Origin: Dehalococcoidia bacterium
Lineage (GTDB): Bacteria; Chloroflexota; Dehalococcoidia; UBA6926
Assembly (NCBI GenBank): GCA_965206275.1
Contig: OZ242203.1
Location: 1,678,485 to 1,742,484, forward strand
Direction of reading: 5' to 3'
Length of the DNA stretch: 64,000 nucleotides
The position numbers and the translations under genes were made by a program. The notes under the pieces were generated by a model. The model saw only the letters and a list, made by a program, of their open reading frames with translations. It was not told the DNA's origin and searched no databases. The number at the start of each line of letters is the position of its first letter. Within the stretch, counting starts at the first letter, position 1. Positions 1 to 64,000 of this stretch are shown one piece after another.

Positions 1-183
1 AAGCGCTCCGTCAGCGCCGTCTACAACGCCCAGGGCTTTGAGAGGAGTCAGCGAGACCACCTGATGATCCGCATGATTGAGGGCCTTGTGCCGGATGTGC
101 CGGAGCGGGAGTACCTCGGCAAAGTGCGCATGGAGCAGGGTATGAGGGCGTTCCTTGAGGCGCGCGACGGCCCGTTCCGCTAG
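1..183 (+). CDS. 3' end of a crotonase/enoyl-CoA hydratase-family gene (partial, starts outside window)
   Basis: Frame 1 is open from the window edge to TAG 181-183. The tail ...GMRAFLEARDGPFR resembles the usual crotonase C-terminal AF-x-E-(K/R)-R-x-P-x-F. Confidence 0.45.
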   Translation, partial: KRSVSAVYNAQGFERSQRDHLMIRMIEGLVPDVPEREYLGKVRMEQGMRAFLEARDGPFR

Positions 184-229
184 GCCGAGCCAGGGTCGAG
201 GCGTAAGCACTCAGTAGTGAGGCCGATGG

Positions 230-784
230 ATGGCCGATAACCACGAAGGCGGTCACCCGCCCATCATGCACGGGCACGGTAAGGCAAAGTTCTGCCTGAA
301 CTGCGGCAAAGAACTTGTCGAGCGTGAGATTGACGGCTCAATGCGCCCTGCCTGTGATGAATGTGGCTATGTCCACTACACGGATCCCAAGGTGGCGGTC
401 GGCGTCCTGATCGGCGACGAACAGGGACGTGTGCTCCTCATGCAGCGCGCCCACCACCCACGCAAAGATTTGTGGTCATACCCAGCCGGGTTCGTTGACG
501 CGGGTGAAAAGGTGGAGGATGCTGCGATTCGTGAAACACAGGAAGAGGTCGGCGTCACTGTCGAGCTTGACGGCCTGCTGGGTCTCCATTCAGAGACCGG
601 CAACCGTGTCATCCTAGTCGTGTATCGCGGTCACATCGTTGAGGGAGAGCCGCGGCCTGGCGACGAAAGCCTGGCGGTTGAGTATTTCCCGGCTGATGCT
701 CTGCCTGATCTCGCCTTTGACCGGGACCGCGGCATTATCCACGATTGGCACCGGAGATTTATTGCGCATCCCGCGCCGCGCTGA
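230..784 (+). CDS. NUDIX hydrolase with N-terminal zinc ribbon
   Basis: Nudix box GFVDAGEKVEDAAIRETQEEVGV. N-terminal CLNCG...CDECG. Confidence 0.85.
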   Translation: MADNHEGGHPPIMHGHGKAKFCLNCGKELVEREIDGSMRPACDECGYVHYTDPKVAVGVLIGDEQGRVLLMQRAHHPRKDLWSYPAGFVDAGEKVEDAAIRETQEEVGVTVELDGLLGLHSETGNRVILVVYRGHIVEGEPRPGDESLAVEYFPADALPDLAFDRDRGIIHDWHRRFIAHPAPR

Positions 785-840
785 CAGACGATGACTGAAC
801 GTGAGAGTATTGGAAAAGACTGAGGGATAGGAGGGTAGAG

Positions 841-1731
841 ATGGCGGACTACGAGAACATTATCTATGAACTGCGTGAGGCAGCTGGCGGCAACGTCGCC
901 TACATCATGCTGAACCGCCCCGAGAGACTGAACGCGCTGAGTCGCGCGCTGCTGGCAGACCTCGGCAGCGCTCTCGAAGAGGCGGACAAGGACGAGACCG
1001 TCCGCTGCATCGTCATCAAGGGCGCAGGGCGCGCATTCTCCGCGGGCTACGACATGAACGTGCAGTCCGAGGGCAACCTGCCGCGCGACGCCCTGGCCAT
1101 GATTACCAGCGACCACCCCACGACCATGTATCGCCGCTGGATTTGGGGCAACCGCAAGCCGGTCATCGCTCAGTGCCATTCATTCAGCCTCGCGGGGGGC
1201 GGCCAGTTGGCCTGCCACTGTGACATCACCATTGCTTCGGATGACGCGCTCTTCGGCTATCCGCCAGCGCGCTATGCCAGCGTCGCGACGTACATGATTT
1301 GGCCGGAACTGGTCGGCATGAAGAAGATGAAGCAGCTTGCATTCACCGGCAACATGATGGACGCCCAGGAGGCGTTGCGTGTCGGCCTCGTGAGTGAGGT
1401 TGTTGGGCGTGACGAACTCGACGATCACGTCTGGACGCTCGCCAACACCATCTCCAAGCTGCCGCCTGCCTCCACGGAGCTCAATAAGCGTGCCATCAAC
1501 TACTACTATGAGTCGCAGGGCATGTTCCAGGCGTACGAGTACGCCGAGAACTTGATGTACGTGTCCTACGCGGCCTCCCCGGAGGATCTCCCGAAGGGCC
1601 TGCAGGACGTGGATCGCGTGACGGCAGAGCAGGGGATGCGCGCCGGCTTCCAGTACATGAACGATGCGTTCACCGAAGAGGATCAGGCCATCGCCGCTGA
1701 GCAGATGGCCCGCCCCAGCCGCGCCCCCTAG
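841..1731 (+). CDS. enoyl-CoA hydratase/isomerase (crotonase) family protein
   Basis: LNRPERLNAL and IKGAGRAFSAGYDM motifs. Length is typical for the family. Confidence 0.85.
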   Translation: MADYENIIYELREAAGGNVAYIMLNRPERLNALSRALLADLGSALEEADKDETVRCIVIKGAGRAFSAGYDMNVQSEGNLPRDALAMITSDHPTTMYRRWIWGNRKPVIAQCHSFSLAGGGQLACHCDITIASDDALFGYPPARYASVATYMIWPELVGMKKMKQLAFTGNMMDAQEALRVGLVSEVVGRDELDDHVWTLANTISKLPPASTELNKRAINYYYESQGMFQAYEYAENLMYVSYAASPEDLPKGLQDVDRVTAEQGMRAGFQYMNDAFTEEDQAIAAEQMARPSRAP

Positions 1732-1826
1732 CGCTACCCTGTGCTAGAGTGAGCCATCGGGCAGCGCGTCGCACGACGTCCGCCGCCCAACCACGACGAT
1801 AAGGGGATAGAGGAAGGGAGATTGGT

Positions 1827-2840
1827 ATGAAGGCACTTGTCTTCGACGAGTATGGGGGTCCGGAAGTCCTGCAATGGAAGGACATTGATGACCCCAAGGC
1901 TGGGCCGAATGACGTCGTCATTGAAGTTAAGGCAACGGCTATCAATTACAACGATGTTTGGGGACGCCGCGGTGCCCCTATGGAAGTGGAATTGCCCCAT
2001 ATCTCTGGCAGCGACGCATCCGGTGTTGTCGTGGATAAGGGCAGTGAAGTCACAACTCATTCCATCGGAGACGAAGTTGTCGTGCACTGTGGGCGCCCGG
2101 CTTTCAACAACCGCACGGGACAGGAATGCAACATCTGGGGTTATGACTGGCCCGCGCTTGACGGCGCGCATGGTCAGTATGTGAGAGTGCCGGCGGAGAA
2201 CGCCGTTCCCAAGCCCACCAATCTCACTCATGAAGAGGCGGCCTCATTCCCGCTTGTCCTCGTCACCACGTGGCGCAAGCTGGTTGAAAAGGCTCCGATT
2301 AAGCCCGGCGACCATGTCCTGATCTGGGGCGCGGCGGGCGGTCTTGGTGTCATGGCCATCCAGATTGCCAGGCTGTTCCAGGCGCACCCGATTGCCGTTG
2401 CTTCTAGCGACGAGAAGCTGGAGTTGTGCAAGGAGCTCGGCGCGGAGTACCTGATTAATCGCAAGACACAGGATGTCCGGCAAGAGATGCGCAATATCGT
2501 GGGGCGGCGCGGCGCACAGGTTGTATTCGAACACCCCGGCCAAGCAACCATGGGACTCAGTATCCAGCTTGCCAGTTGGGGCGGCACCGTCGTTACAAGC
2601 GGCGCAACCAGCGGCTACGACGCCAACATTGACCTCCGCCATATCTTCTTCCGACAGGTCAAGCTGGTTGGTTCCACCCTGGGAACCGTCCACCAGTTGC
2701 AGGATGCGCTGGACCAGGTGCAGGCGGGTCACATCAAGCCGGTCATCGACCGTGTCCTGCCGATGAAGGATGCCGGACAGGGACAAACATTGCTTGAGAC
2801 TGAAGAGGTCGCCGGCAAGGTCATCCTGGTACCGGATTAG
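1827..2840 (+). CDS. zinc-type alcohol dehydrogenase / NADPH:quinone oxidoreductase (MDR superfamily)
   Basis: GSDASGVV, the IWGAAGGLGVMAIQIA dinucleotide fold and a GKVILVP tail. RBS GGAAGGGAG lies upstream. Confidence 0.85.
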   Translation: MKALVFDEYGGPEVLQWKDIDDPKAGPNDVVIEVKATAINYNDVWGRRGAPMEVELPHISGSDASGVVVDKGSEVTTHSIGDEVVVHCGRPAFNNRTGQECNIWGYDWPALDGAHGQYVRVPAENAVPKPTNLTHEEAASFPLVLVTTWRKLVEKAPIKPGDHVLIWGAAGGLGVMAIQIARLFQAHPIAVASSDEKLELCKELGAEYLINRKTQDVRQEMRNIVGRRGAQVVFEHPGQATMGLSIQLASWGGTVVTSGATSGYDANIDLRHIFFRQVKLVGSTLGTVHQLQDALDQVQAGHIKPVIDRVLPMKDAGQGQTLLETEEVAGKVILVPD

Positions 2841-2867
2841 ACTTCCGCGAACGAAACGGTACGTAAA

Positions 2868-2899
2868 GGGGGCGTCCCAGGGGACGCCCCCTTTTATTT
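2868..2899. terminator. intrinsic terminator (GC stem + T-tract); the T-tract is the insertion target of the adjacent element
   Basis: GGGGGCGTCCC-AG-GGGACGCCCCC followed by TTTTATTT, 28 nt after the dehydrogenase stop. Confidence 0.8.
2892..2899. repeat. left copy of 8-bp target-site duplication TTTTATTT
   Basis: Identical octamer at 5957-5964. Each copy directly abuts a terminal inverted repeat. Confidence 0.8.
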
Positions 2900-2922
2900 G
2901 GGACTTATATACCTATGCACAC
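2900..2922 (+). repeat. left terminal inverted repeat GGGACTTATATACCTATGCACAC
   Basis: The reverse complement of 5934-5956 is GGGACTTATATACCTATGTACAC, one mismatch. Confidence 0.85.
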
Positions 2923-3086
2923 TACGCGGCGAAGATTGCTGTCCCCACTTCAATGACAATTCCCACGAGAGCCGAAACCAGTTGAACCAAGAACTCCGCT
3001 ACTGCAACAGGGGCGAATATGAGCGCTACGACAATTAGAATCGCCCAACCTGGGTTCTCACGTGCCCATTCCCACACGTAACTCAT
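2922..3086 (-). CDS. 54-aa hydrophobic small membrane protein (element cargo)
   Basis: Hand translation: MSYVWEWARENPGWAILIVVALIFAPVAVAEFLVQLVSALVGIVIEVGTAIFAA. Its ATG overlaps the upstream TGA (ATGA). It is below the track length cut-off. Confidence 0.5.
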   Translation of the reverse strand: MSYVWEWARENPGWAILIVVALIFAPVAVAEFLVQLVSALVGIVIEVGTAIFAA

Positions 3087-3298
3087 GCGCGGCACTCCTT
3101 ACATCGCCCGTCGTCGTAAAGGACTTCGGGATAGCTAACCTCACGCCCACAGTGAGCGCACTCGTAGGTCTTGGGCTTGCCGCTCCCTGGGAAAGTCCCT
3201 GAGAACATAACGCGGGCTATCTCGTCCGGCGTCGCGTCAATGCGCGGCGGGTAACGCCGTTCCATCGGGCGACCGCGTTCTTTCTTATCGCGTGGCAT
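3083..3298 (-). CDS. 71-aa zinc-ribbon protein (element cargo), function unknown
   Basis: CAHCG...CKEC pair, basic N-terminus, and translational coupling to the 54-aa ORF. Confidence 0.55.
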   Translation of the reverse strand: MPRDKKERGRPMERRYPPRIDATPDEIARVMFSGTFPGSGKPKTYECAHCGREVSYPEVLYDDGRCKECRA

Positions 3299-3362
3299 CG
3301 CTATATCTCGCTTTACAACTCGCTATAAATCCGTATCTGGTATACTGGGGACGCGAGAAGGA

Positions 3363-3396
3363 GGCTCTGTTGCGACACATGTGTCGCAACAGAGCC
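3363..3396. promoter_or_regulatory. 34-bp perfect palindrome (17+17, no spacer) upstream of the cargo tRNA
   Basis: GGCTCTGTTGCGACACA|TGTGTCGCAACAGAGCC followed by TTTG. It lies between the divergent small operon and the tRNA. Confidence 0.6.
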
Positions 3397-3407
3397 TTTG
3401 TCGTAAT

Positions 3408-3495
3408 GCCGGGGTGGTGGAACGGTAGACGCGCTGGCCTCTCAAGTCAGTGTCCATCGTTGGACGTGCGGGTTCGAATCCCGCCCCCGGCACCA
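3408..3495 (+). tRNA. class II (long variable arm, Leu-type body, A73, encoded CCA) tRNA; the hand fold gives anticodon CUC
   Basis: Acceptor GCCGGGG/CCCCGGC, D stem GTG/CGC, anticodon stem CTGGC/GTCAG with loop CTCTCAA, variable arm GTCCA-TCGT-TGGAC, T arm GCGGG-TTCGAAT-CCCGC. Confidence 0.85.
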
Positions 3496-3502
3496 TCTCC
3501 GT

Positions 3503-3573
3503 GGCCCGTGCCACCGGACGGCAACTCCCCTTGACGAAGGGAGCCATGATGGGTTCAATCCCCATACGGGCCA
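3503..3573 (+). pseudogene. degenerate tRNA-like gene (perfect acceptor and T arm, truncated D region, enlarged anticodon loop containing GAC)
   Basis: Acceptor GGCCCGT/ACGGGCC, T arm ATGGG-TTCAATC-CCCAT, anticodon stem CTCCC/GGGAG with 9-nt loop CTTGACGAA. Only 15 nt lie between the acceptor and anticodon stems, and there is no CCA. Confidence 0.4.
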
Positions 3574-3841
3574 CTTTCTCGGAGAAGTTAGTCACTCTAC
3601 AATGCATTGACACTGCGTTGTGACCTCCTTCCCGTCAAGACCATTGTACCTCGATTCTCTGGATCAAAAAAGACCTGGATTTGACCGACTTGCTCTCTGC
3701 CCTCTAGTCTGAAAGAGCCTACCAGTCCTAGTTCCCCGCATTGGGTTACTCAGGGATGGACTACACATGTCCCCTGCGGCCCAATGCGTGGTTCGACTGG
3801 TAGGCAAACAGTCCGATCCCAAGACCGCAGGGGGCACACTT

Positions 3842-4393
3842 ATGCGACTCGTCTTTGTTCTTGCCTTGCTATTGATTCTGGCCGCAGGATGCGACGCAGA
3901 AGCCGCTACACCCACTCCACGCGCCACACGGGTTGTCATGCACACGCCGACTCCTACGGCGACATTCATTCCGCGTCCAACAAGCACACCTGCTCCCACA
4001 GCAACGGCCACGGCAATAGCCCCACCAACCGTGAGGCCAACCGCACCCCCGATTGGCGCAGTCACAGTAACGCCGTTCCCGACACAGCCACCACGCAACA
4101 CGGCGCAGACCTCGCGCGTGCCCGTGAGCGTACAGCGCGGGTGTGATGCGGCGTCTGAATTACTTGCTCTCATGGAGAATCTTGACGAGGCAGGGATAGA
4201 GCGTAATCTGACCAGGCTTGCGCGAGCCATCATAAGCACAGGGGAATATGGATTAGACGCGCAGGGTCGGCTTGTGCTCTCGGACATGGCGTCTGCGGAA
4301 CAATACGTCAACGTGTACGACGCCTTCTGGGTGATTGAGTCCGGCCTCGAAACCTATATCCACCTGTGTGAGTTGCAGGGGTACACGCCTTAG
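3842..4393 (+). CDS. lipoprotein with Thr/Pro-rich linker (element cargo)
   Basis: Signal peptide plus lipobox MRLVFVLALLLILAAGC, then a TP-rich linker and a C-terminal domain of unknown function. I chose the internal ATG at 3842 over the track start 3767. Confidence 0.6.
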   Translation: MRLVFVLALLLILAAGCDAEAATPTPRATRVVMHTPTPTATFIPRPTSTPAPTATATAIAPPTVRPTAPPIGAVTVTPFPTQPPRNTAQTSRVPVSVQRGCDAASELLALMENLDEAGIERNLTRLARAIISTGEYGLDAQGRLVLSDMASAEQYVNVYDAFWVIESGLETYIHLCELQGYTP

Positions 4394-5358
4394 CCGTCGA
4401 TTAGATCGGCGTAGGGCAGGCGCTTGCCGTCTATGCCGCGTGCCATCGCTTCCATCTGCTCAAGGGTGTCCAGTGAGCGGTCGTTGTGCCGCCCCGCGAA
4501 CTCCGTGACGTACCTGTTCAGGTGCTTGGGACTCATCTTGTGGTAGATACCGTGATACCCGCGCTTTAGCATCGCCCAGTGGCTCTCAATGCCGTTTGTG
4601 TGGGCCATGCCGTCCACGAATTGACGGACTGAGTGCTTCACGACGCCGTGCCTGCGATTCAGGAACGGCAGGGCGCTATAGGATGCGTGCTCGTCCGTGT
4701 AGACCTGTACGCCCTCTTCCGTGCGCTCGTGGACGAACATCATAAGCGTTGCCGCACTCGTGGAATGCACGACCCGTGCGCTGACCTTGTTGGTCTCGCG
4801 GTCCTTGACACCCGCCACCACAGCCTTGCCGACCGTGCCACGTCCAGCGCGTAGCTTCTTGTTCCCGTGCTTGTTGTCTTCCTTGCCACCGATGTAGGTC
4901 TCATCCACTTCGACGGGGCCTGCGAATCGCTCAGTTGCCGTATCCCACGCTTGGCGGATCCGATGCGCCATGTACCATGCGGACTTCTGCGTGATGCCTA
5001 GATCGCGGTGCAGCTTCATGCTGGACACGCCCTTGAGGTTCGTGGAGAACAGGTAGAAGGCGAGCGCCCACTTGCCAAGCGGCAGGCGGGAATCGTGCAT
5101 GATGGTGCCGGTCTTGACGGTGAAGTCCTTCTTGCAGGCGTTGCAGTGGTACTGTGTGGTCTTGCGATTGGCATAAGGCTTGCGCGTGTGAACGTTGTCA
5201 CTGTCACAGTCCACGCAACGGACGCCGTCAGGCCAGCGCAACGACACGAACCATTCCTCGGCCTGTGTGTCGTCACCGAACCTCTTGACGGCATCCACAA
5301 GGGTTATGCCCTTGCGGTATGACTTGCCTGGTGCCTTCGCCATTCTTTCCGTGTTCAC
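4390..5358 (-). CDS. IS1595-family (ISXO2-like DDE) transposase
   Basis: N-terminal transposase zinc ribbon (CVDC...CNAC), VEVDETYIGG, and the HTNGIESHWAMLKR...Y.H.S.KHL tail typical of this family. Confidence 0.9.
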   Translation of the reverse strand: MNTERMAKAPGKSYRKGITLVDAVKRFGDDTQAEEWFVSLRWPDGVRCVDCDSDNVHTRKPYANRKTTQYHCNACKKDFTVKTGTIMHDSRLPLGKWALAFYLFSTNLKGVSSMKLHRDLGITQKSAWYMAHRIRQAWDTATERFAGPVEVDETYIGGKEDNKHGNKKLRAGRGTVGKAVVAGVKDRETNKVSARVVHSTSAATLMMFVHERTEEGVQVYTDEHASYSALPFLNRRHGVVKHSVRQFVDGMAHTNGIESHWAMLKRGYHGIYHKMSPKHLNRYVTEFAGRHNDRSLDTLEQMEAMARGIDGKRLPYADLIDG

Positions 5359-5444
5359 CGCCTTCCTGATTTATGTACTTAGTGTACACTATGGCGGCGG
5401 ATTTGTCAAGGTGTGATGTACGCTTATCCACAAGGAGGAACAGC

Positions 5445-5609
5445 ATGGCTCAAACCGCACCATGGCATTCAGTGAATTCAACCGTGTATCACGAATGCAC
5501 CAATTGCACCACGGGGAACAACATTGAGCAGGAGAACTGGCGAGCAGGAACTGGCCAAAGGCGACGATGCCTGGAGTGTGTAAGCCTTATTGCTTCCGGT
5601 GGTTGCTGA
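5445..5609 (+). CDS. 54-aa zinc-ribbon protein (element cargo)
   Basis: Strong RBS AAGGAGG 7 nt before ATG 5445. Motifs HECTNC...CLEC. The track start 5373 is rejected. Confidence 0.5.
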   Translation: MAQTAPWHSVNSTVYHECTNCTTGNNIEQENWRAGTGQRRRCLECVSLIASGGC

Positions 5610-5913
5610 GAAGAGGAACCTGTTCCCAGAACACGATTTCGGAGACAGGCCCTTCTGGTTGACCGTGAATAACTGACCACACACGGCGAATCTCTTTGAC
5701 AGGCAACCCGTTATAGATCGCCACCCCAAGCGCCCGCCATTCTTCGCCATGATCGCCCTCGAAACGGACGGCTGGCTCTGGGTAGCTATGGCCTTTACCG
5801 CCCTGACAAGATTCGTATGTGTGGATTCCCTCACGACGCAGGATTAATACTGCTCTCTCAATACCAGAATCGAGCGGTGGGTCAAAGTCCTCTCGTAGGG
5901 CATACTCATTCAT
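5587..5913 (-). CDS. 108-aa hypothetical protein (element cargo)
   Basis: Only long ORF in this stretch. It starts 21 nt inside the right TIR. Third-position GC looks lower by eye than in flanking host genes. Confidence 0.5.
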   Translation of the reverse strand: MNEYALREDFDPPLDSGIERAVLILRREGIHTYESCQGGKGHSYPEPAVRFEGDHGEEWRALGVAIYNGLPVKEIRRVWSVIHGQPEGPVSEIVFWEQVPLLSNHRKQ

Positions 5914-5933
5914 GGTGATCGCCTACGATGTCG

Positions 5934-5956
5934 GTGTACATAGGTATATAAGTCCC
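5934..5956 (-). repeat. right terminal inverted repeat
   Basis: GTGTACATAGGTATATAAGTCCC is the reverse complement of the left TIR with one mismatch. Confidence 0.85.
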
Positions 5957-5964
5957 TTTTATTT
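5957..5964. repeat. right copy of 8-bp target-site duplication TTTTATTT
   Basis: Identical to 2892-2899. Confidence 0.8.
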
Positions 5965-5997
5965 CCCACACGCGGGCGAGAATGAGAAACTGGGCGC

Positions 5998-6738
5998 ATG
6001 ACTCGTCCTGCCAGGCTCACCCGGGCCGTCGTCCTGATTGATGGCCTTGACCCGCGTGCGGTCCTGCCCGCTGCGGGCCCACATCCGGCATTCAGAGAGG
6101 TGGACGGCATGCCCGCCGCCGATGTGCTTCTCCGACATTTGGCAGGGCAAGGAATGACAGAGGTATGGCTTGTTTCGCGCGCCTTACCCGGTATGGTTGT
6201 TCACTATTTCGGCGATGGGAGCAGGTGGGGAGTCAGGGCGACGCACATCCGACAGGACGGCGCGCCGGGCTCAGGCGGCGCGCTTATGGCTGCTCGCCAG
6301 CAAATAACTGAATCAACACTCGTGATTGACGGCGCTCTCGTCACGGATTTCCACCTCACTGCCATGTACGACGCACACTGCACCGTGGACACAGATGTCA
6401 CCATTTGTTTGACCGGCGAAGTAGAGGAGACAGCAGGATTGCCCCGTGCGCGAACGGATTCCTCCTCCCGTCTCGTGCAGGAAATACTGGTTGATCCACC
6501 GTTCCCGACTGACCCGGAGATTCTTGTCGGAGTTGGTATCTACATCATCGAACCCCAGGCAGTGGAGCCCTTACAGAAGGCAGGAGTGAACGCGGATTGG
6601 GTGACAGATGTCCTTCCCACTCTGGCCCGACAGAGCCGTGTTCAGGGATGGCAGGCCAACCCGGCCACCCGATTCAATCTTCCGCGCCGTGTCCGAGTGA
6701 TGCACTCCCAGACCGGACGCGCATTGCCTTCAATCTGA
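5998..6738 (+). CDS. nucleotidyltransferase-fold protein (sugar-phosphate NTP-transferase-like)
   Basis: An N-terminal AVVLIDG... beta-strand, GAPGSGGAL and overall length resemble GlmU/RmlA-type N-terminal domains. The motif match is weak. Confidence 0.5.
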   Translation: MTRPARLTRAVVLIDGLDPRAVLPAAGPHPAFREVDGMPAADVLLRHLAGQGMTEVWLVSRALPGMVVHYFGDGSRWGVRATHIRQDGAPGSGGALMAARQQITESTLVIDGALVTDFHLTAMYDAHCTVDTDVTICLTGEVEETAGLPRARTDSSSRLVQEILVDPPFPTDPEILVGVGIYIIEPQAVEPLQKAGVNADWVTDVLPTLARQSRVQGWQANPATRFNLPRRVRVMHSQTGRALPSI

Positions 6739-6750
6739 ACGTCTGACCGA

Positions 6751-6779
6751 TTGACCAATAGCCTAAACAGGCTTATAAT
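6751..6779 (+). promoter_or_regulatory. sigma70-like promoter TTGACC-17-TATAAT
   Basis: Near-consensus hexamers with 17-nt spacing, in an AT-rich intergenic region about 125 nt upstream of ATG 6905. Confidence 0.5.
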
Positions 6780-6904
6780 CCAAAACTGGTTCAAAACAAA
6801 TTTCTAATTTTGATTTGGACATGGGTGACCCTTCGAGGGTCAAGGCGCGGGATACGGGAGCAGTTGAGATAGTGGGGCTCAGGCCCAAAGAGGAGTAGTG
6901 TGTC

Positions 6905-7675
6905 ATGCCATGGACGCATGCGGGCGTAAGCAGACGCCTGAAGTTGCTCGGCGTGCTGGGAATCGTTGGTGGACTGCTGTTTGCCTCCATTACCGTCGCC
7001 CTGGCGCAAGAGACCCCGGCGGAGGAAGAAGACAGCGTCACCGCCACCTTTGAATATGATTCAGGGGTCAACCTGGGTATCCCGGGTTCATTCTTCCCCG
7101 GCTTTGATGTGGCGGGATCCCTTATGGTTCAGCCTCGGGCGCTGCAAGTGAATGGCAATGAGATGCCGTCGGCTTCTATCACCATTGAGCCGCTTCAGCT
7201 GGAAGAAAGCCAGACGATGCCCACGCTGATTGCTCCCAATCCGAGCAAGCCGAGCGGCAGCACCGCAGAGTACCTGCGCCGAGCCGTTACCGTGTCCGTC
7301 ACCATTGACGGCGAGGATGCGAGCGACACAGCCCGCTTCAACCCCACCATGATGCTCAATCTGGATTTGACAGATGCTGAATGGGAAGAGGCGGACAATG
7401 ACCCGGATGCGTTCGTCGTTCGCGCCTGGGATGCCGGCAGGAATATGTGGTTGACCGTCGAAACATCTACAAACCCGTTCGATATGGTTGTTACGGCCAA
7501 GGTCGCCCGGGCCGGTCAGTTCGCCCTGTTCAGGGAGGAACCGCCGCCTCCTATCCAGGGCGGAGATGTTTCCCTGAGTTCCATGACGCTGCTGTTCATC
7601 GCCATGCTTGGATTCGCGCTGGCCGGTACTGGTGTCATGTTGGCTCGTGGCACGTTAGGTCGGCGTTCCCGCTAG
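6905..7675 (+). CDS. secreted protein with C-terminal membrane anchor, unknown function
   Basis: Signal peptide LLGVLGIVGGLLFASITVALAQE. C-terminal TM helix LLFIAMLGFALAGTGVMLA followed by basic RGTLGRRSR. Confidence 0.65.
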   Translation: MPWTHAGVSRRLKLLGVLGIVGGLLFASITVALAQETPAEEEDSVTATFEYDSGVNLGIPGSFFPGFDVAGSLMVQPRALQVNGNEMPSASITIEPLQLEESQTMPTLIAPNPSKPSGSTAEYLRRAVTVSVTIDGEDASDTARFNPTMMLNLDLTDAEWEEADNDPDAFVVRAWDAGRNMWLTVETSTNPFDMVVTAKVARAGQFALFREEPPPPIQGGDVSLSSMTLLFIAMLGFALAGTGVMLARGTLGRRSR

Positions 7676-7750
7676 ATTTCGATACTTGGAAACTCACGGG
7701 GCGTGGAGGGCCGCCCGGCCCACCGCGCCCCATTCCGTTATTGTGGGTAG

Positions 7751-8203
7751 GTGCAATCCGATTCCAGGACAGTCATCCATGTCGCCTTGCTCCGTGAGGG
7801 CGCAAGTTTGCCGTTTCGCGCCACACCCGGCTCGACCGGCTTTGATATCTACGCCTGCCTGCAGGATGGAGAACAAGAGATTATCGTTGGCACTGATCCC
7901 GTACTGATTCCAACCGGCATCGCTCTCGAGTTCCCACCCACTCTTGATGTCCAGGTTCGCCCGCGCTCCGGCCTCAGCAGTAGGGGGGTGATGGGTACTG
8001 TCGGGACGATCGACAGTGACTACCGGGGAGAAGTCTTCGTCACCATGTACACCGTGGGAAACCGGCCGCCCCACGTTGTCCGCAGCGGCGACAGGATCGC
8101 GCAACTGGTCGTTGGAATCCGCGCCGACGTTTCACTGGAATTCGTGGAAAGCCTTGGCGAGACCGAGCGGGGCGGTGGCGGACACGGCTCCACTGGCGCC
8201 TAA
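7751..8203 (+). CDS. dut: dUTP diphosphatase
   Basis: GSTGFDI, RSGLS, DSDYRGEV and C-terminal GGHGSTG motifs. The start codon (GTG in the track) is uncertain. Confidence 0.85.
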   Translation: MQSDSRTVIHVALLREGASLPFRATPGSTGFDIYACLQDGEQEIIVGTDPVLIPTGIALEFPPTLDVQVRPRSGLSSRGVMGTVGTIDSDYRGEVFVTMYTVGNRPPHVVRSGDRIAQLVVGIRADVSLEFVESLGETERGGGGHGSTGA

Positions 8204-8217
8204 ACCCCACCGCCCGT

Positions 8218-8235
8218 CCTGAGCCTGTCGAAGGG
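8218..8235. repeat. REP-like module A (CCTGAGC[C/T]TGTCGAAGGG)
   Basis: Same 18-mer core at 16705-16722, 29249-29266 and 49940-49957 (one substitution here). It lies between two convergent stops. Confidence 0.6.
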
Positions 8236-8246
8236 CACGAACGCCC

Positions 8247-9077
8247 TCAAACCTCAAGCGGCGTATCGTCCCGGTTCGCCCATTCCCGCATGGACCCGTC
8301 ATAGTTCCGCGTGCTTTCGTAGCCAACCAGCCGCATGACGAATACTCCGTGCGCCGCACGGATGCCACCCTGTCAATACGTGTAGACGTTCTTGTCCGGC
8401 GTGATGCCGTGTTCAGAAAGCAGTTGTCGTATCTCGGATGCCGACTTGAACCGATGCGTTTCGCGGTCCATCAGGTTAAGCCACTCAAGGTGAACGGCCC
8501 CGGGAATATGCCCCGCTCGCGCGTTGGCACGGTTGTTGGAGCCGTCCCATTCGCCATCTGTGCGAACGTCCCAAACGACGGAGTCCGCCAGCGTGCACGC
8601 CTCTTTCAACTCGTCGACTTTCACGAGCATTGAGTCGTCAAGGTTCGGGGTGAATGTCACGCCTTCCGCCCGCGCCGGACGCTGGAAACTGATTACGTGG
8701 CCGCCGTTAACCCAGCCGCGCCAGCCGCCATTCAGCACCCGCGCGTTCCGGTGTCCATATGTGTTGAGAACCCACCACAAGCGGGCCGCCGTCACACTCT
8801 GCGCATTGTCGTAAGAGATTACTGCTGTGTCATCGCCGATCCCCAATCCCTCACACATCTCCTTAAATTGTGAGGACGTCATCATCAGCGTGCGATTCGT
8901 GTCGGGGTCTTTCACGAAGTTGTCCGGAATGAGGACCGCGCCCGGGATATGACCCCTGTTGTAGCCCGCGTCAACGTCGCAGTCCACAACAACAACATTG
9001 TCATCATCCAAATGCTCCGCCAGCCAATCCGCCTCCACCAGGTACTCCGGGTGGGCATAGTCCTCGTTAGTCATCAT
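8247..9077 (-). CDS. two-domain rhodanese / thiosulfate-3-mercaptopyruvate sulfurtransferase with in-frame TGA (8373-8375) at the catalytic Cys position; candidate selenoprotein
   Basis: The track ORF stops at ...DKNVYTY-TGA. The same frame continues QGGIRAAHGVFVMRLVGYESTRNYDGSMREWANRDDTPLEV-TGA, completing the Y-C-x-x-G-x-R active-site loop and the NYDGSW-EW tail. Start ATG 9077 has RBS GGAGGGGAGGG. Confidence 0.75.
8347..8361 (-). promoter_or_regulatory. candidate bacterial SECIS hairpin for the rhodanese TGA
   Basis: On the coding strand: UGA, then 11 nt, then CCGUGC-GGC-GCACGG. Confidence 0.45.
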
Positions 9078-9108
9078 TCCCTCCCCTCCCTCTATGTAGA
9101 ATAGCCAT

Positions 9109-9711
9109 ATGAGCATTCTCGACAAGGCGCAGCGCATGTTCGGTGGTTCCGCTGCTGTGGACAAGGATCGCGTTCCACCCGGTCAGGCCGTTACGCAGAA
9201 GTTTCCCGTCCTCTCTTACGGACAGACTCCGCAGATTGACCTCGCTACGTGGACGTTTGAGGTCATCGGCCACGTCGACAATCCGGTTCGCCTCACGTGG
9301 GAGCAATTCCTTACTCGAGCGAACGATGCCGTGACCGCGGACTTTCACTGCGTTACCGGATGGTCACGACTCGACAATGAGTGGGAAGGCGTCTTTGTCC
9401 GTGATTTATTCGACGAGGCCCGCATCCGCCCAACCGCCACACATGTCATGGCCCACTGCTATGGCGGCTACACAACGAACATCCCACTATCGGCACTCTT
9501 GAATCCCGATGTCCTGATTGCTCATCGCCACGATGGCGCGCCGTTGGAACCGGAACACGGCGGCCCAGCCCGTCTCATCGTGCCTGACCGCTACGCGTAC
9601 AAGAGCGCCAAGTGGATTAAGGCGCTGGAGCTCATGCCGGAGAACAAGCGTGGATTCTGGGAGATCCACGGCTACAACTCCAACGCAGACCCGTGGAAAG
9701 TGGAGCGCTAA
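9109..9711 (+). CDS. molybdopterin-dependent oxidoreductase (sulfite-oxidase fold, YedY/YuiH-like)
   Basis: FHCVTGWS motif (Mo-ligand Cys context), GGPARLIVP and YAYKSAKWI. Confidence 0.8.
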   Translation: MSILDKAQRMFGGSAAVDKDRVPPGQAVTQKFPVLSYGQTPQIDLATWTFEVIGHVDNPVRLTWEQFLTRANDAVTADFHCVTGWSRLDNEWEGVFVRDLFDEARIRPTATHVMAHCYGGYTTNIPLSALLNPDVLIAHRHDGAPLEPEHGGPARLIVPDRYAYKSAKWIKALELMPENKRGFWEIHGYNSNADPWKVER

Positions 9712-9726
9712 GACTTCTAGCCGTTC

Positions 9727-11082
9727 CTACAGGCCCAGCACTCCAATCGAAAACGCCGCCAGAGCCAGCAACACCCCAAATCCCACAACGTCCGTTACGG
9801 TCGTCCCAAATATCCCGGCGGCCAGGGCCGGATCGACGCCGAATCGTCGCAGGATCAGCGGAATCAACACACCGGCGGCCCCCGCCACCAGCATGTTGAT
9901 GACCATCGCAACACCCAGCGCGATTGACAGCACCAACTCCTGCGACCATAGGAACGCAGCTACCGCGGCGACGAGTCCCATCGCCACCCCGTGGGCCAAG
10001 CCGAGCACTATCTCCTTGCCCAATACCTGTCGTGCATTCCGCAAGGTCAACTCGCCCAGCGCGATGCTTCGCACGGCAATCGTCACCGTCTGTATGATCG
10101 CGTTGCCGCCCTGTCCACCCACAATGGGCAGGAATGCCGCCAAGACGGCCGCGAGGGCAATAGTCGATTCAAACATTCCAACGACGGCTGCCGCCGCAAA
10201 TGCCGTGATTAGGTTCACGAATAACCACGGCATCCGGAGGCGCATCGACCGCACGATGCCGGTCTGAACGGATTCATCGGCATTGAGCCCGACGATCATG
10301 TACATGTCCTCGGTCGCCTCGCCCTCGGCAACCTGGATCATCTCCGGCAGGTCGATGAACCCTAGCAGTCGGTCGTCCTCATCCACGGTTGGCAGCGTGT
10401 CGAGCCGATACCGCTCCATGATTCGCGCGCACTCTTCCTGATCCGTGCCGGCCGGCACAGATATCGGATCGTGGTCCATGACGCGGGACAGCGCGGCGCC
10501 CTGTGGGGCGAGCAATAACTGCCGAAAACTGACGCTGCCCGATAACCTGCCCTCTTCATCCACCACAAAAACGCGGGAAAGACGGCGTGTAAGCGCCTCA
10601 GCGTTGCGTATGGCGACCTGCGCCTGCATAACGGTCATCCGCTCACGCAGGGCAAGGAACTCCGTTGTGACGAGCGCTCCTGCAGTTTCCTCTTCCTGGG
10701 CGAGGAGATTTCGCAGAAAATCCTGCTCGGAAAGAGTTCCAACGATCTCTGAGCGTAGCTCTCCCGGCATCGCCCGCAGGGTACGCGCGGCAGTGCCGAG
10801 CGGAGTTCGATTGAAGATCGCTGTCAGGCTTTCGCCCGGGAGGCGAGCCAGGGGCATGATTGCGCGTTCACCATGCCTGACGAGATACTCCAGCATTGCG
10901 CTGACTTCCCGCGCAGATAGATGGGAGAGGATGTCCGCCCGCGTGTGCTCAGGAAGCTGATTGATGGCATCCGCCACGTCCGCCGGCAGTTGTTCACGAA
11001 GCTCCGCTGCCACTGCCGCAGTGTCGCCCGCCGCAACCCGCTCTGCCAGCCTCTCCGTGTCTAACGTTTCGGGCAAGGTCAT
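9727..11082 (-). CDS. mgtE: magnesium transporter MgtE
   Basis: N-terminal MgtE_N region, a CBS pair, and a C-terminal TM domain with GGQGGNAIIQT and DVVGFG. Confidence 0.9.
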   Translation of the reverse strand: MTLPETLDTERLAERVAAGDTAAVAAELREQLPADVADAINQLPEHTRADILSHLSAREVSAMLEYLVRHGERAIMPLARLPGESLTAIFNRTPLGTAARTLRAMPGELRSEIVGTLSEQDFLRNLLAQEEETAGALVTTEFLALRERMTVMQAQVAIRNAEALTRRLSRVFVVDEEGRLSGSVSFRQLLLAPQGAALSRVMDHDPISVPAGTDQEECARIMERYRLDTLPTVDEDDRLLGFIDLPEMIQVAEGEATEDMYMIVGLNADESVQTGIVRSMRLRMPWLFVNLITAFAAAAVVGMFESTIALAAVLAAFLPIVGGQGGNAIIQTVTIAVRSIALGELTLRNARQVLGKEIVLGLAHGVAMGLVAAVAAFLWSQELVLSIALGVAMVINMLVAGAAGVLIPLILRRFGVDPALAAGIFGTTVTDVVGFGVLLALAAFSIGVLGL

Positions 11083-11098
11083 GGCAATCTGCTCCCTT

Positions 11099-11473
11099 TT
11101 ACCGCCGTCGCGTCATCTCTACCCAGGCGCTGTCCAACGTTCCCCTGATGGGCACGGACGGCTTACTGACGCGGATACGCACTGCCTCGATAGGAAGTTC
11201 ATCAAGAAGCCGCTGGGCTGATTCCTCCGCCAGGCTCTCCAACAGTGCGTGCGGCGGCCCCTCCACCACTCCCTGCACAATCTCGAATGCCCGCCCATAG
11301 TCAGCCGTGTCAGAAAGATCATCGGAATGCCCTGCAATGGACAGATCCATGGCCATCTCAAGATCGACGACAAATCGCTGACCCACCGCCTGCTCCTCCA
11401 CGGTCGCGCCATGATGACCGTAGAAGACCATGCCCGCCAGGCCGATGAGGTCTTGCGGCTCGTATTCGTTCAC
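11099..11473 (-). CDS. folB: dihydroneopterin aldolase
   Basis: GHHGATVEEQAVGQRFVVDLEM and overall 124-aa length. Confidence 0.8.
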   Translation of the reverse strand: MNEYEPQDLIGLAGMVFYGHHGATVEEQAVGQRFVVDLEMAMDLSIAGHSDDLSDTADYGRAFEIVQGVVEGPPHALLESLAEESAQRLLDELPIEAVRIRVSKPSVPIRGTLDSAWVEMTRRR

Positions 11474-11494
11474 CGGTGTTCGCCTCCTGAAATG

Positions 11495-12322
11495 CTACCG
11501 GTGTCGCCGAGGTGGGTACCGTGGCGGCGGCGGTTCGTAGTAGTCGTCATCGTCATCATCGTACTGATACGGCATCCGTCGGTACGTCTCATACCTGTTC
11601 GGCTGCCATACCTTTTCCCGCTTCAGGATGCGCCATCCCGCGACGATTCCCGCGCCAGCAACAAAGCCGCCTACGTGCGCCCAATAGGCTACACCGCCAC
11701 CACCCCCTGCCACGACAAGCCCGCCGACTCCCTGGAAAAACTGGATCACAATCCACATCACCAGCAGCCAGACCGCCGGTATCTCCATCACCGTGATGAG
11801 TCCCATCATGAACAGCGTTCGAACCCGACGCCGTGGGAACAGCAGCAGGTACGCGCCCAGCACCCCGGCTATCGCCCCGCTCGCGCCGATTGCCGGGATC
11901 GTGCTGTCCCAGTTGAACAGGATGTGTGTTACGGACGCGAGAACTCCGGTTGCCAGGTAGAACGCCAGAAAGCCGAGCCGCCCGAAGTGGTGCTCAAGAT
12001 TGTCTCCGAACACCCATAAGAACACCATGTTGCCCAAAATGTGCGCCCATCCCCCGTGCAGGAACATGGACGTGAACAGCGTCATCCATGATGGGACGAG
12101 GGGCGCGATGGCCGCGTATTCAGGCAGCGACATTATCTGGTCGAAAAGCTCTCCGTGCGTGAATTCGTAAGGAACCACACCAAAACGGAAGTGGAATATC
12201 GCCCTCTGCTCCGGGTCGAGAATGACGGTGTACAGGAATGCGAGGGCATTGATGATGATCAGCGTGATGGTCAGCCACGCTGTGCCATGCCGCTCGCCGG
12301 CACTGTCTGAAAGAGGGATCAT
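11495..12322 (-). CDS. rhomboid-family intramembrane serine protease
   Basis: HGGWAHILGNM, GASGAIAGVLGAY (catalytic GxSG) and a WAHVGGF histidine helix. The acidic/Pro-rich tail is unusual. Confidence 0.85.
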   Translation of the reverse strand: MIPLSDSAGERHGTAWLTITLIIINALAFLYTVILDPEQRAIFHFRFGVVPYEFTHGELFDQIMSLPEYAAIAPLVPSWMTLFTSMFLHGGWAHILGNMVFLWVFGDNLEHHFGRLGFLAFYLATGVLASVTHILFNWDSTIPAIGASGAIAGVLGAYLLLFPRRRVRTLFMMGLITVMEIPAVWLLVMWIVIQFFQGVGGLVVAGGGGGVAYWAHVGGFVAGAGIVAGWRILKREKVWQPNRYETYRRMPYQYDDDDDDYYEPPPPRYPPRRHR

Positions 12323-12429
12323 GGCCGCTCCACGCCGCCGTCACTGCCGCGCGTCGGCGCCCGCCCCATGCCTACAATGAAACCCGGCGCGCTGTGGCGC
12401 GAGACTCTACTGGTGGAAGGCATATACGT

Positions 12430-13635
12430 ATGAGTGGACCACTTGACGGTCTCCGAATCGTCGATTTAACCCGCATCCTCGCGGGCCCGTTTGCAACCAT
12501 GATTTTATCCGACATGGGAGCGGAGGTGATAAAGGTTGAACGCCCCGAGGGCGGCGACCTCTCCCGCGGCACAGGCCCGTTCTTCGAAGGCGAGAGTTAC
12601 TACTTCGTCAGCGTCAACCGCGGCAAGCAGAGCGTCACACTGAACCTCGCACACCCGGACGGGCAGCAGGCACTCAAGGACATCGCCGCCGAGTGTGACG
12701 TGCTCGTGGAAAATTTTGTCCCCGGCACGATGCGTGACTTCGGCCTGTCCTACGAGGACCTTCAAGCGGTGAATCCTCGCCTCGTCTATTGCTCCATCTC
12801 AGGTTTCGGCCAGACCGGCCCCTACGCTCAGCGTCCTGCGTTGGACATCATCGTTCAGGCCATGGGCGGCATCATGGGTATCACCGGAGAACCCGGCGGC
12901 GGCCCTGTCCGTCCCGGCAGTTCGCTCGGCGACATCATCGCTGGCCTCTTCGCCACAACTGCCATCCTCGCCGCCGTGCAGGAACGGGAACGCAGCGGGC
13001 AGGGACAGTACATCGATGTCTCCATGCTGGAATGCCAACTCGCCATCCTCGAGGCCGCCGTCGGGCGATACGTCTCCACCGGCCACGTTCCCGGCCCCAT
13101 CGGCACCCGCCACCCCTCGTTCACGCCGTTCCAGGCGTTCAAGACGGCGGACGACTGGATCGTTATGGCGATTGTGGGCGGCGTAAATGACCAGTGGCCG
13201 CTGTTCTGTGCCGCCATCGGCCGCGTCGACCTCATCGATGACGTGCGCTACGTCGACGGCTACCACCGCACGCTGAACTATGATGAACTGCTTCCTGAGC
13301 TAGAGGCGGCGTTTCTCCAAAAGCCCGCCGAGCAATGGCTTCGTGAATTTGGCCGACTCGGCATCGCCTGCGGCCCTGTCAACCGTATCGACCAGGTGCT
13401 GGCCGATCCACAGGTTCAGGAACGCGGCGCGATGGTAGACGTTCCTCACAAGAGAGTCGGCAACATCCCCGTCGTCAACTCACCCCTCCGCTTCTCCCGC
13501 ACCCCCGTCGCCGACCTCGGCCCCGCCCCCGACCTCGGCGAACACAACGAAACCGTCCTCCAAGGCCTAACCGGCTACACCCCGGAGCACGTGGAGCGGC
13601 TGCGCACAGAAGGCGTGATAGCCGTGGAGGAGTGA
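12430..13635 (+). CDS. family III CoA-transferase (CaiB/BaiF)
   Basis: LDGLRIVDLTRILAGPFATMILSDMGAEVIKVE and ALDIIVQAMGGIMGITG (catalytic Asp context). I prefer ATG 12430 to the track start 12394. Confidence 0.85.
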   Translation: MSGPLDGLRIVDLTRILAGPFATMILSDMGAEVIKVERPEGGDLSRGTGPFFEGESYYFVSVNRGKQSVTLNLAHPDGQQALKDIAAECDVLVENFVPGTMRDFGLSYEDLQAVNPRLVYCSISGFGQTGPYAQRPALDIIVQAMGGIMGITGEPGGGPVRPGSSLGDIIAGLFATTAILAAVQERERSGQGQYIDVSMLECQLAILEAAVGRYVSTGHVPGPIGTRHPSFTPFQAFKTADDWIVMAIVGGVNDQWPLFCAAIGRVDLIDDVRYVDGYHRTLNYDELLPELEAAFLQKPAEQWLREFGRLGIACGPVNRIDQVLADPQVQERGAMVDVPHKRVGNIPVVNSPLRFSRTPVADLGPAPDLGEHNETVLQGLTGYTPEHVERLRTEGVIAVEE

Positions 13636-13659
13636 GAAGGTAAAGAACCTGAGCGATTC

Positions 13660-13736
13660 TGGCGTCCCCGGTGGGACTCGAACCCACAACCTGCGGATTA
13701 GAAGTCCGCTGCTCTGTCCGGTTGAGCTACAGGGAC
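13660..13736 (-). tRNA. tRNA-Arg (anticodon TCT)
   Basis: Reverse complement folds as GTCCCTG TA GCTC..GAGC A GCGGA CTTCTAA TCCGC AGGTT GTGGG TTCGAGT CCCAC CGGGGAC G CCA. Confidence 0.9.
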
Positions 13737-13790
13737 GCGCTTGGATCGCGGCATCCCCAACATGATAACGCTCTGAATCGAGCGCGCCGT

Positions 13791-14381
13791 TTACTCGCTC
13801 TGCGAGCTATCTTCTGAGGTCGCCCCGTTCGGCGGCGGTGTGTCCACCACGTCCGGTAGCCACGTGTAGACGCGGTGCAAGGGGCGGTACGCCCCGCTCA
13901 CCTGCGAGACGCTCTTGATCTCCAGCCCGCCGATGTCAGCCTTCGTTGTCCACCGGCGCTGCACGTACCCGCCCGCTCTGAACGAGCCGATGAGCGCCAG
14001 CGCCGAAAGCCCCATCGCCTGCGGCAGTCGCCCGACGCGGTTCCGCGTGCCGAGAATCATTCCGGTCAGCAGGGCAGTCGTCATGCCGCCCAGCAGGAAA
14101 TTCGTGCCACAGAACGGCGAAATCGCCAGGTGCGATTCCCCAGCCCTCAGCCGTTCGACTGCTTCCTTGGCGGCATCCTCGATGCGGTCCGCCGTCGTGG
14201 GGCCGTAAACGAAAAACCCATCCTGCTTGGCGCTGCCGCCGAGCCGTCCAACCTGGTCATGCTTCCGCCCAAGAACGGCAATCGTCGCGTGTTCGATCGC
14301 ATGGTTCTGCCGAATACGGTCTATCAACTCGAGAATATCCATTGCACTTTCGAGTATGGGAACCGCGTCAAACAGGGTCAA
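13791..14381 (-). CDS. conserved hypothetical protein
   Basis: Long ORF with no competing frame. It contains a HAIEHATI motif and a hydrophobic central segment. No family was recognised with confidence. Confidence 0.55.
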   Translation of the reverse strand: MTLFDAVPILESAMDILELIDRIRQNHAIEHATIAVLGRKHDQVGRLGGSAKQDGFFVYGPTTADRIEDAAKEAVERLRAGESHLAISPFCGTNFLLGGMTTALLTGMILGTRNRVGRLPQAMGLSALALIGSFRAGGYVQRRWTTKADIGGLEIKSVSQVSGAYRPLHRVYTWLPDVVDTPPPNGATSEDSSQSE

Positions 14382-14433
14382 GGAACCCCATGATTCCTCG
14401 CCACCGCAGCCCTGCGTCCGCTATGATTTTCAC

Positions 14434-15048
14434 ATGGCCTCTGACACAGTGAAACCTCGGCGGAGTAATGGCCTCGCGGGTCCTGCAGCCAAGGGCGTCG
14501 ACCGCGTCCTCATCAGCAAGACGCGCCTCCAACGCCGCGTGAAAGAACTGGCGGCAGAATTGAGCGCCGAGTACGCGGACGGCGAGGTCGTCTGCGTCGG
14601 CGCGCTGAACGGCGTCATCTGTTTTCTCGCAGACCTTGTGCGGGAAATGGACATTCCCGCGCCGGTGGAGCTTGTCCACGTTGATCGGTTCATTGACGAA
14701 CGCGGCCACACCGTTGAGATGCCCAATCCGTTCCGTGAAAGTCTGCGGGGCCGGGATGTGCTAATCGTCGAGGACATCGTGGACACCGGGGTTACACTCA
14801 AGCTGCTCGTCGATAAGGTCCTCGCGGAGAACCCCGCCTCTGTCAAAGTGTGCACGCTGCTGGACAAGCCCGCCCATCGCGAGGTGGAAGTTCAGATCGA
14901 CTACGTCGGCTTCTCGATAGACCCGGTGTTTGTCGTGGGTTATGGCCTCGACTACGAGGGTTTCTATAGAAACTTGCCGTTCGTTGGCGTCGTGGACAGC
15001 GCCGTCTGGCCACCCGCGCTCCTTGAACGCCCCAAGTTCGACTCGTAG
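14434..15048 (+). CDS. hpt: hypoxanthine phosphoribosyltransferase
   Basis: PRPP loop VLIVEDIVDTGVTL and YVGF.I....VVGYGLDY. I chose the internal ATG 14434, because the track N-terminus overlaps the antisense gene. Confidence 0.85.
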   Translation: MASDTVKPRRSNGLAGPAAKGVDRVLISKTRLQRRVKELAAELSAEYADGEVVCVGALNGVICFLADLVREMDIPAPVELVHVDRFIDERGHTVEMPNPFRESLRGRDVLIVEDIVDTGVTLKLLVDKVLAENPASVKVCTLLDKPAHREVEVQIDYVGFSIDPVFVVGYGLDYEGFYRNLPFVGVVDSAVWPPALLERPKFDS

Positions 15049-15162
15049 ACGTAAGCGGGTGCCACCTGCGGCCATTGTCGTTGACACGACGCGTTCCCAT
15101 TGGCCACACTCGCGGTACACATCACAGGGAAAGCGCCTTAGCGGCGCGGGGAGAGGGAGACG

Positions 15163-15606
15163 ATGATCACGGATATTCGCTACAACGCCGTCATGGTGGA
15201 AGATCTGGAAGAGGGCGTCCAACTGTGGAAGGACCTCTTCGGCCTTGAGGAGCTGAACCAGGCCCGCGGCAACCAGTTTGGCATTCGGGCGCAGATGCTC
15301 GGCTACAACGGCCAGCCCGTTATTGAGGTCATGACCCCTGCCGGCCCCGAGACCGCCCTTGCTCGCATGATGGAAGAGCGGAAGAACGAACGAAACCCCA
15401 AGGGCGAGGGCATGTACATGGTCTGCCTTGAGGTCGATGACATCGAGGCAACCATCAAGAATATCGAAGAGAAGGGTGGCCGCATCCAGCGCGAAGAGGG
15501 CAACGCAAACGTCGCGTGGGTGCATCCGCTCGGCACCAAGATGGTTTTCATCGAGCTGCAGCAGCGCGGCGCGGGCGGCATGGGCGCAGCCGGCGGAGGC
15601 AGCTAG
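15163..15606 (+). CDS. VOC/glyoxalase-fold protein (methylmalonyl-CoA epimerase-like)
   Basis: Short beta-alpha-beta-beta-beta pattern, GEGMYMVCLEVDD and WVHP. Confidence 0.6.
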   Translation: MITDIRYNAVMVEDLEEGVQLWKDLFGLEELNQARGNQFGIRAQMLGYNGQPVIEVMTPAGPETALARMMEERKNERNPKGEGMYMVCLEVDDIEATIKNIEEKGGRIQREEGNANVAWVHPLGTKMVFIELQQRGAGGMGAAGGGS

Positions 15607-15683
15607 GCGCGGCCGGGCCGGCGCGTGAACGTCGACGCTGATTCCCAAGGCAGCCGCTTTGGCCTCCACCGGTTTCCGGAGGC

Positions 15684-16661
15684 ATGAACGTGCGGAGTGA
15701 GGACGCATTCCCTGAGCGGGGAGTAAATGAACTCTTCGCGGAACTCTGGTCCGTCTACCTGGCTCGCGTTGTCCGCCTGCTTCTTATCTCGGTAGTCAGC
15801 GCCGCCATTGTATTCGGCGTCATGTACGGCGTCGACACGATCTTGCCTGTAGGGAATCAGCCGGCAATCGATGAGATTCGAGCAAGTGTGCCGATAGACG
15901 GAGTCCCAACCGATGAGCAGCTCCAGGAGATAGCCGAACTTCAGTTGGATGATTTGCCGCTGGCTCTACTCGAGGCGGCGCTCATCGTCAGCGCTGCTCT
16001 GCTGGTGACTGCCGTGGCTGCGGGCGCCTACATGTTCGTCATTGGGGCGCACTATGTTGTTGGCCGCGTCCTGATCTCGGAGGCCCTGACGTTTTCTCTG
16101 CAGCGCGTTGGCAGCCTCATCATCACGACGCTGATGGCACTTGGGGTGGTGTTCGCCGTTTGGACGCTCTTGTTCCTCGTCCCGTTCTTAATTGCAAACG
16201 CCACGATAGATGCCACCCTGATTGCCGCTCTGTTTGGCTTACTCTCCTTTACGGGTTTTATAGGCGCGGTGGTCATAACGGCGTATGTCGCCATCCGCTG
16301 GACGTTCATCTGGCCCGTCATTGCCTTTGAAGGGCTCATCGGAGTTGCCGCTCTAAGACGCAGCTGGGAACTGACGGAGAATTTCTGGTGGCGGACGTTC
16401 GGCGTCGTTGTCATGACAACGCTCGCCGTCTTTGCTATCGGATTTCCCGGTCTCATCGCGACCGGAGCAGGACTTGACACGGTCGGGAACTGGTATACAA
16501 ACCTCATCTCCCCCGCGATTTCGGGGCCGATTCAGGCCATCATGATTTTCCTGCTCTACGCAGACCTGCGAACCCGCAAGGAAGACCCCGCGGGCTACGG
16601 CCCCAACCAAATCGCGAGTGAACTCAACTTCCAGCCGCAGGTATGGGACGACGCGCCATAA
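15684..16661 (+). CDS. multi-pass membrane protein, unknown function
   Basis: About 6-7 hydrophobic helices. No catalytic motif recognised. Confidence 0.6.
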   Translation: MNVRSEDAFPERGVNELFAELWSVYLARVVRLLLISVVSAAIVFGVMYGVDTILPVGNQPAIDEIRASVPIDGVPTDEQLQEIAELQLDDLPLALLEAALIVSAALLVTAVAAGAYMFVIGAHYVVGRVLISEALTFSLQRVGSLIITTLMALGVVFAVWTLLFLVPFLIANATIDATLIAALFGLLSFTGFIGAVVITAYVAIRWTFIWPVIAFEGLIGVAALRRSWELTENFWWRTFGVVVMTTLAVFAIGFPGLIATGAGLDTVGNWYTNLISPAISGPIQAIMIFLLYADLRTRKEDPAGYGPNQIASELNFQPQVWDDAP

Positions 16662-16696
16662 AGCGACGCCGGTCCGCTCATCCCATAGCAACCCGT

Positions 16697-16722
16697 CCGT
16701 TCACCCTGAGCTTGTCGAAGGG
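16697..16722. repeat. REP-like module A
   Basis: CCGTTCACCCTGAGCTTGTCGAAGGG is identical over 26 nt to 49932-49957. Confidence 0.65.
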
Positions 16723-16997
16723 TCGCCCCCAATCACGACGTTCCATTTCCTGACCCGCCACGAGGCGACCAGGCCGTTGTTGATATACGGATCCTTCGAA
16801 ACGAAGTCATCGATGACGGACGTATCGTCAGTACGGAACACGATGGACGCGCCGTCAACGGGATCGTCGTACGCCCCGGCAATGGGCACAATCCCGCGAG
16901 CATTGAGGTCTCTCAGAAGCCCCAGGTGTTCATCGCGATACGCCGGCCGTCGCTCCAACACATCCGCCACGTATTCATAAATCAGAATGTAGTACAT
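16701..16997 (-). CDS. YciI-family protein
   Basis: MYYILIYEY... start, RP..R..HL, and DPY......W.V..W. The last codons run into module A. Confidence 0.7.
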   Translation of the reverse strand: MYYILIYEYVADVLERRPAYRDEHLGLLRDLNARGIVPIAGAYDDPVDGASIVFRTDDTSVIDDFVSKDPYINNGLVASWRVRKWNVVIGGDPSTSSG

Positions 16998-17000
16998 TGC

Positions 17001-19832
17001 TTAGCCGAGTCGTGCCAGCTGCTCCTCGATGCGCTGCACGCGCTGACGTGATTCCTCAAGCCGCTCCTCTTCTTTGGCCACAACCTGCGGCGGCGCCTTG
17101 GATCGGAAGCTGTCATTGGCCAACCGCTGCTCAAGCCCGGTGAGGCGTCCGCGCGTTTCCTCCAACTCCTTTGAGAGCCGTGACCGCTCCGCGTCGGCGT
17201 CCACCAGCCCCGCCAGCGGCACCATAACTGTCACGCCGTCAAGGATGGCCGTCATCACGGACGCGGGATCAGGCCGCTCATCCTCGGGCGCCAGCACGCT
17301 GAGAGAGGACACGCGAGCCAGCACACCGATGGCCTCTCGCGAATCTGCGATGGCCTTCTGTGATTCCGGCACCGCGTCAACGATTGTCTCGATCATGCGC
17401 GAATGTTCAACGTTGCCCTCGGCGCGTGCATTGCGAATGGCCCGAACCACATTGATAACATCCGCAACCTCGGATTCCGCCGCCCCGTCGACATATCCCA
17501 CATCTGCCTCCGGATAAGCACTGATCATGATTGAGTCCATGCCCCGCGCCAATTCAGGTGCGCGAGCGGTGAGGCTCTGCCAGATTTCCTCGGTCACGAA
17601 CGGCATGAAGGGATGGAGCAGGCGCATCGACTGCTCAAGCACGCTAACAAGATAGTGGACGGGCCTGTCATCCCCGTTGCGAATGCGAACTTTGGCAAGC
17701 TCGATATACCAATCCGCGAATTCATCCCACAGGAAATCGCGGATGATCTGTTCGGCCTGGCCCAGTTGAAAATCCTCAAGCAGGCGGTTCACGTCCGCCG
17801 TCACGCTCGCCATACGAGAGACGATCCACCGGTCCTCGCGGTGCTCCGGTGTGGGCATCTCGCTGCCAACCTGTGTGTCCGCCTGCTCCATCGACCTCAC
17901 GACGAACCGGGCCGCGTTCCACAGCTTGTTGGCGAAGTTGCGTCCGGCCTCCATCCGCCCCGGCGTCATCGCAAGGTCATTACCTGGGCTGGTGGCGATG
18001 GTCAGTGCCATGCGGAGCGCATCCGTGCCGTACTCGGCGATGCTCTCCAGTGGATCGATCACGTTGCCGCGCGTCTTTGACATCTTCTGCCGCTGCGCAT
18101 CACGTACCAACCCGTGCAGATAGACGGTGCGGAAAGGAATATCGCCGGTGTTCTCAATGCCTAGCATGATCATTCGCGCCACCCAGAAGAACAGGATGTC
18201 GTATCCGGTTTCAAGCACGGATGTCGGATAGAAATAGAGGAAATCCTCGGTCTGTTCCGGCCAACCCATCGTGGAATGCGGCCAGAGTCCCGAGGAAAAC
18301 CACGTGTCCAGCACGTCCGGGTCCTGCACGAGACTTTTTGAGCCGCAGGAGGAGCATTCGGACGGATCTTCCGCGGCCACGATGGGTGTCGTGTCCTTGC
18401 CCGCATCCGCCCGATCCGAACGCGCGACGATCTCGTTGTGGGTCAGGCCCATGTCGGTGAGTTCCGCGTATGTGGCCGACCATACATCCTGTCCGTCTGC
18501 GTCCGTGACAGGCTCGCGCAACACCATCTCCAGCCGTTCGCCGTCGCACTGGCCGCAGAACCATGCCGGAATGCGATGCCCCCACCATAGCTGGCGGGAG
18601 ATGCACCAGTCCCGGATGCCGTCCATCCAGTTCAGATAAGTTCCAGTGAACCGCTCCGGCACGATGTTGATCCGACCGTCCCGCACGGCCTCTGCGGCGG
18701 GTTCTGCGAGGGGCAGAATGTCCACGAACCACTGGATGCTGACGCGCGGCTCAATGACCGACTGACAACGGTAGCATCGCCCTACGCGGTTCTGGTAGTC
18801 CTCGGTCTTTTCGAGGAACCCCTGCGCCCCAAGATCCGCCACGATCTGTTGCCGCGCCTCGAAGCGGTCAAGTCCCTTATACGGCCCGGCGTGCTCGTTC
18901 ATCGCCCCGTCTGTGTCAATGACTTCGATGATGTCGAGCCCGTGTCGCTGTCCGATCTCAAAGTCGTTTTGGTCGTGCGCAGGCGTCACCTTGAGCGCGC
19001 CTGTCCCGAACTCCATATCCACGTAGTCATCGCCGATGATGGGAATCTCACGGTTGATAATGGGCAGCCGGACAGTCGATCCGATAGCGTCCGCGAAGCG
19101 CGGATCGTTCGTGTTCACGGCGACGGCCGTATCACCTAGGTACGTCTCCGGTCTCGTTGTCGCAACGGTTACATACCGCCCCGAACCGTCTGTGTACGGA
19201 TAGTTGATGTGCCAGAGCTTTCCCTCGGTGTCCTCGTATTCGGTTTCAAGGTCGGACAGGGCGGTGTGATCCGTCGGGCACCAGTTGATCATCCGCTCGC
19301 CGCGATAGATGCGCCCCTTGTCAAAAAGATTCACAAAAGTCGCACGCACGGCGCGGGACGGTCCCTCGTCCAGCGTGAACCGCTCCCGAGACCAATCACA
19401 GGATGCCCCAAGCCGACGATGCTGATACTGGATAAGGTCCATGCACTCGCGCACCCAATCCCAGACGTGGTCAGTGAACTGTGCGCGTCCGATTTTGCGT
19501 CGATCCGTCTCCTGCGACGCGAGTTGATTCTCAACGACATACTGGGTTGCGATGCCCGCGTGATCCGTCCCCGGTAGCCATAACGTAGGGTCGCCGCGCA
19601 TTCGATGCCATCGAACTAAAATGTCTTCGATTGCCGCCGTCAGTGCGTGTCCCAGATGCAGCTGCCCCGTGACATTCGGCGGCGGCATGATGACGACGAA
19701 GGGCTCTTTGGCCGGGTCAATCGTTGGCTTAAAGTAACCGCGCTCTTCCCACCACCGGTAGCGCGCCTCTTCGAAACGCGCCGGGTCATACGCGGGCGGC
19801 ATCTCGGCCGCACGGTCAACGGTCGATGTCAT
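17001..19832 (-). CDS. valS: valine--tRNA ligase
   Basis: HIGH region PNVTGQLHLGHAL, KMSKS region KMSKTRGN, and a C-terminal coiled coil. Confidence 0.95.
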   Translation of the reverse strand: MTSTVDRAAEMPPAYDPARFEEARYRWWEERGYFKPTIDPAKEPFVVIMPPPNVTGQLHLGHALTAAIEDILVRWHRMRGDPTLWLPGTDHAGIATQYVVENQLASQETDRRKIGRAQFTDHVWDWVRECMDLIQYQHRRLGASCDWSRERFTLDEGPSRAVRATFVNLFDKGRIYRGERMINWCPTDHTALSDLETEYEDTEGKLWHINYPYTDGSGRYVTVATTRPETYLGDTAVAVNTNDPRFADAIGSTVRLPIINREIPIIGDDYVDMEFGTGALKVTPAHDQNDFEIGQRHGLDIIEVIDTDGAMNEHAGPYKGLDRFEARQQIVADLGAQGFLEKTEDYQNRVGRCYRCQSVIEPRVSIQWFVDILPLAEPAAEAVRDGRINIVPERFTGTYLNWMDGIRDWCISRQLWWGHRIPAWFCGQCDGERLEMVLREPVTDADGQDVWSATYAELTDMGLTHNEIVARSDRADAGKDTTPIVAAEDPSECSSCGSKSLVQDPDVLDTWFSSGLWPHSTMGWPEQTEDFLYFYPTSVLETGYDILFFWVARMIMLGIENTGDIPFRTVYLHGLVRDAQRQKMSKTRGNVIDPLESIAEYGTDALRMALTIATSPGNDLAMTPGRMEAGRNFANKLWNAARFVVRSMEQADTQVGSEMPTPEHREDRWIVSRMASVTADVNRLLEDFQLGQAEQIIRDFLWDEFADWYIELAKVRIRNGDDRPVHYLVSVLEQSMRLLHPFMPFVTEEIWQSLTARAPELARGMDSIMISAYPEADVGYVDGAAESEVADVINVVRAIRNARAEGNVEHSRMIETIVDAVPESQKAIADSREAIGVLARVSSLSVLAPEDERPDPASVMTAILDGVTVMVPLAGLVDADAERSRLSKELEETRGRLTGLEQRLANDSFRSKAPPQVVAKEEERLEESRQRVQRIEEQLARLG

Positions 19833-19913
19833 TACCGGAGACTCCAGGGCGTCAACATAGCAGCAAAGTCAGGATAGAAAATCATAGTGGCTTCTATTGT
19901 AGCGAATATAAGT

Positions 19914-19946
19914 CCCCTCTCCCTCAGGGAGAGGGTTAAGGTGAGG
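19914..19946. repeat. hairpin repeat CCCCTCTCCC-TCA-GGGAGAGGG(TTAAGGTGAGG), terminator-like
   Basis: Perfect 9-bp stem overlapping the stop (19936-19938) and last codons of the 19936-20622 gene. The motif resembles a widespread REP-type sequence. Confidence 0.5.
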
Positions 19947-20622
19947 AGGACTCGGCCTGCCCCGTCACCACAAGCGCCCGCTCGTAGTCCTCCGGGCTGT
20001 TCATGTTCACGATGACGATAGGGTCTGCGAATTCGACCCTATTCACACGATCAGGATCACGTTCCGTGATCTCACGCAGACCGCGTTCCGCCTCTGTGAT
20101 TGCCTCGATCTCGGAACGCAGTGAAGAGTTCATAACGGGCGGATGCCCCTCGATGCCGCCGTGCCACGGATACGTGATCGGCAGCCCGCCTGCATGATGC
20201 GCCTCCACCAACATATCAGTGATGTGCGCAGGCTTCGGCGCGTCCATTGCGAGAAAGATCCAGTCGGTGGCGCGAGGATCGGCGGCGGCCAGCCCGGCCA
20301 GCACGGAAGTCGTCTTGCCTCGTTCGTAGTCTGTATTCTCGATGATCTTGTAGACCGGTACTCGCTCAAGCGACTCCGGCAGCAGAGGCCGATAGTCGTC
20401 GGCGTCCTCACCAAGCACGACAATCACCTCGTCCACGCCCGAAAGCCCGCCCTGCTCAACTTGGTACGTCAGTAAGTCCTTGCCCATCCATGGCAGCGTC
20501 TGCTTGGGTCGACCCATGCGCGACGAACTGCCCGCGGCGAGAATAACCAGGGAAACGAATCGGGTATCCGTTCCGGTCACGCGAGTTCCTTGTTGATCAC
20601 CCGCTGAAAAGGGCGCAAACAC
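19936..20622 (-). CDS. MobA/MocA-like nucleotidyltransferase (molybdenum cofactor nucleotidylyltransferase family)
   Basis: ILAAGSSSRMGRPKQ motif. Confidence 0.75.
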   Translation of the reverse strand: MFAPFSAGDQQGTRVTGTDTRFVSLVILAAGSSSRMGRPKQTLPWMGKDLLTYQVEQGGLSGVDEVIVVLGEDADDYRPLLPESLERVPVYKIIENTDYERGKTTSVLAGLAAADPRATDWIFLAMDAPKPAHITDMLVEAHHAGGLPITYPWHGGIEGHPPVMNSSLRSEIEAITEAERGLREITERDPDRVNRVEFADPIVIVNMNSPEDYERALVVTGQAESSSP

Positions 20623-21808
20623 GGTCGAGCACGGAGTCCGCCACTTCGCGTTTCGACATCAGCGGCAGATCCTCCTGACCGCCGGACTTGTCGAGGATGA
20701 CGACACGATTCGTGTCCACCGCGAAGCCGGCATCAGTCGCGGAAACGTCGTTGGCGACAATCATGTCCAGCTTCTTGCCCTCCAGCTTGGCGCGTGCGTT
20801 ATTGAGCAGATCCTCCGTCTCGGCGGCAAAGCCGACCTTGATGCCCGGCAAGCCGCTCACCTGCGCGAGGATGTCCGGCGTCTTCTGCATCTCGATGGTC
20901 AGGCGATCTTGCCCCTCGACCTTCTTCATCTTCTGGCCCGCTGCAGAGATCGGCTCCCAGTCCGCCACGGCAGCCGCCATGACGAGCGCGTCCGCCGCGT
21001 CGTTTAGGGCATCCGAGACAGCTGCAAGCATCTGACGAGCGCTCTCCACCTTGACGACCTTGACACCCGCCGGATTGGCGAGACTCGCTGCCGTTACTAA
21101 AGTCACGCGCGCCCCGCGATCCCGTGCCGCCTCCGCGAACGCATACCCTTGCTTGCCGGACGAACGATTCGTCACGACGCGCACCGGATCAATAGGCTCT
21201 TGTGTCCCGCCCGCCGAGACGACGATATGCCGCCCTGCCAGGTCCTGGTTCGCAGAGAGGATCCCCCCCAGCGCCTCAAGAATCTCCGCGGTTTCGACGA
21301 GTCGGCCGCTGCCGACTGCGCCCGAGGCAAGACGGCCTTCGTTCGGCCCAGCGAATTCAAAGCCACGCTCTTTCAGAGCTGCCACATTCGCTTGTGTCGC
21401 TGTGTTCGCCCACATGTGGTGCTCCATCGCGGGCGCGATCAACACCGGGGCTTCAGTGGCGAGAACGATGGTCGAGAGCGCGTCGTCGGCGAGGCCGTGT
21501 GCCAGCTTGGCCATCACGTTCGCCGTTGCAGGCGCGATGACGATGGCGTCCGCCTGACGCGCAATCTCAACGTGCTCAAGTGGGTCCTCGGAGTTCGCGT
21601 CAAATAGGTCAGTAATGACCAGTCGATGTGTCAGGGAACGGAACGTGAGCGGTGTGATGAACTCCTGCGCTGAGCGGGTCAGCACAACGTCCACCAACGC
21701 CCCCGCCTGCATCAGCTTGGAGGCGATGTCCGCCGCCTTATAGCTCGCGATGCTGCCGGATACGCCCAGAACAACCCGCTTGCCTGCTATCGCGTCTGCA
21801 CTGCTCAT
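20597..21808 (-). CDS. coaBC: bifunctional phosphopantothenoylcysteine decarboxylase / phosphopantothenate-cysteine ligase
   Basis: VVLGVSGSIASYKA flavoprotein N-terminal domain. The C-terminal domain has SSGKQGYA. Confidence 0.9.
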   Translation of the reverse strand: MSSADAIAGKRVVLGVSGSIASYKAADIASKLMQAGALVDVVLTRSAQEFITPLTFRSLTHRLVITDLFDANSEDPLEHVEIARQADAIVIAPATANVMAKLAHGLADDALSTIVLATEAPVLIAPAMEHHMWANTATQANVAALKERGFEFAGPNEGRLASGAVGSGRLVETAEILEALGGILSANQDLAGRHIVVSAGGTQEPIDPVRVVTNRSSGKQGYAFAEAARDRGARVTLVTAASLANPAGVKVVKVESARQMLAAVSDALNDAADALVMAAAVADWEPISAAGQKMKKVEGQDRLTIEMQKTPDILAQVSGLPGIKVGFAAETEDLLNNARAKLEGKKLDMIVANDVSATDAGFAVDTNRVVILDKSGGQEDLPLMSKREVADSVLDRVCALFSG

Positions 21809-21811
21809 CGT

Positions 21812-22579
21812 CTATCCCTGATTCAACTCCCAGATTAGCCTAAGTCCCTGCAGTGTCAGATCCGGCTCCAGTTCGTCGATGATCGTCGTCCGCTCTGCAA
21901 TCGGCTCAACAAGCCCACCCGTCGCAATCACACGAGCCTCCGAGCCAATCTCAGCGCGTATTCGCCGAATCACTCCCTCCATCAGCCCAACATACCCGTA
22001 CATCAGCCCGGAGCGCATCGCCTGATCCGTGTCACGCCCGATGACTTTCTCAGGGAACACCGGGTCAATGGGCGGCAACTGCGCAGCGCGTGCGGTCAGT
22101 GCTTCCGATGCCAACGAAATACCCGGAGCGATGACGCCCCCGATGAATACTCCGTCCTCCGTCACCACGTCGAATGTTGTCGCGGTGCCGAAATCGACCA
22201 CAATACCCGGCCCACCATGCAGTCCGTACGCCGCTGCCGCGTTCACGATTCTGTCTGTGCCGACGCCGTCCGGCTTGTCCACATCCAGCGTAACGCCGCG
22301 ATTCCTTGCTGTCTTGACGTCAAGAGCGGAGACGCCGAACGTGTCTGCCGCCGCACGCTCCATCATTGTCGTTAGAGGCGGCACGACCGAACACAGAGAA
22401 ACGCCGTCGATGTCGGATTCACGAATGCTAAAGCGCGCCAGCGCAGAGCACATGTAGTCAGCCGTATCGGAGGGCGAGCTGCTTGCCCCTGTTGAGAGAC
22501 GGTCGGACACGACCACCTGCTCACCGTCAAAGACGGCAAACTTCAGATTCGTGTTCCCTATATCAACGGCCAACAGCAT
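21812..22579 (-). CDS. coaX: type III pantothenate kinase
   Basis: LLAVDIGNTN, DFGTATTFD and TGGL motifs. Confidence 0.9.
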   Translation of the reverse strand: MLLAVDIGNTNLKFAVFDGEQVVVSDRLSTGASSSPSDTADYMCSALARFSIRESDIDGVSLCSVVPPLTTMMERAAADTFGVSALDVKTARNRGVTLDVDKPDGVGTDRIVNAAAAYGLHGGPGIVVDFGTATTFDVVTEDGVFIGGVIAPGISLASEALTARAAQLPPIDPVFPEKVIGRDTDQAMRSGLMYGYVGLMEGVIRRIRAEIGSEARVIATGGLVEPIAERTTIIDELEPDLTLQGLRLIWELNQG

Positions 22580-22695
22580 CCGTCACTCGGCCCCCCGATA
22601 GCAGTTGCTCTCAAAAGACACACGCAATTATACGCGTCAGGTCTATCCATCGGAGCGGCGAATCTGAAACAATCTGGAAACAAGGAGAATTACAT

Positions 22696-23562
22696 ATGAC
22701 CAACCCAACCCGCACAATCCTCGTTATCGGCGCGACTGGCAATCAGGGCGGCGGCCTTGTCGGCCACCTGCTCACGTCCAAGAACTGGCACGTCCGCGGT
22801 CTAACGCGTTCGCCGCAGAGCGAAAAGGCGCAAGCGCTCGCCGCGCGCGGCGTAGAAATCGTGACGGGAGACATGGATGATGTTGCGTCGCTCGATGCCG
22901 CCATGCAGGGCGCATACGGCGTTTTTTCAGTGCAGGATCAGGCTCCTGAGGATGATCCGATGCACGAGGCACGGCAGGGCATCGCCGTCGCGAACGCGGC
23001 GAAGCGGGCAGGGGTGAGCCATCTGGTCTACACCGCCTCCTGCGGCGCAAAGGAGCCGGATCGCGGTGTCTCGTATTGGGACGCCAAACTTGAGGTCATC
23101 GCCCACATCCGCCGGCTTGGTATCCCGTACACCATCCTCCGCCCCGTCTCGTTCGCGGAGAACTATCTCTATGACCGCGAGGGCATCGCCAACGGTGTCA
23201 TTCGGGGGATGTTGACGCCGGACAAAACCTTGCAGGTCATCTCCGGGCACGACATCGGCGCGTTCGCTGCCGCCGCGTTCAACAACCCGGGCACGTACGC
23301 CGGGCAGGAAATCGATATTGCCGCCGAGACTGTCACCATGAACGATATTGCCGCCGCTCTGGGTAGGGTCGCCGGTCACGACGTTCGATATGAGCAGATC
23401 CCTGAGGCGGACTGGCCCCGCGTCTCTCCCCCATCAACTATCGCCATGACCAGGTGGTACCAGCAATACGGCTACGACGAGGACATTCCCGCCCTCAAGG
23501 CCAAGTGGGGAATCCCAACGCTCACGTTCGAGGAATGGCTCCGCGCCATCGGCTGGCGCTAG
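22696..23562 (+). CDS. NmrA-family NAD(P)-binding protein
   Basis: ILVIGATGNQGG. RBS AAGGAG lies 8 nt before ATG 22696. The track N-terminal extension is antisense to coaX. Confidence 0.8.
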   Translation: MTNPTRTILVIGATGNQGGGLVGHLLTSKNWHVRGLTRSPQSEKAQALAARGVEIVTGDMDDVASLDAAMQGAYGVFSVQDQAPEDDPMHEARQGIAVANAAKRAGVSHLVYTASCGAKEPDRGVSYWDAKLEVIAHIRRLGIPYTILRPVSFAENYLYDREGIANGVIRGMLTPDKTLQVISGHDIGAFAAAAFNNPGTYAGQEIDIAAETVTMNDIAAALGRVAGHDVRYEQIPEADWPRVSPPSTIAMTRWYQQYGYDEDIPALKAKWGIPTLTFEEWLRAIGWR

Positions 23563-25133
23563 GCAAACATCGGTGGAACCGGCCCCTCTCCTCGTGCAAT
23601 AACCCCCATCGCCGCCGGAATCTTCTCAATCAGGTCCGAGGCCAGCAGCCCCGAGGCCATGTTGCCGTTTGCGTTAGCAGCTAGCGCCGCCGCCGTTCCG
23701 TGTACATAAACCCCGGCCCGCGCCGCGTCAGAGGCCGCTAGTCCCTGCGCGAGGAAACCAGTGATGATGCCCGCCAACGCATCCCCCGTTCCGCCCGATG
23801 CAAGGGCAGGCAACGCCAACGGACAGATGGACGGCGGCTCATCCCGACTCCCAATGACCGTGTACGCGCCCTTGAGAACCACGGTCACGCCCCACTCTTT
23901 AGCCTTTTCCTTGGCAATCCCAAATCTGTCCTGTTGAACCTCTTCAGCCGATGTTCCGCGCAGCCGCGCCATCTCACCTGGGTGAGGAGTGATGACTATC
24001 GGGCCGGACAGCGACTTCCACCACTCGGATTTCTCAGCTAGTCGATTCAATGCGTCAGCATCAAGCACGATGGGCGTGTCTGTAGGTAGTTCACGAAGCA
24101 AGACGTCTGCAAACGAATCCGTTCCGACAGACCGCCCTAGGCCGGGCCCGACGCAAAACGCATCCGGCGCTTTCGTCTGCAATGAGGCCATGAGTTGCGA
24201 AACGGCTCCTGCTCCGGTCAGGCCGGTCTGCGGATGGCTCGTCAGCGGAATATGTGTCGCCTCCGGCGCGGTATTTGCCAGAGAAGTTGTTATTGAATCA
24301 GGCGCAGCGATGGCAACAGTTCCTGATCCGGCTCGCGCAGCCGCTTGTGCCGCCAATGCGGGTGCGCCGCGATACTGATCCGACCCCCCAACGATGAGAC
24401 TGTGCCCAAATGTCCCCTTATGACCGGCCGCTCTTCGATCTGGCAACAGTCTGCTAACCTCGTTCGCTGTCAGCACGCCGATGCCCGCATCCGTAGGCGA
24501 GAATGATTCGAGACCAATACCGGCAACGCGAATCTGCCCGCAGACTTCCGTGCCCCTCACGGTCAGGCAACCTCGCTTGACTGTCCCAAGCGCCACCGTC
24601 GCATCCGCTGGCAGCGTTGCCGGGTCCGCCTCCCCCGTATCCGAATCGAGTCCCGACGGCAAATCAACGGCCAAAATCGTTGACCGACCCGTCGTGCCGC
24701 GCACTGTATCCAGCGCCTCAAGCATCGGGCCTTCGATGGCGCGTGACTGCCCCGTGCCGAGCAGGGCATCAACAACTAATTCGGCTTTAGTGAGAGTCAC
24801 GTCTAAATCGGCCAAATCACCTTGCGTGATTGAGCAACCCGCTGCTACGCATTCTTCGAGCAACGGGTCGTCTGCTCGCGGAACAGGGCACACAATCGAA
24901 ACGCTCGCCCCGCGTTGCCGTAGTATCCGCGCAGCAATCAGCCCGTCGCCGCCGTTCTTGCCGGGGCCTGCAAGGACAAGAATTCGTCGTTGAACAATCT
25001 GGCTGCCAAGCACCTCTCCGACAGCGTCCGCCACCGCGCGCCCGGCGCGCTGCATCAACTCTTCGACGGTTGTGCCCGCCGCTATCGCATCCTCTTCAAT
25101 ACGCCGCATCTCCGCGGCTGTGACAACTCTCAT
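23559..25133 (-). CDS. nnr: bifunctional NAD(P)H-hydrate epimerase / ADP-dependent dehydratase
   Basis: YjeF_N domain (GPGKNGGDG) plus carbohydrate-kinase-like C domain (GGTGDALAG). Confidence 0.9.
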   Translation of the reverse strand: MRVVTAAEMRRIEEDAIAAGTTVEELMQRAGRAVADAVGEVLGSQIVQRRILVLAGPGKNGGDGLIAARILRQRGASVSIVCPVPRADDPLLEECVAAGCSITQGDLADLDVTLTKAELVVDALLGTGQSRAIEGPMLEALDTVRGTTGRSTILAVDLPSGLDSDTGEADPATLPADATVALGTVKRGCLTVRGTEVCGQIRVAGIGLESFSPTDAGIGVLTANEVSRLLPDRRAAGHKGTFGHSLIVGGSDQYRGAPALAAQAAARAGSGTVAIAAPDSITTSLANTAPEATHIPLTSHPQTGLTGAGAVSQLMASLQTKAPDAFCVGPGLGRSVGTDSFADVLLRELPTDTPIVLDADALNRLAEKSEWWKSLSGPIVITPHPGEMARLRGTSAEEVQQDRFGIAKEKAKEWGVTVVLKGAYTVIGSRDEPPSICPLALPALASGGTGDALAGIITGFLAQGLAASDAARAGVYVHGTAAALAANANGNMASGLLASDLIEKIPAAMGVIARGEGPVPPMFA

Positions 25134-25219
25134 ACAAATATCTTATGGATGTTGTCTGCCACTGGATGTAGCTTCATCCCCGCCCCCTTGAGGAGAGAGT
25201 CAGGGTGGGGGGCGGCCTC

Positions 25220-25612
25220 CTACCCTGGCGCATGGTAGGGCGACGGATACTCCGCCGTCCCCACCACGATGGACAGTGCATATTCAATCGAATGTGTCTG
25301 GCTTACGGTCAGGTCGGTCAGCCCAATGCGCTCCGCTACGGCCTTCGCCCGACCGTGCAGGCGCACCTCCGGTTTGCCGCCGCGCATCGGCAGGATTTCA
25401 ATATCCTTCCAGCCAACACCGCGCGCGCCCGTCCCCAGCGCCTTCATCACCGCCTCCTTGCTCGCGAATCGTGCTGCAAGTTCAGGGTCTCTCCCGCGGC
25501 TGGTCCGCTGCTCCTCCGGTGTGTAAACGCGATCCAGAAATCGCTGCCCGAACCGCTCACGGGCCTCTCTTATTCTCCACACCTCACACATATCGATTCC
25601 GGTGGTCAGCAT
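25220..25612 (-). CDS. acpS: holo-[acyl-carrier-protein] synthase
   Basis: MLTTGIDMCEVWRI..., FASKEAVMKALG. I chose the internal start at 25612. Confidence 0.85.
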   Translation of the reverse strand: MLTTGIDMCEVWRIREARERFGQRFLDRVYTPEEQRTSRGRDPELAARFASKEAVMKALGTGARGVGWKDIEILPMRGGKPEVRLHGRAKAVAERIGLTDLTVSQTHSIEYALSIVVGTAEYPSPYHAPG

Positions 25613-25731
25613 TGTGCAAAAAAACTCCTCTGTTGATGCAGTCCCCAGATTATCGCAGAACGGAAAACGCGCCGTCCCTGCCGTCGCGGACGCTATACTC
25701 AAGGAGGGGCAATCAGAGACAGGGAACGCCA

Positions 25732-26616
25732 TTGACCGCACGTATCATCGACGGCCGGAGCATCGCGGCAGACATTCGCAAGGAAGTCGCGCGTGATGTG
25801 GCCGCGCTCAAGGCAAAGGGCATCATGCCCGGCCTTGCCGCCGTCGTTGTGGGCGATGATCCCGCCTCCCAGACATACGTCGCCAACAAGGAACGTGCAT
25901 GCCGTGAAGTTGGCATCTACACAGAGATTCACCGCATAGACTCCTCCGTTTCACAGGATGGCCTGCTGGATCTCATTGAGTCGCTGAATCGTGCAGGACG
26001 CGTCCATGGCATCCTCGTGCAACTGCCGCTGCCGCCACACATTGAGGAACACGCCATCATTGAGTGTGTCCGACCTGACAAGGATGCGGACGGCTTTCAC
26101 CCGCTCAACATCGGACATCTTGCCATCGGCGACTCCCAGTTCGTGCCCGCCACCCCGTTCGGCGTCATGGAGATGCTGCGACGGGAAAGTGTCCAGCTTG
26201 GTGGCAAGCACGCCGTTATTGTTGGTCGCAGCAACATCGTCGGGAAGCCTATCGCGACAGCATGGATGCAGGGCGATCCGAAATTCTATCCGCGCGTCAC
26301 CGTCTGTCACAGAACCGATCCCGACCTCGCCGAGGTTACGAAACAGGCGGATATCCTCGTTGTGGCTGTCGGCATTCCTGAAGTGATTACCGCCGAGATG
26401 GTCAAGCCGGGTGCTGTCGTCATCGACGTGGGCATCAACCACATTGAAGACAAGAGCCAGAAAAGGGGCTTCAAGATCGTCGGCGACGTTGACTTTGACT
26501 CCGTGTCTGAAGTGGCAAGCGCCATCACACCCGTTCCGGGCGGAGTCGGGCCCATGACCGTCGCCATGCTGCTTCGCAACACCGTCTCCGCTGCGAAGGC
26601 GCAGATTGCAGATTGA
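25732..26616 (+). CDS. folD: bifunctional methylenetetrahydrofolate dehydrogenase / methenyl-THF cyclohydrolase
   Basis: ARIIDGRSIAADIR, VVGRSNIVGKP, PVPGGVGPMTVAML. The start is assigned to TTG 25732 (uncertain). The 150-aa track extension is antisense to acpS. Confidence 0.85.
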   Translation: MTARIIDGRSIAADIRKEVARDVAALKAKGIMPGLAAVVVGDDPASQTYVANKERACREVGIYTEIHRIDSSVSQDGLLDLIESLNRAGRVHGILVQLPLPPHIEEHAIIECVRPDKDADGFHPLNIGHLAIGDSQFVPATPFGVMEMLRRESVQLGGKHAVIVGRSNIVGKPIATAWMQGDPKFYPRVTVCHRTDPDLAEVTKQADILVVAVGIPEVITAEMVKPGAVVIDVGINHIEDKSQKRGFKIVGDVDFDSVSEVASAITPVPGGVGPMTVAMLLRNTVSAAKAQIAD

Positions 26617-27026
26617 TGCGGAGAGCAGGGTGGCTCACCGCCGTGTGCGCGATACTGGCCCTCACCCTCGCCACCGGTTGTGGGGGTAGTAATGACATCG
26701 GCGCGACAGGCCTCCAGCCGGACGGCACCTATATCATCGTTGGAACCGAATTCGCCTTTGAACCGGACACCATCGAGATTCCCGTGAACGAGGAAACTGT
26801 TATCGAATTCAGAAATCTCGGCACGGTGGACCACGATCTCGTCATTGAGGAGTTCGGCGTCGCAACGGGATCAATGCGGATTGGGTCAAAGAAAACAGTC
26901 CGGTTCACCCCAACGGAAACGGGCGAATTCGCCCTCATCTGCTCCATCCCCGGTCATCCGGACGCTGGTATGACGGGAACCGTCTCCGTTGTAGAATCAC
27001 CAGTACAGACCGTTGCGCAAGGCTGA
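26616..27026 (+). CDS. cupredoxin (type-1 copper) lipoprotein
   Basis: Lipobox LTLATGC. Copper ligand pattern H...CSIPGHPDAGM. Confidence 0.75.
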   Translation: MRRAGWLTAVCAILALTLATGCGGSNDIGATGLQPDGTYIIVGTEFAFEPDTIEIPVNEETVIEFRNLGTVDHDLVIEEFGVATGSMRIGSKKTVRFTPTETGEFALICSIPGHPDAGMTGTVSVVESPVQTVAQG

Positions 27027-27034
27027 CACATCCA

Positions 27035-28144
27035 ATGACATCTGACGATACCGGCAACGATAATTCCGCCCCGTTTATGGTGGCCGATTACGAGTTTGAA
27101 CTGCCGGAACATCTCATTGCACAGCAGCCTGTTGAGCCGCGCGACCATTCCCGTCTCCTCGTCATCCACCGCGACTCCGGCCTGATTGAGCACAGGCACT
27201 TCTATGATCTCGGCTCCGTCCTCACGGAGGGAGATGTCCTCGTTGTTAATGAGACCCGTGTCATCCCCGCCCGCCTTTTGGGAACGAAACGAGACGGCGG
27301 CGGACGTGTCGAGATTCTCCTGATTCGTCCCGTGGCGGGAACCGGTGAGGGAGTTGAGGCAAATGAGCGCATGTGGACCGCGATGGTGCGGCCCTCCCGC
27401 CGCGTCGCTGCAAACACCATCGTGGAGCTGGACGCCCCCGGCGCGCCGCGAGTCCATGTCGGACAGCAATACACAGACGGCACCCGGCTCGTCACCCTGC
27501 CGGAGGGCTTCGTCCTTGATGATGTCGGTCAGGTTCCCTTGCCGCCGTACATCCGGCAGGAGATCCCGAACCTCGAACGGTATCAGACCATCTACGCATC
27601 CAAACCCGGCAGCGTCGCCGCTCCTACCGCCGGTCTCCATTTCACACCGGAGCTGATGGACGGTTTGCAAGAGCAGGGTATCCGCATTGCCCGCCTCACC
27701 CTGGACGTAGGCCCTGGCACATTCAGGCCTGTAAAGGTCGATGACCCGCGCGAGCATGTCATGGGACAGGAACGCTACGAGTTGCCGGATGAGGCTGCAG
27801 AGGCCATCTCGCAGGCGCTTGCAGAGGGTCGCCGTGTCGTCGCCGTCGGTTCAACTCCCGTCCGCGCGCTTGAAACAATCGCCATTAACCAGGGTCTTGC
27901 GGCCGGTCAAGGGGAATCACGGAGAATCGCTCCAGAGATTGGAGAGACTGAACTCATGATTCTCCCGGGTTTCCAGTTCAAAGTGATTGGGGCGATGATC
28001 ACCAACTTCCACCTCCCGCGTTCCACCCTCCTTATGTTGGCCTCTGCCTTCGCGAGCAAAGAACTGGTGGATCGCGCATACCGCGAGGCAATTGCCCAGG
28101 AATACCGTTTCTACTCCTTCGGCGACTCCATGATCATGCTGTAG
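27035..28144 (+). CDS. queA: S-adenosylmethionine:tRNA ribosyltransferase-isomerase
   Basis: YEFELPEHLIAQQPVEPRDHSRLLV, AAPTAGLHFT, FYSFGDSM. Confidence 0.9.
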   Translation: MTSDDTGNDNSAPFMVADYEFELPEHLIAQQPVEPRDHSRLLVIHRDSGLIEHRHFYDLGSVLTEGDVLVVNETRVIPARLLGTKRDGGGRVEILLIRPVAGTGEGVEANERMWTAMVRPSRRVAANTIVELDAPGAPRVHVGQQYTDGTRLVTLPEGFVLDDVGQVPLPPYIRQEIPNLERYQTIYASKPGSVAAPTAGLHFTPELMDGLQEQGIRIARLTLDVGPGTFRPVKVDDPREHVMGQERYELPDEAAEAISQALAEGRRVVAVGSTPVRALETIAINQGLAAGQGESRRIAPEIGETELMILPGFQFKVIGAMITNFHLPRSTLLMLASAFASKELVDRAYREAIAQEYRFYSFGDSMIML

Positions 28145-28161
28145 CAAGAGGAACACGATAC

Positions 28162-29238
28162 ATGATTGACCGCGACCGATTGGTAAAGACCTTCACAGAC
28201 CTCGTCCGCATTGACAGCCCATCTGGTGAAGAAGCCGCCATTGCGGACGTGCTCACTGACCGCCTAAGCGCACTTGGATTCAAGGTCTCGCGTGACGCCT
28301 ACGGCAACGTCATTGCCAGTGAGCCAGGCGATGACCCTGTTCTCCTCTCCGCCCACATGGACACCGTTGAACCCGGCCGTGGTGTGAATCCCATCATCGA
28401 TGGCGACGTTATCCACACGGACGGTTCCACAGTCCTTGGCGGCGACTGCAAGGCTGGCCTTTCTGTGGTCCTTGAGGCGCTTGAGTCTTTGCAAGCCGAT
28501 GGCGCAGCCCGTCGCCCGGTTGAAATCGCCCTCACGCGCGAGGAGGAAATAGGGCTCGTCGGTGCGAAGAATCTCGACTTCTCTATGCTTCGCAGCAAGC
28601 AAGCCATAGTCTTTGACGGTGAGGGCCCTGCATACCATGTGACCACCGGCAGTCCCACCTATCTCGCATTCGATATTGACATCACCGGACGAGCCGCTCA
28701 CGCGGGCGTCGAACCGGAAAAGGGCATCTCCGCCATCCAGATTGCCGCCGAGATGATTGTCCAGATGCGAATCGGCCGTCTCGATGAGAACACCACCTTC
28801 AATGTTGGATTGATTGAGGGGGGCAGTGTTCGCAACGCGGTGCCGGAACACGCAAACCTGCACGGGGAAACTCGCAGCCATGACCCTGAAGCCCTGGAGC
28901 GCGTCCGCTCCTATCTCCTCAACATCGTCCAGGACACCCAAGGACGCTGGACGGAAGCCACCATTAACTGTGAACTCACCGAGCAGTTCGTTGGTTATCG
29001 GCTGGATGAGAACGCCGGCTTGCTCGCCCGTGTCAAGGACACGCTCACGACTCTCGGCATGACGCCTGAACTTGCAATATCCGGCGGGGGCACGGACGGC
29101 AACGTCTTTGTCCTCAACGGCATTGAGGCCGTCGTTGTTGGCGCGGCCATGCATGACGCCCATACCGTACGTGAGAGCGTCAGGATTTCAGAGCTTGAAC
29201 AGGGCGCGCAATTCTGCCGCGCGCTCATCGAAATCTAA
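28162..29238 (+). CDS. M20-family metallopeptidase (tripeptidase-like)
   Basis: LLSAHMDTVEPG, TREEEIGLVGA, and about 360 aa long. Confidence 0.8.
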   Translation: MIDRDRLVKTFTDLVRIDSPSGEEAAIADVLTDRLSALGFKVSRDAYGNVIASEPGDDPVLLSAHMDTVEPGRGVNPIIDGDVIHTDGSTVLGGDCKAGLSVVLEALESLQADGAARRPVEIALTREEEIGLVGAKNLDFSMLRSKQAIVFDGEGPAYHVTTGSPTYLAFDIDITGRAAHAGVEPEKGISAIQIAAEMIVQMRIGRLDENTTFNVGLIEGGSVRNAVPEHANLHGETRSHDPEALERVRSYLLNIVQDTQGRWTEATINCELTEQFVGYRLDENAGLLARVKDTLTTLGMTPELAISGGGTDGNVFVLNGIEAVVVGAAMHDAHTVRESVRISELEQGAQFCRALIEI

Positions 29239-29247
29239 ACCCGCTCG

Positions 29248-29266
29248 CCCTGAGCTTGTCGAAGGG
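29248..29266. repeat. REP-like module A
   Basis: CCCTGAGCTTGTCGAAGGG, 10 nt after the peptidase stop. Confidence 0.6.
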
Positions 29267-29297
29267 CTGTTCACATCCAAAATGCCCGCGTGTCGCA

Positions 29298-29327
29298 TTG
29301 ACATGCGCTTCCCGGCGTCCGTATAGT
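29298..29327 (+). promoter_or_regulatory. candidate rRNA promoter TTGACA-18-TATAGT
   Basis: Consensus -35 and near-consensus -10 hexamers, about 130 nt upstream of the 23S 5' end. Confidence 0.5.
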
Positions 29328-29362
29328 GGTAGTTCGCGCCCGTCTTCGGACGGGTGCTGGAT

Positions 29363-29443
29363 GGTTGGCGCCTTAACAAGTGAATAGGTCAAGAATGGTC
29401 AGTATTGTACTGACCGCGGTTCTTCAATGAAAACGGAAACGAG
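29363..29443 (+). other. 5' strand of the 23S processing helix
   Basis: 29363-29393 is complementary (29/31 Watson-Crick, with one G-U and one mismatch, by hand) to 32508-32538. GGAAACGAG (29435-29443) pairs with CTCGTTTCC (32459-32467). Confidence 0.6.
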
Positions 29444-29459
29444 TTAAAAACGATAGTAG

Positions 29460-32452
<2,993 letters not shown>

Positions 32453-32458
32453 TACTAC

Positions 32459-32538
32459 CTCGTTTCCACCCACAAAAGAAGATCAAAGGTCAGCACAGAA
32501 ATCTACTCTTGACCCATTCACTTGTTTAGGCGCCAACC
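32459..32538 (+). other. 3' strand of the 23S processing helix
   Basis: See 29363-29443. Confidence 0.6.
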
Positions 32539-32601
32539 GCCATAATCTCCTTTGCCACCAGTGATAGCGGCGCGTATACTTGGATTCACGTTTCATCACA
32601 A

Positions 32602-32676
<75 letters not shown>

Positions 32677-32690
32677 ATCTCTTCTGATCC

Positions 32691-33443
32691 ATGTCCCGGT
32701 CCCTGACACTCTTTACCCTCTTCGGCACGGCGGTGAGAGTCCACATCTCATGGCCTATCGTCGCCGTCTTCATTACCGCTGTCTTTGCGCTCGCCATCCT
32801 CCCGGATCGAAACCCTGACTGGAGCGTGCCCCAACTGTGGCTGACCGGCGCCCTGATTGCCGTCACCCTTGCCGCGTCCGTTCTTGTGCATGAACTCGCC
32901 CACGTCGCCGTCGGGCGACGACTCGGCATGAGAGCAACAGCCATCACACTGTTCATATTCGGTGGCGTCTCCGCTATGGAAACCGACGCAGCCAAACCGA
33001 AGGCGGAACTCCTCGTCTCAATCGCCGGTCCCCTAACCAGCCTCACCATTGGCCTCCTCGCTATTGCGCTATTGAGACCTGAGCCAACCCTCGGCACCCC
33101 CGGTGCAGATACCTTATTTGCCCAAACGATGCTCTACTACATAGCCCTCACCAACATCGTTCTGGGCATCTTCAACCTGGTTCCCGCCTTCCCGCTCGAC
33201 GGTGGCCGCGTCCTAAACGCCATCCTTTGGGTTATTACGGGAGACCGACGACGCGCCTTGCGAACGGCGTCACTCATCGGCCAACTCGGCGCAGCCGTGA
33301 TGATCGTCTATGGCGCCTACAACCTCTTCTTTGGCGAGCTGCTTATTGGCGTCTGGTTCATCGCCATCGGCGTCTTCCTCATGGAAGCAGCGGTGGGAGC
33401 AAGCGAGTCAAGGAGTGTTGACGAAACAAGAGCAACATCCTGA
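32691..33443 (+). CDS. M50-family site-2 protease
   Basis: HELAHV in a TM helix and FNLVPAFPLDGG. Confidence 0.85.
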   Translation: MSRSLTLFTLFGTAVRVHISWPIVAVFITAVFALAILPDRNPDWSVPQLWLTGALIAVTLAASVLVHELAHVAVGRRLGMRATAITLFIFGGVSAMETDAAKPKAELLVSIAGPLTSLTIGLLAIALLRPEPTLGTPGADTLFAQTMLYYIALTNIVLGIFNLVPAFPLDGGRVLNAILWVITGDRRRALRTASLIGQLGAAVMIVYGAYNLFFGELLIGVWFIAIGVFLMEAAVGASESRSVDETRATS

Positions 33444-33592
33444 ACGGCCTGATCAAACGCCATTCGGTTGCGCTGTGAAGGCACCCGATAGCCGCTGATC
33501 TTCCGCACGAACTGCAGCGCCGCCTCCCGAATCTCATCCTCGGACGCCGCCGGCCCGTCACTGACCCTCAAGCGCTTAATACTCCGGCACAT
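33317..33592 (-). CDS. DUF2277-family small protein
   Basis: MCRSIKRL.....PA.EDEIREAALQFVRKISG matches the family N-terminus as I remember it. The 3' third overlaps the M50 gene. Confidence 0.6.
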   Translation of the reverse strand: MCRSIKRLRVSDGPAASEDEIREAALQFVRKISGYRVPSQRNRMAFDQAVQDVALVSSTLLDSLAPTAASMRKTPMAMNQTPISSSPKKRL

Positions 33593-33652
33593 CTCGAAAT
33601 CTCCTTATGATGTCGCCACATCAAGATGCCGATCGGTGTATACGGTCGGCGT

Positions 33653-34606
33653 TTATTCTGCAGTCAGACGTTTTAACTCCGTCGGGAGTTCTGCCCCGCC
33701 GTACACTTCATCCAGGAACTCAAAGATAGCCGGATGGTCGTCCTCTATGTCATCGCGGCTGTTACTGAGGCTATACCATGGGAATGAGTACACTTCAAAA
33801 TAAGCCGTGCTAAATACTGCAAAGAACTCTCTGGTATTAGACATTAGATATGTTTCCGGATAGAGGTTGTCTTGCAAAGCCGAATCATAAAAGGCATCCC
33901 ACTCACTGTGATCCTCTGCCGTGAAACAGAGGTTTTGAATGCTATGAGCGAATTCATGGACTGTGGTATGCGCGATGCGCCAAACGGGACCCACATTAAG
34001 TCCGAGTAGTTTTTCTTCTGAGATTGCCATTAACGCGAGGCCTAGTCTTGTGCTGTTGAGGCCGCGTAAGGATGCCCACGACCTTCCATCATGAGTTGTA
34101 GTTGTTACGTCCTCCAGATGAGCATATTCTGGCAACGCAGTGATTTTTTCATCCTTTGAAATGATTGCCACTTCCATGCCTGTTTCAGCTATGCACTCGG
34201 CAATGTCTGGCCGGCCGGATAGCATAGGGCCAATCATACCTGCCGCTGAGCTAAGGGCCATTGGATCGATTGCGTCATTTCCTTTGATAGTGACACCTTT
34301 GACGGTAACGAACTGGGTATAGTAAAGGTCTTCAGGGCTAGGAGTAGGCGTCGGCGTAGCAGTGGGAACAGGTGTGGGAGTAGGCGTCGGCGTGGGAGTG
34401 AGCGTGGGTGCCGGCGTAGGGGTGAGAGTAGGTGTCGGCGTGGGGGTGAGGGTAGGTGTCGGCGTAGAAGTGGAAGTAGGTGCTGGCGGTGGCTGCGGGG
34501 TAGCTGTTGATTCGGGCGTTTCGTTAGTGCATCCAATCAGTACAGCAGACGCTATGATGAGTGCTACAGCATAAATTAGCCAATTGCCACAGTTCGACCA
34601 AGACAT
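33653..34606 (-). CDS. lipoprotein with TP-repeat linker and HExxH metalloprotease-like domain
   Basis: Lipobox AVLIGC, a 57-aa (T/P)n linker, and HEFAHS. Confidence 0.7.
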   Translation of the reverse strand: MSWSNCGNWLIYAVALIIASAVLIGCTNETPESTATPQPPPAPTSTSTPTPTLTPTPTPTLTPTPAPTLTPTPTPTPTPVPTATPTPTPSPEDLYYTQFVTVKGVTIKGNDAIDPMALSSAAGMIGPMLSGRPDIAECIAETGMEVAIISKDEKITALPEYAHLEDVTTTTHDGRSWASLRGLNSTRLGLALMAISEEKLLGLNVGPVWRIAHTTVHEFAHSIQNLCFTAEDHSEWDAFYDSALQDNLYPETYLMSNTREFFAVFSTAYFEVYSFPWYSLSNSRDDIEDDHPAIFEFLDEVYGGAELPTELKRLTAE

Positions 34607-34725
34607 TTCCTAGAGCCTCCGGTATATATCTGGGTGTTGAGACCCTTGTACGTGTATCCAAGAAAGCTTGCCCACTAACGAATGAGCATGTCAACCACAT
34701 CTCCCTCCTCTGCTATTCTGTCCAC

Positions 34726-35199
34726 ATGACGGCTTCCAATCGGTCAAACGGCGCTAACCCGGACGCCCGCCAGCGCGCACGTGACATCATCTCCGGCTAC
34801 GTCGGCCACAAGGGCGCGTTGCTCATGGCACTGCTGGATGTCCAATACCAGCTCAACTACATCCCCGAAACGACCGTTGATGACGCCGCTGAAATCCTTG
34901 GCTACTCGCAGCCCGAGGTCTGGGGCGTCCTCTCCTTCTACTCCGATTTCTCCGTGGGGCAGGGCAGCGACCACTTCATTGACGTGTGCATCGATGCCCC
35001 GTGCCACGTGACCGGCGCTCGCTCGATAGAGCGCGCTATCCGTGACGCGGTGGCTGATTCAGACGTCGAAGTACGCACCATTTCCTGCCCGCGCCTTTGC
35101 AACCAGGCCCCCGTCGTGGCCTACGACCAGCGATGGCGCGGCCAGCTAACGCCGGACACCGCCGCCGAATTCGCCCGAAAGATGGGAGTCGCTTCCTAA
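34726..35199 (+). CDS. NuoE-like [2Fe-2S] thioredoxin-fold subunit
   Basis: CIDAPCHVTG...ISCPRLCNQAP cysteine pattern. I chose the internal ATG 34726. Confidence 0.8.
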   Translation: MTASNRSNGANPDARQRARDIISGYVGHKGALLMALLDVQYQLNYIPETTVDDAAEILGYSQPEVWGVLSFYSDFSVGQGSDHFIDVCIDAPCHVTGARSIERAIRDAVADSDVEVRTISCPRLCNQAPVVAYDQRWRGQLTPDTAAEFARKMGVAS

Positions 35200-35201
35200 C
35201 T

Positions 35202-36920
35202 ATGCCGTCTGATCTCTACACCACCCTTAAGCAAGAAGCGGATGCCGCATGGGCGGAATGGGATGATCCGTCCGTTGCTCGCGTCAGCGTCGGCATCTCC
35301 GCCGCCGCTCTCACCGTCGGCGCAGGCGAAACGCTTGACGCCGTCCGGCGCGCGCTCCACACGTTCAACATCAAAGCCCGCGTGCTTGAAGTCGGCGATA
35401 TTGGCTTCTCGTGGGCCGATCCCGTCGTTCATATCGCTCCCGCCAACATGCCGCGCATCACTTATGGGAATGTGACTGCAGACAAAGTTAATGACCTTAT
35501 TCGTGATGTGCTTGTCGATGGCAATCTCCGGCCTGACCTGGCTCTCGGTGTGCAGGGCGACACTCCCATCGCCGGCGTAGATATTCCTCTCCTCGATGAA
35601 CAGTCCTGGATGCGTGACCAACTCCGACTTCTGATGGCCAATTTCGGCCACATTGAACCGGGCAACCTGATGCACTACGTTGCGCGCGGCGGCCTGAAAT
35701 CGCTGGACAAGGCGCTCAATGAGATGTCGCCGCAGGACGTGGTCGATACCGTCCGCAACTCCGGACTGCGCGGCCGCGGCGGCGCGCTCTTCCCCGCCGG
35801 CGTCAAATGGAGCTTCATGGGCCCGCCCGGCCCCGGCGATCGCTACCTCGCAATCAACGGTGAGGAAGGCGACCCCGGCGCGTTCACCGACGCCGCGATC
35901 TTCGAGAATGATCCCCATCGATTGCTCGAGGGTGTGCTGATCGCCTCATATGCGATGGGAGCGAACAAGAGCTATATCCACATCCGCGCGGAGTATCGGC
36001 TGCCCCTTGAACGCCTCCGACGCGCCCTCCATGAGATGGAGGAGCGCGGACTGGTCGGCGACAATGTCATGGGCACCGAGTTCTCCCACGAGGTTGAGAT
36101 TGAGGCCACCGGCCACGCCTACATTTGCGGCGAAGAGACGGCCCTGATGGAATCCGTTGAGGGCCATCGCGGCGCGCCGCGCCCGCGCCCGCCGTTCCCT
36201 GCCGCCTACGGCATCTTTGGCCGCCCGACCACCATCAACAACGTCAAGACGATTTCCTATGTCCCTCACGTGCTCGAGATGGGTGCGGAGGCATTCGCCG
36301 CCATCGGTACGGAAAACGCATCCGGCACGGCAATGTTGTCACTTTCCGGCCATATAAATAAACCGGGAATTGCAGAAATCCCCGTTGGAATTAATCTTAC
36401 TGGAGTTATTGAAAACGTTGCAGGCGGCATCCGAAACGGCAAACAGCCGAAGGCTCTCCAGTGCGGCGGCCCGCTCGGCGGCATCATGTCCGCTGATGAG
36501 ATGGATATGCCTGCCGAGTTCCAGGCTATGACCGCCAAGGGCAGCCCGCTCGGCTCCGGCGGTATTCTTGCCCTTGATGAGGACACCTGCATAGTCGATC
36601 TCGTCAAAAACATCGCCGAGTTCATCGACGAGGAATCGTGCGGCAAATGCTTCCCGTGCCGCAAGGGGGCGACGCACATCTCCCGCCTGCTTGCCACCAT
36701 CACGGAAGGCTTCGGGCAGGAGGGCGACCTTGCCAAGATGCAGAACGTCGGCACCGCCATGGTGCAGGGCTCGCTCTGCGGCCTCGGCCAACTTGCCCCC
36801 GGCGTCCTGAACAACGCTATCCGCTACTTCCGCGCGGAATTTGAGGAGCACATAGATGAAAAATTCTGTCGCACCGGCTCCTGCGCGGCCCTGACCCGTC
36901 AGGAACAGCCCGTTGCCTAA
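35202..36920 (+). CDS. NuoF-like NAD(H)-binding FMN/[4Fe-4S] subunit (FdsB-type with N-terminal extension)
   Basis: GLRGRGGALFPAGVKW, GEEGDPGAF, ESCGKCFPCRKG. Confidence 0.85.
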   Translation: MPSDLYTTLKQEADAAWAEWDDPSVARVSVGISAAALTVGAGETLDAVRRALHTFNIKARVLEVGDIGFSWADPVVHIAPANMPRITYGNVTADKVNDLIRDVLVDGNLRPDLALGVQGDTPIAGVDIPLLDEQSWMRDQLRLLMANFGHIEPGNLMHYVARGGLKSLDKALNEMSPQDVVDTVRNSGLRGRGGALFPAGVKWSFMGPPGPGDRYLAINGEEGDPGAFTDAAIFENDPHRLLEGVLIASYAMGANKSYIHIRAEYRLPLERLRRALHEMEERGLVGDNVMGTEFSHEVEIEATGHAYICGEETALMESVEGHRGAPRPRPPFPAAYGIFGRPTTINNVKTISYVPHVLEMGAEAFAAIGTENASGTAMLSLSGHINKPGIAEIPVGINLTGVIENVAGGIRNGKQPKALQCGGPLGGIMSADEMDMPAEFQAMTAKGSPLGSGGILALDEDTCIVDLVKNIAEFIDEESCGKCFPCRKGATHISRLLATITEGFGQEGDLAKMQNVGTAMVQGSLCGLGQLAPGVLNNAIRYFRAEFEEHIDEKFCRTGSCAALTRQEQPVA

Positions 36921-37854
36921 GATAATCCTTGATATGGACGTGGGAGTTGATGACTCCCTCGCTATCCTGCTTGCGCTTCGCTCACCGGAATTGGAGATCC
37001 TCGGCATCACGGCCGTAGCTGGTAACGCCCCTTTGGAAAACACGGCGAATAACGTGCTGCGCGTGCTGGAAGCGGCGGGGAGGACGGAAATACCCGTCGC
37101 CCGCGGCGCTGCCAAACCACTCACTCGAGAACCTGAAGCCGCGCTCCACGTCCACGGCAACGATGGCCTTGGCAGCGCTCCCGTCCCCCAGCCCACACAG
37201 ATGACCTTTGATGAGCGCACTGCCGTTCAGTTCATCTCCGATATCGTTATGACGCACGAGCCAGATGAAATAACCCTCATACCGACAGGCCCCATGACGA
37301 ATGTCGCCCATTTGATGCGCGAGGCTCCGGAAGCCTTTGCGCGACTGGACAGAGTCGTCCTCATGGGCGGCGCTTTCGCGCTCACCCCGTACGGCCACGG
37401 CAACGTCACGACTGTTTCCGAGTTCAACATCTGGGCGGATCCGGAAGCCGCCGCTGAGTTATTTGACGGGGATATCCCGGTTACTGCCATCGGCCTCGAC
37501 GTGACTACTGATCCCACCGGCTCCATCAACCCCGAACGTCATGAACGACTCCGCGATAGCGCAGACCCATACGCCCGGCTCGCGGCCCTCATCAGCACCC
37601 AGGTGCTCGAGCGATTCGGCGTCGTCAATATCCATGACGCGCAAGCCGTTGCTTACGTTATCGACCCAACAGTGTTTGAGATACAGCCATATGCCGTTGA
37701 GATCATCACGCAGGACGGCTCGGTGCGAGGGCAAACGATAGCGGACAGGCGGCCACGCCGCCCCGCGGATGCCAAACGCGTAGACGTTGCGGTTGATGTT
37801 GACGGCCCGCGCTTCCTTGAACTCTTGTTGGGGCGGCTGACACAGGAGGCGTGA
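36913..37854 (+). CDS. nucleoside hydrolase (IUNH family)
   Basis: ILDMDVGVDDSLAIL aspartate cluster. Confidence 0.85.
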   Translation: MPKIILDMDVGVDDSLAILLALRSPELEILGITAVAGNAPLENTANNVLRVLEAAGRTEIPVARGAAKPLTREPEAALHVHGNDGLGSAPVPQPTQMTFDERTAVQFISDIVMTHEPDEITLIPTGPMTNVAHLMREAPEAFARLDRVVLMGGAFALTPYGHGNVTTVSEFNIWADPEAAAELFDGDIPVTAIGLDVTTDPTGSINPERHERLRDSADPYARLAALISTQVLERFGVVNIHDAQAVAYVIDPTVFEIQPYAVEIITQDGSVRGQTIADRRPRRPADAKRVDVAVDVDGPRFLELLLGRLTQEA

Positions 37855-38846
37855 CGACTACGCAAGCGCCCCTCGTTGTTGCCGTCGGGGCCATCAACTG
37901 GGACGTAACCCTGTTCGTGGAGTCGCTGCCGTCCCCCGGCCAGGAAGTCACGGTCTCCGAAGTTGCGCGCGTTCCCGGCGGTACCGCCGCCAACGTCGCC
38001 GTCGCTGCCGCTCGATTGCTCGCGCCGGATTCCGTCACTTTTGTCGGCGCGCTTGGCGATGACGCCATCGCAGACCAACAGCGCCATATTCTGCGGTCAG
38101 AGGGAGTGTCTACGGACGGCATAGCGACGATTCCCGAAACTGAGTCCGGCCAGGCCTTCATCCTCGTTGACGCCAACAGTCAGAACGTCATCGCCAGCGC
38201 GCTCGGTGCAAACGCCTTTCTTGCACCGGAGCACGCCCGCCAACCTGCCGCCCGCACCGTGCTTTCTCGCTCCCGCTCCTGCGCCATAACCGATCCGCCC
38301 CTATCCGTTATTGAGGAGATCCTGTATATCACCACCGCAACCGACTGCCGTGTTTCATGGGACCCCGGCGTGCTGGTCACGGGCGATAAGAGCATCGTTC
38401 TCCCCATGGCCCGCCGCATGGATACCCTCCTCCTGAACGAAGAAGAAACGGCCACGCTCTTTGAGGAGGACGCCCCGCGTCAAATCGCTGTCCGCCTCTT
38501 GGCCGACGGATGGAGAAACCGCATCATCCTCAAGAAGGGTGGACAGGGAGCAACCGTCATTGACCTTGCAAACGGCCAACTCATTGAAGTGCCGCCGCTC
38601 CCGCTTACCGAGCTGGGCATGAATCCGGTTAACAGCGTCGGTGCAGGTGATGCCTTCCATGGCGCCCTGGCCGCTCTCCAAGCCCAAGGACAGGAATTCA
38701 CTGATGCGTTGCTTGGTGCGACGGCCGCCGCCGGCATCAACGTCTCTCGTTCCGGCACACGAGACGCCCCAACATCCGATGAGCTGGCACAAGTGCTGGC
38801 TGCCTGGCGCGAGATTGGCGGGGCAGCCAACACAAGCCCACTATGA
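37851..38846 (+). CDS. PfkB-family sugar/nucleoside kinase (ribokinase-like)
   Basis: VGAINWD, GGTAANVA, SVGAGDAFHGALA. Confidence 0.8.
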   Translation: MTTTQAPLVVAVGAINWDVTLFVESLPSPGQEVTVSEVARVPGGTAANVAVAAARLLAPDSVTFVGALGDDAIADQQRHILRSEGVSTDGIATIPETESGQAFILVDANSQNVIASALGANAFLAPEHARQPAARTVLSRSRSCAITDPPLSVIEEILYITTATDCRVSWDPGVLVTGDKSIVLPMARRMDTLLLNEEETATLFEEDAPRQIAVRLLADGWRNRIILKKGGQGATVIDLANGQLIEVPPLPLTELGMNPVNSVGAGDAFHGALAALQAQGQEFTDALLGATAAAGINVSRSGTRDAPTSDELAQVLAAWREIGGAANTSPL

Positions 38847-38915
38847 CTCGGCGCTATAGTGGTATGAGTTCTCTATCCCACAATCCAGCAACCTAATCTG
38901 AACGGGAGGCAAAGC

Positions 38916-39596
38916 ATGAAGGTAACGACTGAATTCGATCCGGCGTACACGTATATGACAGTAGAGCTTGATCAGGGCGAATCGATCAAAGTTGAGCCCG
39001 GCGCCATGGCCACCTCGCAGGGCGTGGAAATGCACACCGGCATGACAGGCGGCGGCCTCTTCGGCAAAGTGCGCCGAATGGTCGCCGGTGAATCGTTCTT
39101 TGTGAACACGTTTACCGGAGGCCCCGGCGGTGGCTGGATTGGCATTGCCTCCACCATGCCCGGGGACATGAAGTCGTTTGATATTGAGCCGGGTCAGAAC
39201 CTGTACATACAGGGTGGTTCGTTCCTGGCATCCGATTTGAACGTTGAGCTGGACACGAAGTTCCAGGGGATGCGCGGCATGTTCAGCGGAGAAAACCTCT
39301 TCTTTCTTCGCGCCTACACGGAGCGCGGCACTGGCACGATCTACTGCAACTGCTATGGTGCAATCAAGGAACTCACCGTCTCAGGCGATCAGGAGTTGGT
39401 CGTGGACACCGGCCATCTTGTCGCGTTCTCGGACGGGGTGGAATACTCCATAGGAAAGGTCGGAGGGCTCGTCTCTCTGATCGGAGGCGGAGAGGGCCTG
39501 GTTATGAAGTTCCGTGGAGAGGGCAAGGTCTGGGTGCAGACGCGCACGATCGCTACTCTGGCCGACCTCCTGAATCCCCTCATCTCCAAAAACTGA
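38916..39596 (+). CDS. AIM24/TIGR00266-family protein
   Basis: Family-typical length and motifs: GESFF.NTF.G.G...IA and GEGLVMKF.G.G.V..Q. Confidence 0.7.
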   Translation: MKVTTEFDPAYTYMTVELDQGESIKVEPGAMATSQGVEMHTGMTGGGLFGKVRRMVAGESFFVNTFTGGPGGGWIGIASTMPGDMKSFDIEPGQNLYIQGGSFLASDLNVELDTKFQGMRGMFSGENLFFLRAYTERGTGTIYCNCYGAIKELTVSGDQELVVDTGHLVAFSDGVEYSIGKVGGLVSLIGGGEGLVMKFRGEGKVWVQTRTIATLADLLNPLISKN

Positions 39597-39619
39597 ACGA
39601 CATCCAACAGAGGAAACCA

Positions 39620-40366
39620 ATGAGTACGAACGGACAACAGCCGCCGCGCACCCGGCCGTGGGACGCATTCATCAGCGACCGCGACCGCGAAATCTATGCC
39701 AAGAGCGGCTTTGGCGCGAGCGTCGGCGTGGGCGAACGCCCCGCACTCCTGATTATCGACGCCCAATATCGCACCACAGGTGAAGGCCCCGTTCCCATTC
39801 AGGAAGCGATGGAACAGTACGCCACCGCCGTCGGTGAGGATGCTTGGCACGCAGTCGACAAAATCGAGCAACTGGTCAAGGTTTTCCGCGCCAAGGGATG
39901 GCCGGTCATGTACGCGCAGGGCGAGCGTACCGGCGTGCAAGAGGGCGCGCGCTACACGGACAAGATTCCCTCACTTTCAGCCGACTACAACCTCCCCGGC
40001 AGCCGCGGCGCGCAGATCGTCGAGCCGCTTACCCCGGAACCCAGCGATGTCATCATCTACAAGCGATTCCCGTCGATCTTCTTTGGGACGAACCTCGTCA
40101 CGCAGCTTGTCGCGGCAGGCGCAGATACCCTTGTTGTCGTCGGCTGCACCACGAGCGGATGCGTACGCGGCACTGTCGTTGACGGCATGAGCTACGGCTT
40201 CCGCTGCATCGTGCCGGAGGACTGCGTCTGGGATCGCGGGCAGGCGTCACACGCCATCAACCTGTTTGACATTGCGCAAAAGTATGCCGATGTCATGCCC
40301 CTGGACGAACTCGAACCCATCCTGGAAGCCGTGCCCGCACGCGAGCAAAGTGCCGCCACCGCGTGA
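39620..40366 (+). CDS. isochorismatase-family cysteine hydrolase
   Basis: LLIIDAQY, KRFPSIFFGTNL, VVVGCTTSGCVR (nucleophile Cys). Confidence 0.8.
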   Translation: MSTNGQQPPRTRPWDAFISDRDREIYAKSGFGASVGVGERPALLIIDAQYRTTGEGPVPIQEAMEQYATAVGEDAWHAVDKIEQLVKVFRAKGWPVMYAQGERTGVQEGARYTDKIPSLSADYNLPGSRGAQIVEPLTPEPSDVIIYKRFPSIFFGTNLVTQLVAAGADTLVVVGCTTSGCVRGTVVDGMSYGFRCIVPEDCVWDRGQASHAINLFDIAQKYADVMPLDELEPILEAVPAREQSAATA

Positions 40367-40367
40367 T

Positions 40368-40391
40368 GTCATTCCCGCGAAAGCGGGAATC
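40368..40391. repeat. REP-like module B hairpin GTCATTCCCGC-GAAA-GCGGGAATC
   Basis: 8-bp stem ATTCCCGC/GCGGGAAT. Copies at 45083-45106 and 56115-56138. Confidence 0.7.
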
Positions 40392-40397
40392 TGAATC

Positions 40398-41264
40398 ATG
40401 ACGTCTAAACCTGCAATCCTCCGCAGCCTCCTCAATGCGGACACACCTCTCGTTGTCCCATTCGCCTATGACGCCTTTTCCGCCAAGCTCATAGAGGCCG
40501 CAGGATTTCCCGCCGCCGGGATCAGCGGTTCGTCCGTTGCCGCCTCCGCATTCGGCCTGCCGGACGTCGGACTGCTCTCACGAGAGGACGTCGTAGGGCA
40601 GGCACGCCGTATCGCTGCCGCCGTCAACATCCCTGTCATCGCCGATGCCGACACCGGCTACGGTGGCCCACTGCAAGCTGCTCACACGGTACGTGCGATG
40701 GAGGACGCCGGCTTGGCGGGATTGTTCATGGAAGACCAGGAAGACCCCAAGCGCTGTGCCCACCTCGCAGGAACAGTCGTCATCTCGGTAGAGGCGATGC
40801 TGGGCAAACTGAAAGCCGCCCTCGGCGCGCGCCGCGACAAGGATTTCTACGTCATCGCCCGCACAGATGCCGTGGAGAGTGAGGGAATCGAGGGCGCGGC
40901 AAGGCGTGCCCGCGCCTATCTTGACGCGGGCGCGGACATGGCGTTCCTCGCCGGCCCAAGCACGGTGGAGGAACTGGAACAGTTCCCGAAACTGGTCGGG
41001 CAGGGCAAGTTCATGGTCGTGTTGACAGAAGGAGGGAAGACTCCCCTCCTGCCTGCGTCTCAACTCTCGGGCATGGGCTACAGCCTTATCGGCTACTCCG
41101 GACTCGCGATCGGCTCGGCCGCCAAAGCTGTGCAAGACAGCCTGAACAGCTTGAAAGAGCAGGGCAGCAACGTCAATCTTGCAGACCGCGTCATGCCTCT
41201 CAATGACCGTAATGAAATCCTCGGCCTCGCGGCATGGCAGCAGCTTGAAGAGGAAACCGATTAA
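40398..41264 (+). CDS. isocitrate lyase/PEP mutase-superfamily enzyme (methylisocitrate lyase / carboxyPEP mutase-like)
   Basis: ADADTGYGG and EDQ..PKRCAH motifs. Confidence 0.8.
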   Translation: MTSKPAILRSLLNADTPLVVPFAYDAFSAKLIEAAGFPAAGISGSSVAASAFGLPDVGLLSREDVVGQARRIAAAVNIPVIADADTGYGGPLQAAHTVRAMEDAGLAGLFMEDQEDPKRCAHLAGTVVISVEAMLGKLKAALGARRDKDFYVIARTDAVESEGIEGAARRARAYLDAGADMAFLAGPSTVEELEQFPKLVGQGKFMVVLTEGGKTPLLPASQLSGMGYSLIGYSGLAIGSAAKAVQDSLNSLKEQGSNVNLADRVMPLNDRNEILGLAAWQQLEEETD

Positions 41265-41301
41265 GAGCGCATAATTCTGGTTTATCCGCTATCCTTGCAG
41301 T

Positions 41302-42213
41302 ATGCAAGCACCCCCCTTGTTAGAAGCGACCAATCTCACGAAGCGCTACGGTAGAGTCCTCGCCCTCGATAACGTCACATTTACCGTCGGTGATGGCATT
41401 ACGGGTCTCCTGGGGCCAAACGGCGCGGGGAAAAGCACAGCAATCAAGCTCTTCCTCGGCCTGCTTCAACCCACACAGGGCGCTGCCGAAGTGATGGGAG
41501 CCCAGCCCTACCACGATGTCAACGCGCGTTCCCTCATCGGCTACATGCCCGAGCATGACTGTCTCCCAACGTCTGTCAACGCCTCGGAGTTCCTGACCCA
41601 CATGGCGCAGGTCAGCGGCCTGCCGCCCGCGCAGGCACGCACTCGCGCAGCGGACACCATGCGCCACGTCGGTCTAGATGAAGCCCGCTACCGCAGCATC
41701 GGTGAATACTCCACAGGCATGAAGCAGCGCGTAAAACTTGCGCAGGCCATCGTCCATGATCCCCGCCTCGTATTGCTTGACGAGCCAACTGCCGGACTCG
41801 ACCCGGGCGGGCGCGAGGAGATGCTTGATCTGGTCAAGCGGACCGGACGCGACTTCGGCATCAGCATCGTCTTCTCATCCCACCTCATGGGTGAAGTGGA
41901 GCGGACGTGCGACAACATCATCGTGTTGGAGGCGGGCCGCATCACGCATGAGGGCAGCGTTTCCGGATTCACGGAAAACACTGATGTCCTGTCGGTTGAC
42001 ATCGACTCTCGCCATGATGAGTTCATTGCCGCCCTGACCTCCCGTAGTATTGAGGCTCAGCGAGATGGCAACTCCGTGCTGGTCGGGCATGAGAGCGGCG
42101 AGCATCTTGCGGCCATCCAGGATGCGCTCATCGAGGCTGAAGCCCCCCTCCGCCGCATGGCCTACCGCCGCCGCATGCTGACCGAAATCTTCCGCGACGA
42201 ACCAACGGACTGA
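41302..42213 (+). CDS. ABC transporter ATP-binding protein
   Basis: Walker A GPNGAGKST, signature YSTGMKQR, Walker B LVLLDEP. Confidence 0.9.
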   Translation: MQAPPLLEATNLTKRYGRVLALDNVTFTVGDGITGLLGPNGAGKSTAIKLFLGLLQPTQGAAEVMGAQPYHDVNARSLIGYMPEHDCLPTSVNASEFLTHMAQVSGLPPAQARTRAADTMRHVGLDEARYRSIGEYSTGMKQRVKLAQAIVHDPRLVLLDEPTAGLDPGGREEMLDLVKRTGRDFGISIVFSSHLMGEVERTCDNIIVLEAGRITHEGSVSGFTENTDVLSVDIDSRHDEFIAALTSRSIEAQRDGNSVLVGHESGEHLAAIQDALIEAEAPLRRMAYRRRMLTEIFRDEPTD

Positions 42214-42219
42214 CCGCGT

Positions 42220-43350
42220 ATGGAATCCCGTCCTTCAGGCCAACTCTTTGACATCGGCTACCAGCGCTATGACGGCCCCCGACAGGGTCGCAACCGCGCG
42301 CGCCTTGCCCTGTTCGTCAGCGGCGTCCGCCAATCTCTTGGGCTTGGCCGAGGTGGGCGATCCAAGATCCTGCCCGTGCTCATGGTGTTGGTATCTGTCG
42401 TTCCGGCAGCAGTCATCCTCGTCATCGCCGCCATAAGCGGCGGGATCATAGATCGCCCCGTTGAACTGGGCGACTATTTCCCCATCAACACCTTGCTTCT
42501 GATGATTGTCGCGGCCATCCTCGCGCCGGGCCTCATCGTTCCTGACCGAACGGAGAATGTCCTGAGCCTCTACCTCGTCCGTCCGATGGGTGTATTTGAC
42601 TATCTCGCGGGGCGTTGGCTTGCGTTCTTTCTCGTGACGACGGTCATCATCCTCAGCGGCCCACTGCTGTTGCTCGCCGGATACATTCTCTTGTCAGAGA
42701 ACGCGGCTCAGGAGTTTCGCGATAACTGGCTCGATTTTCCCAGAGTCCTTGTTGCCGCTGCCGCTATGGGCGCATTCATCACATCCATACCGATGGCGGT
42801 TGCCGCCTTTACTCCCCGCCGCGTGTACGCCGCGGCAGTTGTTATCGGCGGCGTCCTGGTTCTGAGCACGGCCGTGGGAGTCTTGACCGAGCCCATTGAT
42901 TTCGATGGATCGTCATTTGAAACAATCGAAGAACGGCCCATCACGGATGAAGAGCTTGCCGCCGCTGAGCAATTTCTGGACGCGACACGCTCCATGCCGG
43001 ACAACGTGGAAGTCATGATCTCCGTGGAGCTCGAATCAGGAGAGACACGACAGTACCTGATGTCACGGACTGACGTTGAAGAGGCTCTCGACGGCGGAAA
43101 TGTCCGGGTATTTGAGTTGGATGAGCCGGAATCGCTCCTGGATCCTGAAACCAGTAAGTGGGTTGTGTTTACCGATCCCACGGGAGCGACAGTATTCGTC
43201 ACCGATCTGCTCTTTGAGGATGTACAGTCGAACAACTACCGCCGATTGGTCGATGAACATCCGGATTATTACCCCATCGCCGCCTATCTCGTGTGGGTAT
43301 TGGTACCCCTCGGGCTCATGTGGTGGCGCTATCGGAGGTATGCGGCATGA
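42220..43350 (+). CDS. ABC-2-type permease with large extracytoplasmic insert
   Basis: Multiple TM helices. It sits between two ABC ATPase genes. Confidence 0.65.
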   Translation: MESRPSGQLFDIGYQRYDGPRQGRNRARLALFVSGVRQSLGLGRGGRSKILPVLMVLVSVVPAAVILVIAAISGGIIDRPVELGDYFPINTLLLMIVAAILAPGLIVPDRTENVLSLYLVRPMGVFDYLAGRWLAFFLVTTVIILSGPLLLLAGYILLSENAAQEFRDNWLDFPRVLVAAAAMGAFITSIPMAVAAFTPRRVYAAAVVIGGVLVLSTAVGVLTEPIDFDGSSFETIEERPITDEELAAAEQFLDATRSMPDNVEVMISVELESGETRQYLMSRTDVEEALDGGNVRVFELDEPESLLDPETSKWVVFTDPTGATVFVTDLLFEDVQSNNYRRLVDEHPDYYPIAAYLVWVLVPLGLMWWRYRRYAA

Positions 43351-44309
43351 GTACAGATGAGGCCGCTGTGGACAACAACACTGAGCCTTCTTCGGACGCC
43401 ACCATCGTTGTTGACAACGTGTCGAAATGGTTCGGCAATGTCGTCGCCGTCAACGAGGTGTCGCTGGAGTTCGGCCCCGGCATCACCGGCCTCCTTGGTC
43501 CGAACGGCGCGGGAAAAACCACGCTTCTCCACATGATGACCGGCCTATCCGCAACATCGCGTGGAGAAGTGAGGGTGCTGGGACAGCCGGTGCGCGGCGA
43601 TACGCAGCTCTACCGCCAAATCGGTGTCATGACGGAACATCAGGCTGTCTACGATTTCTATACGGGCCGCGAATTCGTTGAGCTGTCCGCTCGGATGCAC
43701 AAGCTGGACAACATTCCCGACTCCGTGCAGCGCGCGATTGAAGCCGTCAACATGACTGACGCGCAGAACCGACGCCTGTCTACGTATTCACGCGGCATGA
43801 GGCAGCGGATGCGCCTGGCCGCCACACTCGTGCATGATCCACCCATCCTCGTACTGGATGAACCGTTGAACGGCACCGATCCACGCCAACGGCTGGAGTT
43901 TCATGATCTCGCGCGGAGCCTCGCCGCAGAGGGACGAACGATAGTCGTCTCTTCTCACATCCTCGAAGAAGTGGAGACACTTGCGGACAACATCGTCCTC
44001 ATGGTTAGCGGCAAACTCGCTGCCTCTGGTGATTTCCGCTCCATCCGCGCCCTGCTGGATGACCGTCCGTATCAGATCCGCGTTACTTCCACCAACCCGC
44101 GCGCTCTGGCCGGTGGCCTCATCGGTAGTGACGCCGTCACGTCCGTCACCATGGAGGACGACGGCTCCATCCTTTTCCTGACCAACGACTTGCCGTCATT
44201 GCAGTTGCAGCTTGCCGGCGTTGCGCGTGACGCGGGCGCGGTGCTTCAGACCGTAGAACCGCAGGACGAATCGCTGGAAAGCGTGTTCACCTACATCGTG
44301 GAGCGATAG
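43347..44309 (+). CDS. ABC transporter ATP-binding protein
   Basis: GPNGAGKTT, YSRGMRQR, ILVLDEP. ATGA overlap with the upstream gene at 43347-43350. Confidence 0.9.
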   Translation: MSTDEAAVDNNTEPSSDATIVVDNVSKWFGNVVAVNEVSLEFGPGITGLLGPNGAGKTTLLHMMTGLSATSRGEVRVLGQPVRGDTQLYRQIGVMTEHQAVYDFYTGREFVELSARMHKLDNIPDSVQRAIEAVNMTDAQNRRLSTYSRGMRQRMRLAATLVHDPPILVLDEPLNGTDPRQRLEFHDLARSLAAEGRTIVVSSHILEEVETLADNIVLMVSGKLAASGDFRSIRALLDDRPYQIRVTSTNPRALAGGLIGSDAVTSVTMEDDGSILFLTNDLPSLQLQLAGVARDAGAVLQTVEPQDESLESVFTYIVER

Positions 44310-44312
44310 AAA

Positions 44313-45074
44313 ATGCTGACGGTCTTTTTCCTTACGCTCCGCCAGCTCACCGGCACACGCCGACAGGCCATCCTATGGCTCTTTGCTGCCCTCCCCGTCG
44401 CGCTCGCCATTCTCATTCGCAACCTCACCGACGATTACCAGGACATCATCCTCGGACCGACGATCAGTCTCGTCCTCATACCCATCGTGCTGCCCCTGGT
44501 CGTTGCCATCCTTGCCACAACTGCCCTCGGTGAGGACGTGGAAGATCGCACCCTGTCCTATATCGTCCTGCGACCCGTCGCGCGGTGGCAGATTATTGCG
44601 GCCAAATACGTTGCCGTCATCGTTCTTGCCGCCGTGCCGCTCGTTCTCCTCGGAGGAGCGACCGCCGCAGTGGCATTCGTCGGCGATACCAATGGCGAGT
44701 CGGCCTTTGACTACGAGACCGTGATCAAACCCATCCTGGGAGTCGTGGCCGGGCTGGCTATCGGGATAGTCGCCTATTCCGCCGCATTCATGTGGCTGGG
44801 ACTGATCTCCGGACAAGCCCTCGGAATTGCCATCGTCTATGTCTTTGTTTGGGAGGGCATCGCCGCCGGTATCTTTAGTGGCATTCGATACCTGAGCATC
44901 AGGAGCTACAGCATTATCACAATGCAGGACATCGGCGGGGAACCACTTGACACCATCGGCGCAATCGCCGGTTCCCAGATCGCCCTCAACGTTGCCCTTT
45001 GGGGCGCAGCAGCCGTCGTTGTGGCCTTCCTTGTCCTCGCCCTCGTCCAGCTCCGCAACATGGACGTCCCCTAG
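44313..45074 (+). CDS. ABC-2-type permease
   Basis: Six predicted TM helices. It starts 4 nt after the ATPase stop. Confidence 0.7.
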   Translation: MLTVFFLTLRQLTGTRRQAILWLFAALPVALAILIRNLTDDYQDIILGPTISLVLIPIVLPLVVAILATTALGEDVEDRTLSYIVLRPVARWQIIAAKYVAVIVLAAVPLVLLGGATAAVAFVGDTNGESAFDYETVIKPILGVVAGLAIGIVAYSAAFMWLGLISGQALGIAIVYVFVWEGIAAGIFSGIRYLSIRSYSIITMQDIGGEPLDTIGAIAGSQIALNVALWGAAAVVVAFLVLALVQLRNMDVP

Positions 45075-45082
45075 CCCTTTCC

Positions 45083-45106
45083 GTCATTCCCGCGAAAGCG
45101 GGAATC
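45083..45106. repeat. REP-like module B
   Basis: GTCATTCCCGCGAAAGCGGGAATC is identical to 40368-40391. Confidence 0.7.
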
Positions 45107-45119
45107 CAGAACACGCCCT

Positions 45120-45144
45120 GTCATTCTGAGCGCGGCGAAGAATC
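45120..45144. repeat. REP-like module C GTCATTCTGAGCGC[G/A]GCGAAGAATC
   Basis: Second copy at 49877-49901 (24/25). Confidence 0.7.
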
Positions 45145-45232
45145 TAGAGTCTCATTTGTGCGAGGCAACGCACCCTTTCCACCTGAATCCCATATGATTT
45201 CCCCATAGAACTTCACCCGAACGGAGACCCAT

Positions 45233-46597
45233 ATGCCATTCGACACACTCATCCGCGGCGGCGACGTTGTGCTGCCATACGGCGGCGGCCTCCGCCGCTT
45301 GGACCTCGCTATTACTGAGGGCCGCGTTGCTGCTCATCTTGAACCCGGCGCGGACGCCGAAGCCACCGAAACCATCGACGCCACGGGCAAGGTCATCCTC
45401 CCCGGCGTCATTGACCCTCACACCCACCTGAATCTCGGCGAGGCTGAGACGGCCTTCGAGACCGAAACCCGCGCCGCCGCCCTACACGGCATCACTACCC
45501 TCATCCACTTCCTCATGTCCAACGATCCGTATGAGGCTGAGTACAAGCAATACCGGGAGTGGGGCGATTCCCAGAGCCTGATTGACTACGCCCTCCACGC
45601 CATCATCTCCACACGCGAGCAGCTTGCCGAAATCGACAAGTACATTGATGAATTCGGTATCGGCAGTTTCAAATTCTTCATGAGCTTCCGCGGCGAGGAA
45701 GGCGCGTATATCGGCCTCCCGCCCATCGACGATGGCCTCATGTACGAAATAATGGAGAAACTCGGCCAGCGTCCTGGATCGGTCCTGTGCGTCCACACGG
45801 AGAACATCGAAGTTGTGTGGTCAATCCGTAAGAGATTGGAAGAATCAGGCCGCGATGATCTCAAGGCGTGGCATGAGTCACGTCCGCCGTTCACCGAGGC
45901 CGAAGCCGCCGTTCGCACGATGCTTTTTGGCCGCGAGACCGACTCTCCTCCCTACATCGTCCACACAACCTCCGCCGAAACCCTTCAAGCCGTCCGCACG
46001 TTCCGACGTGATGGCGGCAGCGCCTATGTCGAAACGTGTCCCCACTACCTCTCCCATACCTATGAGTCGCCTGTTGGCACGTTCGGCAAACAGAATCCGC
46101 CTCTTCGTAGCCCCGAAGATCAGGCTGCGCTGTGGGAGGCAATCGCTGATGGCACGGTCGACACGATCGGCTCTGACCATGCCGCCCGCCTTGGCGATCG
46201 CAAGCAGGGCACCATCTGGAGCGCGTCGCCGGGCCAGCCCAACATGCCCATGATTCTGCCCGTCATGCTCCACAATGGTGTCCGTGAGCGTGGTCTTCCG
46301 CTTGAACGAGTTGCGGAGGTCACGTCGGCCAACGTCGCTCGCATCTTCGGAATGTGGCCGCAAAAGGGCTCCTTGCAGGTGGGCGCTGACGCCGACATCG
46401 CCATCGTTGACATGGACGAAACCCGGACCGTCACCGCCGCCGGCCTGCAGGGCCGCGCCGACTACTCAATCTATGAGGGCATGTCCTACACCGGCTGGCC
46501 TGTCCGCACGCTTGTCCGCGGAAAAACAGTCACTGAAAACGGCAAAGTTGTAGCATCTGGGGGTGACGGTCGGTATATTTATCGTTCAGTAGGGTAG
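45233..46597 (+). CDS. dihydropyrimidinase/hydantoinase-type cyclic amidohydrolase
   Basis: PGVIDPHTHL, FKFFM (carbamylated Lys context), GSDHA. Confidence 0.85.
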   Translation: MPFDTLIRGGDVVLPYGGGLRRLDLAITEGRVAAHLEPGADAEATETIDATGKVILPGVIDPHTHLNLGEAETAFETETRAAALHGITTLIHFLMSNDPYEAEYKQYREWGDSQSLIDYALHAIISTREQLAEIDKYIDEFGIGSFKFFMSFRGEEGAYIGLPPIDDGLMYEIMEKLGQRPGSVLCVHTENIEVVWSIRKRLEESGRDDLKAWHESRPPFTEAEAAVRTMLFGRETDSPPYIVHTTSAETLQAVRTFRRDGGSAYVETCPHYLSHTYESPVGTFGKQNPPLRSPEDQAALWEAIADGTVDTIGSDHAARLGDRKQGTIWSASPGQPNMPMILPVMLHNGVRERGLPLERVAEVTSANVARIFGMWPQKGSLQVGADADIAIVDMDETRTVTAAGLQGRADYSIYEGMSYTGWPVRTLVRGKTVTENGKVVASGGDGRYIYRSVG

Positions 46598-46626
46598 GCC
46601 GATAAGTCTGGCCAAAGGGGGCGATT

Positions 46627-49035
46627 ATGTCAGGTCCGCTGTCTCATCTGCGAGTTGTCGACGTTACGGCCTCGCTTGCAGGAGCCTACGCCGCCCGCCT
46701 CCTCGGCGAACTTGGCGCGGACGTCGACCGCGTCCGCCGTATGCGAAATCTCTACGTCCGTCTCAAGGGACGGGAGATGCCGGAATGGGATCCGCTCCTC
46801 CACCGCTCCCTCAACGCGAACAAGGCCCACCGCTCTGACACTGACGCAGAAACCGTCACGCCCGAATCCTTGCTGGCAGTGCTGGATGGACAGGACATCC
46901 TCATCGAAGACATCGGGATGTTCGACGGCGATACCCCGTTTGTGGATTGGGATGCCGTCCATTCCCGCTATCCCCACCTGAGCGTCGTTTCCCTTACGCC
47001 CTACGGCAAAGACGCCCCGTTGGCCGATCTGCCGCCAAGCGATCTAGCAACATGGGCTCTCTGCGGCATGGCGTGGACAACCCCCGGCCCGCCTGACACG
47101 ACCTATGACCTCCCCAATGAGCCGCCGCTCATGCCCACAGGTGCATCCGTTCCATCCCTGATGGCCGGCGCAATCAGCGTCGTTGGAACGCTCGCCACGC
47201 TCTATGCCGACTCCGGCAGTGGCAACGGCACAGGGCCGAGAGTGACCGGCACGCGCATCGAGCTGTCCGAACTGGAGGCGATCACAGCCCTCAACTACCA
47301 TCCGGTCACACAGCGCGAGTACTTGGAATATGTGCTTGATCGTGGCCCGAACGTCCTAGCCCGGCAACCCAACTGCTACATCCCGTGCAAGGACGGCTAC
47401 ATCGTCATCGTCGCCATGAGTCCCCGCCACTGGGAGCAGTTCGCTGAGGTCATGGGCAGCCCCGAATGGGCGTACACCGAGGATTTTGACGACGGCACAA
47501 AGCGTGCCATGAACTGGGATGCTGTCAGCGTCCTCATGACCAACTGGACGATGGAGTACACCGGTGAGGAAATCACCACTGAACTGCAGGCTCGAAACAT
47601 CCCCGCGTTCTGGGCAACTTCCCTTGAAGAGGTGATAACCCATGAGCACGTCAAAGCACGCCGCTACGTTCGCCATATAGAGACGCAGGACGGACAGGAA
47701 ATCCCGTTCACCGGCGCGCCGTTCATCCTGACCGGCTACCCGCGAAACGAGGACGGCAAGCCGGAAGCAGACAGTTCCGTTCCCGCGCCGTCGGTCAATG
47801 GCGCTGCCGCGCCGCACCCTGCCTCAACCCCATCGCTGCCCCTCCAGGGCCTCCGTGTCGTGGACTTCGGCCAATACATCGCGATACCGTACTGCGCCAA
47901 GTGGCTCGCCGCCCTCGGCGCGGATGTTATCCAGGTGGAGAGCCGTGAGAACCCTGCCGACTTTCGCAATTCCCCGCCGTTCGCCGCCCAGATCCCGGGC
48001 ATGAACCGCGCGGGCGCATATAACACCCTCAGCATGGGCAAGCGCGCCATCCCCATCAATCTCCGCACTGAGGAGGGCAGGGATGTCGCTCGCCGCCTCT
48101 GCGCCACCGCCGACATCGTGCTCGAGAATTTCTCGACTGGCCTGATGGAGCGATGGGGCCTTGGCTACAACGACATTGCCCATCTCAACCCGCGTGTCAT
48201 CTACACGTCTGTCGCTGCGTTTGGCAGGAGCGGCCCGCTCAAGGACTACAGCGGTCTGCACAGCATCATCAACGCCTTCTGCGGCCTTGCGGATGTCACC
48301 GGCTACACAGATGGCCACCGCCGACTGCTCGGCTCCTACTTCCCGGATGTTGTTTCCGCCACCTACGCCACCATGGCCACGCTGACGGCCCTGCATGACC
48401 GCAAGCGAACGGGTATGGGGCATCACGTCGATGTCGCAATGACCGAAGCCCTGATGACGCTCATCACGGAGCCGATGGTCGCGCGAGCGACGGGCAGCTA
48501 CACACCCATTCGCGACGGTTCACACCACCCGTTCCACGCCCCGCACAACGTCTATGCAACGAGCGGCGATGACCAATGGATCGCTATCACTGCCCGTACT
48601 GACGCTGAATGGGCCGGCTTGTGCAGCGTCATAGACGGCCTTGCGAACGATGATCGCTTTGCCACGCCTGAATCGCGCAAGCAGAACGAGAGTGCCCTTG
48701 ATGAGATCATCGCGGCTTGGGCGTCTTCACGTGACAAATACGAGACAGCCGACCAGCTGGCCGCCGCAGGCGTGTCCGTCGCTCCCATCCTTGATCCGCT
48801 GGAAGTTGTCGAGCACCCGCACCAACAGGCACGCGGCTTCTTTGCCACGATCGACCATCCCGAGGCCGGTCCACGTCGTACTGCCAAGGTGCCGTGGCAA
48901 GTGAACGGCGAGTACGCGGGTGAATTGCGCCGCGCGCCGATGCTCAACGAGCATACGGACGACATCCTCACTGAGATCCTTGGCATTGGCCAGGAAGAAA
49001 CGAAAGAACTGGTAGCCGCCGACGCACTCAGATAA
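46627..49035 (+). CDS. tandem-fused double family III CoA-transferase (two CaiB/BaiF-like halves)
   Basis: LRVVDVTASLAGAYAARLLGELGADV at the N-terminus, and a second LRVVDFGQYIAIPYCAKWLAALGADVIQVE around residue 410. Confidence 0.8.
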   Translation: MSGPLSHLRVVDVTASLAGAYAARLLGELGADVDRVRRMRNLYVRLKGREMPEWDPLLHRSLNANKAHRSDTDAETVTPESLLAVLDGQDILIEDIGMFDGDTPFVDWDAVHSRYPHLSVVSLTPYGKDAPLADLPPSDLATWALCGMAWTTPGPPDTTYDLPNEPPLMPTGASVPSLMAGAISVVGTLATLYADSGSGNGTGPRVTGTRIELSELEAITALNYHPVTQREYLEYVLDRGPNVLARQPNCYIPCKDGYIVIVAMSPRHWEQFAEVMGSPEWAYTEDFDDGTKRAMNWDAVSVLMTNWTMEYTGEEITTELQARNIPAFWATSLEEVITHEHVKARRYVRHIETQDGQEIPFTGAPFILTGYPRNEDGKPEADSSVPAPSVNGAAAPHPASTPSLPLQGLRVVDFGQYIAIPYCAKWLAALGADVIQVESRENPADFRNSPPFAAQIPGMNRAGAYNTLSMGKRAIPINLRTEEGRDVARRLCATADIVLENFSTGLMERWGLGYNDIAHLNPRVIYTSVAAFGRSGPLKDYSGLHSIINAFCGLADVTGYTDGHRRLLGSYFPDVVSATYATMATLTALHDRKRTGMGHHVDVAMTEALMTLITEPMVARATGSYTPIRDGSHHPFHAPHNVYATSGDDQWIAITARTDAEWAGLCSVIDGLANDDRFATPESRKQNESALDEIIAAWASSRDKYETADQLAAAGVSVAPILDPLEVVEHPHQQARGFFATIDHPEAGPRRTAKVPWQVNGEYAGELRRAPMLNEHTDDILTEILGIGQEETKELVAADALR

Positions 49036-49065
49036 GGGGAACCAACGCGCGCAGGTGTCGAGCAG

Positions 49066-49875
49066 ATGACAACCCTCATCGGCGTAGATTTCAGCGGCTC
49101 TCAGGCTGATAACGCGACGTGGATTGCCATAGCCGCCGTCGATGATGGTGGCCGCATCGAATGGCAGACCCCGTTTCCTATTCGCCGTACTGACCTTGAG
49201 CAGCTTCTGCTGACCATTGAGGGCCCCGCCGTCGCCGCGCTTGATTTCCCCTTTGGCCTCCCTGCCGATTTTGCGGTCACACAAGGCTTCATTCGGTGGG
49301 GCGAGGGCCTCATGGACTCCTGCGACCGCATGTCCACCACAGAGCAGACTGAGTTTGAAGAAGTGGCACGCGAGTATGTCGCCGCCTATGGCGAACCCCG
49401 CCGCGCCAGCGATGTAGCCCCCGCTTTCTCACCCCTCCACGTCACCAACCCCAACATGGTGCCAATGATCTATCACGGCATGGCCATGCTAGGCCGCCTC
49501 CTCGCACGGGCCCGCGGCCGGTTCAGCATTCCGCCGCTTCCTGCCAATTCCTCACGCTGGCAGGTAGCCCTTGTGGAACTGATGCCCGGTCAACTCCTGC
49601 GTGCCAGGGGTGACTCTGGCATCGGCTATAAGAACGGCGACAATAACCTCCGGCGCCGTCACGAGATACTCGCAATCGTTGAAGAGTGGGTTGGCTCGCC
49701 ACTCCCTGAACACGTTCGCCTCGCCTGCCGTGCAAATGCGGACTGCCTCGACGCCGTCGTCAACCTTGCCGGCGCGCTGCAATGGCGCCGCAACCCCGAC
49801 GCCTTCAACCATCCCAACCCTGCCCAGCAGGGCTTCGCCCACGACGAAGGCTGGCTTTACACCCTCCGCCCCTGA
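49066..49875 (+). CDS. DUF429-like (RNase H-fold?) hypothetical protein
   Basis: The LIGVDFSG start resembles DUF429. Weak call. Confidence 0.45.
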   Translation: MTTLIGVDFSGSQADNATWIAIAAVDDGGRIEWQTPFPIRRTDLEQLLLTIEGPAVAALDFPFGLPADFAVTQGFIRWGEGLMDSCDRMSTTEQTEFEEVAREYVAAYGEPRRASDVAPAFSPLHVTNPNMVPMIYHGMAMLGRLLARARGRFSIPPLPANSSRWQVALVELMPGQLLRARGDSGIGYKNGDNNLRRRHEILAIVEEWVGSPLPEHVRLACRANADCLDAVVNLAGALQWRRNPDAFNHPNPAQQGFAHDEGWLYTLRP

Positions 49876-49876
49876 T

Positions 49877-49901
49877 GTCATTCTGAGCGCAGCGAAGAAT
49901 C
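49877..49901. repeat. REP-like module C
   Basis: See 45120-45144. It begins 2 nt after the stop codon. Confidence 0.7.
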
Positions 49902-49930
49902 TAAAATCTCCATTTCCCAACCAAACCCGA

Positions 49931-49957
49931 CCCGTTCACCCTGAGCTTGTCGAAGGG
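49931..49957. repeat. REP-like module A
   Basis: CCCGTTCACCCTGAGCTTGTCGAAGGG. Confidence 0.65.
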
Positions 49958-50052
49958 CATGAGCGGGCATAGAAAAAGCCTACTCCCCACCCCTTGACAC
50001 ACTCTCCCGGCCTGCTACTATAAGAACAATAGTTCTATAAGAGGAGGCTGCC

Positions 50053-51372
50053 ATGCTCATCAAAAGCACTCCGGATGTCTATGAGAAGCTCCGTCATCTG
50101 GGCGGAATGGCAACGGATGACATTCTCTCGCCTGCCGAGCGTTCGGACGGAACCGCGCGTCTGAGCAATGGCAACGAGCGTGTGGGACCGCGCGGCGGCG
50201 TAACTCCGCATGCCGGCGTCTACAAGGCCGCCATGCCGAACGGCAAACGCATCTCGCTGATGCGTGTGATGTTCACCGACCACTGCATCATGGACTGCCA
50301 TTATTGCCCCAACTCCCACTGGGTCCCGCGCAGGCGCTACGGGTTCAAGGTGGACGAACTCGCGCGGCTGTTCAATGAGATGCACCAACGCCACATGGTG
50401 GATGGGCTCTTCCTCAGCTCAGGGATTTTCAAAAATCCCAACGCCACGCAAGAGCGCCTGCTGGATGTTGTCGATGCCGTCCGCTCGCGATACGGATTCC
50501 GCGGCTACATCCATCTGAAAGTGATGCCCGGCACCAACGACGAATCTCTTTTGGAGGCGAGCCAGCGGCTCGGCGCGCGTCTGTCCATCAATATTGAGTC
50601 GCCGTCCGCCGAGCATCTCCGCAAGGTCAGCAAGATGAAGGACTTTGACAAGGGCATCATCGAGCCGATGGGGCGTATCAGCGATCTTATGCAGGAGAAT
50701 TACGGCGGCGCGGTTGGCCAGGCTACGCAGATGGTCGTGGGCGCGGCAGATGAGTCGGACTGGGACATCTATGAGCGTATGACGAGCCTCTACGGAAACT
50801 ACGGATTCAAGCGCGTCTACTACTCGGCGTTTCGCCCCGTACAGTACACGCCGCTTGAAGAACATCCCGCAACGCCGCCCGCGCGTGAGCATCGCCTCTA
50901 TCAGATGGATTGGCTCTCACGCATCTACGGCTACGACTCGGAGGAACTGCGTCCCGCCTTCAGCGACGACGGCTTTCTGGACACGCGCACCGACCCGAAG
51001 CTCATGATTGCGATGACCAACTACGAACGCTTTCCGGTTGACGTGAACCAGGCGACCGAGCAAGAGCTGTTGCGCGTCCCCGGCGTCGGGCCGTTGGCGG
51101 CAAGCCGCATCATCGGGCAGCGTAAAGAACACTCGATTACGCAGAGCAGGGAACTCAAGGCGATGGGTGTCGTGATGAAGCGCGCCCTCCCGTTCCTGCG
51201 CTTCCCGGGCCACAAACCCAGCCCCGCCAAACAGGCCGAGATGCCCCTCTTCCAAGAGCAGCCGACGAAGCCCGCCCAGCCATCGAAACGCACTATGGAA
51301 CTGCACAACGCGTCAGCTGCCAACTGCTCCACGTGCCCCCTCAACCCCGGCACCTGCGGCATGGCGGCATAG
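50053..51372 (+). CDS. radical SAM protein with C-terminal helix-hairpin-helix (putative DNA modification/repair radical SAM family)
   Basis: CIMDCHYC cluster motif, GLFLSSGI, and HhH LLRVPGVGPLAASRI. Confidence 0.75.
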   Translation: MLIKSTPDVYEKLRHLGGMATDDILSPAERSDGTARLSNGNERVGPRGGVTPHAGVYKAAMPNGKRISLMRVMFTDHCIMDCHYCPNSHWVPRRRYGFKVDELARLFNEMHQRHMVDGLFLSSGIFKNPNATQERLLDVVDAVRSRYGFRGYIHLKVMPGTNDESLLEASQRLGARLSINIESPSAEHLRKVSKMKDFDKGIIEPMGRISDLMQENYGGAVGQATQMVVGAADESDWDIYERMTSLYGNYGFKRVYYSAFRPVQYTPLEEHPATPPAREHRLYQMDWLSRIYGYDSEELRPAFSDDGFLDTRTDPKLMIAMTNYERFPVDVNQATEQELLRVPGVGPLAASRIIGQRKEHSITQSRELKAMGVVMKRALPFLRFPGHKPSPAKQAEMPLFQEQPTKPAQPSKRTMELHNASAANCSTCPLNPGTCGMAA

Positions 51373-51401
51373 GAAACGGCTGCAAAGACGACACAAAAAT
51401 G

Positions 51402-51429
51402 GCCGCCTGCCCGGTACCGGGCAGGCGGC
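51402..51429 (+). terminator. strong hairpin, weak T-tract
   Basis: GCCGCCTGCCCGG-TA-CCGGGCAGGCGGC followed by TTGCTCC. Confidence 0.5.
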
Positions 51430-51512
51430 TTGCTCCCCGCCCGCCACCCCTATCTGTGTTACGATTTTTCTACGTTTTGAATACGATCTTTGTCCTCATG
51501 GCTTACAGGTAG

Positions 51513-52874
51513 GTGTTCCGACTAAGAAGCGGCAGTCGATTCAATCCCAGCCAGGTCTTCTTCGGCTGGTGGATTGTATTGGGCGCGTTCCTTATTCAGG
51601 TTCTCAACGGCGGACTCTTTTTCCAGGCGTTCCAGGTCTACTTCAACCACCTTCAGCGAGACTTTGGCTGGTCGAGGCGCAATATCGCCCTCGCCTTCAC
51701 ACTTGCGCGAGCGGAGAGCGGGGTCTTGGGACCGTTTCAGGGCTGGTTGGTTGATCGGTTCGGGACTCGCCGCGTTCTCCAGGTAGGCGTGCTCCTCTAT
51801 GCCGGTGGCTTCCTTCTCTTTGCGAATGTCGAGGAACTCTGGCAGTACTACGGCGCGTACCTGATCATCTCAATTGGATCAAGCCTCGGCGGCTTCATCA
51901 CGATCAACGCTGCCATCGCCAACTGGTTCGACAAGAGACGATCCCGCGCGATGGGACTGGCCTCCGTCGGTTGGGGCGTATCGGGCTGGGCTGTGCCGGC
52001 CGTCGTCTTTGGGATGGACATGTTGGGTTGGCGAGGTCTCGCCATGTGGTCCGGCGTGATTGTGCTCGTTTTAGGACTGCCGCTGACGATGCTCTTCAGG
52101 CATTCACCGGAGCCATACGGTTACCTGCCGGACGGTGCGAAACCGGACGAAAGTGACCGGGACGAAGACGGAGTTCCTGCGACGGCGAGGCCGATTCTCA
52201 GCTTGGTTGCACGGGGATTCACTGCGCGAGAGGCGCTGAAGAACCCCTCCTTCTGGTTCGTTTCTTTCGGCCACGCAAGCGCAATGTTCGCCGTATCCGC
52301 CATCAACGCCCAGTTCATCCCCTATCTTGAAGATGATCTGGGAATCTCCAAAACGACCGGCGCGTGGATCTACACGTTCCTGACGACAATCATGATTGGC
52401 GCGCAGCTGGCAACGGGCTTCCTCGCAGAGAAGGTTGAGATGCGGCTCATCATCGTTGCCTGTATGTTTGGCCACACGCTCGCCCTCGTCCTCCTTGTCC
52501 TGCCACAAGGAAATCCGGAATACGCCATCCCGATTCTGCTCACGTTTGCAGTCGTTCAGGCCCTTTCGTGGGGATTCAGGGGACCGCTGATGACGGCGAT
52601 TCGCGCCGAGTACTTTGGCCGCGGCTCCTTTGCGACCATCATGGGATTTTCCTCGCTTGTAGTGCAGGGTGGCACCATGTTGGGCCCTGTGGTGGCTGCA
52701 GAGTTCAAGGACCAGTTCGACTCGTACTCAGGTGCATTTATCCTCATGGCCTTCGTGACAACGGCCGGCGCGTTCCTCTTTGCCGCTGCCCGTAAACCGC
52801 CCCTGCCACCGCGTTCTCCGGATGAGATGGTGGAAGGAGAACGCGGCGATTCCAACGTCTACGCCGCCCACTGA
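51513..52874 (+). CDS. MFS transporter (oxalate/formate antiporter-like)
   Basis: 12-TM pattern and GW.VDRFGTRR loop motif. GTG start as in the track. Confidence 0.8.
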   Translation: MFRLRSGSRFNPSQVFFGWWIVLGAFLIQVLNGGLFFQAFQVYFNHLQRDFGWSRRNIALAFTLARAESGVLGPFQGWLVDRFGTRRVLQVGVLLYAGGFLLFANVEELWQYYGAYLIISIGSSLGGFITINAAIANWFDKRRSRAMGLASVGWGVSGWAVPAVVFGMDMLGWRGLAMWSGVIVLVLGLPLTMLFRHSPEPYGYLPDGAKPDESDRDEDGVPATARPILSLVARGFTAREALKNPSFWFVSFGHASAMFAVSAINAQFIPYLEDDLGISKTTGAWIYTFLTTIMIGAQLATGFLAEKVEMRLIIVACMFGHTLALVLLVLPQGNPEYAIPILLTFAVVQALSWGFRGPLMTAIRAEYFGRGSFATIMGFSSLVVQGGTMLGPVVAAEFKDQFDSYSGAFILMAFVTTAGAFLFAAARKPPLPPRSPDEMVEGERGDSNVYAAH

Positions 52875-52949
52875 AACTCCAAACTTGAGTGCGCCCCCCG
52901 CGTGGGATAGTCTGAACACAGAAACACAAGCGCTTCGGAGGTTTCGAAC

Positions 52950-55268
52950 GTGACGCAGGCAGCCCCCGCCAACACAATCACCATTACGATTGACGGGCGG
53001 CAGGTCACCGCCCCGGCGGGGTCTACCATCCTTGAGGCGGCCACTGAGGCCGGTATCTACATTCCCACCCTCTGCTACGACGAGCGGCTCAAGGCCTATG
53101 GCGCCTGCCGCATGTGCATGGTTGAACAGGTCGATCGCCCCGGCTTTGCTGCCGCGTGTGTCGCCCCTGCCATGCCGGACGCCGCCTACCGCACCAACTC
53201 CGACGAAACCGTCGAACTGCGCCAGTCCGTTCTCAACCTGCTCATGTCCGAGCATCCGCACGGATGCCTGACCTGCGACCGCATCGTTCATTGCGGCCCC
53301 AACGATATCTGCCTGCGCAACGTCTCCGTGACCGATCGCTGTGTTGTCTGCCCTCAGAACCAGCGGTGTGAGTTGCAGGCGACTGTCGAAATCGTCGGCG
53401 TCACGGAACAGCTGCTCCCGTACAACTACCGTGAGTTGCCCATACGTACTGAAGACCCGCACATCGACCGGGACTACAACCTCTGCATCTCATGCGCCCG
53501 CTGCGTCCGCGTCTGTGATGAGGTCATCGGCGCGGAAGCCATCTCCATGGTCGACCGTGGCGACCGAATCCTCCCTGGCACGCCCAATGATGTTCCCCTC
53601 TCTGACCCGCTCACCGGCTGCATCTTCTGCGGCGCGTGCGTGGATGTCTGCCCCGTGGGCGCGCTCACGGAAAAGGACAACAAGTGGGCCGGCCTGCCGG
53701 ATACCAACGTCACAACCGTCTGCACGGAGTGTGAGATCGGCTGCCAGGTCACCGCTGAACTTCAGGATGGTCGCCTGCTGCGCGTGACACCGGACATCGA
53801 GGGCGGCGCGAATGGCGGCTTTGCCTGCATCCACGGTAAGTTTGAACTCGCCAACGAGTCCAACAATGAGGCCCGCCTGATCAGCGCCATGATTCGGGAT
53901 GCCAACGGAGCGCTTGGTGAGGCGTCATGGGACGATGCGATTGCTGCCGCTGCGGACGGCCTCCGTGGCCATGCCGGCGGTTCTGCTGCCGTCGTGATTT
54001 CTCCTCGCGTCGCCAATGAGGACGCGTGGGCATTGAATCGTCTCGCCCGTGAAACCCTGGAGACTGAGCGTGTTGCGATGGCGGCGTCCGTGTCGGTTCA
54101 GGCGGGCAGAGAGCTCGCCGCCATGTTCGGCAGCGCCGCCAATGTGAATCCCATCCGGGACATTGCGAAATCTCGCGCCGTTCTCGTGATTGGTTCTGAT
54201 ATAGAAGTCACCCATCCCGTCGCCGCCTACCAGGTTCACAAGGCAGTCAACTACAACGACGCCACTCTTATCGGCATCGGCCACGTCGCCTACCCGGAGC
54301 TTGGACGCGCCTCCGAGCGATGGCTAAATTGCGAGGAAGGTGCTGAGCTTGCCGTCCTGCGTGGCATCCTCCGCGCGCTGCTCGACGCCAATCTTGTGCA
54401 CGATGAATTCGTTGAAGAATCCATAGACGGCCTCGCTGACCTGTCTGAAAGCCTCGAGAGAACAACCGTTGAAGACGCAGCGGCTCAGTCAGGCGTTTCC
54501 GCCGATGACCTCCGTTGGGTCGCCCGCATCATCGGCACGTCCACACCCGCCGCTCTCATCTACGGCGAGAGCGAGAATGACGCTCCGGGCTTGGCTACAC
54601 TGATTGCCGCAATCGCCTCAGTGACGGGCAACGTCGCCAACGCGCAGGGCGGTGGTCTCCATGTGCTGCACTCCGGTGGCGGCAACGTGCAGGGAGTCAG
54701 CGATGTGCTTGGCGCAGATGCCGCCACGCTTGACGAGACCGTTGACGCTATCGAATCTGGCGCCGTCACAGCCCTGTACTGGACCGGCGGGATCCCCGCC
54801 GAAATCAGCGATTCTGCCCGCGCGCGGCTGCTCGCCGCGCTGGGTCGCCTTGAGTTCCTGGTCGTGCAGGGCCTTGTTATCGACGATGAGCTGGCATCGC
54901 TCGCCAACGTCCTCATTCCCGCCGCGGCCGCCGTCGAACGCGAGGGAACGTACACGAACGCCGAGCGCCGCGTCCAGCGCGTCCGCCCCATCAAGGACGC
55001 CCCGGGCGATGCACAGGCGGTCTGGCGCGCCCCGGTTGAGATCACCCGCCACCTCGGCGCATCGGACTTCGGGTATGACAATGCCGATACAATCCTTGCT
55101 GACATCGCCGCAGCCGTACCAAACTACGCCGGCATCACCTCTGAGGTGCTCGAATCTCGATTCACCGGCCCCACGTGGCCGCTTCGGGAAGATAGCGCGG
55201 ATGAGCGTCTCTACCAGGGCGGAGTGTTCGGCAACGCCAGCGGCCGCATTCGCCTCGCAGCTGTTTAG
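52950..55268 (+). CDS. NuoG / formate-dehydrogenase-alpha-like Fe-S and molybdopterin-fold subunit
   Basis: 2Fe-2S (C...C..C...C near CRMCMVE), two ferredoxin-type CxxCxxCxxxCP motifs, CTECEIGC...C, then a molybdopterin-oxidoreductase-like domain. Confidence 0.8.
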   Translation: MTQAAPANTITITIDGRQVTAPAGSTILEAATEAGIYIPTLCYDERLKAYGACRMCMVEQVDRPGFAAACVAPAMPDAAYRTNSDETVELRQSVLNLLMSEHPHGCLTCDRIVHCGPNDICLRNVSVTDRCVVCPQNQRCELQATVEIVGVTEQLLPYNYRELPIRTEDPHIDRDYNLCISCARCVRVCDEVIGAEAISMVDRGDRILPGTPNDVPLSDPLTGCIFCGACVDVCPVGALTEKDNKWAGLPDTNVTTVCTECEIGCQVTAELQDGRLLRVTPDIEGGANGGFACIHGKFELANESNNEARLISAMIRDANGALGEASWDDAIAAAADGLRGHAGGSAAVVISPRVANEDAWALNRLARETLETERVAMAASVSVQAGRELAAMFGSAANVNPIRDIAKSRAVLVIGSDIEVTHPVAAYQVHKAVNYNDATLIGIGHVAYPELGRASERWLNCEEGAELAVLRGILRALLDANLVHDEFVEESIDGLADLSESLERTTVEDAAAQSGVSADDLRWVARIIGTSTPAALIYGESENDAPGLATLIAAIASVTGNVANAQGGGLHVLHSGGGNVQGVSDVLGADAATLDETVDAIESGAVTALYWTGGIPAEISDSARARLLAALGRLEFLVVQGLVIDDELASLANVLIPAAAAVEREGTYTNAERRVQRVRPIKDAPGDAQAVWRAPVEITRHLGASDFGYDNADTILADIAAAVPNYAGITSEVLESRFTGPTWPLREDSADERLYQGGVFGNASGRIRLAAV

Positions 55269-55273
55269 TCGGC

Positions 55274-55504
55274 ATGGTCGCAACCGCCGCAACATGGTAC
55301 CTCCGCGCCCACGATGACGGTCGGCCCCTCGGCATACACATCCGTGATGAAGAGCCCCTCGAGCCCGCTCCCGGCATTGTCATCAATGCCGAAGACCCCA
55401 ACCAGACGTGGCGCAGCGCTGAAGTTGTCTCCTTTGAATCCCTCCCCCATGCCTGCTCCATGCCGCGCTACAACGTCATCATCAAGGTTCTGGTTCCGGC
55501 ATGA
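55274..55504 (+). CDS. 76-aa hypothetical protein
   Basis: GC-rich third positions in this frame. It starts 5 nt after the upstream stop, and its stop overlaps the tag start (ATGA). Confidence 0.4.
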   Translation: MVATAATWYLRAHDDGRPLGIHIRDEEPLEPAPGIVINAEDPNQTWRSAEVVSFESLPHACSMPRYNVIIKVLVPA

Positions 55505-56103
55505 CTGAGTCACAAACAGGATCAATTGAATTAGTCCGCTGCTGGCCGGATGTGGACGTCGATCCTCGGATGATTGCCTACCACGATGGGGAGTGGGGCA
55601 CGCCGCTGCATGACGACAACAAGCTGTTTGAGTTCCTCATTCTTGAGGGATTCCAGGCCGGCCTCTCATGGCGCACTATCCTCAACAAGCGCGAAGCATT
55701 CCGCAAGGCTTTCGCCGACTTTGATGTTCAGAAAGTTGCGCAATTTGGCGGCGATGATGTTGCGCGCCTGCTTGAGGACAAAGGTATCGTCCGGAACCGG
55801 CTCAAGATACTTGGCGCCATCAACAACGCGCAGAGGTTCATGGAAATCCAGGAAGAGTTCGGCTCGTTCGATCGCTATATCTGGCAGTTCACCAACTACA
55901 AGACACTGCGCAGCCCCAACCCGATTCTTGGTTGGGAGGATGTGCCCGCCACCTCGCCAGAGTCGGATGCTATGGCCAAGGACCTCAAGGCCCGCGGCTT
56001 CAAGTTCGTCGGATCAACGGTTTGCTACGCGCATATGCAGGCCACCGGCATGGTCAACGATCATCGAGATGGCTGCTTCAAAGCCACCCTCGGCGACTGG
56101 TAG
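55501..56103 (+). CDS. tag: DNA-3-methyladenine glycosylase I
   Basis: YHDGEWGTP, FEFLILEGFQAGLSW. Confidence 0.9.
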   Translation: MTESQTGSIELVRCWPDVDVDPRMIAYHDGEWGTPLHDDNKLFEFLILEGFQAGLSWRTILNKREAFRKAFADFDVQKVAQFGGDDVARLLEDKGIVRNRLKILGAINNAQRFMEIQEEFGSFDRYIWQFTNYKTLRSPNPILGWEDVPATSPESDAMAKDLKARGFKFVGSTVCYAHMQATGMVNDHRDGCFKATLGDW

Positions 56104-56114
56104 ACCTCAACCTC

Positions 56115-56138
56115 GTCATTCCCGCGAAAACGGGAATC
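56115..56138. repeat. REP-like module B (variant GAAAA loop)
   Basis: GTCATTCCCGCGAAAACGGGAATC between two convergent genes. Confidence 0.65.
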
Positions 56139-56149
56139 CACTCACGCCC

Positions 56150-57223
56150 CTAGGGAATCCGCGCGTCCGGCATATTCACCCACGCGCTCATCTCATGTGG
56201 CGGCGTCACCGGGTAACCCTCCGTCACGTAGGCCCCGTCGATTTGGTCGACCTTCGATACGCCAATCAGCGCCATCGCGCTCAGCAGCTCGTCTTCCATG
56301 ATTTCCAGTGCCCGCACGATGCCGTCGACGCCGCCTGCCGCGAGACCCCAACCCTGCAGCTTGCCGACCGCTACGCAATCCGCGCCAAGCGCGAGCGCCT
56401 TGACCACGTCGCTCCCGCGGACGATTCCGCCGTCCAACACGATCTTGGCGCGCCCATCAACAGCCTTTGCGATTTCCGGCAGCGTATCAAGGCTGCCCAG
56501 CGCATGGTCGATCTGACGTCCGCCGTGGTTCGACACCCAGATGATCTCAAAGCCACGCTCGACGGCTATTTCCGCATCTTCTGCCGTCTGGATGCCCTTG
56601 ACCGCGAACGGCAGGCCTATCAGGTCGCGGATGCGCTCTGCCAGATCCCACGTCACCGCTGAGCCGGGTGAGACTCTCTGCACATTCAGAGTCGCCGGAA
56701 CGGAGCGTCCAACAATTGGTCGTTCGCGTCGACTGTATCGAGCGTTGTCTACGGTCAGGACGAACGCGTGATAACCGGCGGCCTTGATGCGTGGCGCCAT
56801 CCCCTCAATCCATTCCCAGTCGCCCTGGATATACATTTGGAACAGCTTTGGGCCGTTCGCCGCCTCCATCGTGCCTTCAAGCCCCGGCTCGGATACGGAA
56901 CTAACCGTTTGGATCGTACCGAACGCTTCGGCCGCCTTTGCGGAGGCGCCCGCTCCCTCTGGATGCAATCGCTGCATTCCACCAACCGGCGCGAGCATCA
57001 CGGGGATGCGCATCTTGTGGCCCAGGAAATCGGCGGACGGGTCCATCTGGGACACATCGCGCAGCACGCGAGGGCGGAATGCGACGCGGTCGAACGCGGC
57101 ACGATTCCGTCTCATCGTTGTCTCCGACTCCGACCCGCCGACCAGGTAATCCCATCCGGCCTGATCCAGGTTCTTGCGCGCGGCCTGGATGGTCTCTTCG
57201 TTGCTGACAAAATCCACGGTCAT
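56150..57223 (-). CDS. FMN-dependent alpha-hydroxy-acid dehydrogenase/oxidase (lactate/glycolate type)
   Basis: SNHGGRQ, DGGIVRGSDV. Confidence 0.85.
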   Translation of the reverse strand: MTVDFVSNEETIQAARKNLDQAGWDYLVGGSESETTMRRNRAAFDRVAFRPRVLRDVSQMDPSADFLGHKMRIPVMLAPVGGMQRLHPEGAGASAKAAEAFGTIQTVSSVSEPGLEGTMEAANGPKLFQMYIQGDWEWIEGMAPRIKAAGYHAFVLTVDNARYSRRERPIVGRSVPATLNVQRVSPGSAVTWDLAERIRDLIGLPFAVKGIQTAEDAEIAVERGFEIIWVSNHGGRQIDHALGSLDTLPEIAKAVDGRAKIVLDGGIVRGSDVVKALALGADCVAVGKLQGWGLAAGGVDGIVRALEIMEDELLSAMALIGVSKVDQIDGAYVTEGYPVTPPHEMSAWVNMPDARIP

Positions 57224-57331
57224 TGCCGAATATCCTCCGATTTATTGAATTACCCAGCACGCGATTTGTGAACCTTCACGCGCCTTGCCTTCAAATTGTA
57301 GCGCCCACGTTCCTCATTGGGCATCCATTCC

Positions 57332-58597
57332 TTACACCGCTCCGCGTTCCGGCGTGATGAACAACGGAATCCGCCGCCGTCGGAACCCCCACCACGCGAT
57401 AATCAGGGCAACGCCAGCCGTCAACGCCAGCCCGAGAAAGGCTGCCTCAAAGTCCAGCCGCTCGCTCACCTCGCCAACGAATACCGTTCCAGCCGCCGAG
57501 CCGAATGAAAACCCGCCCATCATCATGGCCATCGCCCGCCCGTATTTCTCCGGTGGTGTCCAGTCGGCAGCGACGGCCTGCAACATCGGCTGTCCTGTTC
57601 CAAACCCCAGTCCAAGCATGAACGCCGCCGCTAAAAATCCGACGGTCGAATATGTGAATGCCAGGGTGATCATGCAGCCGACGGTGAGAGCCAGCGACGG
57701 CAAGAGGATGATTGCCCGGCCATATGTGTCAGAGACCCGACCCGTCAGGAGTCGACCGGCTATAACCACAACCGCGTACATCACGAAAAACCACTCGTAA
57801 TTTGGCACCCCCCTCGTCTCGCCGAGGATGGACACGAATGTTGTGGTTGCCAGATAGGCTGCTGCTATTAGCAGCACCGTGATTCCCGGCACCAGCGCCT
57901 CCGGCACGATCAGCTTATCGACCCAAGTCTCTTTCCGCGCGGCTGCTCCTTCCCCCGGTGCAGGAGGGTTGGTTTGAGGGCGTCCAGCAGTCCCCTCTCC
58001 CCGGGCTAAAGGACGAACCTTCACTGGGAAGAGAAACAGCGTCGCTCCTGCCATCAACGCCGCGCAGGCAAGGAATAGCTCCGTTGACCCGAAACCGTGG
58101 TAAATCCAAAGCCCGACGGCCGGTCCGAACGCGATGGCAATGTTGTGTGACGTGGCGAAATTGGTCATCGCCTCGCCCCGTCTGTTGGGCGGTGCAATGT
58201 CAAGGATCAATGTCCGGGTTGCGGCTCCCGTTGCCCCGCTCCCCACACGCCGCAGGATTGTCGGCAGCAGCATTGTCAGCGGTGATACGACGATGATCAT
58301 GACCAGCGCGCCCACCACGTTGATCCCCAGGCCGAGAACCGCCATGCCCTTGCGGCTCCATCGGTCCACGCCCAACCCATACAGCGGAACGCCGAACGCG
58401 GCAATCGGCCCGGCAATGCCGATGACCAGGCCGACCGTGGAGTTTGTGCCGCCAAGCTCCTTGATATACAAGGGCACCGTCGGCAGCAGCATGTAGAAAG
58501 TCACGAAGATCGTGAATTCCATCAGGAACAGCAGGACGAACGAGCTTGTATACAGGCGCTGCCCCGACGGCGCGCCCCGCTCAGCGCTGACCGTCAT
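57332..58597 (-). CDS. MFS transporter
   Basis: 12-TM pattern and G..VDRWSRK loop. I chose the internal start because the track N-terminus overlaps mutS. Confidence 0.75.
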   Translation of the reverse strand: MTVSAERGAPSGQRLYTSSFVLLFLMEFTIFVTFYMLLPTVPLYIKELGGTNSTVGLVIGIAGPIAAFGVPLYGLGVDRWSRKGMAVLGLGINVVGALVMIIVVSPLTMLLPTILRRVGSGATGAATRTLILDIAPPNRRGEAMTNFATSHNIAIAFGPAVGLWIYHGFGSTELFLACAALMAGATLFLFPVKVRPLARGEGTAGRPQTNPPAPGEGAAARKETWVDKLIVPEALVPGITVLLIAAAYLATTTFVSILGETRGVPNYEWFFVMYAVVVIAGRLLTGRVSDTYGRAIILLPSLALTVGCMITLAFTYSTVGFLAAAFMLGLGFGTGQPMLQAVAADWTPPEKYGRAMAMMMGGFSFGSAAGTVFVGEVSERLDFEAAFLGLALTAGVALIIAWWGFRRRRIPLFITPERGAV

Positions 58598-58739
58598 TCC
58601 GTCCCCAAGCCCCGATGCGTTCCATCCACGAATCCTAACCCGCTCCGTGCTGCCTGTATATTCACCACCCTGCTCCGCTATACAATGACTCAACGGGGGT
58701 AAGCGGCGTGGTGGACTGGTAAACAGCTGGGGTCGGTCG

Positions 58740-61364
58740 ATGACGACAAGGGGTTCTCCCCTCAAGCGACAATACGAGCGGATCAAGGCCGAATTTCCTG
58801 ACGGAATCCTGCTCTTTCGACTCGGTGATTTCTACGAGACGTTCGGCGAAGACGCGGAAATCGTGTCGCGTGACCTCGGCATCGCACTCACGTCAAAAGA
58901 GCTTGGCCGCGGCCACCGTGTTCCCCTCGCCGGTGTCCCAACCCACTCTCTCGATGCTTCTCTCGCCCGCTTGCTAGAAAAAGGGCACCGTGTCGCAGTG
59001 TGCGAGCAGTTCGGCGACCCCAAGACCGCCAAGGGAATCCTCGACCGTGAGATCATTCGCGTCGTCACGCCCGGCACCATTCTCCAGCACGATCTTCTGC
59101 CTGAAAGCGCAAACAATTTCCTGGCTGCCGTCGTCGTTGATGGCCAGCGCGCCGGTCTTTCCTACGCCGATATCTCGACTTCTGAATTCGCAACCCTTGA
59201 GATCCCCGTGGATGACCTGCAAACCGAACTCGCTGCTCTCTCTCCCGCGGAGTTGCTCGTCCCGGAAGACTTGGATGTTTCGTCGCTGGGGGACGCTGCC
59301 CTCGTTGCCATGGACGCCTCCAGCTTTAACGAGCACGATGCCCGCCAACGCCTGCTAAAGCACTTCGGTGTCCACTCACTGGAACCGTACGGCTGTGACA
59401 ACTCGCCCCTCGCCGTTTCCGCGGCGGGCGCTGTTCTCGCTTACCTGCAGGAAACGCAGCGTGGCGCGCTCACGCAGATCCAGTCCCTCTCCACGCGCCG
59501 GACAGCGGAGACGATGGTCCTTGATCCACAGACTGTCCGCACCCTTGAACTCTTTGAGGGTAGTTCTGGCGCACGCGGAGGTTCTTTGCTTGGCCTCCTT
59601 GACACTACGCAGACCCCGATGGGACGCCGCCTGTTACGCCAATGGCTCGGACGACCTCTCCTCAACCGCGACGCCGTCATCGAACGCCATGACAACGTTG
59701 AGGCCCTCGTTCAAAACCCCATGCTCCGTTCACGCCTCCGCAGTGCCATGCATGGCCTCCCGGACCTTGAGCGTCTTATCAACTTCATCCGCTCCGGCTC
59801 CGCCGCCCCGCGTGATGTTGTCGCCGTCCGACGCGGCCTTGAGGCTGTCTCTGGCATCCACTCCGTGCTCACCGCCGCCCCTCTGCCTGAGATTGCGCGG
59901 GACGACGAAACTGTTTGCCCCCTCGCGTGGACTCTCAACGACATCGAAACACACGATGAAACCCGCAAACTTCTGAACGAAGCTATTGCCGACGAGCCGG
60001 GCGCAACCCTTTCTGCGGGCGGCGTAGTTCGCAAAGACTTCTCGCAGGAATTGGAAGACCTGCGCGCGATTTCCTCTGACGCCCGTGTTGCTGTTGCAGC
60101 CCTCGAAACGGAGGAGCGCAACAACACTGGCATCCCCACGCTCAAGGTTGGCTACACCCGCGTCTTCGGCTACTACATCGAGGTCACGCGCCCGCACCTC
60201 TCCCGCGTGCCGGAACACTACATCCGTAAGCAGACCATTGCGGGCGGCGAGAGGTTCTTCACGCCGCGCCTCAAGGAGCTTGAGGTTCAGATTTCCGAGG
60301 CGCAACAGCGTGCCGAGGAGCTTGAGTCCGCAATCTTTCGCCAAGTGTGCAGCCAGGTGGTGGAGCAGGGTGAGTCCGTCCTTGCCACCGCCCGCGCTGT
60401 CGCCCGCCTAGATGTTCTAGCGGCTTTTGCCGAGAACGCTGTCCGACTCCGTTTCACTCGTCCCGAGATCGACGACTCGCGCGTGTTGGAAGCCACGTCA
60501 GCCCGCCATCCCGTCGTGGAAGAAGTCCTCGACGAGCCGTTCGTCCCTAATGACATCTCCCTCACGGAAGACCGGCCCATCGCCATCATCACCGGCCCCA
60601 ACATGGCCGGTAAGTCCACGTATCTTCGACAAATCGCACTCGTCGCCCTGATGGCGCAGATCGGCTCGTTTGTGCCCGCTGCCAGCGCCCGTGTCGGCCT
60701 CGTCGACCGCATCTTCACCCGAGCAGGCCTCCACGATGACATCTCAACCGGTCGGTCAACCTTCATGGTCGAGATGATCGAAACGGCCGCCATCCTTCAC
60801 CAGGCAACCGACCGCTCTCTCATCATCCTCGACGAAACGGGCAGGGGAACCAGCACCTACGATGGCCTCTCCATCGCGTGGGCCGTCGTGGAGCACATCC
60901 ACAACCACCCCCGTCTCAGCGCACGCACCGCCTTTGCCACTCACTACCATGAGCTTGTCGAACTCGGTGAGACCCTCCCCCGCGCCTTCAACCTTCATGT
61001 CCTCGTTTCCGAGGAGGAGGGCAAAGTCGTGTTCCTGCGTCAGGTTGTTCCCGGCGGGGCTGACCGTTCTTATGGCGTTCACGTCGCACAACTCGCCGGA
61101 CTGCCGCGTGATGTCGTTGCCCGCGCACAGGAAGTCCTAAAGCACCTCGAAGACGATAGGACATCCAACTCCGCCAGTGTGGCCCAGCCCGCCCTCTTCT
61201 CCATCCAGGCTCCGCAACACGAATCTGCGTCTACAGCCACGCAAGTCGAAAAGGAAATCCTCAGCCTTTCCCCCGAACAGATGACGCCTCTTGAGGCCCT
61301 TGCCAAGCTCTATGACCTGCAGCGTCTGGCAGAGCAGGGCAGGAACGGCGCGAGCGACGCCTGA
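58740..61364 (+). CDS. mutS: DNA mismatch repair protein MutS
   Basis: GDFYE mismatch-binding N-terminus, Walker A GPNMAGKST, DE..RGTST. Confidence 0.95.
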   Translation: MTTRGSPLKRQYERIKAEFPDGILLFRLGDFYETFGEDAEIVSRDLGIALTSKELGRGHRVPLAGVPTHSLDASLARLLEKGHRVAVCEQFGDPKTAKGILDREIIRVVTPGTILQHDLLPESANNFLAAVVVDGQRAGLSYADISTSEFATLEIPVDDLQTELAALSPAELLVPEDLDVSSLGDAALVAMDASSFNEHDARQRLLKHFGVHSLEPYGCDNSPLAVSAAGAVLAYLQETQRGALTQIQSLSTRRTAETMVLDPQTVRTLELFEGSSGARGGSLLGLLDTTQTPMGRRLLRQWLGRPLLNRDAVIERHDNVEALVQNPMLRSRLRSAMHGLPDLERLINFIRSGSAAPRDVVAVRRGLEAVSGIHSVLTAAPLPEIARDDETVCPLAWTLNDIETHDETRKLLNEAIADEPGATLSAGGVVRKDFSQELEDLRAISSDARVAVAALETEERNNTGIPTLKVGYTRVFGYYIEVTRPHLSRVPEHYIRKQTIAGGERFFTPRLKELEVQISEAQQRAEELESAIFRQVCSQVVEQGESVLATARAVARLDVLAAFAENAVRLRFTRPEIDDSRVLEATSARHPVVEEVLDEPFVPNDISLTEDRPIAIITGPNMAGKSTYLRQIALVALMAQIGSFVPAASARVGLVDRIFTRAGLHDDISTGRSTFMVEMIETAAILHQATDRSLIILDETGRGTSTYDGLSIAWAVVEHIHNHPRLSARTAFATHYHELVELGETLPRAFNLHVLVSEEEGKVVFLRQVVPGGADRSYGVHVAQLAGLPRDVVARAQEVLKHLEDDRTSNSASVAQPALFSIQAPQHESASTATQVEKEILSLSPEQMTPLEALAKLYDLQRLAEQGRNGASDA

Positions 61365-61365
61365 C

Positions 61366-63198
61366 ATGGCCATCCAACTCCTTGATCGAGATGTCGCCTC
61401 CAAGATCGCCGCCGGGGAGGTCATCGAGCGTCCGGCGTCAGTCGTCAAAGAGCTGGTCGAAAACGCAATAGATGCCGGAGCGGGGCAGGTCGAAGTTGAA
61501 ATCGCTCGCGGTGGGCTCGACCTCATCCGTGTCACGGACGATGCGTCGGGCATCCCGGAAGATGAACTTGAACTCGCCGTCATGCGCCACGCCACCTCGA
61601 AACTCCGCAGCGTTCGCGATCTTGAGAGTATCGGTACGCTTGGCTTTCGCGGTGAGGCCCTTGCATCCATCGCCGCCGTCGCTCGCATGACAATCGTCTC
61701 CCGTGATCCGGACTCAAAGGGCGGCCACTACGTCATCGCCGCCGACAATGAAATCATCGAACACGGCACGCAAGGCGCGCCATTCGGGACTACCGTCTAT
61801 GTTCGCGACCTATTCAAGAAAGTCCCCGCCCGACTGTCATTCCTCCGTTCACCAGCCGCCGAGGCCACGCGATGCGTCAATGTCCTCACCCAATACGCCC
61901 TCGCGCATCCCGATGTTGCCCTGCGCGTGATCGTCGATGGCCGACTTGCCTTTCACTCCCCCGGTAGTGGCGATGCCTCCCATGTCCTTCTTGAAATGTG
62001 GGGGCCGGACACCACATCGGGGATGCTTCCCATCCAACCCACAACCATGGGCGGGACAACGGTTACCGGGTATGCCAGCGAGCCCGGCACGACGCGCCCA
62101 CGACGCACTGGCCAGATTCTCTTCGTCAACGGACGCTTGGTCGAGGCCCGTATCCTCTACTACGCCATTGCCGACGCCTACCGCGACATCGTTCAGCGAG
62201 GCCGCTACCCCCTCGTCGTGCTCTTCCTCTCCGTCCCGCCCGATGAGGTCGATGTCAATGTCCACCCCACCAAAGCCGAGGTGCGCCTGCGACGCGAGGG
62301 CGAGGTTATCGCAACAATCCAACGCGCCATCCGCCGCACTCTCGCCGCGAACGGCATCGTCGCCGCTCCCTCAACGAGCGGGCAGGACGGTGTCTCAGCC
62401 GCTCCGCAGATACCTTCTGCACCCCTTGACGCTGAAGTCCAACTCGAAGCCCCGCCCCTCTTCACAGACCAGGCGTCCAAGAGTGAATCCTCCACTACGC
62501 CCACACAATCCCCACCGTCCCAATTCACACTCCGCCCCGTCGGTCAGGTTGGCCTCACTTACATCGTCGCGGAGGGGCCGGACGGCATGTATCTCATTGA
62601 TCAGCACGCGTCCCATGAACGCGTCGTCTTTGAACAGATTCTTGCCGAGCGCCGCGAGCGAGCCGCGAACTCGCAGGGCCTGTTGACGCCGGCCACAGTC
62701 CAGCTCACCACTCGTCAACTGGACAATATCGCCCCGCTGAGCGACCTCCTTTCCTCCTACGGTTTCGAGTGGGAGCCGTTCGGTGACGATGCCATTCTGC
62801 TCCGCGCTATGCCCGCCTCCCTCAAGGAATCAGAGGCGCCGCAGGCCTTTTTGGAAGTCCTTGATGAGCGTTCCGGTGGCGAAATTGACGACTCAGCGCT
62901 CAGCGGGCAGGCTGTGCCCGCCGGGTCATCGGACTCCGTCGCCCAGGGAGGCATTGATGCCGCGGATAGCATAATCGCGTCCGCGCCGGACGCTGTCGAT
63001 ATGCGGGAGAGACGAATCGCAGCCACTATTGCCTGCCACTCCACCGTTCGCGCAGGCCAGCCTCTCTCCATGTCGGAAATGGAGTCCTTGCTCACTCTTT
63101 TCCGTGATGCCAATTTCCCTCGCCTCTGCCCCCATGGCCGCCCCACCATGGTTCACCTCAGCTCCGCCCAGCTCGAACGTCAATTCGCCCGCCGCTAA
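61366..63198 (+). CDS. mutL: DNA mismatch repair protein MutL
   Basis: IAAGEVIERPASVVKELVENAIDA, GFRGEAL. ATG lies 2 nt after the mutS stop. Confidence 0.95.
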   Translation: MAIQLLDRDVASKIAAGEVIERPASVVKELVENAIDAGAGQVEVEIARGGLDLIRVTDDASGIPEDELELAVMRHATSKLRSVRDLESIGTLGFRGEALASIAAVARMTIVSRDPDSKGGHYVIAADNEIIEHGTQGAPFGTTVYVRDLFKKVPARLSFLRSPAAEATRCVNVLTQYALAHPDVALRVIVDGRLAFHSPGSGDASHVLLEMWGPDTTSGMLPIQPTTMGGTTVTGYASEPGTTRPRRTGQILFVNGRLVEARILYYAIADAYRDIVQRGRYPLVVLFLSVPPDEVDVNVHPTKAEVRLRREGEVIATIQRAIRRTLAANGIVAAPSTSGQDGVSAAPQIPSAPLDAEVQLEAPPLFTDQASKSESSTTPTQSPPSQFTLRPVGQVGLTYIVAEGPDGMYLIDQHASHERVVFEQILAERRERAANSQGLLTPATVQLTTRQLDNIAPLSDLLSSYGFEWEPFGDDAILLRAMPASLKESEAPQAFLEVLDERSGGEIDDSALSGQAVPAGSSDSVAQGGIDAADSIIASAPDAVDMRERRIAATIACHSTVRAGQPLSMSEMESLLTLFRDANFPRLCPHGRPTMVHLSSAQLERQFARR

Positions 63199-63263
63199 TC
63201 CGCGTCAACTGAACAAAAGGCGTACAATCCCCCCATACCCTCAAGACCAAGAGGAGCAAACAA

Positions 63264-63722
63264 ATGACAACAGCAGATCGCGAATCAGCAGCCGACTACC
63301 CGCCGTCTCCCGGTCCGGTTCAGCCGGTGAACCGTCGACTACGGGTCGAATTCAACGGAGAAGTCCTCGCGGAAACAACGCGCGGCGTCCGCATCGTTGA
63401 GAAGGACATGCCACCCGTCTACTACTTCCCGCCCGAGGACGTACGGAAGGAGTTCCTCGTCGCTGAAGACCGCTCCTCCACTTGACCCTTCAAGGGGGAC
63501 GCCAGTTATTGGGGCGTCCGAGTTGGGGATCGGGAAGCCGAAACGGCAATCTGGAGCTACGTGAATCCGAAGGACGAGTACGAGGACATCAGGGAATACA
63601 TGGCCTTCTATACCTGGAAGCTCGACGCCGCCTACGTCGACGACCTCCCTGTTCAATTGGTTCACGGTGACTTCTACGGAGGCTGGCGCACCGAGGATAT
63701 CATCGGCCCCTGGAACTCCTAG
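63264..63722 (+). CDS. DUF427-family protein with in-frame TGA (63483-63485) at the conserved Cys position; candidate selenoprotein
   Basis: The frame reads ...FLVAEDRSST-TGA-PFKGDASYWGVRVGDREAETAIWSY... to TAG 63720-63722. Family members carry C-P-(F/W/Y)-K-G-x-A-x-Y at this spot. RBS GAGGAG precedes the ATG. Confidence 0.7.
63497..63519 (+). promoter_or_regulatory. candidate bacterial SECIS hairpin for the DUF427 TGA
   Basis: UGA, then 11 nt, then GGACGCC-AGUUAUUGG-GGCGUCC. Confidence 0.45.
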
Positions 63723-63928
63723 TCTTCCTCCCACTTCTCCAGGAAGCCCACCGCCTGCCGCCAGGCGTCCGCCCGCACCATTACGCGACACGGGTATCCC
63801 GTCACGCCCAGAAAGCTGTTCGTGTCCCCTTGGTTGACGAGGGCCTCGATACCCTCTTCTAAAAGCGCCTGCACCAGCAGTTCCGCGCTCAACTGGTCAG
63901 AGGTCGTCGTCAGGTGCGTCCACTCCAT
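63719..63928 (-). CDS. DUF2007-like small protein
   Basis: 69 aa with an alpha/beta pattern and L..EGI motif. It converges on the DUF427 gene with overlapping stops. Confidence 0.5.
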   Translation of the reverse strand: MEWTHLTTTSDQLSAELLVQALLEEGIEALVNQGDTNSFLGVTGYPCRVMVRADAWRQAVGFLEKWEED

Positions 63929-64000
63929 GACAACCAGACTACAGGAGCTAGGAAAGGCTGAGGCGAATCGTCTACATCAACATCTGCTGAACGGACAGGA

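Follow-up and report, generated by a model that had tools for sequence, protein, structure and literature searches.

A DUF427 gene with an in-frame UGA at its conserved cysteine codon in Dehalococcoidia: a very probably overlooked selenoprotein family

The DUF427 locus and its cysteine column

The 64-kb stretch of Dehalococcoidia DNA analysed in this work (hereafter, the window) carries on its plus strand a gene of the DUF427 family with an in-frame TGA, which is proposed to encode selenocysteine (Sec). The features of the locus are the following:

63252 to 63256, plus strand: Shine-Dalgarno-like AGGAG, 7 nt 5' of the ATG at 63264, from a reading of the sequence
63264 to 63722, plus strand: DUF427 gene of 152 residues with the TGA read as an amino acid, from the ATG start to the TAG at 63720-63722
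63264 to 63482, plus strand: first part of the DUF427 coding sequence, codons 1-73 (MTTADRES...EDRSST), which alone is annotated publicly as a 73-residue protein
63483 to 63485, plus strand: in-frame UGA, the proposed selenocysteine codon (residue 74), on the conserved Cys column and TGA in 13 of 13 members of the clade
63486 to 63722, plus strand: second part of the DUF427 coding sequence, codons 75-152 (PFKGDASYW...GPWNS) and the terminator TAG at 63720-63722, as indicated by a Pfam match across the TGA and by the downstream dN/dS
63497 to 63519, plus strand: putative bacterial SECIS (bSECIS) hairpin with a 7-bp stem (GGACGCC/GGCGUCC) and a 9-nt loop (AGUUAUUGG), within the published bSECIS criteria

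An earlier sequence-only reading of the window had described an open reading frame that stops at the TGA after ...VAEDRSST, a frame that continues beyond it for 78 codons up to the TAG (PFKGDASYWGVRVGD... / PFKGDASYWGVRVGDREAETAIWSYVNPKDEYEDIREYMAFY...), a 7-bp GC-rich hairpin starting 11 nt past the UGA, and a rhodanese gene with its own TGA some 55 kb away, and all of these elements are present in the sequence exactly as described. The Cys motif that the same reading gave for DUF427 proteins was also right, and alignments place the TGA on its Cys.

With the TGA read as Cys, the protein matches PF04248 (DUF427; Pfam short name NTP_transf_9) with E = 6e-33 and 113 bits against a cut-off of 22.1, in an alignment of residues 27-117 to profile positions 2-92 of 93 that crosses the TGA. 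The motif around this position is (S/T/H)-x-C-(P/E)-(F/W/Y)-K-G-x-A-x-Y according to the alignments, and the TGA coincides with a Cys that is invariant in all 15 close full-length homologs (15/15). In a set of 379 DUF427 domains with full coverage, 339 have Cys at this column and 17 have Ser, and the non-Cys cases mostly concern a single copy inside proteins of two to four domains. The only solved DUF427 structure, 3DJM, available as a crystal structure since 2008, also aligns its Cys with the TGA column. A second, semi-conserved Cys of the family (D-A-C-[YF]-V) is replaced by Ala both in the window protein and in the nearest Cys forms.

Public annotation takes the TGA as a terminator: the exact 73-residue N-terminal product is annotated on five public contigs of the window's own strain, where the automatic calls give a 73-residue ORF plus a separate ORF of 53 residues. 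The gene order in the window's clade, mutS-mutL-DUF427-DUF2007-dnaE, is a housekeeping neighbourhood, and the surroundings of the gene in other lineages are unrelated to it, so the genomic context gives no hint of what DUF427 does.

Conservation of the recoded frame and its recurrence

When the 73-residue N-terminal piece was used as a query, seven clusters of proteins of exactly 73 residues were retrieved, with 71-96% identity and 55 member sequences, and gene callers halt at the same codon in all seven. At the level of DNA, the gene was followed in 13 orthologs, all of them from Dehalococcoidia assemblies (L001-L007, L092, L106, L107, L108, L109 and the window's own strain, the latter represented by five contigs), which keep the TGA without exception (13/13), have intact frames free of additional stops or frameshifts, and share the protein start MTTADRES or MATADRES. 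Among them, L001-L007 are the seven closest species-representative genomes in GTDB, Dehalococcoidia MAGs with 71-98% identity (TGA in 7/7), while L106 is a 1.72-Mb circular contig with 204x coverage and L108 a Tara Oceans scaffold, both also with TGA. The nearest Cys-form ortholog (L008) has TGC at the column, with 70-75% identity and the same synteny on the downstream side.

The frame 3' of the TGA gives no sign of decay. For codons 75-152, dN/dS values (Nei-Gojobori) of 0.01-0.22 were obtained among the closer species at dS of 0.13-0.8, and of 0.24-0.44 against L007, which are of the same order as those of codons 1-73 and show the downstream half to be under purifying selection. Moreover, TGA is the only internal stop at divergences as high as a dS of about 1.5, with TAA and TAG never in its place, whereas the gene ends in TAG, TGA or TAA depending on the ortholog.

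Outside the window's clade, TGA occupies the same column in four or five further DUF427 lineages (L079, L081, L084-L087, L093, L094, L097 and L098), so that the other TGA-containing homologs that were looked for turned out to be many, in genomes as well as in metagenomes. A first case, from an unrelated MAG (L079; one of 80 genome loci), is a two-domain DUF427 protein in which the Cys position is written as TGA in the first domain and as TGC in the second. A metagenome scan for TGA inside the pattern U-x-[FY]-K-G-x-A-x-Y-W returned 18 matches, of which 11 are genuine DUF427 genes, one of them (L092) being the member of the window's clade already counted. Several of these TGA forms are two-domain proteins (L081, L085, L086 and L093), and the others comprise a long single-domain type (L084), a short type (L087) and another short type (L094, L097 and L098). 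Two more clusters at 50% identity (P0206 and P0239) terminate exactly at the column.

The relationships among these groups point to repeated exchange. For every Sec group, the best Cys-form relative is at least as close as the nearest of the other Sec groups; thus L081 shares 76% identity with a Cys form versus 56% with the nearest Sec form, and L007 shares 75% with the Cys-form L008 versus 72-73% with its own Sec relatives. Cys and Sec have therefore been exchanged at this column repeatedly, and TGA forms occur in a minimum of five or six separate lineages.

The downstream hairpin, selenocysteine use and the decoding of the UGA

In the published bSECIS model, the apical loop has 3-9 nt, the upper stem 4-16 bp and a G lies in the first two loop positions, with the loop placed 16-37 nt after the UGA and a minimum free energy of −7.5 kcal/mol or lower (PMC13188914). 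These criteria were applied through an implementation of our own rather than with bSECISearch, and the window hairpin falls within all four of them: its arms GGACGCC (63497-63503) and GGCGUCC (63513-63519) enclose the loop AGUUAUUGG (AGU..., 63504-63512), which stands 18 nt from the UGA, and its folding energy is −12.0 kcal/mol. L001-L003, L108 and L109 have this hairpin too. On its own, it is weak evidence. Its fold has a z-score of −1.54 against shuffled sequences, with 16 of 200 shuffles folding equally well, and 2.6% of the 2167 TGA trinucleotides of the window are followed by a hairpin within the criteria that is at least as stable. What chance leaves unexplained is that the TGA stands on the Cys column, is followed by a frame conserved as protein and recurs in many genomes, all at once.

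A broader comparison of both forms gives stronger evidence. In a model-free test, in which GC content was regressed out and one sequence per lineage was kept, the 48 nt past the codon were more stable in Sec forms than in Cys forms (n = 9 versus 68, p = 7e-4), and only 7% of the 68 Cys-form sites reached −7.5 kcal/mol. The Cys ortholog L008 retains a weakened hairpin (−9.1 versus about −13.7 kcal/mol). Among the other lineages, L094, L097 and L098 pass the bSECIS criteria, again in our own implementation, and L079 and L084 fail the rule on the loop G, as do L004-L007 of the window's clade.

In this clade the hairpin itself is not uniform. Its 3' arm is invariant, being constrained by the conserved G-V-R codons, so this first hairpin offers no clean covariation; substitutions in the 5' arm move the pairing to another register and do not compensate. 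L004-L007 and L107 pair in a different register, with a bulge and a loop of the AUUAC type, and the first hairpin of L106 is weaker. A second hairpin of 8 bp, with a GGA or UGA triloop and −12 to −14 kcal/mol, appears in L004, L007, L106 and L107; it includes one compensatory change of a U-A to a C-G pair, and with 41 nt between the UGA and its loop it falls just beyond the range of the bSECIS model.

A second recoded gene in the window offers indirect support for the decoding of UGA as Sec in this organism. Its features are:

8247 to 9077, minus strand: two-domain gene similar to rhodanese / 3-mercaptopyruvate sulfurtransferase with an in-frame TGA; Pfam Rhodanese matched twice (E = 1.8e-36), with 9077 chosen as the start
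8373 to 8375, minus strand: UGA at the position of the rhodanese active-site Cys, Y-U-Q-G-G-I-R (translation ...NVYTY*QGGIRAAH)
8344 to 8365, minus strand: SECIS-like hairpin of the rhodanese gene, 9 pairs with a GGC loop, within the bSECIS criteria

This hairpin has a spacing of 17 nt and −10.7 kcal/mol, and its core begins 10 nt past the UGA (8375-8373). The best NCBIfam match of the protein is 3-mercaptopyruvate sulfurtransferase, under the curated cut-off of that model. Forms of the 'rhodanese-related sulfurtransferase' with U-x-x-G are catalogued selenoproteins (PMC13188914), and the rhodanese of the window belongs with them in having a Rhodanese domain with U in the active-site loop. Dehalococcoidia are selenoprotein-rich in BSepDB, and two recoded genes in 64 kb would fit the selenoprotein counts of the class. 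A screen of in-frame TGA codons by GC3-GC2 on both sides was noisy in this GC-rich genome, and only the DUF427 and rhodanese genes stand out in it.

A full-length protein could also arise without selenium if a near-cognate or suppressor tRNA read through the UGA and inserted Trp, Cys or another residue. In strict terms, the conservation data prove only that the full-length protein is translated. UGA followed by C is a leaky stop context, and a C follows the UGA in most Sec forms. In addition, selA, selB, selD and tRNA-Sec were not found in the 64-kb window or in 705 kb of related loci that were fetched, by means of a crude motif regular expression, ARAGORN, and Pfam on ORFs of SelA/B/D size. 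Against such readthrough, recoding affects specifically the Cys column in each of five or six separate lineages, which is the classic Sec/Cys signature, and a hairpin of the bSECIS type is placed at the right distance, with extra downstream structure in the Sec but not in the Cys forms. Many other ORFs of the window end in TGA as an ordinary terminator, which means that no alternative genetic code is in use, and the lineage is known as selenoprotein-rich, with the rhodanese, of an established selenoprotein family, recoded alike in the same window. Readthrough without selenium is accordingly considered improbable.

Even less probable is that the TGA acts as a true stop, leaving a functional fragment of 73 residues and a downstream part that is untranslated or made from an internal start. 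The automatic annotation of the five contigs as 73 plus 53 residues corresponds precisely to this outcome, and the GTG at 63561 could start the 53-residue product. However, the most conserved motif of DUF427 lies in the 25-codon stretch that separates the TGA from this GTG (PFKGDASYWGVRVGDREAETAIWSY), where the differences between orthologs are mostly synonymous, both halves are required for the Pfam domain and for the beta-tent fold, and the internal stop is only ever TGA, in contrast to the variable stop at the end of the gene. Finally, although a lone in-frame stop in metagenome-derived sequence is the commonest sign of a pseudogene or of a sequencing or assembly error, this explanation is effectively refuted by a TGA that 13 orthologs share across independent assemblies and different sequencing technologies, the 204x circular contig included, and by dN/dS well under 1 on both sides of a codon with no further stops or frameshifts around it; together with the invariance of the internal TGA, the same conservation excludes a truly truncated product.

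The interval 63264-63722 is thus read, with considerable confidence and from comparative sequence evidence, as a genuine DUF427 gene of 152 residues decoded with Sec at position 74. According to the published model, the hairpin at 63497-63519 would work during translation as a bacterial SECIS element, recruiting SelB-GTP-Sec-tRNA(Sec) so that the UGA is read as Sec and not as a stop.

Fold, possible function and nearest known systems

DUF427 has been assigned to the beta-tent fold, which it shares with MsrB, GFA, CULT, yippee, the RIG-I CTD, MSS4 and TCTP, with its zinc site systematically absent; proteins of this fold bind ligands in a cradle on the C-terminal beta-meander, whose last strand bears a conserved aromatic pair, and the catalytic Cys of MsrB is located in that cradle (PMC4287342). 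The AlphaFold model of P0001, a Cys form 70% identical to the window protein, is confident, with a pLDDT of 91.8, and matches the 3DJM crystal structure with a TM score of 0.87 (0.84-0.88) and an rmsd of 1.5 A. In a Foldseek search of this model against the PDB, 3DJM was the sole significant match, with no characterised enzyme among the significant matches and RIG-I at E = 3.2. The invariant residues C74, K77, G78, A80, Y82 and W97-x-Y99 are distributed over the consecutive strands 65-74, 78-87 and 90-99, with residue 74 at the end of the first one.

The window protein would therefore be expected to take the DUF427 beta-tent fold, with Sec at the end of strand 65-74 and flanked by the strands that bear the other invariant residues, and by analogy U74 may sit in a cradle equivalent to the beta-tent ligand cradle. 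Sec/Cys pairs mark catalytic redox cysteines. Because of this rule, and because the column has switched between Cys and Sec repeatedly, residue 74 is proposed as the catalytic nucleophile or redox centre of a thiol- or selenol-dependent enzyme, a role that sequence comparison makes reasonably probable. In the window's clade the enzyme would work without a second, resolving Cys, since the semi-conserved second Cys is Ala. A role of residue 74 as a metal ligand is also conceivable.

A whole-word full-text search of the literature found DUF427 in nine papers, none of them with functional data. Two leads that emerged in this context were set aside: a paper on glutamine riboswitches (PMC6212724) is irrelevant, its 11 matches being to the start of the word DUF4278, and the ECDomainMiner link of PF04248 to deoxyhypusine monooxygenase has a low 'silver' score of 0.333 and was taken as annotation noise.

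The sequence-only reading had taken DUF427 to be absent from published selenoprotein lists, and this held for the sources consulted: DUF427/PF04248 is not listed in the 2026 catalogue of prokaryotic selenoproteins (PMC13188914), NCBIfam has no model matching the window protein, and DUF427 is not among the nine new families of deep-Sep. A search for the co-occurrence of DUF427 and selenoprotein in full texts gave only two papers, both unrelated; the BSepDB family table and supplementary tables lay outside its reach, and an earlier listing somewhere is conceivable. DUF427 is very probably an overlooked selenoprotein family, whose addition to the bacterial selenoproteome would fill a gap left by current catalogues, NCBIfam rules and gene callers, every public call examined having cut the gene to 73 residues.

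Sec/Cys pairs are among the few signs of a catalytic redox or nucleophilic cysteine that can be read from sequence, and in this case the pairing leads to a concrete hypothesis, namely that Cys74 (C-x-x-K-G) would be the active site of DUF427. The value of such a hypothesis lies in that the family is widespread in bacteria and fungi and has had a structure since 2008 with no function assigned. New bacterial selenoprotein families appear regularly (nine in 2025), and DUF427 represents a solid but incremental addition for specialists.

In its widest form, the proposal, on which the present data are evenly balanced, is that DUF427 is an unlisted selenoprotein family whose lone conserved Cys would have become Sec repeatedly, in at least five to six lineages and in single- as well as two-domain proteins, which would mark this residue as the catalytic centre of a beta-tent thiol/selenol enzyme of a new kind, a counterpart of MsrB/SelR with a different substrate. 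In one clade, the signal would seemingly have been rebuilt in two designs, either one canonical hairpin or a bulged hairpin with a second 8-bp hairpin 41 nt downstream.

One of the closest known systems is MsrB1, or selenoprotein R, which in mammals has Sec at the catalytic position. The likeness comprises the beta-tent fold, a small single-domain protein and one catalytic Cys in the cradle of the C-terminal beta-meander, which is Sec in some members and Cys in most, and DUF427 would extend this precedent as a second beta-tent protein with Sec in place of a key Cys. However, the window protein does not belong to the MsrB/SelR family: it has no detectable sequence similarity to it (PF04248 being its only Pfam match), and MsrB (PF01641) is absent from the Foldseek matches. 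DUF427 also differs in lacking the zinc site (PMC4287342), which in MsrB comprises zinc-knuckle CxxC pairs, so that the likeness is one of fold and logic, and the equivalence of the Cys positions would be one of analogy.

3DJM itself (RSPH17029_0682 of Rhodobacter sphaeroides) belongs to the same family (E = 4e-19 by profile) and has the same fold, but this Cys form, 116 residues long, lacks the C-terminal extension and entered the PDB with no function assigned. As to the genetic signature, parallels exist among the bacterial selenoprotein families that Sec/Cys homology revealed in domains of unknown function, such as DUF523, DUF466/KCU-star, DUF1858 and DUF3179, which likewise have an in-frame TGA on a conserved Cys, many Cys homologs, homologs with TGA in further organisms that use Sec, and a hairpin shortly after the codon (PMC13188914). 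In contrast to them, DUF427/PF04248 stands outside that catalogue and has no NCBIfam model, and whereas DUF523 was reported without other TGA homologs, TGA forms of DUF427 are found in at least five or six lineages. The rhodanese selenoproteins with U-x-x-G, represented in the window by a U-Q-G-G form with a hairpin of the bSECIS type, show the same kind of recoding in a protein family other than DUF427.

A second hairpin and the cysteines of DUF427

In seven members of the TGA-bearing DUF427 clade (L004-L007, L092, L106 and L107), the UGA is followed at +36 to +55 by a second, strong 8-bp hairpin of sequence CGUGUCGG-GGA-CCGACACG or CGCGUCGG-[GU]GA-CCGGCGCG. Its stability is -12 to -14 kcal/mol, its loop lies 41 nt from the UGA, and a single U-A to C-G pair change in it is compensatory. 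This element is limited to clade members having a non-canonical first hairpin, and is missing from the type found in the window.

Regarding the cysteines of the family, the two-domain DUF427 proteins of other lineages (L079, L081, L085, L086 and L093) carry their TGA in domain 1, and domain 2 retains its Cys in the two with a readable second domain, L079 (TGC) and L081. A further position was located in the long single-domain subfamily:

63648-63650 (codon 129 region): second, semi-conserved Cys, alignment column D-A-C-[YF]-V

This column is Ala across the whole Sec clade and in the nearest Cys forms (P0001 and L008), and Cys is retained in the homolog P0002 and in most other members of the subfamily.

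In the public automatic annotation of L099-L103, L106 and L109, the DUF427 gene is split in two: a 73-aa DUF427 fragment, and a spurious ORF of 53 aa for which an internal GTG is taken as start codon. The rhodanese gene of the window is likewise shortened in public calls, to a truncated 233-aa product.

A strain-specific insertion with an unusual tRNA

Comparison with L104 and L105, which are further assemblies of this organism and in which an ADH gene is followed after ~93 nt by an NTP-transferase gene, revealed a ~3.1 kb strain-specific insertion at ~2840-5998 of the window, so that the gap between these two genes contains here:

3408-3495 (+): tRNA, 88 nt; tRNA-Glu(ctc) by ARAGORN, 54.8 bits with the Rfam tRNA model
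3767-4393 (+): ORF without Pfam match
4393-5358 (-): IS1595-family (ISXO2-like) transposase
5587-5913 (-): ORF without Pfam match

The tRNA body is of the bacterial tRNA-Leu type, with a 3-bp D-stem, a long variable arm, A73 and an encoded CCA, and its anticodon loop reads CU-CUC-AA, a Glu (GAG) anticodon thus being paired with a type-II, Leu-like tRNA. If LeuRS charges this molecule, GAG would be decoded as Leu.

Known selenoprotein families in the window

The genes concerned are:

35097-36920 (+): NuoF-like FMN/4Fe-4S subunit
52950-55268 (+): NuoG / formate-dehydrogenase-alpha-like molybdopterin protein, 772 aa, with 2Fe-2S, 4Fe-4S and molybdopterin domains
8247-9077 (-): two-domain rhodanese / 3-mercaptopyruvate-sulfurtransferase-like gene, TGA at 8375-8373
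9109-9711 (+): sulfite-oxidase-type molybdopterin-binding domain (Oxidored_molyb), divergent neighbour of the rhodanese gene

No in-frame TGA occurs in the NuoG / formate-dehydrogenase-alpha-like gene, and therefore the commonest bacterial selenoprotein family is apparently carried by the window in non-Sec form. In the rhodanese, the U-Q-G-G motif has UGA in place of the active-site Cys, and the codon is followed by a SECIS-like hairpin; this protein is likely a selenoprotein from a known family.
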